64,000 nt of DNA, from NCBI GenBank assembly GCA_043806315.1, contig JAZDHF010000280.1, positions 2,972 to 66,971 of the forward strand, read 5' to 3'. This stretch comes from Planctomycetota bacterium. Lineage in GTDB: Bacteria > Planctomycetota > Phycisphaerae > UBA1845. A program made the position numbers and the translations under genes. The notes under the pieces were generated by a model, which was not told the DNA's origin, did not search any database, and saw only the letters and a list, made by a program, of their open reading frames with translations. This document shows positions 1 to 64,000 of the stretch, piece after piece. Positions within the stretch are counted from its first letter, which is position 1, and every line of letters starts with the position of its first letter.

Positions 1-21
1 TAGGGCCTCCCGCGTGTCGTG

Positions 22-600
22 TCACTCGCCGCGGCGCTGGGCTTGGCTTAGCTCTTCGACCCGTCGCTGAAGCGCGGCCAGTTGTTCGCGGAGGTCGTCC
101 AGGCTTTCCTCCGTGGTTTGGCCGTCGGTTGGCGGCTCAGGCGGGGGTGCAACGACCGGATCCGGTGTCGGCGGAGCGCCGGAAAACGCTTGCATCATCC
201 GACCGGCCCATTCCAAGGGCGACGTGACGTTGGCCTGCATGGCCTGCCGCAGGTAGGCGTCGAATTGCTTCTGCGAGCTGGCGAACAAGCCCAGAAACGG
301 CCCGAACAACCGCTCCATCGACGAACGCAGCACCTGCCGGTCTGAGCGGATCATCAGGTGCAGGACGGAGCTGGGGAACAGGTCGAGCTTGGGTTCGTCC
401 TGCTCCAAAAGAATCTGGGTCAAAACGAGGTTGGTGATGTCGTCCCCGTTTCTCGAATCCGTGACGCAGACGTTCTTCCCGGACACGATGAGGTCGTGGA
501 CGTCCTGGATGGTCACGTGCCGGCTGTGGGTGGCGTCGTAGAATCGCCGGTTGGGGTACTTCTTGATTTGAATAACTTCCGGATGACGGCTGTCGAACAT
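22..600 (-). CDS. phaR: PHA synthesis repressor PhaR
   Basis: ORF 22..681. IKKYPNRRFYDATHSRHVTIQDVHDLI matches the PhaR N-terminal DNA-binding region. Start moved to the ATG at 600 (MFDSRHPEV). Divergent from the pha operon. Confidence 0.85.
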   Translation of the reverse strand: MFDSRHPEVIQIKKYPNRRFYDATHSRHVTIQDVHDLIVSGKNVCVTDSRNGDDITNLVLTQILLEQDEPKLDLFPSSVLHLMIRSDRQVLRSSMERLFGPFLGLFASSQKQFDAYLRQAMQANVTSPLEWAGRMMQAFSGAPPTPDPVVAPPPEPPTDGQTTEESLDDLREQLAALQRRVEELSQAQRRGE

Positions 601-741
601 GCGGAACCTCTCGATCCAGCGTCCCAATAAGCGTCGCAGAACCTCTGTTAGAGTACCGCAAACGCAGACGTTCGTCAACAATCGCGCTGTGTAATGTTCA
701 TAAGGCTATGTGTCTAATGAAGTTACGTGACAAACGAACAT

Positions 742-759
742 TTTGTGCGATCGCACAAA
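742..759. promoter_or_regulatory. Perfect 18-bp palindrome TTTGTGCGATCGCACAAA, candidate PhaR operator
   Basis: Read directly in the phaR/phasin divergent intergenic region. It contains TGC-N4-GCA and lies 7 bp upstream of the -35 box. Confidence 0.4.
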
Positions 760-765
760 TTTTCC

Positions 766-793
766 TTGACGCAACTGCACAATAGGGTATACT
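766..793 (+). promoter_or_regulatory. Sigma-70-like promoter (TTGACG, 16-bp spacer, TATACT)
   Basis: -35 TTGACG at 766-771 and -10 TATACT at 788-793, about 75 bp upstream of the ATG at 867. Confidence 0.5.
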
Positions 794-866
794 TTAGCCG
801 GTAACATCGAGGACGACGGTCCGACGATAAGATCGACCTAGTAGGGCTTTGAGGAGAATAGCACCC

Positions 867-1352
867 ATGGTGGCCGAAACGAAAGAAACGATGACGAAGG
901 TGTTTGATTGCGTGACGGAGAGCGTTCGGACGGCGTTTGACGCCGGCCGAAAGACCCAGGACGCCTGGTTCAAGGCGATCGGCGAGGTGTGGAAGCGTCC
1001 CGGTGATGTCGGCAACTTCTATGCAAACGGCGAGCGGGTGATGCGCGAGTGGGTCCCCTTCCTGGGCAAGAACCTCGAGGTGGCGACCCATTGCTGTGAC
1101 GCGGGCATGCGAACGGGCCTCGACGTGTTCAAGGCCGCATGTGACGCGACCGCCCAGCCGGGCGAGGCCGACCCCTACAACGCGACCCGCCAGATGTGGG
1201 ACGCGACGTTCGAGGCGGTCCGGACCAACTTCGACACGTTCGGCAAAGCCGGCGTTCGGACGATGGAGAACTGCTCGGCGTTCTGCGATGCCGTCTTGCA
1301 CGAGGAGACGGTCTCCAGGCCGATGAGCGGCCCGCCCAAGACCGCCAAGTAG
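867..1352 (+). CDS. Hypothetical helical protein, possible phasin (PHA granule protein)
   Basis: ORF 849..1352. GAGGAG lies 10 nt before the ATG at 867. No motif recognised. The call rests only on its position between phaR and the thiolase. Confidence 0.45.
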   Translation: MVAETKETMTKVFDCVTESVRTAFDAGRKTQDAWFKAIGEVWKRPGDVGNFYANGERVMREWVPFLGKNLEVATHCCDAGMRTGLDVFKAACDATAQPGEADPYNATRQMWDATFEAVRTNFDTFGKAGVRTMENCSAFCDAVLHEETVSRPMSGPPKTAK

Positions 1353-1455
1353 TTACGGCCGAACGTAGGCCCGCGGATAGATTTCTCCGCCGAGAGCGTC
1401 AGATTCAGGATGAGGCGTCCGCAGCGAGTGGAAGCGAGCGGAGGGAGGCTCATTC

Positions 1456-2640
1456 ATGCTGAAGAGTGTGTACGTGGCCGGCGGGGTGCGGACTCCGTTC
1501 GGGGCGTTCAACGGAGCGCTGGCGACGCTGGCAGCGCCGGCACTGGGGAGCATCGCCATCCGGGCCGCTCTTCAGAAGGCCGGAGTCGACCCCAAGGAGG
1601 TCGACGAGGTCCTGTTCGGCAACGTGATCGGGGCCGGTATCGGACAGAACCCGGCGCGGCAGGCTTCGCTCGGGGCCGGGATCGGCGTCGAGGTCGGCGC
1701 GACCACGATCAATAAAGTCTGCGGTTCCAGCCTGCGGGCGGTCATCCTCGCGGCCCAGGCGATCCAGTGCGGCGATGCCCGATTGGTCGTCGCCGGCGGG
1801 TGCGAGAGCATGACCGGAGCCCCCTATCTGCTGCGCAAGGCGCGGAGCGGTTACCGCATGGGCCACGGCGAGCTCGTCGACGCGATGATCTACGACGGGC
1901 TGTGGGACGTATATACCTCCCGCCACATGGGCACCTGCGGCGATCTATGCGCCCGCAAGTACAACATCTCCCGCGAGGAACAGGACACGTTCGCCATCGA
2001 GAGCTACACCCGCGCCATCCGCGCCTGGGAGGACGGCTTCTACGCGGTGGACGTGGTGCCGGTCGAGGTGAAATCGAAAAAGAGTTCGACGATCGTCGAC
2101 CATGACGAAGACGTGGCCAAGTTCCAGGGCGAGGAGAAGCTGCGTTCCCTTCCGCCGGCGTTCGGCCCGGAAAGCACCATCACCGCGGGCAACGCCTCGA
2201 AGATCAACGACGGGGCGGCGGCGATGGTCGTCTTCGACGACGACGCCAAGAAGGCGATGGGGCTCAAACCCGTCGCCCGCATCCTCGGCCACGCGAACGT
2301 GGCGATGGAGTCGGATTGGTTCACCATCGCCCCGATTTACGCCATCCGCAAACTCTGCGACCAGCTCAGGATCAAACCCGGCGACGTTGACCTGTACGAG
2401 ATCAATGAGGCCTTTGCGATCGTCGCGGTCGTGGCGATCCGTGAGTTGAAGTTGGATCGCAATCGGGTGAACGTCGCGGGCGGCGCGGTGGCGATCGGCC
2501 ATCCGATCGGGGCGACCGGGGCGCGGATCGTCAGTACGCTCACCCGAGCGCTGGAACGACACGATAAGACGCTGGGCATCGCGTGCTTGTGCATCGGCGG
2601 CGGCGAGGCCAGCGCCATCGCCATCGAACGTTGCCGCTAG
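1456..2640 (+). CDS. phaA: Acetyl-CoA acetyltransferase (beta-ketothiolase)
   Basis: 394 aa. VAGGVRTPFG N-terminus, active-site NKVCGSSLRA, C-terminal CIGGGEA. Confidence 0.9.
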   Translation: MLKSVYVAGGVRTPFGAFNGALATLAAPALGSIAIRAALQKAGVDPKEVDEVLFGNVIGAGIGQNPARQASLGAGIGVEVGATTINKVCGSSLRAVILAAQAIQCGDARLVVAGGCESMTGAPYLLRKARSGYRMGHGELVDAMIYDGLWDVYTSRHMGTCGDLCARKYNISREEQDTFAIESYTRAIRAWEDGFYAVDVVPVEVKSKKSSTIVDHDEDVAKFQGEEKLRSLPPAFGPESTITAGNASKINDGAAAMVVFDDDAKKAMGLKPVARILGHANVAMESDWFTIAPIYAIRKLCDQLRIKPGDVDLYEINEAFAIVAVVAIRELKLDRNRVNVAGGAVAIGHPIGATGARIVSTLTRALERHDKTLGIACLCIGGGEASAIAIERCR

Positions 2641-2654
2641 GAGGCGGCCGAGAT

Positions 2655-3125
2655 ATGGGCAACTACGACGCAAACAACCGCGGCGCCGCGAACGATCCGT
2701 TTTCGCGATTCTGGCTGGACCTGATGTCGAAGATGTCAGGGTCGGCGTTCGCGACGACAACGGCCCCCACGCAAGAAGAAACCATGAAGCGGATGCGGCA
2801 GGCGTTCTTCGACTCGTGGGCCACACACTGCGACGAATTCCTGCGCTCCGATGCGTTCCTCGACGTGCTGAAGAAGTCGATGGACAGCGCCTTGGCGTTC
2901 AAGCAGGAACTCAACGAGTTTCTGACCAAGGCGTTGCACGAGCAGCAGATGCCGGCCCGGAGCGACACCGATTCCATCATGCTCGTGCTGCGCAGCTTGG
3001 AAGATCGCGTCCTGGATCGGATCGACCGTCTTTCGCAACGCGTCGACGGCCTCGAAACGGCGGTATCGGGGACGTCCACCGACGCGGCCACAGGCAAACG
3101 CCGGCCCAAAGGGGTCCCCCAATGA
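2655..3125 (+). CDS. Small PhaE/PhaR-like partner subunit of class III/IV PHA synthase (putative)
   Basis: 156 aa from the ATG at 2655. C-terminal coiled-coil-like LRSLEDRVLDRIDRLSQRVDGLE. Its stop overlaps the phaC start (ATGA at 3122-3125). Confidence 0.5.
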   Translation: MGNYDANNRGAANDPFSRFWLDLMSKMSGSAFATTTAPTQEETMKRMRQAFFDSWATHCDEFLRSDAFLDVLKKSMDSALAFKQELNEFLTKALHEQQMPARSDTDSIMLVLRSLEDRVLDRIDRLSQRVDGLETAVSGTSTDAATGKRRPKGVPQ

Positions 3126-4222
3126 ACGCAACGTTCCCATCATTCATGCCTTGGATGACGACGCCGGACCAGATGCAAGAGCAGTGGATGGGCTTCGCCC
3201 GGAAAATGGCCCATTGGCCCAAGGCGTTGGAGGTCGCTCGCAAGGTGCGGGTCGGCGCCACGCCGAGCGATGCCGTGTTCCGCGTCGATAGGCTGCGCCT
3301 GCTGCGTTATTTCACTGACGTGGAGCAACAGTATTCGACGCCGCTGCTCGTGGTATTCGCCTTGGTAAACCGTCCGTACATTCTCGACCTGCGGCCCGGA
3401 AAAAGCGTCGTCAGCCACTTCGTCAACCGCGGCTTCGGCACCTACAATCTGGACTGGGGCATCCCCTCGGACGGCGATCGGTTCCTCAATATGCAGGACT
3501 ACATCGAGGGATACCTCGATACCGTCGTCGATCAGGTCCGCAAACGCTCGGGGTGCGATCAGATCAGTATTCTCGGCTACTGCATGGGCGGGTCGATGTC
3601 GGCCATGTATACGGCGTTGCATCCTGACAAGATCAAGAACCTCATTCTGCTGGCCGCGCCGGTCGATTGGTCCAATCGCGAATACCTGCTCGCCAAATGG
3701 ACGGATGCGTCCATCTTCGACGTGGACAAGTTGATCCACGTCTACGGCAACGCCCCGGCGGACCTCTTGCAGGGGTCGTTTCAGTTGCTCAAGCCCGTGT
3801 CCACGATGGTGGAAAAGTACTTCAGCTTCTACGAGAACATGGAGGACGAGAAGTTCCTCGAGGACTTCTTCGCCATGGAGACCTGGCTGAACGACAACAT
3901 CCCCGTCGCGGGCGAGATGTTCCGCCAGTTCGTGAAGTACTGTATGCAGCAGAATCTCTTGATTCAGGGGAAGCTGCGGATCAACGGGCGGTTGGTCGAT
4001 CTACGGAAGATCACGTGCCCGATCCTGAACTTGACGGCCACGCAGGACCACCTCGTGCCGGCGGAATTGAGCTTGCCGTTCAACGACGCCGTCGGTTCCT
4101 CGGACCGCAAGAGCGTCAACTTCCCGGCGGGGCACATCGGGATGGCCGTCGGCACCAAGGCGAATCGCGAGCTGTGGCCAAGCGTTTGTGATTGGCTGGC
4201 GGAGCGGTCGGACGCCGTGTAA
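3122..4222 (+). CDS. phaC: Class III-type poly(3-hydroxyalkanoate) synthase PhaC
   Basis: 366 aa from MNATFPSF. Lipase box GYCMGG. The size fits class III/IV rather than class I. Confidence 0.85.
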   Translation: MNATFPSFMPWMTTPDQMQEQWMGFARKMAHWPKALEVARKVRVGATPSDAVFRVDRLRLLRYFTDVEQQYSTPLLVVFALVNRPYILDLRPGKSVVSHFVNRGFGTYNLDWGIPSDGDRFLNMQDYIEGYLDTVVDQVRKRSGCDQISILGYCMGGSMSAMYTALHPDKIKNLILLAAPVDWSNREYLLAKWTDASIFDVDKLIHVYGNAPADLLQGSFQLLKPVSTMVEKYFSFYENMEDEKFLEDFFAMETWLNDNIPVAGEMFRQFVKYCMQQNLLIQGKLRINGRLVDLRKITCPILNLTATQDHLVPAELSLPFNDAVGSSDRKSVNFPAGHIGMAVGTKANRELWPSVCDWLAERSDAV

Positions 4223-4302
4223 GCGGAGTGCCACGGCTGTGTCAGCCGTGGTCTGCACCGCCCATGCGGCAGCGGTACAGCGAGTGAAGTCGCCGAGCGG
4301 GG

Positions 4303-5136
4303 ATGGACGACGACATGGAACTCAAAGGCAAGGTCGCGATCATCACCGGAGGAGCGAGCGGCATCGGGAGCGCGACTTGTCTGAAGCTCGCGGAGGAGCA
4401 GGTCAAGGCGATCGGCGTCGTCGACCAAATGGACGATGTGGAGGACATCTGCCGTGAGGCCGACCATCAGGCCGGACGCGAGTTGTTCATACCGTTTCGC
4501 GGGGACGTGGTGGACAGTTCATTTCGGGAGCGTGTATTCGCCGAGATGGAGAGCCGCTTCGGCGTGGTGAGTTTGTGCGTTCCCGCAGCGGGGATCACCC
4601 GCGACCGATTGTGCGTCAAGGTCTATCAGAACAACGGATGGGTCACGCCGAGCATCTATAGCGAAACCGACTTCCGGCGGGTCGCCGATGTCGACCTCCT
4701 CGCCCCCATCTACTGGGCCATGCGGACGGTGGGGTCGGTCGCCGTCGACCGGGCGAAACGCGGGCTGAAGGAGTGGAGTCCGGAAGAGTCCGTCCAGGGG
4801 GCCATCATTCTCATCGGCTCGATTTCATCGGCCGGGAACCGCGGTCAAATTTCGTACGCGACGGCCAAGGCGGGATTGGTGGGGGCCCAGGGAACCCTGT
4901 CCAAGGAGGCCATCTACTATGGCGTGCGCTGCGCGATCATTCATCCGGGCTTCACCGACACGCCGATGGTCCGGGCGCTCGGGGAGAAGATGATCCAGGA
5001 GCAGGTCCTGCCGAACACCCAACTGCGGCGTTTGATCCGTCCAAGCGAGATCGCCGGGGCGATCGTGTTCATGCTCAAGAACTCGGCCGTCAGCGGGCCG
5101 CTGTGGGCGGACGCGGGGTGGCATCCACACGCGTAG
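4303..5136 (+). CDS. SDR-family oxidoreductase (acetoacetyl-CoA reductase-like)
   Basis: TGGASGIG cofactor motif and SYATAKAG (YxxxK). Sits in the pha cluster. Confidence 0.8.
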   Translation: MDDDMELKGKVAIITGGASGIGSATCLKLAEEQVKAIGVVDQMDDVEDICREADHQAGRELFIPFRGDVVDSSFRERVFAEMESRFGVVSLCVPAAGITRDRLCVKVYQNNGWVTPSIYSETDFRRVADVDLLAPIYWAMRTVGSVAVDRAKRGLKEWSPEESVQGAIILIGSISSAGNRGQISYATAKAGLVGAQGTLSKEAIYYGVRCAIIHPGFTDTPMVRALGEKMIQEQVLPNTQLRRLIRPSEIAGAIVFMLKNSAVSGPLWADAGWHPHA

Positions 5137-5254
5137 TGGGTGCTTCAATCGGCGGCCCAACGGCGAGAGTTCCTTCGTCCGACACGCCCACCTCGCCGGG
5201 AGCGATAGACGCTCATACTCCCGGGATCAGAAAACGGGTAGCAGGGTGCCGGGC

Positions 5255-5725
5255 TCAGACGCTCTTGCCACGCGGTTTTCCGCGACGAAGAACCAAGGTG
5301 ACGCGACCATACGTCGCGCCCTCAAGATCTTCAAGCGCGTGCTCGATATCAACGAACTTCCCGAGCTTACTGGTCCAGTACCCGGTTGCGAGCTGCCGCG
5401 CTGCATGGGTGGGAACACCCTCCTTGTTCGCGAAAACAGCTATCTTCTCGTAGCCCTGCTCGACAGCGTGAGAATCGCACTCCTCATAGCCAAGAAACGA
5501 GTATGCTGACGCGTACGCTGCGACCGAGTACTCGACCGGCGAGCCTTCCGGCCAGAAGTACTGAGGGTGGGGCTCCCACCATTTGCCCTGGTCGCCCGCG
5601 GCCCAGGCGATGCAGTTGTACCGAACGTCGGACGGGCTCGTGATCGTATACCTCGCGGGGCGGAGTTTGGGGAACCTCGATTCGAGCTCGCCCTGGATCA
5701 GATCCACCGTTGTTCGTACCCCCAT
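5255..5725 (-). CDS. Hypothetical protein with candidate Cys/His hydrolase motifs
   Basis: ORF 5255..5818, ATG at 5725 (alternative GTG at 5707). Motifs YNCIAWAAG, PTHAARQ and DIEH. Last gene of the three-gene operon. Confidence 0.5.
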   Translation of the reverse strand: MGVRTTVDLIQGELESRFPKLRPARYTITSPSDVRYNCIAWAAGDQGKWWEPHPQYFWPEGSPVEYSVAAYASAYSFLGYEECDSHAVEQGYEKIAVFANKEGVPTHAARQLATGYWTSKLGKFVDIEHALEDLEGATYGRVTLVLRRGKPRGKSV

Positions 5726-6120
5726 CGGATCCAGGCTTCCGCCATGGCGTCGACGTCGCCGGAGGATGCCGGGGATACTGGATTGACTCCCGTGATGGCG
5801 TGTAACGCCCAGAACCAATGGTCGCGTTCACGTAGCAGTTCCCGTAGAAGGAGAGGCAGCGCAAGCGGTCCCATCCCGATGATTTGTTGGTAGGCTGGAT
5901 GCATGCACATTTGCGGAAGGGAGGAGAGAAACTTCGTTTCTTCTTTCCACACCTTTGCCAGCCGGGCGAACTTCTGCGGGACCGTCTCCATCTGTCGCGA
6001 AGCTGGATCCCAGTAGTGCTCGAGAACGCTGCCAAGCCGCTGACGCAGCGTTTGAGCGTCCGGGCTGCCGCCAGGAGTTTGGTCCGGGCCGGGCACCCAC
6101 GTGAACGGCTCGAACTTCAC
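5698..6120 (-). CDS. Hypothetical protein (helical, W-rich)
   Basis: ORF 5698..6171. The GTG at 6120 overlaps the upstream stop (GTGA), suggesting translational coupling. An alternative ATG lies at 6171. Confidence 0.5.
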   Translation of the reverse strand: MKFEPFTWVPGPDQTPGGSPDAQTLRQRLGSVLEHYWDPASRQMETVPQKFARLAKVWKEETKFLSSLPQMCMHPAYQQIIGMGPLALPLLLRELLRERDHWFWALHAITGVNPVSPASSGDVDAMAEAWIRWGYEQRWI

Positions 6121-6914
6121 CGCGGGGAAGTCACCGGCGCGCCGAGTCCGCCTTGGCTGGATGCTGGGCATTCGAATAGGTCCTCGGTTTCCTTCGTGAT
6201 GCTTTCAAAGAAAACGCGGTTCTTGACGTTTCGAAGTTGCTCGAAGCGGTCCCAAAGATCAACCGCGTCCGGAGCGCAAGTTTCCTCTTGGAACGCATCG
6301 ATGTCCAGGATGATTGGCACAACATCCCGAGCATCCGACTGAACAACCGTTTGCGTCACAATTGCGGTGGCGCGTGGGTTATCGAAGGGAATTACGAGCC
6401 TGATAAAGAACTCGGACAGGCCCTGGGGCAGCGTCCGAGCCACTTCCGGAGTTGTGTGAAACCACCGACGAAGGTCCACAACGGGCGGCGGAATCTCGAT
6501 CCGGTTGATGTACCGAACCGCCATACGAAGAATCTGAATCGGCCGAGTTAGGGCCTTGTATCGATCCCATAGAGCCTCAGCCTCATACTTCAACTGCTCC
6601 CACGTTTCATAGGGCTTCAAGCGACTGAAGGTGAACCCGTCTTGGCGAGCCTGGACGATCTGATTCCCTTCGGGGGAGACAAACAGATACCCATCGACCC
6701 TGCCGGTCGGCTCGTGCAAACGCGGAACCGCACCCGGGGCGACTTCGAACTGGCTCTGCCACGACGCACGCTCGCGGCGATTGGGATACTGCGCACGAAT
6801 GCCGTCCTGAAACGTGGACAACGTTTCCAGCGTCACCTTCGCGGGGAGCTTGACGCGGATGTCAATCAGCGCTTCCGTGATCGGAGCGTTGGGAAGGTGT
6901 GGCCACTGCGACAT
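6117..6914 (-). CDS. TIGR04255-like uncharacterised protein
   Basis: 265 aa. N-terminal NAPITEALIDIRV and overall length recall the TIGR04255 family. This is from memory and was not searched. Confidence 0.55.
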   Translation of the reverse strand: MSQWPHLPNAPITEALIDIRVKLPAKVTLETLSTFQDGIRAQYPNRRERASWQSQFEVAPGAVPRLHEPTGRVDGYLFVSPEGNQIVQARQDGFTFSRLKPYETWEQLKYEAEALWDRYKALTRPIQILRMAVRYINRIEIPPPVVDLRRWFHTTPEVARTLPQGLSEFFIRLVIPFDNPRATAIVTQTVVQSDARDVVPIILDIDAFQEETCAPDAVDLWDRFEQLRNVKNRVFFESITKETEDLFECPASSQGGLGAPVTSPR

Positions 6915-7148
6915 CGGTCCAATCCCGTCCTACGCTACGCCGCCCCAAGTACATGCACCGGAACACCTCACAAACCGGACGCCTTTTCGGAGTGATGCTA
7001 CGGCCTCGCGTGCGAGTTGTAAACACCGGGTCGCAGGTTCACCTTGGCGCTCGGCTTCCGACCTGCGGTGTGACGGCGCTTATCTCCGGCCCATCCGGCG
7101 CTCCGCATTCGCCCACGAGTCACCGGCCACATAGTCGGGTCATCGACC

Positions 7149-7292
7149 AGGGCAATCGCATCTTAATGTGAAACGGCGTTTATCATGCTGATAATGCGGA
7201 GGCAAGCTGGCGGGATTAAGGATCCCGAACTGATCGAACCCACGTACCAGCCGCGCCACGCGGGCTCCGGCGATTTAGATGCGATTGCCCTG
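7149..7292. mobile_element. MITE-like non-autonomous element, copy 1
   Basis: About 144 bp. Terminal inverted repeats (C)AGGGCAATCGCATCT at both ends. Flanked by direct repeat GGTCATCGACC at 7138-7148 and 7293-7303. About 98% identical to copy 2. Confidence 0.75.
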
Positions 7293-7503
7293 GGTCATCG
7301 ACCCGACGCTTTGTCCCGTGCGTGGGGACGATTCGTCGGCCCTGCAAATCCGACCTGCAACCGATATTCACCCCGACCCCCCTTTATCACTACTGGGACA
7401 AGCGTTTTTGCACGTCTACAGACCCCTTTGCCAGTACTGATAACCCGCATAGAGGTGAACATCGGCTGCAAGTACAACTCTGCACTCCCCCACGAATCAC
7501 CAG

Positions 7504-9399
7504 TTACCCGTCACCGTTGACCGTCGACCACGCGGCCGATGTGGCGAAGCGGTGTTGGCGTTCGACCATATCGCGGTAGAGGCCGTCGTTGCCCATCAAC
7601 TCGACGTGGGTTCCGATTTCCACGATTCGTCCTTGATCGAGAACGACAATCATGTCGGCGTGGGTGACGGTGCTGAGGCGATGGGCGATGACGAACGTCG
7701 TGCGGGTGGAAAGTAAGTCGACCAACGACGCCTGGATAAGCTGCTCGCTCTCCGTGTCGAGGTTGCTGGTGGCCTCGTCGAGGATGAGGATTTCCGGGTC
7801 GGCCAGGATCGCGCGGGCGATGCTGATTCGCTGCCGCTGGCCGCCGGAGAGCTTCACGCCCCGTTCGCCGATGAGTGTGTCATAGCCTTCAGGAAGTCGG
7901 TCGATGAACTCGTGGGCGTTGGCCCGGGTGGCCGCGTCGATGATGGCCGACTCCCCGGCGTTGCGTCGACTGTAGGCGATGTTCTCGCGCACCGTGCCGT
8001 CGAAGAGAAACACCTCCTGGGGCACGATCGCCAGGTGTTGCCGGTAGCTGGCCAATCGAAGATCGCGCAGGTCGATCCCGTTAATGAGAATCGCGCCCGC
8101 CGTCGGATCGTGGAAGCGGGCCGCCAAGTCGGTGAGGGTGGTCTTCCCTCCGCCGCTCGGACCCACCAGAGCCACGGTGCTTCCCGCGGGAACGGTCAGT
8201 GACACCTCGTGCAAGACGGGGATATCCTTGCGATACTCAAAGCTCACCGCGTCGAAACGGATTTCGCGGATGGGGTACGGCGCGTCCACGGCGTGGGGCA
8301 CGTCGGGCTTCTCCTCTCGTCTTTCCAGGATGTCGAACACCCGCTCCAGCGCCGCCAACGCCTGTTGCGTCGCGCTGTAGGAGTTGACGATCAGCGAAAC
8401 CGGATGAAGCAACATCAGGGCGTACATCTGGAACGCGATGATGTCGCCGATCGTGCCATGACCTTGGACCACGCGATAGCTTCCGAAGCCGACGATGGCC
8501 AAGGTCGTCGCGGGAATCAGCAGTCCCCACCCCGAATTGACCACAATCTGCAACCGCTCGGCGAGAAGATTTTTTCGGATGATGGTGTGATGGGCGACGG
8601 CGTAATCGCGCTCCTCGCGGCGTTCGCGGCGGAAGGCACGGACCACCCGCAGCCCGCCGAAGGTCTCCGTGACGTGGGCGTCGATCCGCTCGCGCTCCTC
8701 GGCCATCGTGCGATAGATGGGGCGGACGCGCTGAATGTAAAGCAAGTTAATGAGGACAATCGGCGGAATCATCAGCCCGGCGATCAAGGCCATCTGCCAA
8801 CTCAGGAAGATCAACACGCCGACCGTCAGGATGACCCGAATCGAGGCCACGCCGGGAGTTATGACGGCGATTTGCACCATCCCCGTGACCTTGTCCGTGT
8901 CCTGCGAAAGGCGCGACACGATTCCGCCGGACTTCAGGTCCGCCAGCTCGCTGAGCGGGAGTCGCAGAAATCTCTCGAACAGCCGCTGCCGCAAGCGGAA
9001 GATGACCTTGGCGTTCAGGACGGCCATCAGGTACCAGCGGACGGTGTCGATCCCCTGGACGAAAAGCAACAGGGCGAACATCCCGCCGCACACCAGTGCC
9101 AGACGCCGCAGCTTCGCCGCCGAGTCGATCGCCTGGTCGGGTAGGACCTTGTCGATGATGTATTGCGTCGCCAGCGGCAGGACCATTCCCGCACCGACGC
9201 TGAGGAGGGCAAGAACGAGGATGGTCAACAACCTGGAGCGATGGGGCCAGAGCCACTTGCGGTATTGCCGCAGGTAGTGTTTGCGGACGCTGCGGTCGCG
9301 TATCGGCCGATCGGTCCGGGGCGCACCCGGATCGGTCCGACGCGTGGGGTCGGCGCGAAAGGCCCGATAGTGTTGCTTGGACGAAATCAACCTCGACAT
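7504..9399 (-). CDS. ABC exporter, fused permease/ATPase (MsbA-like)
   Basis: 631 aa. N-terminal TM domain, Walker A GPSGGGKTT, signature LSGGQRQRISIARA, Walker B ILILDEATS. Confidence 0.9.
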   Translation of the reverse strand: MSRLISSKQHYRAFRADPTRRTDPGAPRTDRPIRDRSVRKHYLRQYRKWLWPHRSRLLTILVLALLSVGAGMVLPLATQYIIDKVLPDQAIDSAAKLRRLALVCGGMFALLLFVQGIDTVRWYLMAVLNAKVIFRLRQRLFERFLRLPLSELADLKSGGIVSRLSQDTDKVTGMVQIAVITPGVASIRVILTVGVLIFLSWQMALIAGLMIPPIVLINLLYIQRVRPIYRTMAEERERIDAHVTETFGGLRVVRAFRRERREERDYAVAHHTIIRKNLLAERLQIVVNSGWGLLIPATTLAIVGFGSYRVVQGHGTIGDIIAFQMYALMLLHPVSLIVNSYSATQQALAALERVFDILERREEKPDVPHAVDAPYPIREIRFDAVSFEYRKDIPVLHEVSLTVPAGSTVALVGPSGGGKTTLTDLAARFHDPTAGAILINGIDLRDLRLASYRQHLAIVPQEVFLFDGTVRENIAYSRRNAGESAIIDAATRANAHEFIDRLPEGYDTLIGERGVKLSGGQRQRISIARAILADPEILILDEATSNLDTESEQLIQASLVDLLSTRTTFVIAHRLSTVTHADMIVVLDQGRIVEIGTHVELMGNDGLYRDMVERQHRFATSAAWSTVNGDG

Positions 9400-9542
9400 C
9401 TTCCCTCCGACACGCGACCACGACGGACCGCGCAGGAACCGAAGGCGATTATAGCAGGCCGAATCGCGCGTGTGGCACGGCGGCCCGCCGCAGCCTCGTC
9501 CCGCGTGCTTCCCGCTTGGAGTGGCGAAAATTCCTACGGGAT

Positions 9543-9621
9543 GTCATTCTGAGCGCAGCGAAGAATCTCCTTACGTGTCGAGATGCTTCGCTCCGAGATT
9601 CTTCGCTGCGCTCAGAATGAC
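9543..9621. repeat. Palindromic REP-like element (GTCATTCTGAGCGCAGCGAAGAATCTC arms)
   Basis: 27-bp arms at 9543-9569 and 9595-9621 are exact reverse complements. A related element lies at 12966-13030. Confidence 0.75.
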
Positions 9622-10018
9622 GTGAAACGACTACCCCCGCCACCCCTAACGGGATGCACCCCCTCGTCCCCACCGCAGACGGCGGGGTCGCATCGGCGCT
9701 TGTCATTTCGATCTCGGCGTGATATACTTGTGATGGAAATAAGGGTATTCGACGTCCGCGACCGGGGCGGCGTCAACTCCTCCCGTAATGGGAAGAGGGG
9801 AACCAACAACGTGCGTCATCCCGGGCGCCGCGGCGGGCGGATTCGGCGGGTTGAGTCGCCGTGACGGCCAAGCGGCCGTCGGTCCGCGAGGCTGCGGTCG
9901 TCGTGGCCCACGTTGGTGCAGAGCGCAGCAGATCGGAGTTCTAGGGTCCGTCTGATCATGCGCTCTGCTGCTTTGCGCCGCCCGCATCGGGCCGGCGAAC
10001 GCACCTGGACGGTGAACC

Positions 10019-10216
10019 GTGCCCTGCCCCGAACTGACTGCCGCCTTCTTCAGTTGGGACGATCATCACCTTTTCACCGTGGCCATTGTCGCCGTCATCG
10101 TTTTCCTGGCGACATCCTCGCGCCGCCCCTCGCGTCGATGCACTCGCTGTCGCGAAATCAACCGTGAGCAGGCCGTCTACTGCGCCCAATGCGGCACGCG
10201 GCTGCCCAAACGGTGA
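10019..10216 (+). CDS. Small membrane protein with C-terminal zinc ribbon (putative)
   Basis: 65 aa. One hydrophobic helix, then CTRCREINREQAVYCAQCG. No other support. Confidence 0.3.
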   Translation: MPCPELTAAFFSWDDHHLFTVAIVAVIVFLATSSRRPSRRCTRCREINREQAVYCAQCGTRLPKR

Positions 10217-10296
10217 AACGTTCGGCACCTGGCACGCGTAATGGACGTTATGATCTCCGAACGCCCGACGGGTCTTCGATATCGTGACCCAGGGGA

Positions 10297-10416
10297 GAAG
10301 TTCAAAGTGCGAAGTTCAAAGTTCGAAGACGGGCTCCGCCTCTTGCGCGCCCGGCGAGAGCGTTGCGTCTCTTTGAACTTTGACTTTTGAACTTCGAACT
10401 TTGAACTTCGAACTTC
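10297..10416. repeat. Heptamer-armed hairpin element (GAAGTTC/CAAAGTT repeats), 3' of the pilin operon
   Basis: Left arm 10297-10328 and right arm 10371-10416 are imperfect reverse complements built of 7-nt repeats. Starts 4 nt after the stop at 10420. Confidence 0.8.
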
Positions 10417-10419
10417 CCT

Positions 10420-11991
10420 CTACGACGGCGAAATGCTCAACGTCGCGACCTCGATGTTGACGACGGGCGACGGACCGTCGAAGGTCGGCGTCTGCTCGCC
10501 GCCGGGTTGTGAACGGTCCACCGCCGGCGGGAAGACCCACACCGTCCGCAACAGCTCTTCGGGATCGGGGTCTTTGGTCCAATCGGTCTTCGTGCAGCTT
10601 TCGCAGCGCGAATCGCCGGCGGGGATCTCGATGTCTTCCTGGAGGATCTCGCGGTCGAGCGTCAGGATCGCTGACTCGTTGCCGTTCTGGTCGAGGAGGA
10701 TCCGGCGCTTGGCGACGCGGTAGACGTGCCCTTCGATCTCATCCACGAATGTCGTGCCGGACGGGAACATCGAGGCCAAACCGCCTGCCAGACTGCCTGT
10801 TACACCGTCAGGAGGAACGTGGATTTCCGTGGGCACGCCGGTCGGGACCTTCGCTGAGTCTGGGGGAGCGCTGCGATACGCGAGCGACCTGGGAAGCTGA
10901 ACCTGCACACGCCACCCGACGGGGAACATCACGTCGTTTTTCGACTCCATGGCCGCCGGCTCGACGGCCTGGACCGGGCGAACGAACGAGAACGGATTGG
11001 GGATTCGCGCCGGAGTGGGGTCCTGCCGCGCGTAGCGGTTGGTCGACTTGGAGCGCCGCAACGTGACATAGTACATGTCGAAGGTGCGCGTGCTCCCCAT
11101 CGCCGCCGCGGCCTCACGGACCAGTCTATCGGATTCCCCCGGCAGCACCGACGGGTCGAACGCAAGCGGCGCCGGACCGACGCGAGTGCGCAGGCGATGC
11201 AGCACCGCCCAACAAAATCGCCGCGTGGCCAGTTTCTCGTTCCATTGGTCCAGTTCCTGACCGGGCACCGCAGGGGGCGCGGCGATGGGCGGGTAAAGCC
11301 GCTCCCAGACCCGGACTTGCGGAGTGTAGAAAAGTCGATCGGGGAACGCCTCGCCCCGGTTGCGCTGGTTGACGGGATGCGGATAGTCGGTCTTCAAGAA
11401 CCGGCCTTGGACGATCTGCGTCACGGGAGGCGTCGGGAAACTCCCACCGGGGTCCTCCAAGTCCCACGGATTCTCGGGGACGGTGGCGACGACCTGGACC
11501 GTGCTGAGGAAGAGAATGTTCTCGACGTTCAGAGCGTGAACCGACGTGTCGGAGTAGGCGAGGATGGCCTTGTACCAATCGAGCCGTGGCGATGCCGGTC
11601 CCACTAACGTCGGATCGAAAAACATGTCGCCGGCCAGACTCCCCGTCGTCAATTGCGACTCCTCGAAGCACGGCGTCGGTGGAGGAGGGCAGACTTTCAC
11701 GAGACTATGTCCAGCCGGGCGAAGCAAGGCCGATAGCGTCGCATGGGCGCCGGAGGAGGCCGCTTGTTCGACGGTGTAGTCGCTGAGCGTTCGCGCCCGG
11801 TCCCAGGCGACGGGGAAAATCGTCGCCACCATCACCAATCCCAAACCGAGAATGACAATGGCGATCATCATCTCTACAAGGGAGAAGGCGCTGCGCGAAG
11901 CGAGAAGTGAGAAGTGAGAAGTGAGAAAGGGGATGAACCGACCTTCCTTCAGTCTTCTCACTTCTAACTTCAGTCTCCGTTTCTCGCTCAT
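10420..11991 (-). CDS. Large pseudopilin (prepilin-type N-terminal cleavage/methylation domain)
   Basis: 523 aa. SRSA|FSLVEMMIAIVILGLGLV class III signal after a 35-aa leader. Start overlaps the upstream stop (ATGA). Confidence 0.75.
   Translation of the reverse strand: MSEKRRLKLEVRRLKEGRFIPFLTSHFSLLASRSAFSLVEMMIAIVILGLGLVMVATIFPVAWDRARTLSDYTVEQAASSGAHATLSALLRPAGHSLVKVCPPPPTPCFEESQLTTGSLAGDMFFDPTLVGPASPRLDWYKAILAYSDTSVHALNVENILFLSTVQVVATVPENPWDLEDPGGSFPTPPVTQIVQGRFLKTDYPHPVNQRNRGEAFPDRLFYTPQVRVWERLYPPIAAPPAVPGQELDQWNEKLATRRFCWAVLHRLRTRVGPAPLAFDPSVLPGESDRLVREAAAAMGSTRTFDMYYVTLRRSKSTNRYARQDPTPARIPNPFSFVRPVQAVEPAAMESKNDVMFPVGWRVQVQLPRSLAYRSAPPDSAKVPTGVPTEIHVPPDGVTGSLAGGLASMFPSGTTFVDEIEGHVYRVAKRRILLDQNGNESAILTLDREILQEDIEIPAGDSRCESCTKTDWTKDPDPEELLRTVWVFPPAVDRSQPGGEQTPTFDGPSPVVNIEVATLSISPS
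11900..11987. repeat. Heptamer-armed hairpin element (GAGAAGT variant) inside a prepilin leader
   Basis: Arms at 11900-11930 and 11942-11987, imperfect. Translated as EKRRLKLEVRRLKEG...LTSHFSLLAS. Confidence 0.6.
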
Positions 11992-13082
11992 GGCGCTTTC
12001 GCGACCGCCTCACCGACCGGACCGCGGACGACGGCCCCGGTCAAACGATGGACGTAAAACGGCTGGGCCGCGTCCAGAAGGAACTGCCGCTTCTGCTCCG
12101 CCGTCCCCGCGTTGCTGAACAAGGATTCGTCGTACACCAACAGTCCGTCAACCGAGGGGAAATTGATGGCCACATCCCTGTTCCCCGCGTCGGTCACCAG
12201 AGAGTCAATCTTCTGCACGCCTTTGGGGTCAATGTTCAAGGTCACATTCGCTTGGTCATAGTATTTGGACACCTGCGCAGGTGGTGCACCGGGACCGCCG
12301 ACGGTCAACCCGGTCACGTCGCCACCGGGGCTTTTGTCCGGATCGGCGTCGAGGTCGCGGATCAACACGTCGCGCCGCACGCGCAACTGCCCACTGCTCG
12401 AGTAAATCATGGAAAAGAAGTTCCGATGCCGCTGGGCTTGATCGCGGTCCGGGGGGAGGGAAATCGTGAAGTCGTTGTTCTCCAACTCCTGCGGGCTGAA
12501 CGTCGCCGCTCTCACTTTGGCTGGATCGACACCGGTCCATTTCCGGTCGTTGGGATCCTCAACAACGTACCTCGGCACGACGCGCATAGGGACGGGCAGG
12601 GCGTAACTTCGTTCCGTCGTGACGTTGAAGACGTTGGCCCAGGCCTCGCGGGTGGCGGGATCGGCGGCCTTTTTCGCGTCCTGGATAATCGATACGATCC
12701 GTTGCACCCCGGCCTCATCGACGTAGAAAAACAGACCGCTGTCGCCGAAGTCGTTCTGCATGGCCCGGGCCCGGGTGGTCATCAACATGCCGCTGATAGT
12801 GTCCTGGGCCTCGGCGATGCGACGCTCCTTCCACATCGTGCTCGCGGCCGGGAGCACGATCCCCACGATCAGCAGGATGACGGCCACCACGATCACCATT
12901 TCGACCAACGTGAACGCAGAAGTTCGAAGTGCGAAGTTCGAAGTGCAAGAGAATGGGCGGCGGTTGTCACCCTGAGCGAAGCGAAGGGTCCAGCTCCAGA
13001 ACGAAGATGCTTCGCTTCGCTCAGCATGACGCTCGCCCGCCGCGCCTTTCTTGAACTTTGAACTTTGAACTTTGAACTTCAT
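11988..13082 (-). CDS. Pseudopilin with a 62-aa leader
   Basis: 364 aa. RTSA|FTLVEMVIVVAVILL. The only in-frame start upstream of the FTLVE motif is the ATG at 13082. Confidence 0.7.
   Translation of the reverse strand: MKFKVQSSKFKKGAAGERHAERSEASSFWSWTLRFAQGDNRRPFSCTSNFALRTSAFTLVEMVIVVAVILLIVGIVLPAASTMWKERRIAEAQDTISGMLMTTRARAMQNDFGDSGLFFYVDEAGVQRIVSIIQDAKKAADPATREAWANVFNVTTERSYALPVPMRVVPRYVVEDPNDRKWTGVDPAKVRAATFSPQELENNDFTISLPPDRDQAQRHRNFFSMIYSSSGQLRVRRDVLIRDLDADPDKSPGGDVTGLTVGGPGAPPAQVSKYYDQANVTLNIDPKGVQKIDSLVTDAGNRDVAINFPSVDGLLVYDESLFSNAGTAEQKRQFLLDAAQPFYVHRLTGAVVRGPVGEAVAKAP
12919..13080. repeat. Nested palindromic elements (outer heptamer arms, inner REP-like palindrome)
   Basis: Outer arms at 12919-12949 and 13050-13080. 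Inner arms at 12966-12986 and 13010-13030 (GTCACCCTGAGCGAAGCGAAG / CTTCGCTTCGCTCAGCATGAC). Confidence 0.8.
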
Positions 13083-14122
13083 TGCGGCTTGATTCCCTTG
13101 GCCAGTTTCTCCTTCAACGCCGGGTTGGAATAGACGTTGTCGTCGTTGTACGGTTCATTGATGATGTGGTCGTGGGCCGCGCCGCCGGAGAAGTCGTAAA
13201 CGAGCGACACCAACCCCGTCGCTCCCATCGCGTCCTTGGTGAGCTGGTCCTTTCCGTTGGGTCCGTAGGAGAAGATGACCGGCTGCCCGCCGTTGAGCCG
13301 GATGATCTCCGTCGAGGAGCGGTTCCATGTGTCGTGATTCCTCGAGGGGATCGGCATGAAACTGGGATTCACGGACGGGTCCTGCCAATCGCGCTCAGAG
13401 AAATAGCTAATCGGGTTGCCCCAGTCGTCGATGATTAACCGAATCTGGTGGTCGTTCGGATCCCAGGCTCCGGTTGCTCCTCCCGTACGGTCCAGGAACA
13501 GCGCCGGAGTGCCGTCGGCTTGCAGAGCGCCGACGGTGCGATTGCGGTCGGGGATGCGGTCAAGGATGGCGGAGCCCGACTCGCTCAAGGTCTCGATCGC
13601 CAGGATCATGGCCGCTTGGTCGCGGTTCTCCAGGGCATTCGCCGCTTGGTCCCCGTCTTTGTAGAAGCGCATGGCACCCCAGGAAGGCGTAGGCGCCGGC
13701 ACGATGACCGCGCCGCCAGCGGCGAGTGTTCGTACCGCTGGCGGCGGTCCGCTGCCCGGCAGCCCCGCGAGCGTGAACACCTCTAACTCATCCGGCGGGT
13801 AAGCCCCGTAACGGTCGGAATAATTCACGGTCAGGGGTGGAGGGACTAGTTTGGGTTGCCGGGCCCGGGTGATCGTGGGCTTGGCGGTTTGCTCGCGTTT
13901 GAATTCCTCGACCGCGTCCGCGACGATCTGCAGGACCGACTGCGTGTTGTTGCTGCGGCCCTTGTTGATGAAGCCGGAACTGGCCACCAGGATGGCGCTG
14001 ACCAGGATGCCGATGACGACGATGACGATGAGGAGCTCGACGAGGGTAAGCGCCCGCTGCGAGAACGAGGTTCGAAGTTCAAAGTTCAAAGTTCGAAAAC
14101 GAATACCCCATCTGCGCTGCAT
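13079..14122 (-). CDS. Pseudopilin (prepilin-type N-terminal domain)
   Basis: 347 aa. SQRA|LTLVELLIVIVVIGIL. Confidence 0.75.
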   Translation of the reverse strand: MQRRWGIRFRTLNFELRTSFSQRALTLVELLIVIVVIGILVSAILVASSGFINKGRSNNTQSVLQIVADAVEEFKREQTAKPTITRARQPKLVPPPLTVNYSDRYGAYPPDELEVFTLAGLPGSGPPPAVRTLAAGGAVIVPAPTPSWGAMRFYKDGDQAANALENRDQAAMILAIETLSESGSAILDRIPDRNRTVGALQADGTPALFLDRTGGATGAWDPNDHQIRLIIDDWGNPISYFSERDWQDPSVNPSFMPIPSRNHDTWNRSSTEIIRLNGGQPVIFSYGPNGKDQLTKDAMGATGLVSLVYDFSGGAAHDHIINEPYNDDNVYSNPALKEKLAKGIKPQ

Positions 14123-14156
14123 TGTCCTGACCTTTTGAACTTCGACCTTTGAACTT
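14067..14156. repeat. Heptamer-armed hairpin spanning the start codon of the 13079..14122 gene
   Basis: Arms at 14067-14099 (coding) and 14131-14156 (5' UTR), about 21/25 paired. The ATG (14120-14122) lies in the loop. Confidence 0.75.
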
Positions 14157-14164
14157 TAGGCTTT

Positions 14165-15301
14165 TCAGTCCGTCTTTCGCGTCCAGTTGAGTACGTCGTC
14201 GTCGGTGCCGTAACGGGCGTCGGGACCGGCGCTGATCAACAGATAGGCGTCCTTTTGCACCGGCGTGGGGCGGGCCTTCACCGAACCGTCGAGGATGAAG
14301 CGTGCGAAGGTGTGCTTGTAATCGTCCCCCTGAGAGGCGACGTCTACGACCTTCACCGAGGGGTCCGGCGATTTGGCGCCATGAATCCAATGCTGTTGCC
14401 CATGTTCATCGGTGCTGGCGCCGAAATCGAGACCCTTGACCTCACCCAACAGGCCTTCCGCGCTGCCCGTGATAATCGCGTTGTCCTCTTGCCAGTAGAT
14501 GCCCGGCTTGCCCGAGGCGCCCGTCATCCGCAGGGCGGTTGGGTTGGCCTTGTAATACAGGATCGGATGGTCCCAGGGGTCGGTGAAGACGCGCTGGCCG
14601 CTGGCGATCTTGGGCGAACCACCCTCCAGCGCAGCCAAGTTGAGGATCGTCCCTTTGTCGGCCAGTTCTTGCAAAGTCTTGGCGCTCTCCTTCATCTTCT
14701 CGTCGACGTACCCGGCCCCGCCGTAACGCGGGAACTTCTCCTTGCCCGTAGCGGGGTCAACGGCGTAGATGCCCGATTTCCCAGTCGCCGCGTCGTATTT
14801 CTTGTGCGTGTCGTGCGACCAAAGTCCTTTGGCCTCGGGGGTCACGTCGCGGAACCCCGGCGTACCCAAGCCGTCCGCTCCGATCATCGCGTGAACGAGC
14901 AGATGTGCGCCGGCGATTCGGACCTTCGTGTTTGGATCTTCGCCCTGCGGATCGGCGATCGTCTGGCGGTCGGTTGGAGGATCCGTGTCATCCCCGGCGG
15001 ACGGCGGCAGGGTCCCGCCCAAGGCCGCCTCGGCGCGAAAGGCGTTGATGCCGGTGTCCAGAGCCTTGAACTGGGCGCTGGCCTGAGCGAGTTTCGCCTG
15101 ACCCCTCACCGCCGAAAACGCGGGCAACAGCGCCGCGAGCAGCAGAGCGATGATCGCGACCACCACCATCATCTCCACTAAAGTGAACGCGCGAACCGGA
15201 AGTTCGAAGTTAGAAGTTCGAAGTTCGAAGACCGAAGGGCGTCGCCTCCGAGCCCGGTCGTGTATCTTTGAACTTTGAACTTTGAACTTTGAACTTTTCA
15301 T
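14165..15301 (-). CDS. GspG-like pseudopilin with large central insert
   Basis: PVRA|FTLVEMMVVVAIIALLL. C-terminal LLISAGPDARYGTDDDVLNW resembles the GspG C-terminus. ATG at 15301 chosen, 5 nt after the upstream stop. Confidence 0.75.
   Translation of the reverse strand: MKSSKFKVQSSKIHDRARRRRPSVFELRTSNFELPVRAFTLVEMMVVVAIIALLLAALLPAFSAVRGQAKLAQASAQFKALDTGINAFRAEAALGGTLPPSAGDDTDPPTDRQTIADPQGEDPNTKVRIAGAHLLVHAMIGADGLGTPGFRDVTPEAKGLWSHDTHKKYDAATGKSGIYAVDPATGKEKFPRYGGAGYVDEKMKESAKTLQELADKGTILNLAALEGGSPKIASGQRVFTDPWDHPILYYKANPTALRMTGASGKPGIYWQEDNAIITGSAEGLLGEVKGLDFGASTDEHGQQHWIHGAKSPDPSVKVVDVASQGDDYKHTFARFILDGSVKARPTPVQKDAYLLISAGPDARYGTDDDVLNWTRKTD
15198..15298. repeat. Heptamer-armed hairpin element inside a prepilin leader
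   Basis: Arms at 15198-15230 (GAAGTTC repeats) and 15266-15298 (CTTTGAA repeats). Translated as KSSKFKVQSSK...VFELRTSNFEL. Confidence 0.8.
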
Positions 15302-15305
15302 CTGA

Positions 15306-16436
15306 TTACTCCGTCCACGGCGGAAGGTTGGAGACATCGTCACTCGTACCGTAGCGCCCGTCGACGCCGGCGCTGATCAGCAGATACCCGTCCGCGTTCA
15401 CCGCCCGGAGCGGCATGGTCGGCTTGGCGTCGGTCGGGTGGGCCGCGTAGGCGCTGTAGATCTTGCGGTCGATGATATATCGAGCGAAGTTTTCGCGATG
15501 CTCGATGAGCTCCTGCTTTTCCGCAGTCACCATGTCCACCGCCGTTTCCTTCGCCCCGGACAGCGCGATGGTATGTTTGGCTCCCGTGTTGCCGAAATCC
15601 CAGCCACGCTCCGTATCCGCGTTCCCTTTCCCGGTGAAGGGGATGTTGTCCTGATGGAAGTACATCGGGGGGCCCTTCTCCTGGTCCCCACCGTCGTAGT
15701 TGTTGTCCACCTTTCGGACGTCCTCGACCATGTTCGATTCCCGGCCGTGGGCGTTGGCCGCGTAATAGAGGATCGGTTGATCGAACGCATCGACGACGAC
15801 CGGAAGGTTCTGCACGCCTTGGGGGTCGTTGTCGTCTGAGGTCCAGCCCGTACCAAACAGTGCTCGATTCGGCCGCCCGGGCAAGTCCTTCGTCTTTTTC
15901 ACCGCCAGCCCGTTCGTATCCGCGTACGGTCCGCCGCGAGGCTGCAACACCTGCCCCGGCCCGAGCGGATCCGGCGTATACCACTTCCACGGCAGCTTCT
16001 GCAGGTCGTCCTTGTTCGGTACAATACTGCGTTTGATGTACCCCAACTGATCGACCCCCATCAGCATCGCCGGCAACCAGTGCGCGCCGGTGACGACCGG
16101 CTTCTTCTCCAGGAATGGAAACTCCCCTAGGAGCGACTGAAAGACTGGTGGATTGCCAATCGGCGGATGGGCGAACGAAGGCGGATAGCCGTTGGTCCGC
16201 GGGAAGTCCGGCCCGTTGTCGTTCTTGAACATTTCCAGCCCGACCTTGATGGAGTCGAGGGCCTTCTTGGTCGTCATCTTTTTCGCTGCGTTGCGCGCGG
16301 CGCTCAATGACGGGACCAGAATCCCAATGAGCAGGGTGATGATGAAGATCACGGTCAGCAACTCCACGAGCGAGAAGCCTCGCCGCCGCGAATGCGGAAT
16401 GGTGAATTCGGAATGTCGAAATTCAAAATTGAGCAT
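15306..16436 (-). CDS. GspG-like pseudopilin with large central insert
   Basis: RRRG|FSLVELLTVIFIITLLIGILVP (canonical Gly at -1). C-terminal LLISAGVDGRYGTSDDVSN. Confidence 0.8.
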   Translation of the reverse strand: MLNFEFRHSEFTIPHSRRRGFSLVELLTVIFIITLLIGILVPSLSAARNAAKKMTTKKALDSIKVGLEMFKNDNGPDFPRTNGYPPSFAHPPIGNPPVFQSLLGEFPFLEKKPVVTGAHWLPAMLMGVDQLGYIKRSIVPNKDDLQKLPWKWYTPDPLGPGQVLQPRGGPYADTNGLAVKKTKDLPGRPNRALFGTGWTSDDNDPQGVQNLPVVVDAFDQPILYYAANAHGRESNMVEDVRKVDNNYDGGDQEKGPPMYFHQDNIPFTGKGNADTERGWDFGNTGAKHTIALSGAKETAVDMVTAEKQELIEHRENFARYIIDRKIYSAYAAHPTDAKPTMPLRAVNADGYLLISAGVDGRYGTSDDVSNLPPWTE

Positions 16437-16460
16437 GCTTAGCCTCCATTCCGCATTCGC
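16388..16460. promoter_or_regulatory. Perfect 15-bp stem hairpin bracketing the SD and start codon of the first pseudopilin gene
   Basis: GCGAATGCGGAATGG (16388-16402) and CCATTCCGCATTCGC (16446-16460). The loop holds GGAGG and the ATG (16434-16436). The region has a 7-nt GAAnnnn periodicity. Confidence 0.6.
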
Positions 16461-16469
16461 CGTTTCGGC

Positions 16470-17726
16470 TCAACCTTTAGAAACATTCTCGATCAGTTTG
16501 ACCAGAGGCAGGAACAGCGCGATCACGATGAACCCGACGATACTGCCCAGGAGGACGACCATGAGCGGCTCAAGGAGGGAGACCAGGCTCGCCACCGCGA
16601 CGTCGATGTCCTCCTCGTAGTTGTCCGCGATCTTCAGCAGCATCTTGTCGAGCTCGCCGGTTTCCTCGCCGACGTCGATCATATTGGTCACCAATCCGTC
16701 GCAAACCCTGGTCGCCCGCAACGGGGCGGCGAAGCTCTCGCCCTCGCGGATGGAGTCGTGTACTTTCTCCATGGCCCGCGAGTAAACCTCGTTGCCGGAG
16801 GTTTCGCGAGTGATAAGGATCGCCTCCAGGATCGGCACGCCCGCGCTGATGAGCGTGCCCAGGGTGCGCGTAAATCGCGCCACCGCGTTTTTCTCCAGCA
16901 GGTTTCCGAAAACGGGGATTTTCAACCCCACGAAGTCCACCACGTACCGCCCGCCCTTGGAGGATCGGATCAGCTTGAACACGAAATAGATCGCGAACGG
17001 GCCGAACAGGATAACCGCCCACCCCGGCGGTTTCCCCTTCATCACCCAGTCCGACGTATTCATCAACACCAACGTCATACCCGGCAAGGTGACGTCGAAG
17101 TCCCTGAAAATGTCTTTGAACTTGGGGATGACCACGATCATGATGCCGGTCACGATGCCCATGGCGAACGTAACCACGACGATCGGGTAGATCATCGCCC
17201 CGATGATCTTTCGCTTCAGCTTCTCCGCTTTCTCCATGAACTCGGCCAAACGCTGCAGGATCACGTCGAGCACGCCGCCCGTCTCCCCCGCCGCGACCAT
17301 GTTCACGTACAGACGGTTGAACGCTTTGGGGTGCTTGGAACACGCCTCCGACAACGTCGAACCGCCCTCGATATCCTCCGCGACCCCGCGCAGAATGTTC
17401 TTCAGCGTCCCCGGTTTTTGTTGCTCTTCGAGGATGTTGAGGCTGCGGAGGATCGGCAAACCGGCGTCCTGCAGGGTGGAAAGCTGGCGAGTGACCTCGG
17501 TCAGGACCTTGGTCTTGACCCGCCCGAAGGCGAAGCCGCCGCCTTTCTTCTTCTTCTTGCCCGGAGCGGCGGCCTTCGCCTTGGTGCCGCCCTTTTCGCG
17601 GATGCGCGTCGGGAAGTAGCCGAGGTTGCGGATTTTGGCGAGAGCGTCCTCGTTGGAGAGCGCCTCGAGCTCGTCCTTCACCTGCTCCCCGCCCTGATTC
17701 ATGGCCTCATAGGCGAATGTCGGCAT
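16470..17726 (-). CDS. Type II secretion/type IV pilus platform protein (GspF/PilC family)
   Basis: 418 aa. Two T2SSF-type repeats with TM segments. Sits next to the secretion ATPases. Confidence 0.9.
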   Translation of the reverse strand: MPTFAYEAMNQGGEQVKDELEALSNEDALAKIRNLGYFPTRIREKGGTKAKAAAPGKKKKKGGGFAFGRVKTKVLTEVTRQLSTLQDAGLPILRSLNILEEQQKPGTLKNILRGVAEDIEGGSTLSEACSKHPKAFNRLYVNMVAAGETGGVLDVILQRLAEFMEKAEKLKRKIIGAMIYPIVVVTFAMGIVTGIMIVVIPKFKDIFRDFDVTLPGMTLVLMNTSDWVMKGKPPGWAVILFGPFAIYFVFKLIRSSKGGRYVVDFVGLKIPVFGNLLEKNAVARFTRTLGTLISAGVPILEAILITRETSGNEVYSRAMEKVHDSIREGESFAAPLRATRVCDGLVTNMIDVGEETGELDKMLLKIADNYEEDIDVAVASLVSLLEPLMVVLLGSIVGFIVIALFLPLVKLIENVSKG

Positions 17727-17770
17727 AACTCACCGTCACCACATGTTTCTGCGTTTCTGCTTTTCTGCGT

Positions 17771-19579
17771 TTATTCCTCGATGATCGTTTCCTTCACGAC
17801 CTCATCGAGGGTGGTGATCCCTTCGTAAATCGCCATCAAGCCGGTCTCACGCAGCGTGCGCATGCCGCGCTTGACCGCTTCGTGTCGCAGCACGGCCGTC
17901 GATCCCTTGCGCATGATGAGCTCGCGCAAGGGGTCGTCCAGGATCATTGACTCGTAAATCCCCATCCGGCCCCGGTAGCCGGTGTTGTTGCAGTAGTCGC
18001 ACCCCTTACCGTAAAAGAACATCCGATCGCCGACGTCCTCCGGCCGCAGGTCGACTTCCATCAGTTGCTCTTCGGTCGGGCGGTACTCGGCCTTGCAGTT
18101 GGTACAAATCCGCCGCACCAACCGCTGAGCCACGATCGCCTCAAGTGTCGCCGTAATCAAAAACGGCTCCATCCCGAGGTCCAACAAGCGCGCGATAGCG
18201 GACGGTGCGTCGTTCGTATGCAGCGTCGTGAAGACCAGGTGTCCCGTCAACGAGGCTTGAACGCTGATTTGGGCCGTCTCCAAGTCGCGGATTTCGCCGA
18301 CGAGGATGATGTCCGGGTCCTGCCGCAAGAAGCTACGGAGGCAGCGGGCGAAGGTCAGCCCCACGTCCGGGCGGACCTGCGTTTGAATGATCCCGTCGAT
18401 GTCGTACTCCACGGGGTCCTCGGCGGTAAGAATCTTCACGTCCGGCTCGTTGAGTTCCGAGAGAGCGGAATACAGCGTCGTGGTTTTGCCGCAGCCGGTT
18501 GGACCCGTGTTGATGATGATCCCATTGGGTTTACGCATGAGCTGGCGGAAGGTCGCCAACTCATCGTCGCGCATTCCGATCTTATCGAGGCTGAGCGCCA
18601 CGACGGAGCGGTCGAGCACGCGGAGCACCACGCTTTCCCCGAACATCGTCGGCAGCACGCTGACGCGAAGGTCGATGGGCATCCCCCGCAAGGACAGCTC
18701 GATGCGTCCATCCTGGGGGAGTCGCCGCTCGGCGATGTCGAGGTTGGCCATGACCTTGATCCGCGAGGCGATGGCCAGGGCCACGTACCGCGGCGGCGGC
18801 ACCATCTCGTACAGCACGCCGTCGATGCGGTAGCGCATCTTGAACTCCTCGTCGAACGGTTCGAAGTGGATGTCGCTCGCCTTGTCCTTGATGGCTTGGA
18901 GCAACACCAGGTTGAGGAGCTTCTTGACCGGGTTGAGGCCCATCATCTCCTTGATTTCGGCGAGGTCGATGGAGTCTCCGCGGTTGTTGAACTTAGCGAG
19001 GTCTTCGTCATCGGCCAGCTCGCCGATCAGGTTGGCGATGGATTCCTGCTCCCCTTCGGGATAGAACCGGTCGATGGCGTTTTGCAACTCTTGGGGGGAG
19101 CAGAGGAACGCCTTGATGTTGAAGCCCAAGAGCGTCTTGAGATCATCCGTGGCCATGAAGTTGTCCGGGTTATCGAGGGCCACGGAGAGCTCGTTCCGCT
19201 CGCGATTCAACTCGAAGGCGACCACCCGGTAGGTGTTGGCCATTTGGGCGGTCATCACCGCGACCACCTCGGGAGGAACGTCGAGCTTTCCCAGGTCCAC
19301 CGTGCCCATTCCGCTCTGGGCGGCCAGGGCAATGTTGAGCTCTTCCTCGGTGACGTAACCCAACTCGACGAGGATTTGTCCCAGCGGGCCTCGCTTCTGC
19401 TTTTGGATGTCGAGAGCCTCGTGGACCTGCGTGCGGCGCAGCTTCCCCATCTTGATGAGGATGCGACCGAGCTGCCGCCCGCGAAGCTGCTCGATGGGCG
19501 GCATCTTCAGCTTCGCCTTTGCGGCGGGGGCCGCGCTCGGCTTGGCGGTCGCAGGATTGGTGGTCGGTTGAGGCGGCAT
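17771..19579 (-). CDS. GspE/PilB-family secretion ATPase, copy 1
   Basis: 602 aa. N-terminal T2SSE_N-like region, Walker A GPTGCGKTTT, C-terminal CxxC...CxxC cluster. Confidence 0.9.
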   Translation of the reverse strand: MPPQPTTNPATAKPSAAPAAKAKLKMPPIEQLRGRQLGRILIKMGKLRRTQVHEALDIQKQKRGPLGQILVELGYVTEEELNIALAAQSGMGTVDLGKLDVPPEVVAVMTAQMANTYRVVAFELNRERNELSVALDNPDNFMATDDLKTLLGFNIKAFLCSPQELQNAIDRFYPEGEQESIANLIGELADDEDLAKFNNRGDSIDLAEIKEMMGLNPVKKLLNLVLLQAIKDKASDIHFEPFDEEFKMRYRIDGVLYEMVPPPRYVALAIASRIKVMANLDIAERRLPQDGRIELSLRGMPIDLRVSVLPTMFGESVVLRVLDRSVVALSLDKIGMRDDELATFRQLMRKPNGIIINTGPTGCGKTTTLYSALSELNEPDVKILTAEDPVEYDIDGIIQTQVRPDVGLTFARCLRSFLRQDPDIILVGEIRDLETAQISVQASLTGHLVFTTLHTNDAPSAIARLLDLGMEPFLITATLEAIVAQRLVRRICTNCKAEYRPTEEQLMEVDLRPEDVGDRMFFYGKGCDYCNNTGYRGRMGIYESMILDDPLRELIMRKGSTAVLRHEAVKRGMRTLRETGLMAIYEGITTLDEVVKETIIEE

Positions 19580-19589
19580 TACCTAACGT

Positions 19590-20735
19590 TCAACTTCTGA
19601 ACACCGACGCCTCTTCTTCCTCACCCTCAGCGCCGACTTTCTTCTCCATCTTGCTCATGTCCAGCCCGCGGCGGTGGGCGTCGATCTTGTCCTGCATGGC
19701 CCCCGGATGTCGCGATTTGTCGATGCAGTCCTCGGCGTTGATCGTGCCGGCTTCATACAATGTCCACAGGTGCTCGTCGAGCAACTGCATGCCGTACTTC
19801 TTCCCCGTTTGGATGGCGGAGTCGATGCGGAATGTCTTGTTCTCCCGGATCAGGTTGGCGATGGCCGGCGTGGTAACCATGAACTCGTACGCCGCGATCA
19901 TCCCCTTCCCAATCCGCGGCAGCAGCACTTGGGACAAACTGGCGATCAGGTTGGTCGACATCTGCACGCGGATTTGCTCCTGCTGCTCGTGCGGGTACGC
20001 GTCGATGATTCGGTTGATGGTGCCCTGGCAGCCCGTGGTGTGCAGCGTGCTGAAGACCAGGTGCCCGGTCTCGGCGGCGCGGATTCCGGCCGCTATGGTC
20101 TCCAAATCGCGGAACTCGCCGACCAGGATTACGTCCGGGTCCATACGCAACACACGCTTCAGCGCTTCCGAGAAGCTCGGCACGTCCGTCCCGATTTCAC
20201 GCTGGTTGACGAGCGACTTCCTATGGGTGTGGTAGTACTCGATGGGGTCCTCGACGGTAACGATGTGGCGATCGAGGCTCTTGTTGATGTAGTCGAGCAT
20301 GGTCGCCAGGGTCGTGGTCTTTCCGCACCCTGTCGGCCCGGTGACCAGGAACAGCCCGCGCGGCCGACGGCACAACGCCCGGCAGATATTGGGAAGACCG
20401 ATCTCCTCAAAGGTCAGCAACTTGGCCGGGATCAGACGCAGCACGATCGCGATGTTGCCCTTCTGCTTGAAGATGGATACACGAAACCGCCCCGCGTCCC
20501 CGAAGGCAAAGGCGAAGTCCGTGCCGCCCTCTTCCTGCAGCTCTTGTTGGTTGCGTTCGGGGCAGATGGCCTTCATCAGGGCCGTGGTATCGTCGGGGCC
20601 GAGGACTTTCGTCTCCAGCGAACGCAGATGCCCCTGCAAGCGGATGACCGGCGGTCGCCCGACGGTCAGATGCAAGTCGGATGCTCCCTGTTTGATGACC
20701 GTCTCCAACAGATGATCGATGTGAAGACTCGCCAT
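19590..20735 (-). CDS. pilT: PilT-family retraction ATPase
   Basis: 381 aa. GASDLHLTVGRPPVIRLQG N-terminus and Walker A GPTGCGKTTT. About 35 aa of acidic C-terminal extension. Confidence 0.88.
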   Translation of the reverse strand: MASLHIDHLLETVIKQGASDLHLTVGRPPVIRLQGHLRSLETKVLGPDDTTALMKAICPERNQQELQEEGGTDFAFAFGDAGRFRVSIFKQKGNIAIVLRLIPAKLLTFEEIGLPNICRALCRRPRGLFLVTGPTGCGKTTTLATMLDYINKSLDRHIVTVEDPIEYYHTHRKSLVNQREIGTDVPSFSEALKRVLRMDPDVILVGEFRDLETIAAGIRAAETGHLVFSTLHTTGCQGTINRIIDAYPHEQQEQIRVQMSTNLIASLSQVLLPRIGKGMIAAYEFMVTTPAIANLIRENKTFRIDSAIQTGKKYGMQLLDEHLWTLYEAGTINAEDCIDKSRHPGAMQDKIDAHRRGLDMSKMEKKVGAEGEEEEASVFRS

Positions 20736-20756
20736 TCCATTCGTCCTCGAGAACCG

Positions 20757-22475
20757 TTACGCTGTTTCCGCCACGATCCCCTCTGCCTGGGTTGTGCCTA
20801 CCAGATCGTCCGCGGTGGTCACGCCCCGCAGCACCTTCAGCTTTCCATCCTCCAACAACGTTCGCATTCCGGCCGCCCGGGCCGCCGCCCGAAGCTGGGT
20901 CGTTGTCGCGCGGTTGAAGGCCAGGTCGCGGATTTGCGTGTTCATCGTCATCAATTCAAAGATGCCGATACGCCCTCGAAACCCCGTGCCGCTGCACCGC
21001 TTGCACCCCACTCCCTTCCAGAACGTCTTCCCGGCCGTTTCCGCCTCGGTAAACCCCAGCAGCTTGAGCGACCGGGGGTTCGGATTGGGATCCTCCACCT
21101 TGCACTCCGTGCAGATCACCCGGACGAGCCGCTGGCCCATGATCGCCTGGATGGAACTGGCCACCAGGAAGGGCTTGATCCCCATATCGGTCAAGCGCGT
21201 GATCGCCGAGGGAGCGTCGTTGGTATGCAGGGTGCTGAACACCAAGTGGCCCGTCAGCGCTGCCTGGATCGCCACGTCCCCCACTTCGCGGTCACGGATT
21301 TCGCCGACCAGGATGATGTTCGGCGCCTGACGCAGCATCGAGCGGAGAATCCTGGCGAAAGAGAGTCCGATTTCCTCCTTCACCTGGCACTGGTTCATCC
21401 CCGTGAAGTTGTACTCTACCGGGTCCTCGGCGGTGATGATCTTCTTGTCCGGGCGGTTCAACTCTTGGAGGGCGGCGTACAGCGTCGTCGTCTTCCCGCT
21501 GCCGGTGGGCCCGGTCACCAGGAAGATGCCGTTGGGCCGGTGAATAATCTTGAGGAACTTCTGGTAATCGTCCTCCGCGAAGCCCAGCGCCGGGATCCCC
21601 ACGCGAACCGATTCGGGCCGGAGAATACGAAGAACCGTGCTTTCGCCGTGATACGCGGGGAGGGCGCTCACCCGGAAGTCGATGTCGCTGCCCCCGATCC
21701 GCATCTTGATCCGACCGTCCTGCGGAACCCGACGCTCCGCGATGTCCATCCCCGACATGATCTTCAACCGCGTCCCCACCGATCCCTGCATCGCCTTGGG
21801 GATGTCGTCACGGATGTGGCAAACGCCGTCGATGCGGAAGCGCACGCGGACGCGGTCCGCCATCGGCTCAATGTGGATGTCGCTCGCCCGCGTGTGCACC
21901 GCCTCGGTAATGATGAGGTTGATCAGCCGGACGATCGGGGCGTCGCCCTCCTCGGCCTGCAAGGTCTTGCTCCCCGCCCCGCCCTCTTCCTCCGGGGCCT
22001 CCTGGTCAATGCTCGCCATGGTCTGCGAAAGCATGTCGCCCTGCGGGTTCACGAACTTCTCGATGAAATGCTTCACCTTGCTCAGGGGCGCCAGCGTGGG
22101 GACGATCTCCCGACCCAGCTTGAACCGCAGCAGGTCCAGGGTCTCCAAGTCCAGGGGATCGGTGATGATGACCTTCAGTTTCGGTCCGTCCTCGCCGAGA
22201 GGGAGGACGGAGTAGTCCTCGATCATCTTGGACGGGATCAGGCCCAGCACCTCGCGATCCACGACGTGCTTATCCAGGTCGATGTATTCCAGCCCGAACT
22301 GGGTCGCCAAGGCCTTGAGCACGTCGTCCTCGGTGCACAACTCCAGCTCGACCAGGGCCTCCCCGATCCGCTTGTTGTGCTCCTTGGCGTAAGCGAGGGC
22401 GTCGGCCAGGGCGTTGGCGTCGATGATGCCCCAGCCGACCAGCGTCTCACCGAGTTTCTTGCGTACTTTGGCCAT
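20757..22475 (-). CDS. GspE/PilB-family secretion ATPase, copy 2
   Basis: 572 aa. Walker A GPTGSGKTTT and a tetracysteine motif (CTECK...CKRCSGTG). Confidence 0.9.
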   Translation of the reverse strand: MAKVRKKLGETLVGWGIIDANALADALAYAKEHNKRIGEALVELELCTEDDVLKALATQFGLEYIDLDKHVVDREVLGLIPSKMIEDYSVLPLGEDGPKLKVIITDPLDLETLDLLRFKLGREIVPTLAPLSKVKHFIEKFVNPQGDMLSQTMASIDQEAPEEEGGAGSKTLQAEEGDAPIVRLINLIITEAVHTRASDIHIEPMADRVRVRFRIDGVCHIRDDIPKAMQGSVGTRLKIMSGMDIAERRVPQDGRIKMRIGGSDIDFRVSALPAYHGESTVLRILRPESVRVGIPALGFAEDDYQKFLKIIHRPNGIFLVTGPTGSGKTTTLYAALQELNRPDKKIITAEDPVEYNFTGMNQCQVKEEIGLSFARILRSMLRQAPNIILVGEIRDREVGDVAIQAALTGHLVFSTLHTNDAPSAITRLTDMGIKPFLVASSIQAIMGQRLVRVICTECKVEDPNPNPRSLKLLGFTEAETAGKTFWKGVGCKRCSGTGFRGRIGIFELMTMNTQIRDLAFNRATTTQLRAAARAAGMRTLLEDGKLKVLRGVTTADDLVGTTQAEGIVAETA

Positions 22476-22738
22476 TGGTCCGTGGGATTGTTACTGTTGT
22501 TCCGGCCGCCGGCGCTATCGGGCCGCGTCCATGCGGAATCCGGGTCGCGGCCCCGGCGCACCGGGGTCCAGGCAGTAAGGCATACCCAGTACGGATTCTA
22601 GTGGCCCACCCGGCGAACTTCAACCCGCCCCAGGGGGGGTCGGCTCGGGGTCATGACGGCCCGTAGACGGCGTTCTTTGGGGTGTCGCAAATCCCGGGGC
22701 GCCGGTTGCCCGCCGCCGGAGGCGCGTAGCGCATGTGA

Positions 22739-23932
22739 TTACTCGTCTGGGACGAGGGGGAGGTTTGTCGGAGGCGTATCGTCGAAGATCTCGTAGGCCC
22801 CCATGTCCACCGTCCCCAAACGGATGCGCGCCAGGAGCCCAAGGTCCTTCGGGGTCGGCTCGACGGTGTTCGTGTCCCAGTCGAGATCGCCCGCATCGGG
22901 CGGCAACGTATCGGCGGTGGGAGTACTATCGCCCGTGTTCTTGCACGGAGACGTGGCCTGCAATCCGTACGCGCCTGCCGCGGCGCTCAGAAACTGCGGA
23001 TGGGCGTTGATGTTGCCCATCCCGCTCCAGCCTCCTTGAACGTCGCTATACCTGACGTCCGGGCCGTCACCGGGCCCGTAGATCTGATCCCAGGTCGGCG
23101 CCGGCGGGTCTCCCTCAACTCTTGTATTACCCCATAGAATGCAGTTGCGGAGCTTGAGACTCTCCGACGGGTCGCTGACCGCTCCGCCGCGCAGCCACGT
23201 CGCCTGATTGTTCGCGAACGTGCAGTTGGTGAAGACCGCGCCCCCACCCGGTGACATCGCGAAGGCCCCGCCCCGTCCGGCCTTGTTGTCGTGGAACAGG
23301 CAGTTCGTAAACGTGGCGGAAGCACTCTCCAGGAACACCGCGCCTCCTTCGTGGGGCGCGTCGTCCCGCGCCGTGGCGCCGTTGTGACGGAAGATACAGT
23401 TGACGAACTGCGGCGAACTGTTGCCGCGGATCACGACGGCACCGCCGAGGATGGAAGCCGTGTTGTTCTCGAATGTGCACTGCACAATCATGGCGCTGCT
23501 GTCCGACAAACTCAGGCCGCCGCCGCCGTGATCGTCCGTGTCATGCCCGCTTCTGATGCTGAATCCGCGAAGCACGGTAGCTGCCGAATGGTTCGCACTC
23601 TTGACGCACTGCTTGGTTCCGCCGCCGTCGACGATGGTGACGTTGGCCGTCGGGTTGCTTTGCGAGGCGCTCGTCTCAGTCCCGGCAAAGCCGCCGATGA
23701 TCTGCACGCCCTGTTTCAAGTCGAACCGCGGGTACGTTCCGGCCTTGACCCAAATCTGATCGCCCGAGTTGGAAGCCGCACGGGCGTCGCCCAGCGTGCA
23801 GGCGTCGGCCCAACTCAGGCAGTCACCCGTCCCCGTGGCGGCGACTTTGGCGTAGCGCGTCGCCGCCTCGGCCACCGACGAAAAAACCAACAGACCGCCG
23901 AACGCAATTGTCAAACTGCAAGTTTGCTTCAT
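22739..23932 (-). CDS. Secreted right-handed beta-helix repeat protein
   Basis: Signal peptide MKQTCSLTIAFGGLLVFSSVAEA. Repeated xNCxFxxN rungs (FTNCLFHDN, FTNCTFANN, LRNCILWGN). C-terminal VDMGAYE. Confidence 0.7.
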   Translation of the reverse strand: MKQTCSLTIAFGGLLVFSSVAEAATRYAKVAATGTGDCLSWADACTLGDARAASNSGDQIWVKAGTYPRFDLKQGVQIIGGFAGTETSASQSNPTANVTIVDGGGTKQCVKSANHSAATVLRGFSIRSGHDTDDHGGGGLSLSDSSAMIVQCTFENNTASILGGAVVIRGNSSPQFVNCIFRHNGATARDDAPHEGGAVFLESASATFTNCLFHDNKAGRGGAFAMSPGGGAVFTNCTFANNQATWLRGGAVSDPSESLKLRNCILWGNTRVEGDPPAPTWDQIYGPGDGPDVRYSDVQGGWSGMGNINAHPQFLSAAAGAYGLQATSPCKNTGDSTPTADTLPPDAGDLDWDTNTVEPTPKDLGLLARIRLGTVDMGAYEIFDDTPPTNLPLVPDE

Positions 23933-23971
23933 GGCATTACACTCCCTCATTCGTCATTCGTAACTCATCAT

Positions 23972-26404
23972 TCACGGATTAGGCGTACACCGCCCGCAAC
24001 GATCGCGGCAGAACGGACTCCCGCACGTCTCACCCGTCGGACAGTGCTCCCTGCTGATGCACGGATCGCCGCTGCCGCTGCACGTCTTCACGCACGTGGA
24101 TTCGGCACCAAGCCCGGGAAGGGGCGAACCTCTGCATGTGGCCACACCTCCCGGCAGCGGAAACGGATCGCACGCGAGACTGCCCTCGCCGGGACCGCAG
24201 GTCACCAGCGACGGGCACTGGCACGGACCGCCGTACGGATAGGCCAGCCCCTTAAACGCGTCCACCACCGCCACGACGTCCGTTGCGCCGACGTCCGTGT
24301 TGAGTTCCGGCAGGTTCGGTTGAACCTGCGAACGGGAGTTCGCTGGAGCGCCCGCCAGCTTCTTGAACTTGTTGACCAGCGCGGTCGCGTCGGAGCCGTC
24401 GGGCTGCGTCCCAGTCCCCGGCGGGTTGTATGCCGTCTCCACGTCGCCGGAGCGGCGCGTATACATCGGCACGGCGGCGGACACATTCGTGCACGCGTCC
24501 TCGTTGCCCGTGCACGACGCCCCGTAGGTCTTCACGCTGTACTCCGAGCTGGGCATGATCTCCGCACCCACCACCGTGATCCGTCCGCTCGCCGTCTCCG
24601 CGACCCAGTCCGCGTAGAACGGCGAACACTGCAGCCGCGCCGCACGGTAGGGTCCGCTCAACGGCGGGCCCTGGGCCTCGTAGAACGTCGCCGGCTTGCC
24701 CACCCAGCGGGCGCAACCGCCCGTCTCGCCAGTGCCAGTGCAAACCCCGACAGCAGGGGGAACGGGGGCGAGGACGGTTCCGCAAGCAACTCCCGCCTCC
24801 CAGCATCCGAAGTTCTGCGGCGGACAGCAACCCGCGTTCGGCGGCTCCGGATTCTGCAGCTCGACCAACTCCACCCTGATGGCGTCCTGCCCAGGCGTAC
24901 CGGTCGCCGGGCACGGTGGGGACACCATGAAGCGCAACGATCGAGTGGTCCGATCCAGGCTGGGCGGATCGGAGTCCCAAACAATCTCACCCGGCGACGC
25001 AAACTGTCCGCAGACCCTCGCGCACGGGCCAAGGTTAATTTGGATTCTGGAAGGCAGTGGCTCGCTCGGCGAGAGGTCGCCCACACACAGGTTCCCGTCG
25101 AATACGCCGCCGACGAGAATATTCCCTTCAAGTGCGCCACCGACCAGGACATTGCCATCTGAGGACACGTCGCGCGACACGATGATGTCGCCGAGGACAT
25201 CGGCAAAGACCGTTACGGTCCCACCCATATCGCGGTCAATCTGAATGACCCCATTCGAAAGCAGACGCCCTCCACCAGCCATATTCCCGGCCACGCCGAT
25301 TTGACCATCGGCGTCTTCGCGGATGTGGATAGTCCCATTCAGATCGGCCTGACAGAGTTTGATGTCGCTACCCGACGCGGCGCTTAAAAACGTAGCTGTA
25401 CCTGAAAAGACGGCACCATTCTCTGCGAGCCCCACAGTCTCCGTGATTTCTCCGCCATCGAGGATTATCCCACTGCCGCCGCCAGGGATCAGTAGCTCCC
25501 CGGCGACGGGCCAATCGTTAAGGTCGATTGTCGGAATATGCTGCCCAACCGGCGTAAGTGTATCGTAGATTTTGATGACTGCCGACGCCTCGACACCGGT
25601 CCCCAAAAGCATGTCGCCGGAGAACTCGCCTAGGGTCCCCTCGACACCAAATGTGATGGAGACGGCCCCAAGCGTGTCGGCGATCTCGATGCTCGCGTCC
25701 GGGGCAACATTCCCGTTTACGGTCAGGGTTGCAAGCTCCATCACCCCCGTGACCGCGATATCCCCCAGTAGATCACCGCCGATGGTTAGCGACGGGGAGA
25801 GCACCACGGCCTCAATCCTGCCTAGAGCATCACCGGAAATGTCGAGAGACGACACCTGAGGAACAATGATGTCCCCTTCGGCGTCACCGTCGATGGTGAG
25901 GGAAAGGGTTCCGCCTGACCACCCGCTTGTTTTCTGGAGAGTGAGGTTCCCAGCGAGATTGCCAGACATTCTCGATCCGGAAGCGATGGACGAACAATGG
26001 TCGCCCGCTGGCGTCAGGCTCGCGGAGTTGAGGTTGGCGGCACCCGGTCCCTCGTCCGGGTTGGCGATCTTCACGCTATAGTTGTACTCTCCCGGCGAGG
26101 TGATGCTCCCGATGTTCGCCGGAGCGCCCTGCGCGTCCTTCGACCACACACGCCAAGCGTAAAGCGCGCCGGACGGCTCTTGACCAACGAGCAAACGCAC
26201 GGTCGGACCCGTGGGATCAGCGTTGAAGTCAAACACGTAGTCAACGCCCGCGGTCGGCGCGACAGCCAAATTATCGATTCGAACGCAGATGGTCGGTCCG
26301 CCGCCTGTGCCGCAGGCCTCCGGCCCAGCCTTAACACCGGTGCAGGGGGCAACCGTTCCGAAGAACGCGAAAAGCCAGAGCCGTGTGCCGCGTTTCATCC
26401 GCAA
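23972..26404 (-). CDS. Large secreted repeat protein with Cys-rich C-terminus
   Basis: 810 aa. Signal peptide, G/D/I/V-rich beta-repeat core, Cys-rich C-terminal tail. Function unknown. Confidence 0.6.
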   Translation of the reverse strand: MRMKRGTRLWLFAFFGTVAPCTGVKAGPEACGTGGGPTICVRIDNLAVAPTAGVDYVFDFNADPTGPTVRLLVGQEPSGALYAWRVWSKDAQGAPANIGSITSPGEYNYSVKIANPDEGPGAANLNSASLTPAGDHCSSIASGSRMSGNLAGNLTLQKTSGWSGGTLSLTIDGDAEGDIIVPQVSSLDISGDALGRIEAVVLSPSLTIGGDLLGDIAVTGVMELATLTVNGNVAPDASIEIADTLGAVSITFGVEGTLGEFSGDMLLGTGVEASAVIKIYDTLTPVGQHIPTIDLNDWPVAGELLIPGGGSGIILDGGEITETVGLAENGAVFSGTATFLSAASGSDIKLCQADLNGTIHIREDADGQIGVAGNMAGGGRLLSNGVIQIDRDMGGTVTVFADVLGDIIVSRDVSSDGNVLVGGALEGNILVGGVFDGNLCVGDLSPSEPLPSRIQINLGPCARVCGQFASPGEIVWDSDPPSLDRTTRSLRFMVSPPCPATGTPGQDAIRVELVELQNPEPPNAGCCPPQNFGCWEAGVACGTVLAPVPPAVGVCTGTGETGGCARWVGKPATFYEAQGPPLSGPYRAARLQCSPFYADWVAETASGRITVVGAEIMPSSEYSVKTYGASCTGNEDACTNVSAAVPMYTRRSGDVETAYNPPGTGTQPDGSDATALVNKFKKLAGAPANSRSQVQPNLPELNTDVGATDVVAVVDAFKGLAYPYGGPCQCPSLVTCGPGEGSLACDPFPLPGGVATCRGSPLPGLGAESTCVKTCSGSGDPCISREHCPTGETCGSPFCRDRCGRCTPNP

Positions 26405-26487
26405 TCCTCCTTCGCGCCACGTTTTCGGGCTTGACTCCGTCCCCTCCCAGGGGGCATAATCCTCGGTGGAGGGAGTAAGAGCCCACT

Positions 26488-27192
26488 ATGTTCCGATATT
26501 CTCTCTTGCTGGTCGTTGCGCTTGGCGCAAGCGCGCAAGCCCAGACTGTGTCGTATCAAGGAACGACATTCCCGGAACAAGATGGATGGACTCGTGACGA
26601 GCAGTTGTTCCCAGCCGATCGGGCGATCGAGAACGGTTGGCTGGTACAGCGGGCGGATGTGGTTCCGCAAGAGCCGCCGTTCCTGGACGTCAGCGAGCAA
26701 GACTTTTACCGTCGATCGCTTTCGGAGTTCGCTTGGTCGGATCCGTTCTTCATCGAGTGGCGCATGGTCACAGACGGACCGCGTACTGGGATCCCGAGCG
26801 CTTCGCCCGCGGCGATCGTTGCGGGCGGCACCTCCCACGCCTTCTATCACTTCACGATTGCAGAGGATCAAGCGCGTTTGATCAACGCCGACCTCTCGGT
26901 CCTTCTGGTCGATATCGCGCCGGGCGTACCGCATAACTATCGCCTCGAACTGTACGGGACGCAATCCTACCGCTGGCTGATCGACGGTCAAGTGGTCGAT
27001 TCCGGAATTCCGGAGGGCCCATACCCCACCGCGGACTCGGAGATCGTCTTCGGGGCCCGTGCCGCTGGGCAAACCATCACCGACCGCTGGGACTACATCC
27101 GCTACGGCACGATCCCCGAACCGGCGACCGGCGCGCTGCTGCTTGCGGGCGCCGCCACCGTTTCTTTTCCTCGGCGCAAGAAGGTGCGATGA
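26488..27192 (+). CDS. PEP-CTERM sorting-domain protein
   Basis: Signal peptide, then C-terminal IPEPATGALLLAGAATVSFPRRKK (PEP motif, TM helix, basic tail). Confidence 0.7.
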   Translation: MFRYSLLLVVALGASAQAQTVSYQGTTFPEQDGWTRDEQLFPADRAIENGWLVQRADVVPQEPPFLDVSEQDFYRRSLSEFAWSDPFFIEWRMVTDGPRTGIPSASPAAIVAGGTSHAFYHFTIAEDQARLINADLSVLLVDIAPGVPHNYRLELYGTQSYRWLIDGQVVDSGIPEGPYPTADSEIVFGARAAGQTITDRWDYIRYGTIPEPATGALLLAGAATVSFPRRKKVR

Positions 27193-27232
27193 CGAATGTT
27201 CGCCCGCCGGCATCGGCGGTAGAATCGCACCC

Positions 27233-28099
27233 ATGTTGCGGATCGGTCGGTACGAACTCTTCTCCGTGGTCACGGGTACGTTCCGCCTCGACGGCGGGGC
27301 CATGTTCGGCGTGGTCCCCAAGGTCCTCTGGGGCAGCGCCGTCAGCTTCGACGATGCCAACCGCATCTACCTCGCCACGCGAACGCTCCTGGCCGTCGAC
27401 CGCGACGCCCAGCGCGTGATTCTGGCCGACACCGGGTGCGGGACGAAGTGGAGCCGCGAGCACGCCGCACGCTTCGCCATCGAACACGACCGCGAGGCCA
27501 TTCCCAACGCTCTCGCGGCGCTCGGTCTGTCGGCCGGCGACGTCACCGACATCGTCGTCACCCATTTGCACTTCGATCACAACGGCGGCTTGACCGAATG
27601 GTTCGACGACCCCGGCGGCCCGACGACCCTCCGTTTCCCCAAGGCCCGACATTTGATTCACAGAAAGCAGTGGGATCACGCCCACCATCCGAACTACAAG
27701 GACCGCGCGTCGTTCCTCAAGGAGGATTTCGACAGTCTGGAAAACGCGGGCGTGCTTCGTTTTGTCGAGGGCGACCAACCGACCGCGCCGTGGGACGGCG
27801 CGGAGTGGTTCATCTCTCACGGCCACACGCCGTACCAACTGCACCCCGTGTTCACCGACGGCTCGACTCGGCTCTACTTTGTCGGCGATCTGATCCCCAC
27901 GACGGCACACCTACGCCTCGGCTGGGTCATGGCCTATGACCTGTTTCCGCTGACGACGATTCAGGAAAAAGAGATGCTCTTCCGCGGGGCGATCGAGAAG
28001 GGGTGGTTGCTGGCTTTTCCGCACGATCCTAGAATTAGCGGGGTCTCTCTCGGTGGGACGCTCGAGAGGCCGATTGTCACTCAGACCCTGCTCCTTTGA
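27233..28099 (+). CDS. MBL-fold metallo-hydrolase
   Basis: THLHFDHNGG (HxHxDH). ATG at 27233 (MLRIGRYEL). Confidence 0.8.
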   Translation: MLRIGRYELFSVVTGTFRLDGGAMFGVVPKVLWGSAVSFDDANRIYLATRTLLAVDRDAQRVILADTGCGTKWSREHAARFAIEHDREAIPNALAALGLSAGDVTDIVVTHLHFDHNGGLTEWFDDPGGPTTLRFPKARHLIHRKQWDHAHHPNYKDRASFLKEDFDSLENAGVLRFVEGDQPTAPWDGAEWFISHGHTPYQLHPVFTDGSTRLYFVGDLIPTTAHLRLGWVMAYDLFPLTTIQEKEMLFRGAIEKGWLLAFPHDPRISGVSLGGTLERPIVTQTLLL

Positions 28100-28196
28100 A
28101 GAACTCCGCACCGCCGCCGAAGATGACTCCCGGTGACCGGCGGCTGCCGCGCCTCGCTCGTGGAAATCAGCTTCCGAAGGTTGACGAAGCTTACCG

Positions 28197-28239
28197 AAAA
28201 AAGAACGCGAAACCGGTGGTTACGCCGGCTTCGCGTTCT
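28197..28239 (-). terminator. Rho-independent terminator (minus strand)
   Basis: 15-bp stem with 1 mismatch (28202-28216 / 28225-28239). Followed on the minus strand by a U6 run (28197-28202). Confidence 0.45.
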
Positions 28240-28487
28240 CTTCAAGCCCTGTTCGCAAACCCGCGCCGCCCTCGCCACGCAGGTTACGGAAGGCGCCGCT
28301 TCACCGAATCGTCCACCGCTGCGGCCTCGCAGCGCCGGAAGATCGCCGAGTGACCAAGCAAACCAAGAAAAGACGCGAAGCCGCGCTAGCCGCGCGACCC
28401 CGCGTCCACAATCCCATGGCCACTCCCCGCGCGCCGGGCTGCATCCCGTGGATCAGACCCGCGCCGAAGAGTGGTGTTGGCAGACCC

Positions 28488-28670
28488 TTAGTTCGTGTCG
28501 TCGGTCGAGAAGATATTGAACACGCCGTTGTTGTCCAGCAGGTACTCTTGGCCGGCATACATCGCCGTGTCCCACAGAATCCGCTGCCAGTTCCACCCGC
28601 CCAGGCAACCGCCGAAAAGCGTCGTTCCAGCCAGTGCCAACAACAAGGCACCCTTCTTCATCTTGCGCAT
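28488..28670 (-). CDS. Small putative lipoprotein
   Basis: 60 aa from MRKMKKGALLLALAGTTLFGGC (lipobox-like LFGGC). No other support. Confidence 0.4.
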   Translation of the reverse strand: MRKMKKGALLLALAGTTLFGGCLGGWNWQRILWDTAMYAGQEYLLDNNGVFNIFSTDDTN

Positions 28671-29377
28671 CTGTTGATCTCCTTTGATAAACGGTTTGCG
28701 ATCTCGCTTACCCGAGTTACGCCCGGATCTAAACACCGCAGCAAGAGGCAAACTTGTCACACCGGGTCACGGCCCGGCTCATTCCAAACACCTCTTTCGG
28801 CGCGGGTCCGCCCCCGCGCCGCTACTCAGACCTCACTAAACGGTTGTTCTCTTTTCCCGCCTCAACCTATGCCGTCCGACTCGGTCATCCGCGCCGCCGA
28901 GTTCGACCGTCAAAATTGGTCGGGCCTGGTGTCCGGTAGCTTTCGCTACTCAGTTGAGGCGATCGGTCCATCGCCCATCGGGCAACTCGTTCGACCGACC
29001 CCACGAAAGGGGGATCGCGTCGTTGGTGCCCGGGACTATTGTGCGACCGCCTGACGACCGCAAGAGTACGCCGCCGTCATCTCGCGCGGCCCTGTTGCAA
29101 TCCGCGCCACCGCCCTTCGTCCGCGCCGACGATCGACGGCATGTAGGGCCTTATCGGGCAATCCGTTCGCCCAGCATGAAGTTTTTCTAGTCCCGCCCGG
29201 CAAGCATTCTTGCCTACACGAACACGCCCACGGGTTCGACGGCGTACGCTGGACAACCCCTACCCCCGCTCAACGCCGATTCGAGCGGGGCAGACACAGT
29301 GGCATAAGCATCGTCCTATGTCAAGTCAATAATTCTCTTCCAACCCAAAAAAGTCCTAGTGCTTTATCGGATAGGTG

Positions 29378-29386
29378 TGGTATACT
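29378..29386 (+). promoter_or_regulatory. Extended -10 promoter element TGgTATACT upstream of rho
   Basis: Sits in a locally AT-rich patch about 190 nt upstream of the rho start. No good -35 box. Confidence 0.3.
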
Positions 29387-29573
29387 GTGATCGCAAGCCG
29401 CCGGATTCTCACGAATCGTTTCAGCAGACCGCGGCCTGGGCCGTCTTTCGCTCACACATGCCGTAACCCCATGCAGGAGCCTTACTTGGGGACGGGGTGG
29501 CAGGTGTTTATCGGCCCGCTGCATGAACCTTGACCACGGATGGATTAGCCAGTCTACTAAGCAGGATGTGAAC

Positions 29574-30710
29574 ATGGGTGATATAGCCCTCCAGGAAACG
29601 GGCGTGTTCGAGCCGAACGGGCGAGCTGGAGGTTATCTCCGCTCGGGGGACGCCAACTACCGAATCCAGCCCGGCGACGCGCTGGTGACCCCGCAGGTTA
29701 CACGCGAGTTACGACTCCGCGGCGGCGAGACCATCGTCGGGACGGTTCGGGGCGGCGGCGACCCGCGCCGGGGCCGCGGCCGTGAGTTGCACGAGGTCGA
29801 GTCCGTCAATGGGCGCTCGGTCGATGATTACCTCGACGCCAAGCCCTTCGAAGAGCTGACCGCGATCGATCCGCAGGCGGCGGTCCGGTTCGAGACGCCC
29901 GGCGGGTCGCCGTCGATGCGCGTCGTTGATCTGATGACGCCCATCGGACTCGGTCAACGCGGACTCATCGTCGCGCCGCCGCGAACCGGTAAGACGATCC
30001 TGCTGCAACAGATGGCCGCCGGCGTGGCCGCGAACTACCCCGACGTCTACATGATGGTCCTGCTCATCGACGAGCGGCCTGAGGAAGTGACCGACATGCG
30101 CCGCACGGTCCACGGCGAAGTCGTGTTCAGCAGCAACGACCAGGACATCGCCAGTCACGTGCGCATCGCCCGCTTGATGATCGAGAAGGCCAAGCGCCTC
30201 GTCGAGTGCGGGCATGATGTGTTCGTTCTGCTCGACTCGCTGACCCGCGTGGGCCGGGCCTTCAACGCCGCCATCCGCACCAGCGGACGGATCATGTCCG
30301 GCGGACTGGACATCCGAGCGCTGACCGAGCCCAAGGCCATCTTCGGGGCCGCCCGCAACGTCGAGCACGGCGGGTCGCTGACCATCATCGCCTCGGCCCT
30401 GATCGACACCGGCAGCCGCATGGACGAAGTCATCTTCAACGAGTTCAAGGGCACGGGGAACATGGAGATCATGCTCTCGCGGGAGATGGCCAACCGCCGC
30501 GTCTGGCCCGCGATCGACCTCAATCAATCCGGCACGCGCAAGGAAGAGCGGCTGCTCTCCCCGGAGGCCCTCGCGGTCTCGCACAAAATCCGCCGCTCCC
30601 TCCTCGACCGCGACCCCATCCGCGCCATGGAGCAACTCAACGCCGCCCTGGCCAAGTTCCCCTCCAACGCCGAGTTTGTGGCCAAGTTCAACGAACGACT
30701 CTGGCGGTGA
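29574..30710 (+). CDS. rho: Transcription termination factor Rho
   Basis: Walker A APPRTGKT and LIDERPEEV. The ATG at 29574 is preceded by AGGA. The ORF track starts at 29523. Confidence 0.9.
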   Translation: MGDIALQETGVFEPNGRAGGYLRSGDANYRIQPGDALVTPQVTRELRLRGGETIVGTVRGGGDPRRGRGRELHEVESVNGRSVDDYLDAKPFEELTAIDPQAAVRFETPGGSPSMRVVDLMTPIGLGQRGLIVAPPRTGKTILLQQMAAGVAANYPDVYMMVLLIDERPEEVTDMRRTVHGEVVFSSNDQDIASHVRIARLMIEKAKRLVECGHDVFVLLDSLTRVGRAFNAAIRTSGRIMSGGLDIRALTEPKAIFGAARNVEHGGSLTIIASALIDTGSRMDEVIFNEFKGTGNMEIMLSREMANRRVWPAIDLNQSGTRKEERLLSPEALAVSHKIRRSLLDRDPIRAMEQLNAALAKFPSNAEFVAKFNERLWR

Positions 30711-30760
30711 CACGTCCAGGCACGAAGGCACGGAGGGACGGAGGGACGAAGGTAGGCAGG

Positions 30761-30836
30761 GACGGGGAGATCGTGCCACGTTGTGACACCTATGCGATGT
30801 TCCACGTGGAACATGATTTGCGCCCCCGGCGCGCGG
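30761..30836. repeat. About 76-bp repeat with GTTCCACGTGGAAC core (left flank of the ROCO-cyclase locus)
   Basis: Its reverse complement aligns without gaps to 34657-34735 at about 65-70% identity, with identical core-to-TGGCACG spacing of 20 nt. Confidence 0.5.
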
Positions 30837-31207
30837 AGTGGGCGCTCCCGGAACGACCCACCGACGCGGGTGCACGGCCTCCGCGGTCTCTGCCTATAGA
30901 ACTTGCGGGGTGATCGGCGGGTGGACGATCGCGGGGCGATCACCGCCCGCCCATTCCGAATTGGAAGGGGGCGGTCACGGCGCGGGAGCGGATCGCTCCC
31001 CGCGGACGGCGGAGGCGGCAGGCTGCGATCCAACAACCCTACTCGAAAAACAAGAATCTCCCCCTACTGTCGACGAGTAGGTCATCGGTGGGAGCCAATA
31101 GTAGGGGAAGGTGCGAGCACCTGTCCCACTCGGCTTCCGCGCCGTTGGCGCGCCGCCGATCGGAGGCGATAATTCGCACCCGCTGCAGGTGTGATGAGGG
31201 ATGACCC

Positions 31208-31327
31208 ATGGCCGACGCTTTCGCATACGACGTCTTCCTCAGCTACAACTCAAACGACAAGGCGCGTGTGCGGCGGCTGGCCGAGTGGTTCCAGGCAGCA
31301 GAAGCGCAGCGGGAATCTTATGGCTGA
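31208..31327 (+). pseudogene. TIR-domain N-terminal remnant (39 codons)
   Basis: Own translation: MADAFAYDVFLSYNSNDKARVRRLAEWFQAAEAQRESYG*. YDVFLSY-x3-D is the first TIR strand motif. Its stop overlaps the start of the next gene. Confidence 0.55.
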
Positions 31328-34300
31328 CAAGAATCAGGAAGAGCAATGGCGGCGCGCCGACGATGAGGTGCGGAAGAATCTGCCGCCGGGCGTGAAGCTC
31401 GTCCGTACACTGCGCGGGCACACGGACTGGATTGGGCGGATCGCGTGGTCGCCCGACGGGCGGCTTATCGCATCGCCCTCGATGGACATGTCCATTCGCC
31501 TCTGGGACGCGGAAAACGGCAAGGAAACCCGCCGATTCGAAGGGCACCAGCACGGGGTCAATAGCGTCGTTTTCAGCCCGGACGGGGCACGACTGGCCAG
31601 CGGAAGCTACGACAATACCGTGTGCCTCTGGGACGTGGGAACCGGCGAGGAACTCCGCCGATTCAAAGGGTACGAGCACAGCGTCAATGGCGTCGTCTTC
31701 AGCCCCGACGGGGCGCGACTGGCCAGCGGAAGCGACGACAACACCGTGCGGGTGTGGGACGTGGGAACCGGCAAGGAATTCCGCCGATTCGGAGGGCACC
31801 AGGGCTGGGTCAGTAGCGTCGTATTCAGCCCCGACGGGGCACGACTGACCAGCGGGGGCGGCGACAACACCGTGCGGCTGTGGGACGTGAGAACCGGCAA
31901 GAAACTCCGCCGATTCGAAGGGCACCAGGAATGGGTCCCTAGCGTCGTATTCAGCCCGGATGGGGCACGACTGGCCAGCGGAAGCGACGACAACACCGTG
32001 CGGCTGTGGGACGTGGGAACCGGCAAGTTGCTTCGCACGCTGGAAGGACACACGGACTCCGTGATTTGCGTTGCGTTCCTCTCCGATGGGCGGCTCCTGG
32101 CTTCGAAGAGCAGTGATCACACCGTCCGTCTGTGGAGCGTCGATCCCGGCGCGTGCGTGGCGGTGATCCCCGAGCCCACCTCACGCTACCTTTGGCCACC
32201 CGGTCTCGCCTTCAATCCTCGCCTTCCGAGGCTCGCCACGGTCGGTTCCGATCCGGGCGCGCCCGCGGACAACCCGGGATCAACAGAGACACTCCGCGAC
32301 TGCGTCATCCACATCTGGCAACTGGACCTCGCCGTCCTACTCGGCCAAGTGGCTGAGCCAAGCGCCCACTACGTCAACGCCAAGGTGGTTTTGGTGGGCG
32401 ACACCGGCGTGGGTAAAACCGGGCTGAGCCTCGTGCTGAACCACCAGCCCTATAGGGAGACCGACTCCACGGCGGGGCGGCATGTCTGGACGTTCGATTC
32501 ACGGGAGGTCCCCGTCGGGCTCAATGTCGCGCAGACACGCGAGACGTTGTTGTGGGATTTGGCCGGACAGCCGGGCTATCGAGTCATCCACCAGTTGCAC
32601 CTCAACGAAGTGGCCGTCGCCCTCGTGGTGTTCGACGCCCGCAGTGAGACCGATCCGCTCGCCGGCGTCCGGCACTGGGAGCGCGCCTTGCGCTTGGCGC
32701 AGCAGCGGCAGGGGACTTCGGGCGTCCCCATGAAGAAGTTCCTGGTCTCCGCCCGCAACGATCGCGGCGGCGTCTCCATCGGCGAGGAACGAGTTAAGAC
32801 GATCCTCGATGAATTCGGGTTCGACGGCTATTTCAAGACCAGCGCCAAGGAAGGCTGGCAGGTCAAGGAACTGCGGGCGGCCATCGAGAAGGCGATCGAG
32901 TGGGAAACGCTCCCGGAGGTTTCGTCCTCGCAATTGTTCGCCGACATCAAGTCGTTCCTGCTAGAGGTGAAGAAGACGGGCCGGCTCTTGGCGCCGGCGA
33001 GCCAGCTTTACGACGACTTCGCCCGTCAGCATCCCGACACGGCGGCGAAAACGGCGAACCTTCGTGACCAGTTCGAGACCTGCACCGGGCGGCTGGAAAA
33101 CCGCGACCTGATCCGCCGCCTCACCTTCGGCGGCTATGTGCTCCTCCAGCCGGAGTTGCTGGACGCCTACGGCTCCGCGATGGTCAACACGGCCAGGGAA
33201 GAGCCGGACGGGCTCGGTTCCATCGCCGAAGAAATCGCCCTGACCGGCAAGTTCTTCGTACCCAAGGAGCAGAACATCAAGGATCCCGGCCAGGAGCAGT
33301 TGCTGTTGCACGCCACCGTGGAGGAACTGGTCCGGCACGACCTGGCCCTGCGCGAGAACGCGGATGACGGGCGCTACCTCGTCTTTCCATCGCAGTTCAA
33401 CCGCGACTACGAAGACGCGCCCGAACCCAAAGGCAAGGCGGCCGCGCTGACCTTCGAGGGCCCGGTCCAGAGCCTTTATGCAACGCTCGCGGTGCGGCTG
33501 GGTCACAGCGGCTTGTTCACTACCGGGCGGGCGGAGATGTGGCGCAACGCGGCCATCTTCACCGCCACGGCGGGCGGCAAGTGCGGGCTTTTCCTACACG
33601 AATTCGCCGAGGCCCGCGGGCGTTTGATCCTCTTCTTCGATGACCACGCCAGCAGCGAGACGCGGTTCCACTTCGAGGAATTCGTCCTGGCCCATGCCCG
33701 TCGCCGTGCGCTGGACGGGACCGTGGAACTCGTGCGGTTTTTCATGTGTCCCGACTGCGCTGACCCGGTGCCCGATAGCTACGTGAAGCGGCTTAGGGAT
33801 AAAGGAACGATGGCGTTCAACTGTCCCTGCGGAGGGACGGTGTCGCTGGTCGAGCCGAAGGAGCGCATTCGCTTCCCGTCGCAAGTCGAGGCCATGGACA
33901 AATCCGCCGACCGGCAGCGGGATTTCGATGCGTTCGTCATGTCGGCCAAAGGCGAGACGAGCACCAAGGACTTTCACGAATGGGCCGGAGGCGAGCGGGT
34001 TACGCTGGCGATCGTGTTCACCGACGTGATCGGCTCGACGGCGCTGAGCGAAGAAATCCGGGAAGAGGCCATGAACGAAGTGCGGCGGGCGCACTTTGTC
34101 CAGAGCCGCAAGTTGCTGGCGCAGTTCAAAGGCCGGGAAATCAAGACCATAGGCGACAGCTTCATGGCCGCGTTCAAGGCCGTGGACGCGGCCCTGGATT
34201 ACGCGATTGCCTTGCAGGTCAGCACCGGCGATCCGCACGTGCAGATCCGCGCCGGCATCCATATCGGCCCGATGCAGGTGGAGGAAGGCGACGTGTTCGG

Positions 34301-34499
34301 CGGAATCGTGAACTTCGCCGCCCGCGTGGTCGGCGCCATCAAGGGCGCTGAGATTTGGTTGAGCGACCGCGCCAAGGAGGACATTGACCGGCTCGGGGCC
34401 TCGCGGCACAAACGGTTGGGATGGAAACGACACGAGGGCGTTACCATGAAGGGTTTCCCCGGCATGTTCACGTTGTGGTCGATGCAAGAAACCGGCTAG
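31320..34499 (+). CDS. WD40 - Roc GTPase - COR-like - class III nucleotide cyclase multidomain protein
   Basis: 1059 aa from MADKNQEE. Seven WD40 blades. P-loop GDTGVGKTG and DLAGQ (32382-32906). Central region with a FFMCPDC...NCPCGG knuckle. Cyclase motifs FTDVIGST, KTIGDSFMAAF and IVNFAARV (33987-34496). Confidence 0.8.
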   Translation: MADKNQEEQWRRADDEVRKNLPPGVKLVRTLRGHTDWIGRIAWSPDGRLIASPSMDMSIRLWDAENGKETRRFEGHQHGVNSVVFSPDGARLASGSYDNTVCLWDVGTGEELRRFKGYEHSVNGVVFSPDGARLASGSDDNTVRVWDVGTGKEFRRFGGHQGWVSSVVFSPDGARLTSGGGDNTVRLWDVRTGKKLRRFEGHQEWVPSVVFSPDGARLASGSDDNTVRLWDVGTGKLLRTLEGHTDSVICVAFLSDGRLLASKSSDHTVRLWSVDPGACVAVIPEPTSRYLWPPGLAFNPRLPRLATVGSDPGAPADNPGSTETLRDCVIHIWQLDLAVLLGQVAEPSAHYVNAKVVLVGDTGVGKTGLSLVLNHQPYRETDSTAGRHVWTFDSREVPVGLNVAQTRETLLWDLAGQPGYRVIHQLHLNEVAVALVVFDARSETDPLAGVRHWERALRLAQQRQGTSGVPMKKFLVSARNDRGGVSIGEERVKTILDEFGFDGYFKTSAKEGWQVKELRAAIEKAIEWETLPEVSSSQLFADIKSFLLEVKKTGRLLAPASQLYDDFARQHPDTAAKTANLRDQFETCTGRLENRDLIRRLTFGGYVLLQPELLDAYGSAMVNTAREEPDGLGSIAEEIALTGKFFVPKEQNIKDPGQEQLLLHATVEELVRHDLALRENADDGRYLVFPSQFNRDYEDAPEPKGKAAALTFEGPVQSLYATLAVRLGHSGLFTTGRAEMWRNAAIFTATAGGKCGLFLHEFAEARGRLILFFDDHASSETRFHFEEFVLAHARRRALDGTVELVRFFMCPDCADPVPDSYVKRLRDKGTMAFNCPCGGTVSLVEPKERIRFPSQVEAMDKSADRQRDFDAFVMSAKGETSTKDFHEWAGGERVTLAIVFTDVIGSTALSEEIREEAMNEVRRAHFVQSRKLLAQFKGREIKTIGDSFMAAFKAVDAALDYAIALQVSTGDPHVQIRAGIHIGPMQVEEGDVFGGIVNFAARVVGAIKGAEIWLSDRAKEDIDRLGASRHKRLGWKRHEGVTMKGFPGMFTLWSMQETG
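31410..32165 (+). repeat. Tandem 126-bp WD40-coding repeats (six units)
   Basis: Units start at 31410, 31536, 31662, 31788, 31914 and 32040. Units 2-5 share near-identical stretches of about 60 nt (cgactggccagcggaagcgacgacaacaccgtgcgg.tgtgggacgtgggaaccggcaag). Confidence 0.85.
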
Positions 34500-34656
34500 G
34501 TGCGCCAATGGGCGGGGTTCGATACCGCGTCTCACGACCTCCGCCCGACGCCCCGACTTTCCCGCCACTTCGAGTTTCCGGGCGACCGCTGCGCGACCGT
34601 TTTCCCCCCGATCACCCGCGAAGTTCTCTCAGTAGATGAAGTGTGTCTGCGCCCAG

Positions 34657-34735
34657 CCCGCGCGCACGGTGCGGGAGATTTGTTTCACGTGGAACAACGC
34701 GGCGATGCCAATGACTGGCACGGACCTGTCGTCCC
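34657..34735. repeat. About 79-bp repeat with GTTTCACGTGGAAC core (right flank, inverted relative to 30761-30836)
   Basis: See the 30761-30836 feature. Confidence 0.5.
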
Positions 34736-34748
34736 GGTGCGCCGGGGA

Positions 34749-35123
34749 TCAACGCGCTGGTTGGCCCCGCGCCGGCGATTGGGGTTCTGATTTGCATTTC
34801 GGCGGGGACGACGGTTCGAGGGTGTAGAGAAACCATCGCCGCTTGGGATCGCCGGATCGCGGCGTTTGCCGGGTGCAGTAGATCGTCCAGATCGCAGCGT
34901 CGCTCATCCGCAGGCGGAAGTAGTGGCGGCGCAAATACAGCTCGCCGCCGGCCCGTGCTCCTTCACGCGAGGAGTCCTTCCACGCGCTGAGTTCTTCGAC
35001 CACGGCCAGCGACAGGCCGCGCCAGACAAAGCCCGTCGGCAGCCCCGGCTCGCCTCGACCCATGCGGGACACGCCGAAAGTGCCCGCGTGCGGCGTGATC
35101 GGTTCGCTGATAAGCTCGGACAT
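34749..35123 (-). CDS. Hypothetical protein (124 aa)
   Basis: ATG at 35123 (MSELISEPI). GLPTGFVWRG...LYLRRHYFRLRM. Family not recognised with confidence. The 3' end is encoded by a repeat. Confidence 0.5.
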   Translation of the reverse strand: MSELISEPITPHAGTFGVSRMGRGEPGLPTGFVWRGLSLAVVEELSAWKDSSREGARAGGELYLRRHYFRLRMSDAAIWTIYCTRQTPRSGDPKRRWFLYTLEPSSPPKCKSEPQSPARGQPAR

Positions 35124-35215
35124 CGGTTGGGCTTCGAGTGCGTCCTGAGCCCCCCTCACCCTGCCCTCGGACCCTCCCTCCTCGGTCGGGTCGTCCGACC
35201 CCCCAGGGGGGGAGA

Positions 35216-35471
35216 GGGGGACGTGGTCCGGGGATCGTTGATCCCAGGACTGAAGGTCCTGGGCTAAGTTCGAGCGTCCCAAGCCGGACTCGCGCCCCCC
35301 CCAAGGGGTGGCGCTACGGGCCCCGCGCGGGCGAGGGGGGTGCGGGGGCGGTGGTCGGGGGACCGTTGACCCCAGGAGTGAAGGTCCGGGGCTATGTCCG
35401 CGCGTCCCCCGCCGGCCTCGCCCCACCCCGCTGGGGTGGCGCTACTGGCCCCGCGCTGGCGATTGGGGTTC
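35216..35471. repeat. GC-rich REP-like hairpin cluster, two tandem units of about 120-128 bp
   Basis: Unit 1 is about 35216-35333 and unit 2 about 35334-35462. Each holds a CCCAGGAnTGAAGGTCCnGGG hairpin. The 25-bp tail GGCCCCGCGCnGGCGATTGGGGTTC recurs at 34763-34787. Confidence 0.6.
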
Positions 35472-35477
35472 GGAGGA

Positions 35478-35957
35478 TCACCGTCGGACGTCGTACATGG
35501 CCATGAGGCACTTGGCGAGATCGGAGCGGCCGGGATTGCGCAAATGGGCACCGGCGATGGCGACTTGCAGGCTGTCGCGTTTGGAACCCGCGTCGGCCAC
35601 CCGTACGATGGTCGTGCCGGACTTGCCCTCGTGCGGAGTCAGCCCCGCGCGGAGGGCATACCCGGCCGTGAACGCGATCAGTACGCTCGCTGCGTAGCGA
35701 AGAAGCCCGTGCGACAACCACGCCAACGTCCGCGGCGGCGACTCGCTGAGGATCAAACGGTCGCCCACGCGGCGGACGCTCACCGCTCGCGGTTCGGGGA
35801 GGGCTTGCAGGCTCCGCACGGCCCTGCTCATGGACTCGTATTCGGCACGGCACGGCGCGCATTGCGCGAGATGGGCCTGGAAGGCCGGACGGTCGGCATC
35901 GGAAAGCTCACCGCCCAAGGCGTCGGCCAGCAGCATTTGGAAATCTTCGCACTTCAT
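35478..35957 (-). CDS. Anti-sigma factor (zf-HC2 type)
   Basis: MKCEDFQMLLADALGGEL...HLAQCAPCRAEY, then a TM helix. Its start overlaps the sigma gene stop (ATGA). Confidence 0.7.
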   Translation of the reverse strand: MKCEDFQMLLADALGGELSDADRPAFQAHLAQCAPCRAEYESMSRAVRSLQALPEPRAVSVRRVGDRLILSESPPRTLAWLSHGLLRYAASVLIAFTAGYALRAGLTPHEGKSGTTIVRVADAGSKRDSLQVAIAGAHLRNPGRSDLAKCLMAMYDVRR

Positions 35958-36478
35958 GGTTGCACCTCGTCGGCCCATCGAGGCCGCAGTCGGTCCCGCA
36001 CCGCCTGCACGGCCCGCAGGTAGTGCGTCTTGACCGTCGAAACCGCCACATTCATCTCCGCCGCAATCGCCGCGAAGGTCATCTCATCGTACACCTTGGC
36101 GACCAGCACGCTCCGCTGGATGTCGCTCAAGCGGTCCAACGCGGAAGCGAAGTCCTCTCGTAGCGTCGCACGATCCAGCATCTCAACCGCCCCTTCGTCC
36201 GCCGCCCGCAGGTCCATTGTGTCGGCGACCGGTCCCACATCCGCCTGACGCTTCCGACACATATCAATCGCCCGATTCAACGTGACCCTCCTGAGCCATC
36301 CGCGCGGCTGCGACGGTCGGCCCTGCGTGCATTGTTGGTCCCATCGAAGAAACACGTCCTGCACCACGTCGAGGGCGTCGTGATGCCGCCCCATGAATCG
36401 ATAGGCCCAGCGGTACACCTGCCCGGCATACTGCTCGAACCCGCCGGACCTTGAACCTTCCACCGATGCGGTGGGCAC
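35954..36478 (-). CDS. ECF (sigma-70 family) RNA polymerase sigma factor
   Basis: 174 aa. Region 2 (DALDVVQDVFLR) and region 4 HTH (MTFAAIAAEMNVAVSTVKTHYLRA). Confidence 0.85.
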   Translation of the reverse strand: MPTASVEGSRSGGFEQYAGQVYRWAYRFMGRHHDALDVVQDVFLRWDQQCTQGRPSQPRGWLRRVTLNRAIDMCRKRQADVGPVADTMDLRAADEGAVEMLDRATLREDFASALDRLSDIQRSVLVAKVYDEMTFAAIAAEMNVAVSTVKTHYLRAVQAVRDRLRPRWADEVQP

Positions 36479-36488
36479 GCGCCCTCTC

Positions 36489-37532
36489 CTACTTTTCGTC
36501 CCGGTCCAGCGGCAGCCGCGAGGTCACCATCAACTCGTAGGGCCGATCACGGAACGCCTTCCCATCGAACCCCCACCCCACCGTGCCGTCGTCCTCGGTG
36601 TCGGCGTTGTGGGCGACGATCTCACCGGGCATCGTAACATGGATTTCGAAGGACTGGCCGCCGAGCTGGTTGGTGATGTCGTAGTACTTCTTGGCCCGCT
36701 CATAGCCCGCGTCGAACCTGGCGAGATGTTCTGCATCGAACTCAGCGTCGCGGTGGAGCGATCCGAGGAACGCCTGATGGGCTTCGGCCAGAATCCGTTG
36801 CGATTCCCGCTCAAACTGCTCGTCCTGGTCTTCCTGGGGCGTGTTTTCGTGCCGCTTGGCGAGGGCGTCCCAATCGACCTTCTCCTCATAAACCTTCAAC
36901 AAAGCGGCGCGGGCCAGCAGCCAATGATCAGGCTTCATCGCCGGATTGGTGTCCTTGAGGGCGCGTTGGGCGAGCTCGATCTGCTTGTAGGCCTCGACGC
37001 CCGCGAAGGCCTTAATGATCTGTACGCGCTCCTCGTGCGTCAGCTCCTCGGGCTTCTTCTCGCCGAGCTTCTTGATGTTGTCGTCGATGTGGGCGTCCGC
37101 CCAGAACTGCATGTAGGCCCAATCCCGCGGCGCGTAGACGCGGCGGAAGTGCAGGTACACGCCGTCCTTGCGGCGTTCGCGGCTCAGCGTCGTGGGGAAC
37201 TTCAGGTATAGCCCCGCGTCGGGGTCATTCGGCGCGGCATAGCTGCCGGGAAGCTCCTCGCCCGGTTTGAAGGTCCGTTCCCCCGTCAGATGGACCTCCT
37301 CCTTCTTGTTTTCGTCCGTGCGGAGATCACGGGATACCTTCCACCCGCCCTGCTCGGAGGGCATGGCGTCACCCTTGTCGAAGTCGCCCTTGTCGCCCTC
37401 GTACTCGATGGTGACCGTCACCGCCCCGTCGGGCTTGACGATGAGCGTTTCCTTGCGCTTCACGCAGCCGAGCGCGAACAGCACCGGAAGGACCACTACC
37501 GCCGAGAGAAAAATGAATCGTCGTCCGCTCAT
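36489..37532 (-). CDS. Hypothetical lipoprotein
   Basis: MSGRRFIFLSAVVVLPVLFALGC lipobox. Downstream of the ECF pair. Confidence 0.6.
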   Translation of the reverse strand: MSGRRFIFLSAVVVLPVLFALGCVKRKETLIVKPDGAVTVTIEYEGDKGDFDKGDAMPSEQGGWKVSRDLRTDENKKEEVHLTGERTFKPGEELPGSYAAPNDPDAGLYLKFPTTLSRERRKDGVYLHFRRVYAPRDWAYMQFWADAHIDDNIKKLGEKKPEELTHEERVQIIKAFAGVEAYKQIELAQRALKDTNPAMKPDHWLLARAALLKVYEEKVDWDALAKRHENTPQEDQDEQFERESQRILAEAHQAFLGSLHRDAEFDAEHLARFDAGYERAKKYYDITNQLGGQSFEIHVTMPGEIVAHNADTEDDGTVGWGFDGKAFRDRPYELMVTSRLPLDRDEK

Positions 37533-37705
37533 GTTTGTGCCTCCATGTTCAAGAACCACCCGGTCTCTACTACCCTAGACGTGCCCCGGGCGATTTTGGA
37601 CGACACGATTCGACCAACGATCTTGCATATGCACCCGGTGTTACCGAGAATCCTAGCATGACGGCTGGGGCGTCGCCCCCGGCGGAGACCCAAGCTGGAA
37701 CCAAC

Positions 37706-38332
37706 ATGGGCAAGGCAGTTTCCACGAAGCGGGCGGAACGGATCGAGGTACGGCCTCTGGACCCCCACGATTGGCCCGTCATCGAAGATCTCTTCGGCGA
37801 AAACGGAGCCTGCGGGGGTTGTTGGTGCATGTCCTGGCGGGTCCCGCACGGCGGGAAGCTCTGGGAACAGAGTAAGGGCGAAAAGAACCGTCGGGCCTTC
37901 AAACGACTGGTGCAGGCCGGGGAGGTCCACGGCTGTCTCGCCTTCGTCGGTTCGGAGCCGGTGGGATGGTGCTGCATTGGACCACGCAGCGGTTTCCCGC
38001 GACTCGCGACGATCAAAGCTCTGCAACTCCCGTGGGATGAGGGCACGTGGTCGGTGACCTGCTTCTTCATCCGTTCGCGCTGGCGGAATCGTGGAGTCGC
38101 GTCGGCCTTGCTGCGCGCCGCAGTCAAGCTCGCTCGCGACCAGGGGGCGAGGGAATTAGAGGGCTACCCCGTCCGACCCTACGGCGATGGCCGCATTCCG
38201 GCCGCCTTCGCTTGGACCGGCGTTCCGCGCCTCTTCCAAGAACAAAAGTTCGTCGCCCTTACCCCGCCCGGCCACCCCCGCGACATCTACCGCAAGACAT
38301 TCCGCCAAGCGCGCGAGGCGCCGCCGAAATGA
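37706..38332 (+). CDS. GNAT-family N-acetyltransferase
   Basis: RNRGVASALLRAAV acetyl-CoA motif. Start uncertain (ATG at 37658 or 37706). Confidence 0.7.
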   Translation: MGKAVSTKRAERIEVRPLDPHDWPVIEDLFGENGACGGCWCMSWRVPHGGKLWEQSKGEKNRRAFKRLVQAGEVHGCLAFVGSEPVGWCCIGPRSGFPRLATIKALQLPWDEGTWSVTCFFIRSRWRNRGVASALLRAAVKLARDQGARELEGYPVRPYGDGRIPAAFAWTGVPRLFQEQKFVALTPPGHPRDIYRKTFRQAREAPPK

Positions 38333-38336
38333 GGAT

Positions 38337-39935
38337 TCACCGCGCCGAGGCTTGCACGGGTACGCGCTCAGCCACGTAAACGGTGCTTTGCGTGAGTTCG
38401 CGCCAGAGACGCGGCGGGGCGTAGGCCTCGAACCCCTCGACGCCGTTGTGCCAAAGTTGCTCCAGCGGGCGATTCCCATCCGCAACGATGTATACCCGTT
38501 CCGTGGATGGCGACGTCGGGAGGGACAATGACCGGATCCCCTTCTGGACCATGTAGTATTGCGTGGCCGGTGTGTAGCGACTCACCAGGGCGCATCGGTC
38601 GCTGCCGCGTGCTTTGCATTCCTCAAGGGCCTGTTCGACTTCGACCAATCCGTTAGGCTCCGCGCACAAGTATGGTCGCCGGACGACGGTGAGCAACGGG
38701 AGCGAGACGATGCCGACAACGACCATCGTCGCGAACGGGACTTTGGCACCCCGACGCTCACCGGACAACGCAAGCATCGAACCCAACCTTGACACGCCTG
38801 CGACGGCGCAGACCAGAACAAGAGGCAGGAGCATGACCCACGCGCGGGCGGGGAGCGGCGCGCGCATCAGACCCGCCATTGCCGTGGCGACCAGAACGAC
38901 AACCACGGGCACGAATCCTCGTTCGGATGATTGGCGCAACGAATGAATGACGAACGCGGCACAACCCCCGATAAAGATCGCCGACCAGACGGGGGTAGCG
39001 TCGCGGGTCCACAGCTCCCACGTTGAGCCGAGCATTCCTCCGAACGTGGGGATCTGCGCTCCGAGAATATCGTAGGCCATTTGCCCGGTCCCGACGAGCT
39101 TTCCCACGCCCACCGTGATGAAAATCGGAAAATACAGACCCGTGGTCAGCAACCCGCAAACGCCAAGCCCGATCGTCAGGCCGCGAATCGTCTCTTTCCG
39201 TTGCGCTCCCTGACCGGCCACGACCCAAGCGGCTAACAGCATCGCCGCCGTCAGCCCGGCGACCGGATAGACCATCAGGGGCACGGTGAAGGCACCGAGT
39301 GCGCCGACGACGCCCCAGGCCATCCAGAGTCCTCGCCGCCGCGGTGTGGCGATCAAATGCAGCGTCAGCCCGGCCGCAAGGACGGTGAACAGCGTCAGCC
39401 ACGAGTAGCCGCGGGCGTTGGTGGAGTACTCGATCAACGCGGACGATCCACAGACGGCCAGCGCCGAAAGCAGGGCGACCGCGCGACTGCGGGTCAGCCG
39501 CCATCCAAGCCACGCCGTGGCCGGGATCAGCAGCACTCCGGCCACGAACGCCGGCAGCCGAAGCGCCGCCGGGCTCGTCCCGACGACGCGGCTCACGGCC
39601 CAGACCATCAGCGTGTGCAGCACATGGTTGTTGGGCACGTAGTGCGTGACGATGAACGCCGGCGAGTGCGAACTGAAGTTCAGGTAGTTGTAGGCCTCGT
39701 CGTAGCGCATCGGCTGATCGAGGAATCGCCAGCGCACCGCCGCGCCCAGCAGCGTCAGACCGGTCACCCCCGCGATCATCCATCGCGTCGATCGGTCCTG
39801 TGGAGTGGGTTGTGTGAGCATGAAGCGCATCGGAGACGGTGTCGGGGAGGCGCCCGACGCTTGAGACGCCGACATTATCTTGTTTTTCGGACATCCCGGC
39901 GTCGCCCTGAAGCGAGTCGGGCGACTTACGAGCAA
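38337..39935 (-). CDS. Polytopic membrane glycosyltransferase (ArnT/PMT-like, GT39/GT83-type)
   Basis: 532 aa. About 12 TM helices with an N-terminal RYDEAYNY loop motif. Start uncertain. Confidence 0.65.
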   Translation of the reverse strand: MLVSRPTRFRATPGCPKNKIMSASQASGASPTPSPMRFMLTQPTPQDRSTRWMIAGVTGLTLLGAAVRWRFLDQPMRYDEAYNYLNFSSHSPAFIVTHYVPNNHVLHTLMVWAVSRVVGTSPAALRLPAFVAGVLLIPATAWLGWRLTRSRAVALLSALAVCGSSALIEYSTNARGYSWLTLFTVLAAGLTLHLIATPRRRGLWMAWGVVGALGAFTVPLMVYPVAGLTAAMLLAAWVVAGQGAQRKETIRGLTIGLGVCGLLTTGLYFPIFITVGVGKLVGTGQMAYDILGAQIPTFGGMLGSTWELWTRDATPVWSAIFIGGCAAFVIHSLRQSSERGFVPVVVVLVATAMAGLMRAPLPARAWVMLLPLVLVCAVAGVSRLGSMLALSGERRGAKVPFATMVVVGIVSLPLLTVVRRPYLCAEPNGLVEVEQALEECKARGSDRCALVSRYTPATQYYMVQKGIRSLSLPTSPSTERVYIVADGNRPLEQLWHNGVEGFEAYAPPRLWRELTQSTVYVAERVPVQASAR

Positions 39936-40084
39936 GAAATGCGCGGACGATCACCGATATGAAGCTAGCGCGTGCGCATCCGCGCCCTGAGCCGCGGGCG
40001 GAACAGGCTCCCGGCGCGCCGGGAGCCCGCCTGGAATTCGATTTTCAGTCAACGCAGTCGAGGCCGACCCGCAACGCACCGACC

Positions 40085-42481
40085 ATGACCACCGCAACCA
40101 TCAGCGTCGACGCCCACCGCAAACGGATGGTGCAATTCCTCCGCGAGGGTCGCGGTTATCAGTTCCTGAACATCGCCGACCCGTACCTGGTCCATTGTCC
40201 CGACGACCACTACATCCGCCTCATGGCCGTGCGTGAGTACCTCGCCTTGAATCTCATCGAACCCGCGCGGAGCCTGTTGGACGTGGAGCCGGCGGTGGTC
40301 GAATTACCCGCGGAACTGGCCGAGCTTCGTGAATCGCTTCGATCGCTGCCCGGCGCTGCGATTCCTTGGTCGTCCTTCACCGCTCAGTTCGAGGCCAACC
40401 TGACGGCCCTATCCGATCGCGGCGTGGACGTCACAGCGATCCGTGAGGCCTGGCGCCGAGAGCAGCCCCGGTACGAACTCTTTCGCGACCGCAACAGTGT
40501 GTACCAGGTTCGCCGTCATGACGGCAGCGGTTCGTGGCGGTGGTTCCCTTTCTTGGGAGACCACCGTGTAGTGGATTTCGCCAGAGCCATGCCGGAGGGA
40601 ATCGGGGCCAACATGCCCGGCCCGTATCTGTTCGAGGGACTGGGGATGGGTTGGTTCTTCGAGCGCGTCTACCACGCGACGCGCAACACCTTCCTCGGCT
40701 ATAGCTGCGCCCTGTTCGCCGTTGAGCCGCGACCGGCGTCGCCGGCCATCGTGCTTCACTTGCGGGACTGGCGCGAAATCCTCGCGGACGCCCGGGTCTT
40801 CGTGTTCGTCGGTCCATCGTGCACGGATCAGCTCGCCCGCGCTTGGGAGGAGGATGACGACCTCCCCTTCCCCCATCAGGCGTTTACCTGCGGCGCCTTC
40901 CCGACGGACTACTCGCCAGGGGTCGTCGAAGTGGTTCATCGCGCGGCGGGAACGCGTGAACACGCGGTCCGTGAATCTCTTCGCGACCTGGAGCATCGCT
41001 ATGCGGCGCGCACGCTTCCCCTTTGGGCGAAACGCTTCGACGAGGCTTTGAATCGACGCGGCGAACCGCTGCGAATCCTGGCCGCGGTGAGCACGCACAC
41101 CACGTTCCTCCAACACTCCATGCGCGACGCCCGCCGGGCCCTGGAATCCCTCGGACATCGCTGCCTCGTACTGACCGAAAAGACGCCGTTCGCCGTCACC
41201 GGGCCGTTGACCTATCACAACGCCATCCGCGAGTTCGATCCCGATCTGTTCTTCATCCTCGATCACCTCCGCCCGGAGTTCGAGACGATTCTCCCACGAA
41301 ATCTGCCCATCCTGACCTGGGACCAGGACCAATTGCCGCACGTCTTCACCAAGTCCAACCTCGAGCGGATCGCCAAGCACGACTTTGTGGCCGGTTGCTC
41401 GAAGTCCCGCTGCGTCACCTTGGGTTGCGATCCGCGGCAGTTCCTCCACGCCCGCGTCCCGACCTGCCCGGAACAGTTCGGCGGCGACCCGTTAACCGAT
41501 GACGAGCTATCCCGATACACGTGCGACGTCTCCTACGTCAGTCATGCGTCGCAGACTCCGCGGGCTTTCCACGAGCAAGAGCGACAGGGCTATGCGCATC
41601 CGACGCTTGCCCAACTGCTGGACGAAATGTACGAGCAGATGCCCGCGATGTTGGCCCGGTATCGCACGGCGGACATCGGAGTGATGACCACGGTTCTGGC
41701 CGAGGGTTGTCGCCGCTGCGGAATCGCCCGGCTTGATCCAGACCTTGAGGCCCGACTGCAAGGCTGGTACCTCTGGCGGCTCGGCGATCGGTTGTTCCGC
41801 CACGAGGCGCTAGGATGGGTCGCCGAATGGTCGCGCCGCACAGGGCGGTCGTTCCGCATCTACGGAAACGGCTGGGACAAGCACCCGACGCTCGCCGAAT
41901 TCGCCGCCGGCCCCGCCGACAACGGGCGTGAGCTGTTGTGCGTCTATCGCGCCTCGCGGATCAACCTGCAACTCATGCCCGCGGGGTTCATCCACCAGCG
42001 CTCGCTGGACGGAATGGCCGCCGGCGGGTTCTTCCTCACTCGACTATGTCCCCACGATCTTCGCGGCACGACGCTCCGCCGCCTCGAAGCCCGCATTCAA
42101 GAATTGCGCGTCGCGAGCACGGACGAACTGCTCGGATGTTCAGACGCGGAGCTGCAAACGCTCCTGCGCGGCTATCTCGGGGATTCGATCTGTACGGTGG
42201 ATCATCATAAGTACGACCTTCTCGGCCAGGTCCGCATGAACGCCGAGCTTCTTTACCCCGACGAGGTCTTTCCCGACTTCCGCGAGATCGCCTTCGATTC
42301 CGCGGAGGAGTTCGCCGCCGCCGCGGAACGATTTCTGGCCGACGAGCCGTGCCGCAGCGCAATTGCCGACCGGATGCACAACGTAGTCGTCGAACGGTTC
42401 AGCTATCGCTCGACGATGGACCACTTCCTCCGCTCCATGGCCGCCTATCTCGCCCAGATCGGCGCCGAGGCATCGTCCTGA
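40085..42481 (+). CDS. Large cytoplasmic protein with C-terminal CgeB-like glycosyltransferase domain (putative)
   Basis: ATG at 40085. The C-terminal YRASRINLQLMPAGFIHQRSLDGMAAGGFFL resembles the CgeB/DUF3880 family. From memory only. Confidence 0.5.
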   Translation: MTTATISVDAHRKRMVQFLREGRGYQFLNIADPYLVHCPDDHYIRLMAVREYLALNLIEPARSLLDVEPAVVELPAELAELRESLRSLPGAAIPWSSFTAQFEANLTALSDRGVDVTAIREAWRREQPRYELFRDRNSVYQVRRHDGSGSWRWFPFLGDHRVVDFARAMPEGIGANMPGPYLFEGLGMGWFFERVYHATRNTFLGYSCALFAVEPRPASPAIVLHLRDWREILADARVFVFVGPSCTDQLARAWEEDDDLPFPHQAFTCGAFPTDYSPGVVEVVHRAAGTREHAVRESLRDLEHRYAARTLPLWAKRFDEALNRRGEPLRILAAVSTHTTFLQHSMRDARRALESLGHRCLVLTEKTPFAVTGPLTYHNAIREFDPDLFFILDHLRPEFETILPRNLPILTWDQDQLPHVFTKSNLERIAKHDFVAGCSKSRCVTLGCDPRQFLHARVPTCPEQFGGDPLTDDELSRYTCDVSYVSHASQTPRAFHEQERQGYAHPTLAQLLDEMYEQMPAMLARYRTADIGVMTTVLAEGCRRCGIARLDPDLEARLQGWYLWRLGDRLFRHEALGWVAEWSRRTGRSFRIYGNGWDKHPTLAEFAAGPADNGRELLCVYRASRINLQLMPAGFIHQRSLDGMAAGGFFLTRLCPHDLRGTTLRRLEARIQELRVASTDELLGCSDAELQTLLRGYLGDSICTVDHHKYDLLGQVRMNAELLYPDEVFPDFREIAFDSAEEFAAAAERFLADEPCRSAIADRMHNVVVERFSYRSTMDHFLRSMAAYLAQIGAEASS

Positions 42482-42587
42482 CAAAAGCGACGCCTCGCAC
42501 CCGCCGATAACCGTGTGGCGGTGCGCGAACGCGCAAGAGTTGCGCGAGTCGCTCCGTTCCTCTTCGGACCGGTGGAACCAGCGTGCG

Positions 42588-44087
42588 ATGAGCGATCTGC
42601 CCCTGCAGTTTGACGCCCCGGCGTGGCCTGCTTCCGTTGCTTCGGGCGACGCCGGTGCGGCGGATGCCACCCGCTGGCAGGAGTCGCTTCGACGCTTCTA
42701 TGGTCGGGTGCGGCACGGCGTCCGCGACCGGTGGCTCGACTACTATTACGTTCGGATCAAGCAGCGCCTCGCGGACATCATCCCGCCCGATAGCCGCGTG
42801 CTGGACGTCGGCTGCGGCACGGGCGACTTGCTGTCCTCGCTACGCCCCGCAGTCGGCGTGGGCGTCGATCTCAATGAGGCCATGGTCGAGGAGGCCCGGC
42901 GCTGCCACCCCCATCTACGCTTCCTGCCTATGCGCGGCGAGGACGTCCAGCAACTCAACGAACAGTTCGACTACGTCGTGCTTTGCCAAACCCTGGGCGA
43001 GATTTACGACTTGCTGGCTCTGTTCCGCGCGCTCCAATCGGTCTGTCATGCGCGGACTCGTCTGGTCGTCGTCCACTACAGTCGCGTGTGGCAGCCCGCC
43101 CTGCGATTGATGGAATGGCTCCATCTCAAGAGCCCGTCACCCGAGCAGAACTGGGTTCCGTCCGACGAAATCATCCATTTGCTGAGGCTTTCGGGCTTTG
43201 AAACAATACGCCTGTTCGGCATGACCATCGCCCCGCTTTACCTTCCCTGGATATCCGGGTTGCTGAACCGTTTTGTGGCGAACCTGCCGGGCGTGCATCA
43301 CTTCGGGCTCAACAGCGTGATCGTCGCAAGGTCCGTCGCTCCAACGACCATCGAGGCCGCTCGACCGCGCAGCGTCTCCATCGTGGTTCCGGCGCGCAAC
43401 GAAGCCGGTCACATCGCGCCGCTTCTGGCAAGGATTCCCCTCCTCGCACCGCGACAGGAGATTATCTTCGTCGAGGGCGGCAGCACGGATGCGACGTGGT
43501 GGGCGATCCAGAGAGCGGCACGCGAATACCACGGTCCTTTCACTATCAAGACTTTCCAGCAGAATGGCAAGGGAAAGGGCGACGCGGTTCGTCAAGGCTT
43601 CGAGGCCGCCACCGGAGATGTATTGATGATCCTCGACGCGGACATCAGTGTTCCGCCGGAGGAGTTACCTACGTTCTATGATGCCCTCGTTCGCGGCCAG
43701 GGTGAATTCATCAACGGTTCGCGGATGGTCTATCTCATGGACCGTAAGGCGATGCGTTTCCTGAACTTGCTCGCCAACAAAACCTTCGGATGGGCCTTCA
43801 CCTATCTCCTTTCCCAGAGGTTCCGGGATACATTGTGCGGGACGAAGGTTTTGACCAAAGCGAACTATGAGCGCATCGCGGCGAACCGCGCGCACTTCGG
43901 CGACTTTGATCCGTTTGGAGACTTCGACCTCCTCTTCGGTGCGTCCCGGGCGAACCTCAAAATCCTCGATATGCCTGTTCACTACAAAGCCCGCACCTAT
44001 GGTGAGACCAATATCTCCCGCTTTCGTCACGGGTGGATGCTTCTTCGGATGTGCTACGTCGCCGCCCGCAAGTTGAAGTTCGTGTGA
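42588..44087 (+). CDS. Fusion of class I SAM methyltransferase and GT2 glycosyltransferase
   Basis: VLDVGCGTGDL, then VSIVVPARNE...FVEGGSTD...ILDADIS (GT2 DxD). Confidence 0.75.
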   Translation: MSDLPLQFDAPAWPASVASGDAGAADATRWQESLRRFYGRVRHGVRDRWLDYYYVRIKQRLADIIPPDSRVLDVGCGTGDLLSSLRPAVGVGVDLNEAMVEEARRCHPHLRFLPMRGEDVQQLNEQFDYVVLCQTLGEIYDLLALFRALQSVCHARTRLVVVHYSRVWQPALRLMEWLHLKSPSPEQNWVPSDEIIHLLRLSGFETIRLFGMTIAPLYLPWISGLLNRFVANLPGVHHFGLNSVIVARSVAPTTIEAARPRSVSIVVPARNEAGHIAPLLARIPLLAPRQEIIFVEGGSTDATWWAIQRAAREYHGPFTIKTFQQNGKGKGDAVRQGFEAATGDVLMILDADISVPPEELPTFYDALVRGQGEFINGSRMVYLMDRKAMRFLNLLANKTFGWAFTYLLSQRFRDTLCGTKVLTKANYERIAANRAHFGDFDPFGDFDLLFGASRANLKILDMPVHYKARTYGETNISRFRHGWMLLRMCYVAARKLKFV

Positions 44088-44428
44088 CGCAGACCGTCGT
44101 CTAGGCGCCGCTTCATTCCGTGGCTCTACACGGCGGGCGAAAGGTCGGTTGCTCTCTTGACGGGGCGAAGTAATCCCGCGCCAAGACCTCCGACTCCTGC
44201 ACGGATCGACACTGGCGGAGCGCCATCGCGAAACCGGCTGCGCCGCCGGTTTCGTCCCCCCGCGATGACAGGTAGCGACCGCAAAAGACCGCGGGGGCGA
44301 ACCGCGGGCTATCGTGTATATCGGACGCTCCATTTGCCGGAATCAGTTGTCGAAGCCTCGAAAACGGGCATCTTCGCAGTGGAGTCGATTATCAGACCTT
44401 CTGGATTTTCCGATACCCCAATGAAGCG

Positions 44429-45121
44429 ATGGACCAGGCCGCAACAAAGCTTCGCAACCGGACGGTCGCCGAGCTGTTCGAGCGCGCCGCGGAGAGCTAC
44501 GACCGGTGGAGCAACCCGTACACGATGCGCCGCCGCGCGGCCTCGCTCGCTGCCCACGTCGTCGGACGAAGCGTCGAGATCGGCGGCGGCACGGGCGCCG
44601 TAACCGGGGAACTTCACGACCGCTCGCAAGCCATCCACTCGGACATTTCGCCTCAAATGTGCCGCGTTGCCATGACGAAGCTGGACTGCCCAAGTGTATG
44701 CTTCGACGCGGAGTCGATCCCGCTCGCCGGCGAGACGATCGACACGGCCGTCAGCGCGGAGATGATCTACTATCTGGAACGCCCCCAGTGCTTTCTCGCG
44801 GAAGCCCACCGCGTGCTGCGACCGGGCGGGCGACTGGTTCTATCGACCACCAACCGGGCACTGACGTTCCTCGATCGAGGCCGCACCTTCCTCAGAAGGC
44901 TTGGCTTCTCGCGGATGTTCTTCGACGACGGGTCGCCTCCATTCATGGCACTCGATCGCTTGACCGCGATGCTGGAGCAAACAGGCTTCACGATCGAGGA
45001 AGTGCGTTACATCGTCGTTCTTCCCTTCGCATGTCTCGATCGGCTGAACCGCCTGCTGGAGCGGACGTTCCTCCGCCGCTTCGGCCTGTTCATCGTGATC
45101 GTCGCAAAGAAGAACGCGTAA
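44429..45121 (+). CDS. Class I SAM-dependent methyltransferase
   Basis: VEIGGGTGAVTGEL motif I and LRPGGRLVLST. Confidence 0.75.
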   Translation: MDQAATKLRNRTVAELFERAAESYDRWSNPYTMRRRAASLAAHVVGRSVEIGGGTGAVTGELHDRSQAIHSDISPQMCRVAMTKLDCPSVCFDAESIPLAGETIDTAVSAEMIYYLERPQCFLAEAHRVLRPGGRLVLSTTNRALTFLDRGRTFLRRLGFSRMFFDDGSPPFMALDRLTAMLEQTGFTIEEVRYIVVLPFACLDRLNRLLERTFLRRFGLFIVIVAKKNA

Positions 45122-45294
45122 CGCCGCTCTTGGAAGCGCTACGCGATGCACGTCCGTTCTATGACGGTCCCGACTCTTCGAGAGTTAGAGCCTCCAACAG
45201 AACCGGGAGCGCGAGCGACCGGTCTTGGGTTCTTCGGCCCTCGGGGCTTGGCCCCGCGCTTGCGCTTGGGGTTCTGTCAGACGCTCTTCGTCGG

Positions 45295-46149
45295 TCAAAT
45301 GAGCGCGTTGAGGTTCCCGTTTTTCCGCGTTTTCTTCGCCTGGCAGTTGGGGCAAAAGAACGTCGATCGACCGGCAGCGAGGATGCGGCGGATGGGCGTT
45401 CGGCAAGTCCGACATGGTTTGCCCTCGCGTTGGTAGACGCGATGGAGCTTTTGGAACGAGCCTTCCCGACCGTCGGCGTCGCGATAGTCCATGATGGTGG
45501 AACCGTTGAGGCGGATGGCGCGGCGGAGGGTGGTCTTGATCGCACGCAGCAATCGGTCGGCCCGCTCTACGCTGAGAGTGTCAGCCCGTGTCAGCGGATG
45601 GATACCGGCCGCGTGGAGCGATTCGTCGCAGTAGATGTTGCCCAGTCCGGCGATGACGGCTTGGTCCATCAATAGGGCCTTGAGCTGCCGGCGGCGCTTC
45701 ATCGCCGCCCGAAACGCGGCCGCCGTCGTTTCCAATGGTTCGAGTCCCAACTCGCGGAGCACCTCGCCGCCATGCCGGCCGCTCTCCGTCAGACACCAGA
45801 TGCCGCCGAACCGCCTCGGATCGCAAAAACGCAGTTCCTGCGACGCATCCCGAATCGCAATCCGCAGGTGGGTGTGCTTCTCGACCGGCTGCTCGGTTGG
45901 ACACACGATCAGCCGTCCGGTCATGCCCAGCCGAAAGACCAATTCGACCCCGACGTCCAGGCCGAGAATCACCCGTTTCGCGCGACGGTAGACCCGCTCC
46001 ACGCAACGCCCGGGCAGCAGCTTGCCCAGCGGTCTCGGATCGCCGTGGACGATGTCCGTCCGTGTCAGCCGCACCCGTCCGAGCGTCCGCCCGGCGAGTT
46101 GCCGCTGCAACTGTCGCGCGATGGTTTCGGCCTCAGGCAGTTCCGGCAT
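45295..46149 (-). CDS. mutM: Formamidopyrimidine-DNA glycosylase
   Basis: MPELPEAETI N-terminus. C-terminal zinc finger CRTC...CPNC. Confidence 0.9.
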   Translation of the reverse strand: MPELPEAETIARQLQRQLAGRTLGRVRLTRTDIVHGDPRPLGKLLPGRCVERVYRRAKRVILGLDVGVELVFRLGMTGRLIVCPTEQPVEKHTHLRIAIRDASQELRFCDPRRFGGIWCLTESGRHGGEVLRELGLEPLETTAAAFRAAMKRRRQLKALLMDQAVIAGLGNIYCDESLHAAGIHPLTRADTLSVERADRLLRAIKTTLRRAIRLNGSTIMDYRDADGREGSFQKLHRVYQREGKPCRTCRTPIRRILAAGRSTFFCPNCQAKKTRKNGNLNALI

Positions 46150-46349
46150 TGCTGGGACTCTTCCCGCCGCCCAACTTGTTAAGCTGGGCGATCCACTAGC
46201 CGCCTTTCCCTCGAACCCGGCTTAGGGTACGCTGGGGCGAGTTTGGTGCGTGCCGGAGATGTTACTCTCGGACGCCGGGGGTCGACCAGTGACGCTCCCC
46301 GGCACGCCCCTCAACGGATGGTCATGATCCAAAGCAGGAGTTCGCATGC

Positions 46350-48284
46350 ATGTTGACCGAACGCAAAGCTGAGTCGTCCGGGCACCCCAGAGGGCTGGCG
46401 GCCCTGTTCTTTACCGAAATGTGGGAGCGCCTCGCGTTTTACCTCATGCTGGGCATTCTTCTGCTATACGCGATCGACACCGAGCGCGGCGGACTGGGAA
46501 TGTCGGTGGCCCACGGGACCGAAATCTACGGCACCTACATGGCCTTTGTGTATTTCACGCCGTTCCTAGGCGGGATGATCGCCGACCGCTATCTGGGGTA
46601 CCGGCGGGCGGTGTTGATCGGCGGGCTGCTCATGGCCAGCGGGTTTTTTTCCCTGGGCGTGCGGAGTCACACGACGTTTTTCGCGGGCCTGGTTCTGATT
46701 TGCCTGGGCAACGGGCTATTCAAACCGAACATCACGGCGATGGTTGGGAACCTTTACAAGCCGGGTGATCCGAAGCGCGACACGGGGTTCAACATATTTT
46801 ACATGGGCATCAACATTGGGGCTGCTCTGTCCGCACTCCTTTCCGCGCCGCTCAGGAATGAATGGAGCTACAACACGGCGTTTTGCGGCGCGGCCGTAGG
46901 GCTCCTGATCGGTGTGACCATCCTGAGCATCAATTGGAGAAAACTCGCGTCGGCGGACCGGCGACCGCAGATTGATCCGCGCGATGTCGGCCTTGGGAAA
47001 GTTGCTCTAACGATCTTGCTTCCTGCGGCGGTCTTCGGCGTTATTGGATATTATGTCGGCAAGAATGTAGAGAACATTCGCACCTCCATTGGACCGATCA
47101 CCTTCGCATTCCTAATGGGCATGGTTCCGATTCTGTTTTATTTCCTGACTCTGGTATTCCGCGCGTCTCCGGACGAAAAGCCGGGTTTGGCAGCTTTGAT
47201 TCCCGTATACATTGCGGGCGGGGCGTTTTTCATGATCCTGCACCTCAGCGGCGGGGTGATGACGCTGTTCACCGAAGATCGGGCCAACCGCCAGAGCGAA
47301 TGGGTCCCCGACGCGGTGGAGAAATACTACTGCCAAAAGGCGATGCCTTCGTACTTCGACAACGCCGACCCGACCTTGCCGCGACCGCCCGAAGAATCGC
47401 TCGTCGTCGTAGGCCCCCAGGTGGAGGCGATGTTCGGCGCGCGGCGCTTGAGCGAACCCGCGTTGATCGAGTTGCAACAAAAAAATCCGGATATAAAGGC
47501 GGTTGCGCCCGGCGAACCGGCTTTGAAGGATTGGAAGTTTCTCGCCACCGAGATTCATCCGGCGGACCAGGTCAAGGTGGAGACGGCGCGCGATGAGCAC
47601 GGAGTCGAGACCGTATCGGTGAAGGTTCCGGAAACCGCTAAGCCCCTGCGCGAAGTCCTCGTGGTTCGCGAAGAAGCCGGGCAGAAATACCCCGTGATTC
47701 TTGTTTCTGACAAAACGTACAAGCAAGTCTACCGGAAGGCTTCGGATGCTCGGCTTCCCAAGGGGAGTTTTTTAAGTCTGTTCAATGCCGAGCTCATCAC
47801 CAGCTTTCTGAACCCGCTCTTCGTGGTCCTTTTGACTCCGTTGGTGGTGGCCTTTTTCACGTGGCGGATCAGCATCGGCAAGCCCGTCAGCACGGCGCGG
47901 AAGATTCTCTACGGCATGCTCATCACTTTCGTTTCGCTGCTCTTTATGGCGGGGGCGGCGCGCTCCGGCGGCAACGGGGAGAGCAAGGTGACGCTCTGGT
48001 GGCTTGTAGTGTTCTATGTTGTGGTGACCATCGGTGAATTGTGCCTTTCCCCAATGGGACTCTCGCTGGTGACCAAGCTGGCGCCCAAGCGTTTGGTGGG
48101 GCTGATGCTGGGCGGGTGGTTCGTCTCGACGGCGGTGGGCAACAAGCTGTCGGGTTTCATCAGCGGGCTGGAGCCGACGGCCATGATGTTCGTCGTATTG
48201 AGCCTAGCCATGCTGGCCGTTGCGATGTTGATCCTGATCCTGCTGCCGATGCTGGACCGAGCCATCAAGCGTTACGGCGCATGA
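46350..48284 (+). CDS. POT/PTR2-family peptide:proton symporter
   Basis: FTEMWERLAFY (ExxER motif). Polytopic, with a large soluble insert at roughly 47300-47760. Confidence 0.85.
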   Translation: MLTERKAESSGHPRGLAALFFTEMWERLAFYLMLGILLLYAIDTERGGLGMSVAHGTEIYGTYMAFVYFTPFLGGMIADRYLGYRRAVLIGGLLMASGFFSLGVRSHTTFFAGLVLICLGNGLFKPNITAMVGNLYKPGDPKRDTGFNIFYMGINIGAALSALLSAPLRNEWSYNTAFCGAAVGLLIGVTILSINWRKLASADRRPQIDPRDVGLGKVALTILLPAAVFGVIGYYVGKNVENIRTSIGPITFAFLMGMVPILFYFLTLVFRASPDEKPGLAALIPVYIAGGAFFMILHLSGGVMTLFTEDRANRQSEWVPDAVEKYYCQKAMPSYFDNADPTLPRPPEESLVVVGPQVEAMFGARRLSEPALIELQQKNPDIKAVAPGEPALKDWKFLATEIHPADQVKVETARDEHGVETVSVKVPETAKPLREVLVVREEAGQKYPVILVSDKTYKQVYRKASDARLPKGSFLSLFNAELITSFLNPLFVVLLTPLVVAFFTWRISIGKPVSTARKILYGMLITFVSLLFMAGAARSGGNGESKVTLWWLVVFYVVVTIGELCLSPMGLSLVTKLAPKRLVGLMLGGWFVSTAVGNKLSGFISGLEPTAMMFVVLSLAMLAVAMLILILLPMLDRAIKRYGA

Positions 48285-48699
48285 GGTCCGTGAGAATGCC
48301 GGATGGCGAATTAGGAATGGCGACTGAACGCCTGCGCCCGAATATGGAGCGCACGAGTCGCCATTCGTCATCCGCTGTTGGTTAGGGTGCCGGCCGCCGT
48401 CTTCAAGCTGATCGCAATGATCGCCGTCGCGGCCGGAGTCCTGCTCGGTCTGCTTTCGCCGTTCCTTAAACGTATGATGCACGGGGTGAAGTAGGAAATC
48501 CGCAGAGCAGCCGTGGATCCTGCGCCTACTCTTGGTTCATCCGGGATTTCCGGGATGCGTGGGGGCTTTTCAGCCTGAAAGGCCGGTCGATCATAGCCGT
48601 GGGCAACGCCCACGGTTGTAGGCGACTCAAGAGGGTCGCGACAGGTCAAGTTCTCGCTCGCGGTATCGTTGCGCAGGTGAAAGGACCTGCGATCTCCAG

Positions 48700-50862
48700 C
48701 TACTCTCTGCTCGGCTTCGCCCGGCGGCAGTCCCAATAGGCGAACAACGCCAGACCGAAAAGGAAGACCAGTCCCAGCCAGTTGTTCGTCCGCGCAACCT
48801 GCTCCGCGTCGCTTCCCCGCGCGATCCACCGGGCGGCGAGGTCCAATCGCGGCATGATCTGGTTATCTTTAAACCAGGGCTTGTCCACGAATGCTATGAA
48901 CAGCTTGATGAGCACGTCCATGATGGCCGCCCCGGCGATCAAGCCCGAGGCCACCAGGACGCCCTTGTCAACGCGGGCCTTAGTCAACTTCTCATCCTTG
49001 CTTCCCCGCCCGACCAGCCAGGCGACGAATCCTCCCAGGAGGATCGAGCTGTTGATTTCCATCGGCAGGTACATTCCGAGGGCGAACGCCAACGGACTGA
49101 CGCCGAGCATCAACAGAATCACGGACACCGCCGCCCCCGTGCCGTAAAGCAACCAGGGCACTTGACCGGCTGTCCCCAGAAACCCCTGAATGGCGCTGGC
49201 CATCATGTTCGCTTGCGGGGCTGACAGAGGCTCATTGTGCTCCGGCGACTTGATGAATCCCTGGCTGCTGGCCAACAGCATAATCGTGGCCGTGACCGCC
49301 GCGGAGGCGAGCACGGACGCAACAATGGCACTCCACTGAATCCTCCGCGGAGTGGCTCCAAGCCAGTATCCCAACTTAAACTCGGTCACGAGCGTACCCG
49401 CCATCGAGAGGGCCGTGCATACCACGCCGCCCACCAGCAGCGTCGCCAGCATCCCGCGATCGCCCTTCTCCAACCCTGCGGACAGCAGCGCAACCGCCGT
49501 AATGATGATCGTGGTGACGGTCATTCCCGAGATGGGCGTCGTGGAGATGACCGCTATGGCCCAGGCGGACACGGTTGTGAACAAAAAAGTCACTCCGAGC
49601 GCCAGCAGCACCGCGATAATCGTCAGTCGCGTCGGATTGGGCATGTCGGCCAGGACCATGAAGCGGAAGTAGATCGCCATGGCCGCAGTTACGAGGATGC
49701 CCAGGAGCATCATCGTCGAATAGCTCATGTCCGAGTCCGTGCGGTCATGCGTCAGGTCGGCGCCTCGCGACTTGGAGAGCCCTCCCAGCGCCTGACTTAA
49801 CGCGGTGGCAATCACTTTGCTCATCTTCAGGATCGAGATGATGCCCGCCGCGAAAATACCGCCGATTCCTATGTTGCGGGGGATGTAGAAGAAAATCGAG
49901 CCCGCCTCCGCGTTCGTGAACTTGGGGTGGGGGTTCAGCATGTGCAGGGTGTTTAGGTCAAACTGTCCGAGGAGCGGAACGATCACGAACCACGACAGGA
50001 AGGAGCCGGCGCAGATGATGGCCGCATAGCGAATTCCGATGATGAATCCCAGCCCCAGGTAGTAGGCCCCGGTGCCCATGAAGAACACTGCCTTGACTTT
50101 GTGGGTGAGCTGCGAGAAGAAATCGGACTTAAACGCCAGCGTCTCGATGCTCCTGCTGACGCCTTCCTTGGTTGTCTCCAAAGCCGCCATCCCCGTCGTG
50201 AATATCTCCGTAAAGAGCTTCAGCGCTACCGAGACGAAGTTGTAGGCCATGGCCAGCAGGAACGAGTAGATCAGGACCCAAGCCTGCCCGCCGCCGCTGG
50301 AAGCTCCGGTGGCGAGAATCTCGTTAGTGGCCGTGCCCTCCGGAAACGGGAATTTACCGTGCATTTCCTTTACGAAGTAGCGGCGAAAGGGGATGAGCAT
50401 CAACACGCCAAGGAGGGCGCCAAGCAACGGCACAAAGAAAATCTGGAGAAAGAGAGCCGGGCCCGAGATGTTGAGCTTGGTGTGCAGCTCAAGCACGTAG
50501 ATTGCCGGCATGGTGAAGCACGTGCCGCCGGCGACGATGCCGGAGGTCGTGCTGATCGCCAGGATGTTGATGTTCTCAATGAGGGTGCTGCGCCGCAATC
50601 CGAATCGCAACAGGAGTCCGGAGAGTCCGACGGCCAGGATGGAAATGGGAATAGCCGTCTCAATCCCCTGGCCCGCTTTCAGGGCCAGGTACGTCGCCAC
50701 CACCGAGAAGATCAGGTTCATGACGACCCCGAAGACGATCGACCTGAAGGTGATCTCCGGCGCCGTCGCCCCGGGTGGCACCATAGGAACGTAGACCTCA
50801 CCGGGTTTGAGTTCGCGGTACGCGTTCTCGGGCAGTTTCGTTGCGATTTGTGGTTCAGCCAT
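48700..50862 (-). CDS. OPT-family oligopeptide transporter
   Basis: 720 aa. Polytopic. N-terminal YRELKPGEVYVP is typical of bacterial OPT proteins. Confidence 0.8.
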   Translation of the reverse strand: MAEPQIATKLPENAYRELKPGEVYVPMVPPGATAPEITFRSIVFGVVMNLIFSVVATYLALKAGQGIETAIPISILAVGLSGLLLRFGLRRSTLIENINILAISTTSGIVAGGTCFTMPAIYVLELHTKLNISGPALFLQIFFVPLLGALLGVLMLIPFRRYFVKEMHGKFPFPEGTATNEILATGASSGGGQAWVLIYSFLLAMAYNFVSVALKLFTEIFTTGMAALETTKEGVSRSIETLAFKSDFFSQLTHKVKAVFFMGTGAYYLGLGFIIGIRYAAIICAGSFLSWFVIVPLLGQFDLNTLHMLNPHPKFTNAEAGSIFFYIPRNIGIGGIFAAGIISILKMSKVIATALSQALGGLSKSRGADLTHDRTDSDMSYSTMMLLGILVTAAMAIYFRFMVLADMPNPTRLTIIAVLLALGVTFLFTTVSAWAIAVISTTPISGMTVTTIIITAVALLSAGLEKGDRGMLATLLVGGVVCTALSMAGTLVTEFKLGYWLGATPRRIQWSAIVASVLASAAVTATIMLLASSQGFIKSPEHNEPLSAPQANMMASAIQGFLGTAGQVPWLLYGTGAAVSVILLMLGVSPLAFALGMYLPMEINSSILLGGFVAWLVGRGSKDEKLTKARVDKGVLVASGLIAGAAIMDVLIKLFIAFVDKPWFKDNQIMPRLDLAARWIARGSDAEQVARTNNWLGLVFLFGLALFAYWDCRRAKPSRE

Positions 50863-50997
50863 GATTAACTCCTAGACTTCCTAACGGACGCAAGCGCCCG
50901 GGCACTTCGCCATGGCCCGGGCCGCGAGTTTGGCGAGCCAGCATACCGTATTCGCGGCGAACCGAAAGGGTGTAACGCCGCGGCCCGATTCCGGGGC

Positions 50998-51141
50998 AGG
51001 GCAATCGCATCTTAATGTGAAACGGCGTTTATCATGCTGATAATGCGGAGGCAAGCTGGCGGGATTAAGGATCCCGAACTGATCGAACCCACGTGCCAGC
51101 CGCGCCACGCGGGCTCCGGCGATTTAGATGCGATTGTCCTG
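50998..51141. mobile_element. MITE-like non-autonomous element, copy 2
   Basis: Same orientation as copy 1, with 2 substitutions. Flanked by direct repeat GATTCCGGGGC at 50987-50997 and 51142-51152. Lies 136 bp upstream of the OPT start. Confidence 0.75.
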
Positions 51142-51521
51142 GATTCCGGGGCGCATGCCCGGGTGGGCAAGCCGGTTAACCAGCGAATCGCGACACTTGG
51201 CCCTGCAAGAGCCGACCCAATCAAGGAAGCTTCGCCGAATTCCGCTCTTGCCGCCGGTTGCGGGTGACCGCCACCGGCCCGAAACCGTATGGGATATGAG
51301 GACCGACGAACGCCGCTGTCCGGGCGCCCGCTCCGGCGGAGACGTAGCACGGTCGGATAGCTGACCGCCGGCCATGACCTTAACAGGCTGCAACACGCGC
51401 CTCGGCCCACAGCGAGCCCTTCTGTTCGCCGCACATCGGCAGTCAAGCAGCTCGGTCACGCGACGCAAATTCGCAACAAATACACTGGCGCTTCAACGCC
51501 GCACGGCGAAACGCGTGCCGC

Positions 51522-51944
51522 CTACCTCGGCGCCGACGAATCTTTGGTTTTGAGGAGGTTGGCCAGAGCGGTCAGGTCAAACGGCTTCTCCAAACGCGCG
51601 GTGGTCTGAGACGTCCCACTACCGGTTGTGGGGCGGGTCGAGGTGCGGACGACGCAAGGGGTCGGATTCCGAATCCGCAAGTGGCGTTCGATCTGGTCGG
51701 CCCCGCCGTCGGGGAGGTCGTCGGAGAGGACGGCGGCGTCGATGAGCTGCTCATCCAAGAGGCGATCCGCCGCGGAGACCGAATCGGCGGCGAAGACCTG
51801 GAACCAGCGGCCCAAGTAGGTGACAAGGGACCATCGCAAGAGCGCCTCCGGCTCAACGATGAGAACCGTCCGGACGGGCGGTGCGGTCGCGACGGAGGTC
51901 CTCCGACCGTGTCTCTTAGACTTTGCGGTCGACATGGCGTTCAT
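51522..51944 (-). CDS. Single-domain receiver (response-regulator-like) protein
   Basis: 140 aa with a CheY-like pattern (VLIVEPE...AAVLSDDLPDG). The acidic pocket is atypical. Confidence 0.55.
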   Translation of the reverse strand: MNAMSTAKSKRHGRRTSVATAPPVRTVLIVEPEALLRWSLVTYLGRWFQVFAADSVSAADRLLDEQLIDAAVLSDDLPDGGADQIERHLRIRNPTPCVVRTSTRPTTGSGTSQTTARLEKPFDLTALANLLKTKDSSAPR

Positions 51945-52262
51945 CCTCCCGCGACTTCGTAGCAGATCGCGTGCCAGCCGAACCGGTAGATGTTGAAAAC
52001 GACCGCCTCACCGGGATCGGCGAGCGAGCCTTGCGAGGGGGCTTTTCTGGGCACGGACACAGGGAGTTCTATCGGACATGGAGTAAGGTAGCACGAGGAT
52101 TGCACTGCGGTTGCGGCGAAACGAGACGGGAGGCCCGCCGGGTGCGCGGCCCGTCCCAGAGTAGTGGGGACGGCATCGGTCTTTGCTTCGTTCGCCGGTG
52201 CGGGGGCGCGGTGGGTCGGGGGCTCAATGTCGTGGCACGTCAGGGGACTTTATAATGCCGCA

Positions 52263-53477
52263 ATGCACGAGCCGGTCCTCGAGGATATGAAACGCAGTAT
52301 CGGGTTCACCGCGGAGGATGCGGTGAACGTTCGTTCCCTCGCCCATCCCGCAGCCCGGTTGGCGCCGGCGGTGGTCGAACGGTTTTACGAGGAATTGCTG
52401 CGGCAGCCCGGCGCGGCGGCGGTCTTCACGGGCGGCGCGGAACAGATTGCTCGACTACGGGGGTCGCTGTCCGCATGGCTGCGCGAGGTGTTTGGGGGTG
52501 CTTACGACCAGAACTACTTCCAAAAACGGTTGCGGATCGGAAGAGCCCATGTGCGGGTGGGCCTGCCGCAACACTTCATGGTCGCCGGAATGGAGATCAT
52601 CTGGACGGAGCTGGAACGCGGGTTGCGGACGGGTTCCGGGGACGGCGCGGGGGCGGTGCTTCGCTCGCTGCATAAGCTGCTGATGCTCGATTTGGCCATC
52701 ATGTTGGAGAGCTACAAGGAGAGCCATTCGGAGCAGGTCCGCAGCGCGGAACGCCGGGCGGTCAAGGAGCAACTGACGCGGGCGGAACACTTGGCCGAGA
52801 TCGGGCAGTTGGCGGCATCGCTGGCCCACGAGATCAAGAACCCCCTAGCGGGCATCAGCGGGGCGATTCAGATCATGCGCGACGGAATGCGGGCCGACGA
52901 TCCCCACCGCCCGATCGTCAACGAGATTCTGGGACAGATCAGCCGATTGGACGCGACGGTCAAGGACCTGCTGTTTTATGCCCGCCCCAACCCGCCGCGT
53001 GCGACGACCTTGGCCCTGGGCGACGTAGTCACTCGCGTGTTGACCTTGCTTCGAGAGGAACCGTCGCTACAGCGCGTGCGGATCATCCATGAGCCGGGGC
53101 CTTCGGACGCCGCCATCCACGCGGACGATACGCAGATCGAGCAGCTTCTCATCAACCTGATTCTCAACGCCGCCCATGCCTCGCCCGACGGCGGGGCGAT
53201 CCACCTGCGGATCACCAAGCACGCCGGGCGTATTCGACTGGCCGTGCTGGACCGCGGTACGGGGATGACGCCGGAGGTGCGGGACCAGGCCTTCGAGCCG
53301 TTCTTCACCACCAAGGCGAAAGGCACGGGGCTGGGGCTTTCGATCTGCCGGCGGATTGTGGACGCCCACGGCGGCAACATCGAACTGGAGAGCGAACTGG
53401 GCCGGGGCACGACGGTGATCGTGGACCTACCCGCGGGCGGGGCCGGGGTTCTGCAAGCGACGGGAGCGGAACGATGA
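52263..53477 (+). CDS. Globin-coupled sensor histidine kinase
   Basis: N-terminal protoglobin-like domain (RLRIGRAHVRVGLPQHF). H-box SLAHEIKNPL. N and G boxes LILNAAHA, DRGTGM and GTGLGL. Confidence 0.7.
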   Translation: MHEPVLEDMKRSIGFTAEDAVNVRSLAHPAARLAPAVVERFYEELLRQPGAAAVFTGGAEQIARLRGSLSAWLREVFGGAYDQNYFQKRLRIGRAHVRVGLPQHFMVAGMEIIWTELERGLRTGSGDGAGAVLRSLHKLLMLDLAIMLESYKESHSEQVRSAERRAVKEQLTRAEHLAEIGQLAASLAHEIKNPLAGISGAIQIMRDGMRADDPHRPIVNEILGQISRLDATVKDLLFYARPNPPRATTLALGDVVTRVLTLLREEPSLQRVRIIHEPGPSDAAIHADDTQIEQLLINLILNAAHASPDGGAIHLRITKHAGRIRLAVLDRGTGMTPEVRDQAFEPFFTTKAKGTGLGLSICRRIVDAHGGNIELESELGRGTTVIVDLPAGGAGVLQATGAER

Positions 53478-54838
53478 CGATCCGGGTCCTCATCGTCGAA
53501 GATGAGAAGCTCATCCGCTGGTCGTTGCGGCAGAAGCTCTCCGCCCGGGGATACCAGGTCACGGACGTGGAGAACGGCAAAGCGGCGTTCGAGGCCATCA
53601 ACGCCGGGGTCTACGATCTGATCCTGCTCGACTACAAGCTGCCGGACACCACGGGTTTGGACATTCTACGCAAGGTCCGCGAGACCGACGGGGACGTGGT
53701 GGTCATTATGATGACCGCCTATTCGAGCATCGAGAGCGCGGTCGATGCGATCAAACTGGGGGCCTATGACTACATCACCAAGCCGTTCGACATGGACCAT
53801 GTCCTGCGGACCGCGGACAAAGCCCTGGAAACGACGACGCTGCGGCGCGAGGTGCGGGAGCTGCGCCGACACATCGAACACGACTACGCCATCGGCCGGA
53901 TCATCGGGCGCGACCCGTGCATGTTGGAGCTGTTCGAGGTTGTCAAACGGGTGGCCGAGAGCGGGGCGTCCACGGTGTTCCTCCGCGGCGACTCGGGCAC
54001 GGGCAAGGACCTGATCGCCCGGGTGATCCACTACAACTCGGACCGCGCCCCGCGGCCTTTTATGAACATCACCTGCACGGCGCTTTCCGAGACGCTGCTG
54101 GAGAGCGAGCTTTTCGGACATGAGAAGGGCGCGTTCACCGACGCCAAAAACACCAAGAAGGGTCTGTTTGAGTTGGCGGACGGAGGCACGATCTTCCTCG
54201 ATGAGGTCGGGGATATGCCCCTGGGTCTACAGGCGAAGCTCTTGCGTTTTCTGGAAGAGCGCATGTTCCGGCGGGTGGGCGGGACGACGGAAATCTCCGT
54301 CGACGTGCGAGTGATCGCGGCCTCGAACCGGGACATCGAGAAGGCCATGGAGGAGCGGAAGTTTCGCAACGACCTGATGTTCCGGCTGAATGTGATCCCG
54401 ATTTATCTTCCGCCGTTACGGACGCGAGGGGACGACGTGCGGCTGCTGACGCAGCATTTTGTCGATACCTTCGCCCAGGAGTTTCGCAAACCGATTCAGC
54501 GCATCGACGAAGAGGCGTACGTGAAGCTGGCGGGCTATTCTTGGCCGGGGAACGTGCGCGAGCTGCGCAACGTCCTCGAACGGGCCGTGCTGCTGTGCAA
54601 AGGCGACACCATCGGGGCCGACGATGTCGTCGTGGGCCGGGTCGATTCAGCGGGCGCTTTCCTCGACCTCAGCCACATCACCTTACCGCCCGGCGGGCTG
54701 GATCTTCGGGAGCTGGAAAGCAGGCTGATCCACCAGGCGATGACCCGGACGAACAACAATCAGACCAAGGCCGCCAAGCTGCTCAAGCTCAGCCGCGACG
54801 CCCTGCGCACCCGGCTGGAGAAGCTGGGGATTGTGTGA
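53474..54838 (+). CDS. Sigma-54-dependent response regulator (NtrC family)
   Basis: Receiver domain, AAA+ domain (GDSGTGKD, ESELFGHEKGAFTDA) and C-terminal Fis-type HTH. Its start overlaps the kinase stop. Confidence 0.9.
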   Translation: MTIRVLIVEDEKLIRWSLRQKLSARGYQVTDVENGKAAFEAINAGVYDLILLDYKLPDTTGLDILRKVRETDGDVVVIMMTAYSSIESAVDAIKLGAYDYITKPFDMDHVLRTADKALETTTLRREVRELRRHIEHDYAIGRIIGRDPCMLELFEVVKRVAESGASTVFLRGDSGTGKDLIARVIHYNSDRAPRPFMNITCTALSETLLESELFGHEKGAFTDAKNTKKGLFELADGGTIFLDEVGDMPLGLQAKLLRFLEERMFRRVGGTTEISVDVRVIAASNRDIEKAMEERKFRNDLMFRLNVIPIYLPPLRTRGDDVRLLTQHFVDTFAQEFRKPIQRIDEEAYVKLAGYSWPGNVRELRNVLERAVLLCKGDTIGADDVVVGRVDSAGAFLDLSHITLPPGGLDLRELESRLIHQAMTRTNNNQTKAAKLLKLSRDALRTRLEKLGIV

Positions 54839-54874
54839 ACCCGCGAGGCGTCGCAGTCGGGTCGCCGCAGTGAA

Positions 54875-57800
54875 CTATCGCACGTTGAAGTACTTCGCAT
54901 GTCGGTGGTGGGTGATGAGGGCGGTGGTGGTCTGCTCGGGTTCGAGTTGGAACTCCTCGGAGAGCGTGACGCCGATGCGGCCCGGTTCCAGCAGCGGCCA
55001 GAGCTTTAGTTGATCTTCCAGTCGCGGGCAGGCGGGGTAGCCGAAGCTGTACCGCGAGCCCTGGTAGCGCTGTTTGAAGATTTCCTGCCGCTGCCGGGCG
55101 TCGTGTCCGGCGATGCCCCATTCCACGCGGATTTGCTTGTGAATGTATTCGGCCAATGCTTCCGCTGATTCCACGCCTAGTCCGTGAAGATGCAGGTAGT
55201 CCTGATAACGATCCTGCGCGAACCATTCCCGTGCCACCGCGCTGACACGCCGCCCCGCGGTGACGACGCTGAACGCGGCCACGTCGTAGACGCCGCTGGA
55301 GACCGGCTTGAAGAAGTCGCTCAAGCACCAGTACGGCGGCTTGCCCATGCGCGGAAACTCAAAGACGCTCAATTGCCGATCGCGGTCGTCGGGGTCATAG
55401 ACAATCAGGGCGTCGCCGTCGGACTGCATGGGCCAGAAGCCATAGACGGCCTGTAATTGCAGAATGTTCTCCCGCTCACACTGTTCCAACAGTCGCCGCA
55501 AGATTGGTCGGACCTCGTCATTGATGTAGCGTTTGAAATCCTCCGGACTGCGGCGGTGCTTGCGATACTGCCATTGCACCTGGAAGAGCATGTTCTCGTT
55601 CAAATAGGCAAGGGCCGCGCGGGCGTCGATTCGCTCCACCACCCGCCGACCCCAGAAGGGCGGCTGCGGGACAGGTTCGTCGCGGGAGATATCCGATCGC
55701 GGCGGGATGTAGCCGAAACGTTCGGAGGCTTCCTCGTGGAGATCGGCCCCGAAGTTCGAAGTTCGAAGTTCGAAGTTCGAAGAAAGGGGGACTGCTGCCG
55801 GCGAGTTGTCTTTGAACTTCGACCTTTGAACTTTGACCTTCTCATGGGGTTCGAAGGGGCCCGCGACGATCTGGTCCATCAAATGCAGACCCGCGAAGGC
55901 ATCCTTGGCATAGAACAGTGAACCACTGTATTCGGGCCGAAGGTCCTGCTCGACGTACTTTCGCGTCAGGGCGGCCCCGCCGAGGATGACCGGGGGGTCG
56001 AGTCCCCGCTCATTCAAGACCGCGAGATTCTCACGCATCACGACGGTGGACTTGACCAGCAGCCCGGACATGCCGATGGCGTCGGCGTTGTTTTTCTCAT
56101 AGGCCTCGATGATGTTGTTGATCGGCTGCTTGATGCCCAGGTTGAAAACCGTATATCCGTTGTTGGTCAGAATGATATCGACGAGGTTCTTGCCGATGTC
56201 GTGAACGTCGCCGCGGACGGTGGCGAGCACGATCGACCCCTTGCCGCCTTGGTCGGCCTTGTCGAGGTGCGGTTCGAGGAAGCGGACGGCGGCCTTCATC
56301 GTCTCCGCCGATTGCAGCACGAAAGGCAACTGCATCTGCCCCGCCCCGAACAGGTCGCCGACGGTCTTCATCCCGTCGAGCAGAATATCGTTGATGATGT
56401 CGAGAGGGCGATGGGTCAGCATGGCCTCTTCGAGGTCTTCATCCAGACCGACGCGGTCGCCGTTGATGATCCGCAGCTTCAGATGATCCTCGACGTTTTT
56501 GGGTTTCTCCGTCTCCGCCGCAGCCGCCGTTTCGACGTTCTCGAATGCTCTCAGTAGTTCCTGCAGCGGGTCATAGCCGTCGCGGCGGCGATCGAAGATC
56601 AAATCCTCGGCGAAGCGGCGATGTTCTTCGTCGATCTTGAATAACGGCACGATTCGGGAGACGTGCAGGATGGCTGCGTCCAGACCGCGCTCGCGGGCGT
56701 GGTGCAAAAAGACGCTGTTGAGCACGCGCCTCGCGGGGGCCTTAATCCCGAAGCTGATGTTGCTCAGACCCAGCAGAGTGTGCACGCCGGGGCATTCATC
56801 CTTGATCGCAGCGATCGCGTCCAAGGTTTCCAAGCCGAGACGCCGGTCATCCTCGTTGCCCGTGCAGATGGTGAAGGTGAGGGGGTCGAAAATCAGGTCG
56901 CCGGCGCGAATGCCGTGGCGGTTGGTCACCAGATCGAAAATGCGTTTGGCGACTTCGACCTTTCGCCCGCACGTCTTGGCCATTCCCTGCTCGTCGATGG
57001 TGAGGGCGATGAGTGCCGCGCCGTGACGCTTGGCCAGACGGCAGACCTTGTCCAGCCGATCCTCGCCGTCTTCGAGGTTGATGGAGTTGATGACGCATTT
57101 GCCGCCGGCGAGCTTGAGGGAGGCCTCGAGCACCGGCACTTCCGTGCTGTCGATGACCAGCGGCGCGGTGACGTCGGTGACGAAGCGCCTGAGCACCGCG
57201 GTCATGTCCGCGACCTCGTCGCGTCCGACGTAGGCCGCACAGACGTCGAGCAGGTGGCTGCCGTATTTCACCTGCTCGCGGCCCATCTGCACCATGCCGT
57301 CCACGTCCCCGGCGGCCAGCAGTTCACGGAACCGCTTCGACCCGTTGGCGTTGGTTCGCTCGCCGATGGCCAGCACTTCGCCGTCTTGTCGCAAGGTCAC
57401 GGCCTGGTAGAGACTGCTCACCGACGGTTCGAGCTTGGCACGGCGGGGCCTGGGCGCTCGTGACCCGACGGCGTCAACGACGGCGGCCAAGTGCGCCGGC
57501 GTCGTCCCGCAGCAGCCGCCGACGATGTTCACCCCGTCCACCTCAATGAACTCGACCAGCCACCGGGTCAGCTCCGCGGGCGTGAGGGCGTAGTAGGGTT
57601 TCCCGTTGACGAGCTGCGGCAGGCCGGCGTTGGGCTGGACGATGAGCAGTCGATCGCTGTGTCCGCTGAGGTAGCGGACGTGTTCGCTCATCTCCTGCGG
57701 CCCGGTCGCGCAGTTCAGACCGATGCCGACGACCTCGTCGTAGGCCGCGATCGCGGTCAACGCCGCAGCGATCTCCGTGCCCAGGAGCATCGTTCCGGTC

Positions 57801-58384
57801 GTTTCGATCGTGACCGTGCAGAGGATCGGAACCTGCCGACCCTTCTCGGTCATCGCGTCGATACAAGCGACGATGGCCGACTTGCATTGCAGCAAGTCCT
57901 GACACGTTTCGAGGAGCAGGGCATCGACCCCGCCGTCGAGCAGTCCTCGCCCTTGCTCGGTATAGCTGTCGAGGATTTCGTCCCAGGTCGTCTGCCCGAG
58001 CGACGGCACCCGCGTGCCGGGCCCCATTGAACCGATGACGAAGCGCGGACGGTCGGGCTTGTCGAACTCTCGGACGGCGTCGCGGGCGATTTCCGCGGCC
58101 TTTTTGTTGATCTCGTAGGTGCGCTCGGCGATTCCGAAATCCGAGAAGACGATCTTGTTGGCCCCGAAGGTGTTGGTCATCACCGCGTCGCAGCCGACGG
58201 AAAGGAACGATCGGTGAATGTCGCGCACGACGTCGGGCCGGGTGGCCGTCACGATGTCCACACAGTTCTCGTGGCCTTCGTAGTCGCTCAGGGGCAACTC
58301 GCGCGCATGGATGCTCGTCCCCATGGCCCCGTCGAGGACGAGCACCCGCTCCCGAAGGGCCTGGATGAATGGTGATTCGGTCAT
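54875..58384 (-). CDS. metH: Cobalamin-dependent methionine synthase
   Basis: 1169 aa from MTESPFIQAL. Hcy and pterin barrels, B12 motif GDVHDIGKN and a C-terminal AdoMet-activation domain. Confidence 0.9.
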   Translation of the reverse strand: MTESPFIQALRERVLVLDGAMGTSIHARELPLSDYEGHENCVDIVTATRPDVVRDIHRSFLSVGCDAVMTNTFGANKIVFSDFGIAERTYEINKKAAEIARDAVREFDKPDRPRFVIGSMGPGTRVPSLGQTTWDEILDSYTEQGRGLLDGGVDALLLETCQDLLQCKSAIVACIDAMTEKGRQVPILCTVTIETTGTMLLGTEIAAALTAIAAYDEVVGIGLNCATGPQEMSEHVRYLSGHSDRLLIVQPNAGLPQLVNGKPYYALTPAELTRWLVEFIEVDGVNIVGGCCGTTPAHLAAVVDAVGSRAPRPRRAKLEPSVSSLYQAVTLRQDGEVLAIGERTNANGSKRFRELLAAGDVDGMVQMGREQVKYGSHLLDVCAAYVGRDEVADMTAVLRRFVTDVTAPLVIDSTEVPVLEASLKLAGGKCVINSINLEDGEDRLDKVCRLAKRHGAALIALTIDEQGMAKTCGRKVEVAKRIFDLVTNRHGIRAGDLIFDPLTFTICTGNEDDRRLGLETLDAIAAIKDECPGVHTLLGLSNISFGIKAPARRVLNSVFLHHARERGLDAAILHVSRIVPLFKIDEEHRRFAEDLIFDRRRDGYDPLQELLRAFENVETAAAAETEKPKNVEDHLKLRIINGDRVGLDEDLEEAMLTHRPLDIINDILLDGMKTVGDLFGAGQMQLPFVLQSAETMKAAVRFLEPHLDKADQGGKGSIVLATVRGDVHDIGKNLVDIILTNNGYTVFNLGIKQPINNIIEAYEKNNADAIGMSGLLVKSTVVMRENLAVLNERGLDPPVILGGAALTRKYVEQDLRPEYSGSLFYAKDAFAGLHLMDQIVAGPFEPHEKVKVQRSKFKDNSPAAVPLSSNFELRTSNFGADLHEEASERFGYIPPRSDISRDEPVPQPPFWGRRVVERIDARAALAYLNENMLFQVQWQYRKHRRSPEDFKRYINDEVRPILRRLLEQCERENILQLQAVYGFWPMQSDGDALIVYDPDDRDRQLSVFEFPRMGKPPYWCLSDFFKPVSSGVYDVAAFSVVTAGRRVSAVAREWFAQDRYQDYLHLHGLGVESAEALAEYIHKQIRVEWGIAGHDARQRQEIFKQRYQGSRYSFGYPACPRLEDQLKLWPLLEPGRIGVTLSEEFQLEPEQTTTALITHHRHAKYFNVR
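55751..55841. repeat. Heptamer-armed hairpin element in frame inside metH
   Basis: Arms at 55751-55782 ((GAAGTTC)x4) and 55810-55841. Translated as KVKVQRSKFKDNSPAAVPLSSNFELRTSNF in the linker between the B12 and activation domains. Confidence 0.8.
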
Positions 58385-58474
58385 ATTGGGTGCCACTGGC
58401 GGCTCGTCCGCCAGTGCGGTCGCACGGCGCAACATCGAGCGACCGTAGCGTTCATCGCCCGCCCGAGGCGAGTC

Positions 58475-58662
58475 GCCCCGGAGGGGCGGTCGACCGTAGC
58501 CCACGACTTCAGTCGTGGGACCAGGGACGACGCTCGATCTTTCCCCCTCCCCCATCCCGCCGCCGGCGGCGGCGGGGAAGGGGGAGGGGGTTCTCTTTTC
58601 AGACGCGCCGGTTCCCAGGGCCGAAGGCCCTGGACTACGTTCGCCACGCCCCTAACGGGGCG
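58475..58662. repeat. Cluster of GC-rich hairpins in the metH / zinc-ribbon-gene divergent region
   Basis: Hairpins at 58500-58519, 58543-58590 (about 20-bp stem), 58615-58633 and 58647-58662. Confidence 0.5.
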
Positions 58663-58786
58663 TGATGAACCCCGAATCTATCGGTCGCCAGTCGGCCAAA
58701 CCGCTCGACAGTCTATCGGAAACATCCGGCCCGTTCTATGCGGCGTGCACCGTGGGGGGAGCGTATAATCGGTAGGCATCGAGGTC

Positions 58787-59275
58787 TTGGCGGGTGTGGA
58801 CGGAAGGCAGCCAATGACACGCTCGAGAGACAAGCGGTGGTTCTGCATCACGGTCTGGTGCAGCGTTTTGATTCTGTCCCTCTTTGTACTCAGCTCTCGC
58901 AGGGAGTTTGGCTACTTGGGGCCGACCGTCGTATGCGGGTTCACGCACGGCTGCGTCGCCTTGGGTCTCAACATCGGACCCAATCCCCGCGGTTGGTTCC
59001 TTGAGCACGCAGACTTCGAGCCGAGGATAACCTGGTGGCCGCTCATCGTACCGAACACGGCACTCAAAGCTGTCGCGATGCCCTTGTGGATCCTATTTGT
59101 GATAACTGCCGCCATTGCCGTTGTCTCATGGCGACGGCTCCGCGCGTGTGCGCCCGGTCGCTGCCAGAAATGTGATTACGACCTCACCGGGAACGAGTCG
59201 GGCGTGTGCCCGGAATGCGGGACGAGAATCGCAAATGCCGAAAAGCCGAAACGTCGAAACGCCGAAATCCCATAG
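58787..59275 (+). CDS. Membrane protein with C-terminal CxxC-x-YDLTGN-x-SG-x-CPECG zinc ribbon, paralog 1
   Basis: 162 aa, two predicted TM helices, motif at 59162-59221. Alternative start at 58814. Confidence 0.6.
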   Translation: MAGVDGRQPMTRSRDKRWFCITVWCSVLILSLFVLSSRREFGYLGPTVVCGFTHGCVALGLNIGPNPRGWFLEHADFEPRITWWPLIVPNTALKAVAMPLWILFVITAAIAVVSWRRLRACAPGRCQKCDYDLTGNESGVCPECGTRIANAEKPKRRNAEIP

Positions 59276-59284
59276 CGATCGAGC

Positions 59285-59752
59285 ATGTGGCAAAAGCGGT
59301 GTCCGAGTTGCAAGTCCGGCGTCCCGTGGGTGCGGCTCTTGAGCCACGGCTGGCCCGGACGGCGCTGGCCGTGCCAGCGATGCGGTACGATGCTTCGCTG
59401 GGACCTGCGTCATCGGGCCACCGGCGTGCCGGCGATGCTTCTGGTCATCAGCGCCATCGTGGCCTGGATCATGCTCAACTCATGGCTCGGGACATTGTCC
59501 GGGGACGCCTGGATTCTCGGCCTCGGCGGCTACGCGATGATCGTTCCGCTTTACCTGTGGGCCCAACGTGTGGTCACCTGGGACGGACCCCAGGAGTGCC
59601 TCTGCGGACATGTGCTGACCGGCCATACATCCGGCCCCTGCCCGGCGTGCGGGGCCAAAATCCCCATCGGCTGCAAGAGCTGCGGGTACGACCTCACCGG
59701 GAACGTGTCGGGCGTGTGCCCGGAATGCGGCGAGAAAATTCAACGCCGATGA
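59285..59752 (+). CDS. Zinc-ribbon membrane protein, paralog 2
   Basis: 155 aa. N-terminal CPSC...CQRC ribbon, TM helices, then CLCGH...CPACG and the family motif at 59672-59731. Confidence 0.6.
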   Translation: MWQKRCPSCKSGVPWVRLLSHGWPGRRWPCQRCGTMLRWDLRHRATGVPAMLLVISAIVAWIMLNSWLGTLSGDAWILGLGGYAMIVPLYLWAQRVVTWDGPQECLCGHVLTGHTSGPCPACGAKIPIGCKSCGYDLTGNVSGVCPECGEKIQRR

Positions 59753-60561
59753 TCCGCCGCTTGCTCATTATCGTCGGAGGGGTGACGGTAATACTCGCCG
59801 GTGTTTGCCTCCTCAGCCACGTCCGGCAATTCGGCTACGTCGGCTCTTGGCAGTCCATCGGGCTGCGGGACGGGAAGCTCTGGTACATTTGGCGCGTCAC
59901 GCCGATCTCCGACGGAGAGGGTTTTTACGTCGATGACGCCTCAGCCGTCAACCGCGCCATGTACCAGATCAGCATGGGGGCCCGGTGGCGGGAGAAGCCG
60001 GTCTGGCCTTGGCTGCTGGGTATTCTGGCGGTTGTTGGATACTCGCTGATTCTGCCCCCGATCCGGCGGCTCTGGAAGCGTCCGGCCCCGCGGTGGCTAA
60101 TCGGCGTACTCACGGCTGCCTGTGTTCTCTTTGCGGCCCTGTGGACGACGAGTCATCTCGCGGCGGTGACGTTCGACGGTTCACAGGTCCATTTTCGCCT
60201 TTCAGAGGGGGCCGCGTGGGTGCTTTTCGATCGACACCGGAACTACGCGAGCCTCCCGTGGGGTACGGGATGGAACGTTTATCGCGCTAACCTTCCGCTT
60301 GTCGTCGACACCGGAGGGTACTTTACTTGGCGGGGCGGAAACATCACATTGAGTCTGCCGCTCGGAGTTCTGCTGGTGTTCTTCGCTGTGCCGACGATCG
60401 TGCTCGCCCGCCCGGATCGGAGAGCCTGGACCGGCTATTGCAAGCGTTGCGCCTACGACCTCACCGGCAACGAGTCGGGGGCATGCCCGGAATGCGGGAC
60501 GCCGACGGGGGTTGGTGACAAGGTGCTGGGACCGAGCAGAGATCAGCCCCTTCAGGACTAG
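59749..60561 (+). CDS. Zinc-ribbon membrane protein, paralog 3
   Basis: 270 aa from the ATG at 59749, which overlaps the paralog 2 stop (ATGA). Family motif at 60439-60498. Confidence 0.6.
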   Translation: MIRRLLIIVGGVTVILAGVCLLSHVRQFGYVGSWQSIGLRDGKLWYIWRVTPISDGEGFYVDDASAVNRAMYQISMGARWREKPVWPWLLGILAVVGYSLILPPIRRLWKRPAPRWLIGVLTAACVLFAALWTTSHLAAVTFDGSQVHFRLSEGAAWVLFDRHRNYASLPWGTGWNVYRANLPLVVDTGGYFTWRGGNITLSLPLGVLLVFFAVPTIVLARPDRRAWTGYCKRCAYDLTGNESGACPECGTPTGVGDKVLGPSRDQPLQD

Positions 60562-60590
60562 TCGAGTCCGTGCGGAATCCATCCGCTCCC

Positions 60591-61598
60591 TCACGGTCGC
60601 GGCTCGGATCGTCCGCTCGCTTGCGCTTGCGGCTCTGATGACTGGCGCGACTTCGTAGGTGCATCGCGCGCCGGCATCGCCGCTCCGATCACACCCGCGT
60701 CGTCGCCGAGGCGCGAGGGATGCACGGTTACACGCCGCGTGAAGTCGTCGTCGCGGGAGCGAAGGTGGATCGCGGTTTGTTCGACCAAACAGGGCAACGC
60801 GGTAATCACTCCGCCGCCGAGGCAGACGAGAACCGCAAACGGATCGGTTCCATCAGAGCCGCGACCGTGAGGGAGCGGGCAATCTTGGATTTGAGATTTG
60901 AGATTGCAGATGCCCGAGACCAGGGCGTCGGCGACCCGAGCCACAATGACCCGAGCGGCGGGTTCGCATCGTCCCCAGGCCGATTGCAGACCCGCCAAGC
61001 CATCCTCGTACGCCATCGTCGCGGCCTGTCGCTCCAACGCCGGGCCTGAGGCGATCGTTTCCAGACATCCTCGGAGGCCGCACGGACACGGCGCGGCCTC
61101 GGGTCCGTCGTCAACAGCCAGAACTTCCCAATGCGTCCTCCGATCGATGCCCGTCGATTGGAATCTGCCGTCGACGACGATCCCGCAGGCGACGCCGGTG
61201 CCGAGACGAAGATGCACGAAGGCCCCCGGTCGTGGTGTGCAAGCGGAGTACTCACCCCAAGTGGCCGCGTCGGCGTCGGACATCAGCGCAACCGGAAGCC
61301 CGATACGGTTTGCCAGTTCTTCGCGGATCGGACGACTTTCCAAGAAAGGAAGGTTCACCGAACGGACGAGCACCCCGCGCTCACGATCGACAATCCCCGG
61401 GAGGGCCAAGCCGACGGCGCTCGTAGGCCCACTCTCGGATTCCGACCGAATCCGCTGGATTTCCAGGGCGATCCAATCAAAAAGTTCGTCACCGCTGCGG
61501 GGGGTCGGCGCTCGTCGAGGGGAGAGAATCCGGCCGTCCGGATCAAGCGCGGCCACGCGAATCTGCGTGCCTCCGACGTCGATGCCGATGGTGAACAT
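60591..61598 (-). CDS. ROK-family sugar kinase
   Basis: MFTIGIDVGGTQIRVA and the ROK zinc motif CPCGLRGCLE. ATG at 61598 is preferred over the TTG at 61613, which lies in a repeat. Confidence 0.8.
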   Translation of the reverse strand: MFTIGIDVGGTQIRVAALDPDGRILSPRRAPTPRSGDELFDWIALEIQRIRSESESGPTSAVGLALPGIVDRERGVLVRSVNLPFLESRPIREELANRIGLPVALMSDADAATWGEYSACTPRPGAFVHLRLGTGVACGIVVDGRFQSTGIDRRTHWEVLAVDDGPEAAPCPCGLRGCLETIASGPALERQAATMAYEDGLAGLQSAWGRCEPAARVIVARVADALVSGICNLKSQIQDCPLPHGRGSDGTDPFAVLVCLGGGVITALPCLVEQTAIHLRSRDDDFTRRVTVHPSRLGDDAGVIGAAMPARDAPTKSRQSSEPQAQASGRSEPRP

Positions 61599-61603
61599 AA
61601 GAT

Positions 61604-61715
61604 CGAAGTTCAAAGTTCGAAGTTCAAAAAGGGACGGCTATTTCTCTGGAAGTTGAGTCGCCGCGCGCCGCAACGTCTACATTCTTCGAACTTTGAACTT
61701 TCAACTTTGAACTTC
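61604..61715. repeat. Heptamer-armed hairpin element at the GHL10/ROK junction
   Basis: Arms at 61604-61632 and 61684-61715. Confidence 0.8.
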
Positions 61716-62952
61716 ACGACGCCAGCCAGCGCAGGTGCGGGATGACCTTCTTGCGCAGCGCGGCTCGGGAGCTGCTCTGCCCGTCCATGAGCGGTCGCCC
61801 GCGTCCGTCGGTTCGCTCGAATAGGGAATTATAGGCGAAGGCCGCGAAGTGCGTGCCCGTCCGCGCCGCTCGGTCCACCTGGGCCACGACCTTGCCCCCG
61901 TCGCGCTTGTCGAACATAACCCCCGTTACCACCGGCACCCGCGGGCGCATCGAGGTCCAAACCAACTGCCGCTGGGTGTAGACGCGCATGTCCGCGTCGT
62001 AGTTCATGGGATAGACCGCATCGACCAACCCCTCCGCGATCCACTGACGGGCGTCCTGGAAGTGATTGCGCCTGGCCTGATCCGGCGACGCACCCACAGC
62101 CGAGGTGAGTTTGACCTTCGGATCGACCTGCCGAATCATACTGTGAAGATCGCGGACCACTTGCGTGACGGCTTCGGTCCGCCAGGCGTTCCATGCGCCC
62201 GGCGCCTGATCGGGCGTCCGACCGGTCGCGCGTTTGAACAATGCCAGCGTCCGTCGATCGCGAGGGTAATCCGGCACGCTCGATCCGGGCGGATAGGAGT
62301 TGTTCCACTCGTTGGCGAAACGCATGTAGTCGAGGTGTAGCCCGTCAATGGGATAGTTCGCGACGATCTCGCGCATGACGGCCACGAGATACTTCCGCAC
62401 TTCGGGGTAGCAGGGATTCACGCTGCAATACCACCCCAGCGGTTGCCGCCGCCCCCAGGCGTCATGCCAAAACCATTCCGGATGGGCGTTGTAGAGTTGT
62501 CGGGGATTGCCCGGCGGTTTGTTGCCCCGCCAACCGGGGATCACGTTCACCCAGGCGTGCAGGCTGAGTCCCCGTCGGTGGGCCTCCTTGCAGGCGACGC
62601 CCAGCGGATCGAAGCCCGGGTCGCGCCCGCCGAGCTCATCGGCCCAGGGCTCGATCTTCGAGGGGTAACAGACCGTGCCAGCGCCGCGAACTTGAAAGAG
62701 GACCGTGTTGAACCCCGCGCTCTTGCAGTTGTCCATCACCCGGGCGATGTCGGCGGGCGACTTGTAATCCCATCGTGTCACCCAGATGGCACGGATCGGC
62801 TGCGAACCGTACCTGCCGAAAAGTGTGAACCGCCCGCCGTGGCAACCCGTCGAAACGAGCGTCGCGACGAGGATCAGCGAAACCCGCCCCCAGCGGGAGA
62901 TGAAACGACCGCATCGTGTACCTTGGGTCCGCTCGTCCATGATCTTGTTCAT
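61714..62952 (-). CDS. GHL10-type (family 10-like) glycoside hydrolase, probable lipoprotein
   Basis: IRAIWVTRWDY...FNTVLFQVRG. ATG at 62952 with the signal LILVATLVSTGC. Confidence 0.65.
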   Translation of the reverse strand: MNKIMDERTQGTRCGRFISRWGRVSLILVATLVSTGCHGGRFTLFGRYGSQPIRAIWVTRWDYKSPADIARVMDNCKSAGFNTVLFQVRGAGTVCYPSKIEPWADELGGRDPGFDPLGVACKEAHRRGLSLHAWVNVIPGWRGNKPPGNPRQLYNAHPEWFWHDAWGRRQPLGWYCSVNPCYPEVRKYLVAVMREIVANYPIDGLHLDYMRFANEWNNSYPPGSSVPDYPRDRRTLALFKRATGRTPDQAPGAWNAWRTEAVTQVVRDLHSMIRQVDPKVKLTSAVGASPDQARRNHFQDARQWIAEGLVDAVYPMNYDADMRVYTQRQLVWTSMRPRVPVVTGVMFDKRDGGKVVAQVDRAARTGTHFAAFAYNSLFERTDGRGRPLMDGQSSSRAALRKKVIPHLRWLAS

Positions 62953-63059
62953 GGTTGCCCTCCATAGCAAGTTTGTGGCACCGCCTTCCAGGCCGTGTGT
63001 CGTGTGCCGCGGCTGTGTCAGCCGTGGACGCCACTGCCGACACGGCAGTGGCACACTCT

Positions 63060-63974
63060 CTACCCGATCGTGCCCGCCGAATCAATGATCCGCCCGACGT
63101 GTCCATCCGCCTCCTTCAGCATTGCTTCGGCAGTCGGTCGATCGACCCGTCGAGCGTGCATCACCAGGGCGGTCTTGACCCGCCCTCCGGCGGCCTCCAA
63201 CAACGCCCTGGCGTCGTCCCGTCCCAGCCCGGTGATCGTCTGGATCATCCGCGTCCCTCGATCGACCAGCTTGGCGTTGGCCCGCGTGTTCACGTCCACC
63301 ATCAGGTTCTGGTAGACCTTGCCCACCTGGACCATGGCGATGGTGCTGACCATGTTAAGGACCATCTTGGTGGCCGTTCCGGCTTTCATGCGTGTGCTGC
63401 CCGTGACCGCCTCCGGCCCGGTCACAACCCGGATGGACACGTCGGCGTCATCGCCTGCTTGGTCCTTCGGGACGCAGGCCAGAAAGACCGTTTTCGCCCC
63501 GCGTTGCTTCGCTCGACGAAGCGCACCGTGGACGAAGGGCGTGGTCCCGCCGGTGGCGACGGCGAAAACCACGTCGTTGGGACCGACCGCTTTCTCTTCC
63601 ATCGCGGCTTCACCGTGCTCCGGATGGTCCTCGGCCCCTTCGACGCTCCGGGTCAACGCCTCGATCCCGCCGGCTATGACGCCTTGCACGGTCTTGGGGT
63701 CCGAGAGGAAAGTCGGCGGGCACTCCGTAGCGTCAAGGACGCCGAGCCGCCCACTGGTGCCCGCACCGACGTAGATCAACTGTCCGCCCGTGCGAAAGGC
63801 TGCGACGACCAGCTCGATCGCCCGACAAATATCGTCCCGCGCCGCGGCAACGGCGCTCGCAACCCCGGCGTCCTCGCGGTTGATGAGGTCGAACGCTTCG
63901 GGGATGGACAGGCGATCGAGGTGCTGTGACCGGGGGTTGCGATGTTCGGTGGTCAGATGTCCGCGATCGTCCAT
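63060..63974 (-). CDS. murQ: N-acetylmuramic acid 6-phosphate etherase
   Basis: 304 aa. SIS domain with YVGAGTSGRLGVLDATECPPTF. Confidence 0.85.
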   Translation of the reverse strand: MDDRGHLTTEHRNPRSQHLDRLSIPEAFDLINREDAGVASAVAAARDDICRAIELVVAAFRTGGQLIYVGAGTSGRLGVLDATECPPTFLSDPKTVQGVIAGGIEALTRSVEGAEDHPEHGEAAMEEKAVGPNDVVFAVATGGTTPFVHGALRRAKQRGAKTVFLACVPKDQAGDDADVSIRVVTGPEAVTGSTRMKAGTATKMVLNMVSTIAMVQVGKVYQNLMVDVNTRANAKLVDRGTRMIQTITGLGRDDARALLEAAGGRVKTALVMHARRVDRPTAEAMLKEADGHVGRIIDSAGTIG

Positions 63975-64000
63975 AACGGTTGCGCCAGCTTGCCGTCCGC

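Follow-up and report, generated by a model that had tools for sequence, protein, structure and literature searches.

Introduction

Cleavage of NAD+ by TIR domains requires a loop and a conserved glutamate. Bacterial TIR effectors of the TIR_2 type, including Thoeris ThsB-like proteins and those of related PADLOC models, share the N-terminal signature F/Y-D-V-F-L-S-x-x-x-x-D followed by the helix start R-x-L-A-E. The 39-codon open reading frame (ORF) that is the subject of this report, hereafter the stub, retains this signature. However, whereas TIR immune effectors possess the complete domain, only ~20% of it is represented in the stub, and both the loop and the conserved glutamate presumably fall in the missing part.

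The protein encoded immediately downstream of the stub, P0001, has its nearest described counterparts in the Roco proteins, such as Chlorobium tepidum Roco and LRRK1/2, with which it shares a Roc-type GTPase and, to judge by a predicted model of moderate confidence, may share a Roc-COR-like fold. In contrast to the LRR-Roc-COR organization of these proteins, which a 2019 review gave as the only prokaryotic Roco arrangement (PMC6337361), the P0001 family is organized as WD40-Roc-COR-cyclase, with or without a TIR domain, and its COR region is undetected by Pfam. The WD40-Roc-COR-cyclase architecture may not have been described so far.

Gene-fragment relics that lie beside an intact partner provide a third comparison. 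Like these relics, the stub is truncated, is disrupted in frame and is homologous to sequence at the same genomic position in relatives. It differs from typical examples in that it keeps a start codon and ribosome-binding site and ends inside the first codons of the next gene. The stub was analyzed in its context within a 64-kb stretch of Planctomycetota DNA (the window).

Results

Anatomy of the stub and the start of the downstream gene

Direct translation of the window from the ATG at 31208 to the TGA at 31325-31327 yields 39 codons that specify the peptide MADAFAYDVFLSYNSNDKARVRRLAEWFQAAEAQRESYG* (Table 1), and the peptide and coordinates given in the initial annotation proved exact on re-translation. 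The TGA had also been described as overlapping the ATG of the downstream gene at 31320. The two ORFs do overlap, sharing the 8 nt ATGGCTGA, but the ATG triplet itself is untouched and the TGA lies 3 nt past it. The stop codon is an out-of-frame reading of GCT GAC, codons 2-3 of the large gene. Both the stub and the gene begin with MAD, as noted originally. Duplication as the source of this likeness was rejected: MAD, MAE or MAK is usual in TIR-less relatives, and the TIR-bearing proteins start with MTT, MSK or MSN. The common MAD is a coincidence.

Table 1. Features of the stub and of the downstream gene in the window.
Feature	Position	Strand	Description
39-codon stub ORF	31208..31327	+	31 TIR-derived codons and 8 codons of junction/out-of-frame sequence, then TGA
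Stub C-terminal tail			WFQAAEAQRESYG; final part of the 39-residue peptide
TIR-homologous segment	31208..31300	+	Equivalent to codons 1-31 of the TIR at the N-terminus of orthologues; covers the first strand and the onset of the first helix
Junction	31301..31319	+	TIR homology already ended; uncertain origin
Shine-Dalgarno-like GAGGGA	31196..31201	+	6 nt 5' of stub ATG; read from sequence
Sigma-70-like promoter match TTGGCG-17-GATAAT	31145..31173	+	35 nt upstream of stub ATG; weak evidence
P0001, WD40 - Roc GTPase - COR-like - class III cyclase, 1059 aa, intact	31320..34499	+	Pfam, structure matches, family profile
WD40 region of P0001	~31395-32165	+	Pfam, about seven repeats
Ras/Roc of P0001	32382-32894	+	Pfam
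Cyclase of P0001	34005-34388	+	Pfam

In GAGGGA, the former TIR reading frame has kept its ribosome-binding context. A single sigma-70-like site was observed in the interval 30600-31450, compared to 0.1 expected from shuffled sequences. Together, this site and GAGGGA suggest that the old expression signals have survived.

The frame of the large gene is open upstream to 31173 and includes an in-frame GTG at 31191 and ATG codons at 31194 and 31320. Automatic annotation could therefore call a 1101-1102-aa product, with an N-terminal extension of 42-43 residues that is without a homologue. Relatives support 31320 as the start: many TIR-less proteins begin MAD[K/Q]NQEE[Q/K]W, the sequence ATGGCTGA also opens the gene in loci L050 and L058, and either ATGGCTGA or ATGGCTAA is the native start in TIR-less relatives that have no stub. 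The gene possesses its own GGGAA motif 4 nt before the ATG, as does the TIR-less locus L044. The NCBI product P0001 ('adenylate/guanylate cyclase domain-containing protein' of a Planctomycetota metagenome-assembled genome) likewise starts at 31320; an exact-product look-up with the large protein of the window returned no record. As judged by alignment with relatives, ATG 31320 is the standard TIR-less start of the family and is homologous to an internal methionine in the linker of the TIR-bearing orthologues P0024 and P0008.

The stub resembles the beginning of a TIR domain

The Pfam TIR_2 profile (PF13676) aligned residues 9-32 of the stub with profile positions 1-24 of 122 (E 0.0036; 18.2 bits). 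This score falls short of the curated domain cut-off of 28 bits, as is expected because the stub comprises only a fifth of the domain. The PADLOC model PDC-S66 matched the stub with an E value of 3e-4. The same model matches the TIR region of orthologue P0024, whose TIR_2 domain is complete (profile 1-122, 99.5 bits) and which is also matched by the ThsB, bSEFIR and TIR-NLR models. When the P0024 TIR was used as a tblastn query, a match was obtained at 31208-31285 with 73% identity and an E value of 1e-6.

A family profile was built from eight orthologous sequences that span the TIR, the linker and the entry to the WD40 region. Positions 5-35 of this profile correspond to 31208-31300 in the stub frame, with E values of 2e-8 in a six-frame search of the whole window and 7e-9 in a search of upstream regions. 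Positions 154-184, which include linker and WD40 entry, correspond to 31317-31406 in the frame of the large gene and thus to the first 29 residues of P0001. The two matches are separated by 16 nt, and a third was not found in any of the six frames of the window. At the nucleotide level, most of 15 TIR-gene 5' ends from other genomes aligned with the stub region in blastn over 55-86 nt at 75-83% identity, with the similarity beginning ~5 nt before the ATG (31203-31207) and fading by 31285-31300. The stub shares 16-21 of 31 amino acids with 14 TIR starts in ungapped alignment, and residues 5-31, which carry the N-terminal strand and first-helix signature, align with all 14 without gaps.

The TIR resemblance of the stub is far beyond chance, with four independent tests in agreement. 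The first strand and helix of a TIR domain that had been recognized by eye in the initial annotation are matched by TIR_2, PDC-S66, the family profile, tblastn and blastn; the TIR profile match on which that reading had been made to depend was obtained.

The downstream gene encodes a WD40, Roc-type GTPase and cyclase protein

P0001 matches Pfam Roc (48.4 bits; cut-off 27) and Ras (50.9 bits), and solved Rab and Roc structures are matched by sequence. The Guanylate_cyc domain scored 48.2 bits (cut-off 21.9), and solved mycobacterial cyclases match with an E value of 1e-13. The ~350 residues between the GTPase and the cyclase produced no match to Pfam COR, even at E 10. In an AlphaFold model of residues 331-890, for which the pLDDT of 63 is moderate, the best structural match was the Chlorobium tepidum LRR-Roc-COR protein 6hlu (E 3e-15; 538 columns). 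RocCOR 3dpu and LRRK1/2 also matched this model, the alignments to these Roc-COR tandems spanning 535-600 columns, as did isolated COR 3dpt. The label 'ROCO-cyclase' applied initially to the gene is therefore reasonable at the level of the predicted fold, but is not matched by a Pfam COR domain.

The WD40 repeats at 31503-32027 are near-identical in DNA (126-nt period, 4.2 copies, 86% matches), and the WD40 region is the most variable between orthologues, with 54-77% identity compared to 87-89% for Roc-cyclase. Such a pattern points to concerted evolution, or to a rapid turnover, of the repeats that presumably form the sensor.

The stub and the large gene are bracketed by an imperfect inverted repeat (30760-30950 and 34570-34734; ~71% identity over ~200 nt). 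Each arm contains a palindrome, TGTTCCACGTGGAACA (30798-30813) and TGTTTCACGTGGAACA (34681-34696), that is found nowhere else in the 64 kb, with zero occurrences expected. A bracketing repeat was not found around orthologues. The repeat could delimit an inserted cassette or represent paired regulator sites. The neighboring genes resemble housekeeping functions, with a Rho-like gene at 29523-30710, an ECF sigma factor at 35954-36478, GNAT and glycosyltransferases, and do not have the look of a defence island. No homology of the interval 30711-31202 to any of the fetched loci was found.

Variable occurrence of the TIR domain among orthologues

The Roc-cyclase part of the protein retrieved >2000 proteins when used as query, the top 120 of which are 73-89% identical. 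The hosts of these 120 are Planctomycetota, Verrucomicrobiota, Acidobacteriota, Nitrospirota, Bacteroidota, Betaproteobacteria and the archaea Methanothrix and Methanosarcina. In view of this level of identity across phyla, the gene of this family evidently moves horizontally. Most of the top 120 are ~1050 aa in length without a TIR, and some consist only of Roc-cyclase. Seven possess a full N-terminal TIR, two a partial N-terminal TIR, and ~8 a C-terminal TIR.

Overall, ~10% of close orthologues bear an N-terminal TIR in a TIR-WD40-Roc-COR-cyclase arrangement of ~1200 aa. Examples are P0008, P0023, P0024, P0048, P0088, P0108, L007, L008 and L010, among which P0048 is named by NCBI as 'TIR domain-containing protein [Methanothrix sp.]'. 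The N-terminus of these proteins reads M..F.YDVFLSHN..DK.RVRRLAERLR.AG.RVWFDEW... and is followed by a linker of ~45 residues that ends ..(M)PT.EQEEQWRRADEEVRKNLPPGVKLVRTLRGH. Their Roc-cyclase is 81-85% identical to that of P0001, with which they have the linker-to-WD40 entry ..QEEQWRRADEEVRKNLPPGVKLVRTLRGH in common. The stub matches codons 1-31 of these orthologues, with similarity reaching ~5 nt before the start codon. Compared to them the window is without positions 36-153, the frame is changed and the gene starts at the internal methionine. Thus, the search of orthologous loci for an intact fused or adjacent TIR, which had been proposed as a check, was positive, with fusions in orthologues of 73-89% identity, and the suggested ancestral TIR-WD40-NTPase architecture is supported by the TIR-WD40-Roc-COR-cyclase forms.

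The position of the TIR varies within the family: in addition to N-terminal locations, it may be C-terminal (P0033, P0038, P0053, P0055) or encoded just downstream (L020, L022). On a tree of the core domains, the window protein groups in a clade in which every called gene lacks a TIR, and the N-terminal TIR forms are polyphyletic. The TIR-bearing forms are scattered over this tree, and the TIR is clearly an optional module that is frequently gained or lost. Certain loci have neighbors of the defence type: L043 has PIN, TIR, ORF6N, TIR and SIR2 genes upstream and MazE/PIN downstream, L046 has Mrr, PhdYeFM, PIN and HEPN, and L002 has AbiEii.

The missing segment and the junction

Profile positions 36-153, equivalent to ~118 codons or ~330-355 nt, are gone from the locus, along with a change of frame. 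The missing TIR positions were not found elsewhere in the 64-kb window, and splitting of the gene by an insertion was rejected as the source of the stub on these grounds. The missing part includes the conserved ..SDWVGLERS.. region of the orthologues, which presumably holds the catalytic glutamate. The remainder in the stub cannot form a TIR domain.

Secure homology to the linker and WD40 entry starts at 31320. The 3' part of the junction, CGGGAATCTT, resembles the sequence just 5' of the start codon in TIR-less L044, where CGGGAATCTT plus ATGGCT matches ..CGGAACAATCTTATGGCT... The 12-nt sequence AATCTTATGGCT is common to the window and L044 but not to TIR-bearing linkers, and the 5' untranslated region of the large gene carries CGGGAATCTTATGGCTGAC. 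Comparison of 31301-31319 with the TIR (GLRVWFDEW region) or linker of L001, L002 and L003 yielded chance-level identities except for the short motif CGGGAATCT. Repeats, microhomology and shared k-mers were sought at the junction and none was found. As the 9-19 nt of the junction have no assignable source and the 12 nt AATCTTATGGCT fit L044 and not TIR linkers, a simple internal deletion in one fused gene is not proven. The event could be either an internal deletion in a fused gene or a recombination that joined the TIR 5' end to a start of the TIR-less type.

Decayed TIR sequences in related loci

The closest fetched relative, P0002 (locus L001), is 89% identical to the window protein in Roc-cyclase; across the N-terminus and WD40 region the two align gap-free at 77% identity. 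The two proteins are sisters in a neighbor-joining tree. Neither a TIR nor a stub is present in L001. Instead, linker positions 133 onward lie in frame upstream of the GTG start and are preceded by unrelated AT-rich DNA. Since the window keeps positions 5-35 and L001 keeps 133-153, the common ancestor of the pair most probably possessed the entire TIR and linker, and the losses would have occurred by different events.

Other relatives display further states of decay. A 1-nt frameshift at position 108 in L003 produces a separate 142-aa TIR ORF that overlaps the large gene. Frameshifted TIRs are also found in L034 and L041, possibly as sequencing errors of those metagenome-assembled genomes. The TIR in L006 is internally deleted, and L024 and L035 contain linker relics.

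Partial TIR copies were also observed at several loci. In L039 (1231-2545) and L006 (1674-2774), from unrelated metagenome-assembled genomes, a TIR 5' stub is followed by a DUF433 and DUF5615 (PIN-like) pair and by a second TIR start. These stubs comprise codons 1-29, or 1 to about 45. By look of the alignment, the two TIR 5' copies in L039 are near-identical over ~70 nt. The second copy in L006 and a copy in L040 (604-700), from one genome but different contigs, have an identical breakpoint and following sequence. The pattern in L039 and L006 looks like a cassette insertion that duplicated the TIR 5' end. L043 harbors two extra TIR N-terminal copies at 361-2504 (profile 7-108 and 3-95; ~175 bits each) upstream of an intact TIR-WD40-Roc-cyclase gene. 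An ORF6N gene lies between these two copies, the second of which extends into the SIR2_2 gene that follows it, all within a dense TIR/SIR2/PIN defence cluster. In L044, a degenerate TIR start, MSEEFKDDVFLSDSSKSG... (MSEEFKDDVFLSDSS..), is located at 5692-5830, 8 nt past the stop codon of the TIR-less gene for P0003, and is 77.5% identical to window positions 31206-31254 over 49 nt. TIR stubs are thus found downstream as well as upstream of family members. Among all loci examined, no second genome with the stub of the window was found.

Discussion

The stub is, with high confidence, a non-functional relic that consists of the first 31 codons of a TIR domain, with the original ribosome-binding site and start codon, that once preceded the gene for P0001. 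Two features of a pseudogene fragment are evident in the stub, namely significant homology at the corresponding position in relatives, and truncation with disruption of the frame. The lost TIR most likely was the N-terminal domain of the P0001 gene itself, as in ~10% of orthologues. A deletion or illegitimate recombination would have excised a stretch that begins at TIR codon 32 and takes in almost all of the TIR-WD40 linker, ~118 codons in all. With it would have gone all that a TIR needs to fold and to cleave NAD+, and the frame would have shifted, leaving a normal TIR-less gene that starts at ATG 31320. The protein would retain the WD40 sensor, the Roc-COR switch and the cyclase output, and would have lost the TIR effector. 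The stub ORF would now lie in the 5' leader of the large gene, which presumably is transcribed from the former TIR promoter, and the stub may still be translated. The loss may have been tolerated or favored as the TIR is optional and potentially toxic. The original proposal of a decayed TIR lost by deletion is supported by the homology and by the missing segment, with which internal deletion and recombination are both compatible.

An alternative is that the large gene was TIR-less beforehand and that the stub goes back to a TIR gene of its own, or to the TIR 5' segment of a cassette border, situated upstream and joined to the large gene by deletion or recombination. This is unlikely, although it retains an appreciable chance; the stub would still be a relic. 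The large gene has a standard TIR-less start, the ~10-18 nt 5' of its ATG resemble L044 and not TIR linkers, and the window clade is TIR-less on the core tree, all of which fit a separate TIR. TIR 5' pieces of the same subfamily at cassette borders in L039, L006 and L043, and the stub after the L044 gene, also are in keeping with such an origin. However, the in-frame linker relic in L001 is continuous with the gene, which speaks for a fused TIR in the recent past of the lineage. Moreover, the stub is positioned exactly where the fused TIR begins in orthologues, and nothing remains of an intervening gene or intergenic region other than 9-19 unassigned nt.

There is little likelihood that the 39-codon ORF has been selected as an upstream ORF (uORF) that delivers ribosomes to, or regulates, the start of the large gene via the ATGGCTGA overlap. 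The layout has both elements of coupling, an initiation codon preceded by a ribosome-binding site, and a stop codon that adjoins a downstream start: the Shine-Dalgarno-like GAGGGA 6 nt before ATG 31208 is good, the ORFs overlap by 8 nt, a promoter-like site is situated just upstream and, after the rearrangement, transcription of the large gene must cross the stub. Yet the overlap is a by-product; as ATGGCTGA or ATGGCTAA is native to stub-less relatives, the stop/start overlap was rejected as a designed coupling signal. In addition, GGGAA lies 4 nt before the ATG of the large gene, as in L044. The uORF, which the initial annotation had offered as the alternative, is without comparative support: the 39-codon ORF is missing from L001, the closest fetched relative, rather than being conserved in a setting devoid of longer TIR homologues, and the TIR profile matches the stub.

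Further searches with a bearing on the uORF gave negative results. The family profile found no TIR match upstream of the TIR-less loci searched (for example L001, L004, L044, L046, L050 and L058). A metagenome scan with the first 150 residues of P0001 yielded nothing above 64% identity and no stub upstream in the relevant loci. The leader showed no extra stability of folding relative to shuffled sequences (z = -0.35) and no credible Rfam family above threshold, the best being a fly lncRNA model at E 0.21. A 40-aa version of the stub had no candidate sharing three 5-residue words in a collection of 5.8 billion sequences, which is a weak negative as the search employed a word index; the stub does not correspond to a catalogued small protein. 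The stub and the large gene may conceivably be coupled in translation; ribosomes that terminate at 31327 could re-initiate at 31320 in a hand-over between the two ORFs.

An assembly artefact, in which a chimera of TIR-bearing and TIR-less strains or the dropping of ~350 nt would mask a true genome with an intact TIR or no stub, is very improbable: the contig does derive from a metagenome-assembled genome, and decayed TIRs elsewhere also occur in such genomes, where frameshifts may be errors, but the junction has no repeat or shared k-mer to mislead an assembler, its flanks are unique sequence, ~350 missing nt plus a frame change are atypical of base-calling error, and comparable structural decays exist in unrelated assemblies (L001, L006, L039).

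A broader and speculative idea, to which only a slim chance is assigned, is that the conserved first ~30 codons of this TIR subfamily act as a recombination anchor through which defence loci trade small cassettes and entire effector or sensor modules, so that stubs would be scars of exchange instead of products of random decay. Campbell-type integration of circular DNA that carries a copy of the TIR 5' end, or recombination between neighboring TIR genes, would be example routes. Hints of this come from the window, the L039 stub and L006 copy 2/L040, three independent cases in which the breakpoint falls at codons ~29-34, from the copies that flank the DUF433/DUF5615 pair in L039, from the three TIR 5' copies in L043 and from the downstream stub in L044.

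As the relic of a lost domain, the stub is an ordinary gene fragment that is unusually cleanly documented. For purposes of annotation, it should not be called a gene, nor should the downstream gene be called a TIR protein. The history of the locus would be that of a WD40-Roc-COR-cyclase protein that once carried or adjoined a TIR effector and that now signals, if at all, only via the cyclase. Together with the differing relics in relatives, the stub shows that the TIR is an optional module that has been lost repeatedly in a family whose members are 73-89% identical across bacterial phyla and methanogenic archaea, some of which sit among toxin-antitoxin, SIR2, Mrr and AbiE genes. The family offers natural pairs of TIR-plus and TIR-minus alleles with which the contribution of each output can be tested.

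What the first reader, a model, noticed from the sequence alone, without database searches (positions are those of the whole stretch)
55751..55841. In-frame insertion of a heptamer-hairpin element inside metH
Seen: a typical element, (GAAGTTC)x4 - spacer - CTTTGAACTTCGACCTTTGAACTTTGACCTTC, lies within the intact 1169-aa metH ORF. It adds about 30 residues (KVKVQRSKFKDNSPAAVPLSSNFELRTSNF) exactly between the cobalamin-binding domain and the AdoMet-activation domain.

Established: Rickettsia palindromic elements are the known precedent for repeat insertions that remain in frame in conserved genes.

Inference: the hairpin family is or was mobile and is tolerated in a flexible interdomain linker of a conserved enzyme.
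Basis: partly seen in the sequence, partly recalled or inferred. Interest (0 to 1): 0.6.

Follow-up and report, generated by a model that had tools for sequence, protein, structure and literature searches.

The report
Heptamer hairpin repeat inside metH linker
A 93-base hairpin built from 7-base repeats sits in frame in the floppy linker between two domains of an otherwise intact methionine synthase gene; it is real, but most likely a tolerated passenger at a spot where several small repeat families keep replacing one another.

Summary
Window 55751-55841 is (GAAGTTC)x4.7, a 25-nt loop, then (GAACTTY-like)x4.4, with 33-nt arms 85% complementary. With two flanking bases it is exactly 31 codons (E848-F878) of an intact 1169-aa metH on the minus strand. 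It lies between the B12-binding and activation domains, in the linker that is disordered in solved MetH structures and has pLDDT about 33 in my model.

Five more copies plus one variant lie in the window, all co-oriented with their genes. At least two are read through as pilin-like leader peptides.

It is not a simple +30-aa insertion. In this Planctomycetota clade the linker is a hypervariable cassette. Relatives about 94% identical in flanking DNA carry other palindromic repeats there. More distant relatives carry the same heptamer hairpin in the same codon phase with unrelated loops.

No target duplications, no shared loop and no base-pair covariation were found, so it does not meet MITE or RPE criteria. 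It belongs with the heptameric repeat arrays known from many bacteria.

Unexpectedly, (RAAGTTC)n arrays lie in frame in at least 22 conserved genes across many phyla.

Verdict: real, probably passive; a new variant of a known kind.

The parts
54875..58384 (-). metH coding sequence (1169 aa plus stop); intact, with five Pfam domains
55809..55843 (-). Arm that is 5' on the mRNA: GAG AAG GTC AAA GTT CAA AGG TCG AAG TTC AAA GA. It encodes EKVKVQRSKFK(D). These are RAAGTTC-type units.
55784..55808 (-). 25-nt loop encoding (D)NSPAAVP(L). It is unrelated to the loops of all other copies.
55751..55783 (-). Arm that is 3' on the mRNA: (GAACTTC)x4.7, encoding (L)SSNFELRTSNF. All units are C-type, so there is no TGA in any sense frame.
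55745..55865 (-). Variable linker cassette. Nucleotide homology to relatives stops at 55744 on one side and at 55859-55875 on the other.
10297..10416 (-). Family copy just 3' of the last pilin-like gene (stop at 10420). It has stops in two of the three sense frames.
12919..13080 (-). Family copy with a second, unrelated hairpin nested in its loop. The only in-frame start before the FTLVE motif is ATG 13082, so the whole hairpin would be read as a leader peptide.
14067..14157 (-). Family copy overlapping the 5' end of pilin-like gene 13079..14122. Candidate starts lie in the loop (ATG 14122) or in the arm (TTG 14089).
15199..15297 (-). Family copy. The last possible in-frame start, ATG 15301, abuts it, so it would be read as a 38-aa leader of gene 14165..15343.
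61598..61715 (-). Family copy filling the spacer between the GHL10 gene (stop at 61714) and the ROK gene. The arm ends directly at the likely ROK ATG.
11897..11975 (-). Variant hairpin with GAAGTGA units, at the 5' end of pilin-like gene 10420..11991.

Best explanation
The 93 bases are one copy of a dispersed repeat family whose members are two inverted arrays of the heptamer RAAGTTC (about 4-5 units per arm) around an arbitrary loop. This copy lies in the sense orientation inside the Cob:Act linker (Linker IV) of MetH and is simply translated, adding 31 disordered residues.

It is tolerated for two reasons. First, the linker is an unstructured tether whose sequence and length are free in this clade. 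Second, the family is translatable by construction. A 7-nt unit puts the same seven codons in all three frames, and (RAAGTTC)n and (GAACTTC)n contain no stop codon. Only GAACTTT units give TGA.

I infer no function for metH. In this clade the linker is a dumping ground where at least three repeat families (the heptamer hairpin, a GC-rich 'EPRASARA' hairpin and a 'CGTDFPVGPRDRLESLS' element) replace one another over short evolutionary distances.

How the arms arise and are kept is inference, not shown. I favour DNA-level processes typical of heptameric simple-sequence arrays: slippage within arms, and copying or conversion between arms and between copies. I do not favour cut-and-paste transposition of a defined unit.

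Shown: anatomy, reading frame, disorder, family membership and cassette turnover. Inferred: that it is actually translated, that it is neutral, and how it originated.
For: Anatomy, frame and intact gene.

Disorder: model residues 217-251, which are the element-coded stretch, have pLDDT 33-35 and are coil between confident domains. The Cob:Act linker lacks electron density in the crystal structure (PMC10567725). PDB alignments split exactly here.

Stops: there are none in any of the three sense frames of the element.

Family: six hairpins plus a variant in 64 kb, all co-oriented with their genes. Two sit in pilin-like leader regions where the only or last usable start codon lies outside the hairpin.

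Cassette turnover: linker sequences of 120 homologues and a tree with heptamer, E-type and C-type linkers interspersed. L176 and L121 are 91-97% identical to the window in the flanking 100-nt windows right up to the cassette, yet hold unrelated inserts. The E-type hairpin is itself dispersed, with 30 hits in 22 related loci.

No structural selection: 82.1% of cells paired against 82.1 +/- 0.6 in shuffles, with one compensatory pair.

Generality: of 130 (RAAGTTC)>=3 arrays in other phyla, 31 lie in long ORFs, 30 of them in the stop-free orientation. At least 22 are inside Pfam-confirmed conserved genes, often at interdomain positions.
Against: Among five or six lineages that carry the hairpin in metH, the arms are 85% identical and their third codon positions 75-81% identical. 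Third positions of the flanking conserved codons are only 56-59% identical, and loops 51%. Codons ending in A or T (GTT, CAA, AGT, TCA), which I take to be disfavoured in a 63% G+C genome, are retained in the arms.

All metH copies share one codon phase and the same boundaries. In those relatives the +/-10 kb flanks contain almost no other copies.

A purely passive, decaying passenger would not predict this. Some force (conversion, site-specific re-creation, or selection) acts on the arms.

Translation of the segment is inferred from the intact frame only. No complete genome was available to measure copy number.
Confidence: 0.72

Rival explanations
1. RPE/MITE-like mobile unit: the hairpin is a non-autonomous transposable element that a transposase inserted as a whole, repeatedly and independently, into the metH linker of different lineages.
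For: The family is multi-copy. Presence differs between close relatives, both in metH (WIN and L158 against L176 and L121) and upstream of ROK (WIN has a full hairpin, L158 one arm, L126, L176 and L177 none). Relatives without the metH copy show no family copies in more than 100 kb of flanks.
Against: Loops of all copies are unrelated in sequence and length, from 25 to about 105 nt. I saw no target-site duplication by eye. The arms are plain tandem heptamers, not defined terminal repeats. The identical codon phase and boundaries in at least six lineages would be improbable for independent random insertions (about (1/3)^5, my inference). No transposase was sought or found.
Confidence: 0.15
2. 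Selected nucleic-acid element: the hairpin is kept in metH because it works at RNA or DNA level. It could pause ribosomes between the Cob and Act domains, or act as a processing or regulatory site like the copies that sit on start codons of other genes.
For: The arms are more conserved than synonymous sites and keep A/T-ending codons across lineages with saturated synonymous divergence. Other copies abut or cover start codons. The position at a domain boundary would suit co-translational pausing (inference).
Against: There is no covariation. The mRNA-strand hairpin is the weaker one, -31 against -45 kcal/mol, z only -1.95. The nearest relatives lack it and carry unrelated sequence. There is no terminator or promoter signature at the site and no Rfam match.
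Confidence: 0.08
3. Selected peptide: the encoded KFKVQSSKFK ... SSNFELRTSN pair, two amphipathic strands from a palindrome, is a useful linker module, and it is the protein sequence that is conserved.
For: The peptide motif recurs at the same place in about ten MetH orthologues.
Against: The model gives no structure, with pLDDT 33-35. Conservation is at the nucleotide level, including third positions with A/T-ending codons. The same peptides appear in dozens of unrelated proteins wherever the DNA array lands. Close relatives do without it.
Confidence: 0.03
4. Purely local origin or artefact: the two arrays arose by slippage at this spot with no relation to the other copies, or they are an assembly error.
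For: Heptameric simple-sequence arrays are over-represented in bacteria and have been attributed to polymerase slippage (PMC4692102).
Against: The same heptamer and the same architecture occur at six places in the window. The identical element is present in an independent assembly, L158. The conserved reading frame continues across it.
Confidence: 0.02

Closest known systems
Heptameric tandem-repeat arrays of bacteria: cyanobacterial STRR (own knowledge), TAACTGA repeats of Beggiatoaceae, cyanobacteria and Bacteroidetes (PMC4679880), GGGAATC and GGGGAYT repeats of Xanthomonas and Nostoc (PMC4692102)
   Same: The unit is 7 nt and the short arrays are dispersed through the genome. They lie mostly at gene boundaries, often ending at or within a few nt of a start codon. 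One orientation is stop-free and is the one found inside ORFs. Occasional inverted pairs are reported, and length and sequence change quickly between relatives.
   Different: Here the standard form is a pair of inverted arrays making a stem of about 30 bp around an arbitrary loop. The unit is RAAGTTC, for which I found no paper. Copies sit inside conserved enzymes, whereas the reported intragenic TAACTGA repeats lie mostly in hypothetical proteins or at protein ends.
Rickettsia palindromic elements (RPE)
   Same: A palindromic repeat present in frame in conserved protein genes, translated, and located where the fold tolerates extra residues (own knowledge; RPE reviews listed).
   Different: RPEs are families of about 100-150 bp with conserved full-length sequence. 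Here only the tandem-heptamer arms are shared and the centre is arbitrary. The host is a Planctomycetota lineage, and there is no sequence relationship.
REP/BIME and REPIN elements
   Same: Dispersed hairpin-forming repeats packed between co-directional genes, with two inverted halves around a spacer (PMC3116915 and PMC3733652, listed).
   Different: REPs are single 20-40-bp imperfect palindromes with conserved tetranucleotide tags, are extragenic by definition, and are linked to RAYT transposases. None of this is seen, or was tested, here.
Bacterial MITEs found intragenically (Correia, ERIC, Nezha and others)
   Same: Small non-coding repeats that can be read through in frame (PMC2229807 and PMC10969869, listed).
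   Different: MITEs have defined terminal inverted repeats, a conserved interior and target-site duplications. The copies here share neither an interior nor duplications.

Membership tests
Heptameric simple-sequence repeat arrays (STRR / TAACTGA / GGGAATC type) | Head-to-tail copies of a 7-nt unit | tested here: met
   TRF gives period 7, 4.7 and 4.4 copies, at 100% and 79% matches.
Heptameric simple-sequence repeat arrays (STRR / TAACTGA / GGGAATC type) | Many dispersed arrays of the same unit in one genome, mostly at gene boundaries | tested here: met
   Six hairpins in 64 kb. Five are at gene ends or in spacers and one is in metH.
Heptameric simple-sequence repeat arrays (STRR / TAACTGA / GGGAATC type) | Rapid change of copy number or presence between close relatives | tested here: inconclusive
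   The ROK-upstream copy has lost or never had one arm in L158 and is absent in L126, L176 and L177. The metH copy has the same unit number in WIN and L158.
Rickettsia palindromic elements | Copies share a conserved full-length consensus of about 100-150 bp | tested here: not met
   Loops are unrelated: 51% identity in alignment, no better than chance. Only the heptamer arms are shared.
Rickettsia palindromic elements | In-frame presence in conserved protein genes at structurally tolerant sites | tested here: met
   31 codons in the disordered Cob:Act linker.
MITE | Target-site duplication flanking each copy | tested here: not met
   I saw no direct repeat flanking any of the six copies when reading the sequences. 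This was by eye, not by a formal scan.
MITE | Defined terminal inverted repeats plus a conserved interior derived from a parent transposon | tested here: not met
   The arms are tandem heptamers of variable number, and the interiors are unrelated.
REP / REPIN | Association with a RAYT (Y1 transposase) gene in the genome | not tested
   Only a 64-kb window and short contigs were available, and its ORFs were not scanned for Y1 transposases.
REP / REPIN | Strictly extragenic location | tested here: not met
   The copy is inside metH, and other copies lie in leader-coding regions.
Structured RNA element (any Rfam family) | Match to a curated covariance model, or covariation supporting the helix | tested here: not met
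   No Rfam hit at the element. Pairing equals the shuffled controls, with one compensatory pair.

The most novel reading that the evidence does not exclude
Inverted arrays of RAAGTTC heptamers, and single arrays of the same unit, are a cross-phylum class of DNA element made or spread by a sequence-specific process not yet described. That process deposits stop-free 7-nt arrays into genomes, including into essential genes, where they are translated as KFKVQSS / NFELRTS peptides. Examples are MetH, LeuRS, IleRS, TrpE, IspG, AroA, TsaD, MurC, UvrA, RecJ and NuoCD. The elements would then be a general, unrecognised source of new linker and loop sequence in bacterial proteins. The metH linker copy, with its conserved phase and arms, would be a maintained target rather than an accident.
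Probability: 0.25. Interest if true: 0.75.

Novelty: new variant of a known kind. Interest (0 to 1): 0.5.

Why it matters
It shows concretely how non-coding repeat DNA becomes protein sequence. An essential multi-domain enzyme carries a linker that is largely built from whichever palindromic repeat family last occupied it.

The heptamer design, with the same seven codons in all frames and no stops, explains why this family can enter genes.

The same arrays are in frame in at least 22 conserved genes of many phyla. The phenomenon is therefore broader than one gene, and I found no paper describing this unit. It gives a tractable system for two questions: what creates and homogenises heptameric arrays, open since they were found over-represented in bacteria, and how much interdomain linker diversity comes from repeats.

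There is also a practical consequence. Such segments inflate apparent protein divergence, and the stop-free arrays let mechanically called ORFs run through them.

Tried and rejected
1. Loop as resident sequence. By eye, the WIN loop resembled the linker of the repeat-free sister L121 (DSP..AAV), and the L177 loop resembled L129. A local-alignment test against shuffled loops gave scores reached in 21-76% of shuffles, and the cross-controls scored as well. Rejected as unsupported.

2. RNA structure under selection. There is no covariation.

3. Imported recombination tract. In 100-nt windows, identity of WIN to L176 and L121 stays at 0.91-0.97 up to the cassette, and identity to heptamer-bearing lineages does not rise. 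No tract is detectable, though a patch of a few tens of nt cannot be excluded.

4. Terminator or promoter role. There is none at the element.

5. Rfam. The only hit is an unrelated Acido-Lenti-1 upstream of metH. The C-type insert of relatives is not that motif.

6. Strand of function from G.U against A.C pairs. The + strand (antisense) is more stable in 4 of 6 copies. This is explained more simply by the absence of TGA-creating GAACTTT units in the translated arm.

7. A strict period-7 array finder missed most copies. It was replaced by a consensus-based scan.

8. Literature searches for the unit and for the encoded peptides returned nothing.

Full report
THE OBSERVATION

Tandem Repeats Finder reports two period-7 arrays. 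The repeat scan reports 33-nt arms, 85% complementary, 25 nt apart. The 14-mer GAAGTTCGAAGTTC, with at most one mismatch, occurs 18 times in the window against 0.03 expected.

The + strand folds at -45.5 kcal/mol (z = -4.5). The minus strand, which is the mRNA, folds at -31.2 kcal/mol (z = -1.95).

The element lies in a minus-strand ORF. From MTESPF at 58384 this ORF is a 1169-aa MetH with all five Pfam domains. Its best database relatives are 92% identical, and several of the listed homologues are named methionine synthase of Planctomycetota or Phycisphaerae MAGs.

Window 55843-55751 is exactly 31 codons, E848-F878, EKVKVQRSKFKDNSPAAVPLSSNFELRTSNF.

An independent assembly of a relative with about 93% nt identity (L158) has the same element with one substitution.

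WHERE IT SITS IN THE PROTEIN

Pfam places B12-binding at residues 717-831 and the activation domain from about residue 915 (best match 963-1168, starting at profile position 45).

Against Thermus MetH chains (8SSC, 8SSD), the match splits into two pieces. Query residues 238-266 of the C-terminal fragment are unmatched between adjacent chain residues.

An AlphaFold2 model of the C-terminal 541 residues, built with 41 homologues, gives pLDDT 33-35 and coil for fragment residues 217-251. That stretch is the element-coded segment, and confident domains flank it.

In the full-length Thermus filiformis structure, the Cob:Act linker (Linker IV, Glu877-Ala897) could not be modelled for lack of density (PMC10567725).

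THE FAMILY IN THE WINDOW

Six hairpins share the architecture: RAAGTTC units, an arbitrary loop, then GAACTTY units. They lie at 10297-10416, 12919-13080, 14067-14157, 15199-15297, 55751-55841 and 61598-61715. A GAAGTGA variant lies at 11897-11975. Loops range from 25 to about 105 nt and are unrelated. One loop holds a nested hairpin of another family.

All copies have the same orientation relative to their minus-strand genes.

Four copies, together with the variant, lie in a row of pilin-like genes that carry an N-methyl / FTLVE motif. For gene 11988..13082 the only in-frame ATG/GTG/TTG before the motif is ATG 13082. For gene 14165..15343 the last one is ATG 15301. Both abut the hairpin, so the whole hairpin would be read as a 56-aa or 38-aa leader.

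The 61598 copy fills the GHL10-ROK spacer and ends at the likely ROK start codon.

WHY THE FAMILY CAN BE TRANSLATED

Seven is not a multiple of three, so an array presents the same seven codons in every frame. This follows directly from the sequence.
- RAAGTTC gives K/E-F-K-V-Q-S-S.
- GAACTTC gives N-F-E-L-R-T-S.
- Neither contains a stop codon.
- GAACTTT units create TGA.

The metH copy has no stop in any of the three sense frames, while the antisense strand has stops in two frames.

The translated copies carry C-type units in the mRNA 3' arm and A-rich units in the 5' arm. On the mRNA this gives A.C mismatches, and on the antisense strand G.U pairs. That explains the strand asymmetry of folding energy without invoking an antisense function.

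THE LINKER IN RELATIVES

Between the anchors DAFxGL and PPFWG, 120 homologues have 57-131 residues, against 85 here. The sequence between the anchors is hypervariable.

Peptides of heptamer type occupy the same place in P0002, P0011, P0014, P0015, P0016, P0018 and P0024. P0019 and P0023 have partial versions. DNA confirms this for L156, L130, L132, L133, L177 and L178.

Other relatives carry other elements:
- A short GC-rich hairpin, GAGCCGCGGGCTTCAGCCCGCGCG (EPRASARA), which is itself dispersed, with 30 hits in 22 related loci.
- A CGTDFPVGPRDRLESLS element.
- Unrelated sequence of similar length.

On a MetH tree built without the linker, these linker types are interspersed. L176 and L121 are 0.91-0.97 identical to the window in every 100-nt flank window right up to the cassette, yet they hold unrelated inserts. 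They share '...QRGAVV-DLHEE' with the more distant L124 and L122. Nucleotide homology to relatives breaks at 55744 and at 55859-55875.

The element is therefore one allele of a cassette that turns over quickly. It is a net addition only against distant MetH, about 29 residues against Thermus.

ORIGIN OF THE ELEMENT

Evidence against transposition of a defined unit:
- The loops are unrelated.
- I saw no flanking duplication by eye.
- The arms are plain tandem repeats.

Evidence against simple decay of a passive passenger:
- Among five or six heptamer-bearing lineages the arms are 85% identical and the loops 51%.
- Third codon positions are 75-81% identical in the arms, against 56-59% in 1.3 kb of conserved flanks.
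- The A/T-ending codons GTT, CAA, AGT and TCA are kept.
- All metH copies share one codon phase and the same boundaries. Stop-codon avoidance does not force this.
- In those relatives the +/-10 kb flanks hold almost no other family copies.

Evidence against selection on the helix: 82.1% of cells are paired, against 82.1 +/- 0.6 in shuffles, with a single compensatory pair.

Two histories remain, and I could not separate them:
- An old metH allele whose arms are kept close to the family consensus at DNA level, plus exchange of the cassette between lineages.
- Repeated site-specific re-creation of the hairpin.

No imported tract is visible at 100-nt resolution. An apparent similarity between loops and the linkers of repeat-free sisters is not significant.

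BEYOND THIS LINEAGE

They come from Acidobacteriota, Verrucomicrobiota, Bacteroidota, Cyanobacteria, Desulfobacterota, Chloroflexota, CPR and other phyla.

Many of the arrays are hairpins of two inverted arrays with unrelated loops, and many neighbour arrays of other heptamers.

Of 130 arrays, 31 lie in ORFs that are open for at least 80 codons on both sides, and 30 of these are in the KFKVQSS orientation.

Pfam shows that at least 22 are inside bona fide conserved genes, with domain matches spanning or flanking the array. They are LeuRS (three), IleRS, TrpE, IspG, AroA, TsaD, MurC, PGK, NuoJ, a NuoC-NuoD fusion, UvrA, AddB, RecJ, TtcA, TilS, MenD, a GH2 enzyme, a peptidase M16, a SpoIIE phosphatase and a kinase-WD40 protein. 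Several arrays sit at interdomain positions.

The metH case is thus one instance of a wider pattern.

WHAT IS KNOWN

Heptameric repeats are over-represented among bacterial simple-sequence repeats, and polymerase slippage has been proposed as the cause. GGGAATC arrays in Xanthomonas include inverted pairs and change quickly between relatives (PMC4692102).

TAACTGA arrays in Beggiatoaceae, cyanobacteria and Bacteroidetes mostly end a few nt before start codons. They give stops in all frames in one orientation. They occur inside ORFs only in the other orientation, mostly at protein ends or in hypothetical proteins (PMC4679880).

RPEs are the classical in-frame palindromic repeats (own knowledge).

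I found no paper containing this unit or its encoded peptides.

The element fits the heptameric-array class. It fails the defining tests for RPE, MITE and REP.

VERDICT

The finding is real. The best reading is a tolerated, translated repeat in a disordered linker that acts as a repeat hot spot (confidence about 0.7).

It is a new variant of a known kind. Interest is moderate, and is raised by two things: the unexplained nucleotide-level conservation of the arms, and the cross-phylum in-frame arrays.

Noticed in passing
L001-L120 (e.g. L003 leuS, L032 trpE, L043 ispG, L064 aroA, L096 tsaD, L109 murC, L099 ileS, L060 uvrA, L083 recJ, L088 nuoCD): (RAAGTTC)n arrays, some as full hairpins, lie in frame inside at least 22 Pfam-confirmed conserved genes of many phyla. 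All 22 are in the stop-free KFKVQSS orientation, and several sit between domains.
   Followed up: partly
window 10420-16436 (minus strand): This is a row of five pilin-like genes with the N-methyl / FTLVE motif. Their leader-coding 5' ends are occupied by heptamer hairpins. In two genes the only usable start codon abuts the outer base of the hairpin, implying leaders of 38-56 aa encoded by the repeat.
   Followed up: partly
window 58474-58519 (-); also L177 8904-8949 and 8753-8798, L176 7532-7577, L178 9946-9991: The Rfam motif Acido-Lenti-1 (46.9 bits against a gathering score of 37) lies about 90 nt upstream of the metH start. More copies occur at other intergenic sites in relatives, so it behaves like a dispersed small element in this clade.
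   Followed up: partly
window 12972-13024 and 9549-9615; L123 4651-4800; L177 7120-7175: A second hairpin family, CTGAGCGAAGCGAAG ... CTTCGCTTCGCTCAG, occurs once nested in the loop of a heptamer hairpin. It also occurs upstream of ROK in relatives that lack the heptamers there.
   Followed up: partly
MetH linkers of L121, L122, L124, L127, L131 and others; 30 hits in 22 related loci: A short GC-rich hairpin, GAGCCGCGGGCTTCAGCCCGCGCG, is read as EPRASARA and, on the other arm, as ARTEVRGS. It is dispersed in related genomes and is also translated in the MetH linker. The ROK C-terminal tail in the window (SEPQAQASGRSEPRP, near the 30-nt tandem repeat at 60582-60639) looks related.
   Followed up: partly
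window 61598-61715 against L158 4363-4477, L126 4850-4900, L176 7500-7666: The GHL10-ROK spacer holds a full heptamer hairpin in the window. A relative with 93% nt identity has only the start-codon-proximal arm. More distant relatives have no heptamers, but other repeats or a short spacer instead.
   Followed up: yes
all copies (unit RAAGTTC): The unit contains GTTCRAA, which matches the tRNA T-loop consensus including the R position (own knowledge), and the palindrome TTCGAA. This is probably coincidence.
   Followed up: no
window 31503-32027 and 35207-35477: There are long tandem repeats of 126 nt (4.2 copies, apparently WD40-type coding repeats) and of 128 nt (2.1 copies).
   Followed up: no
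window 55457-55921 (+): A mechanical 154-aa ORF runs antisense to metH through the element. It is most likely spurious, but it shows how these arrays can extend false ORF calls.
   Followed up: no
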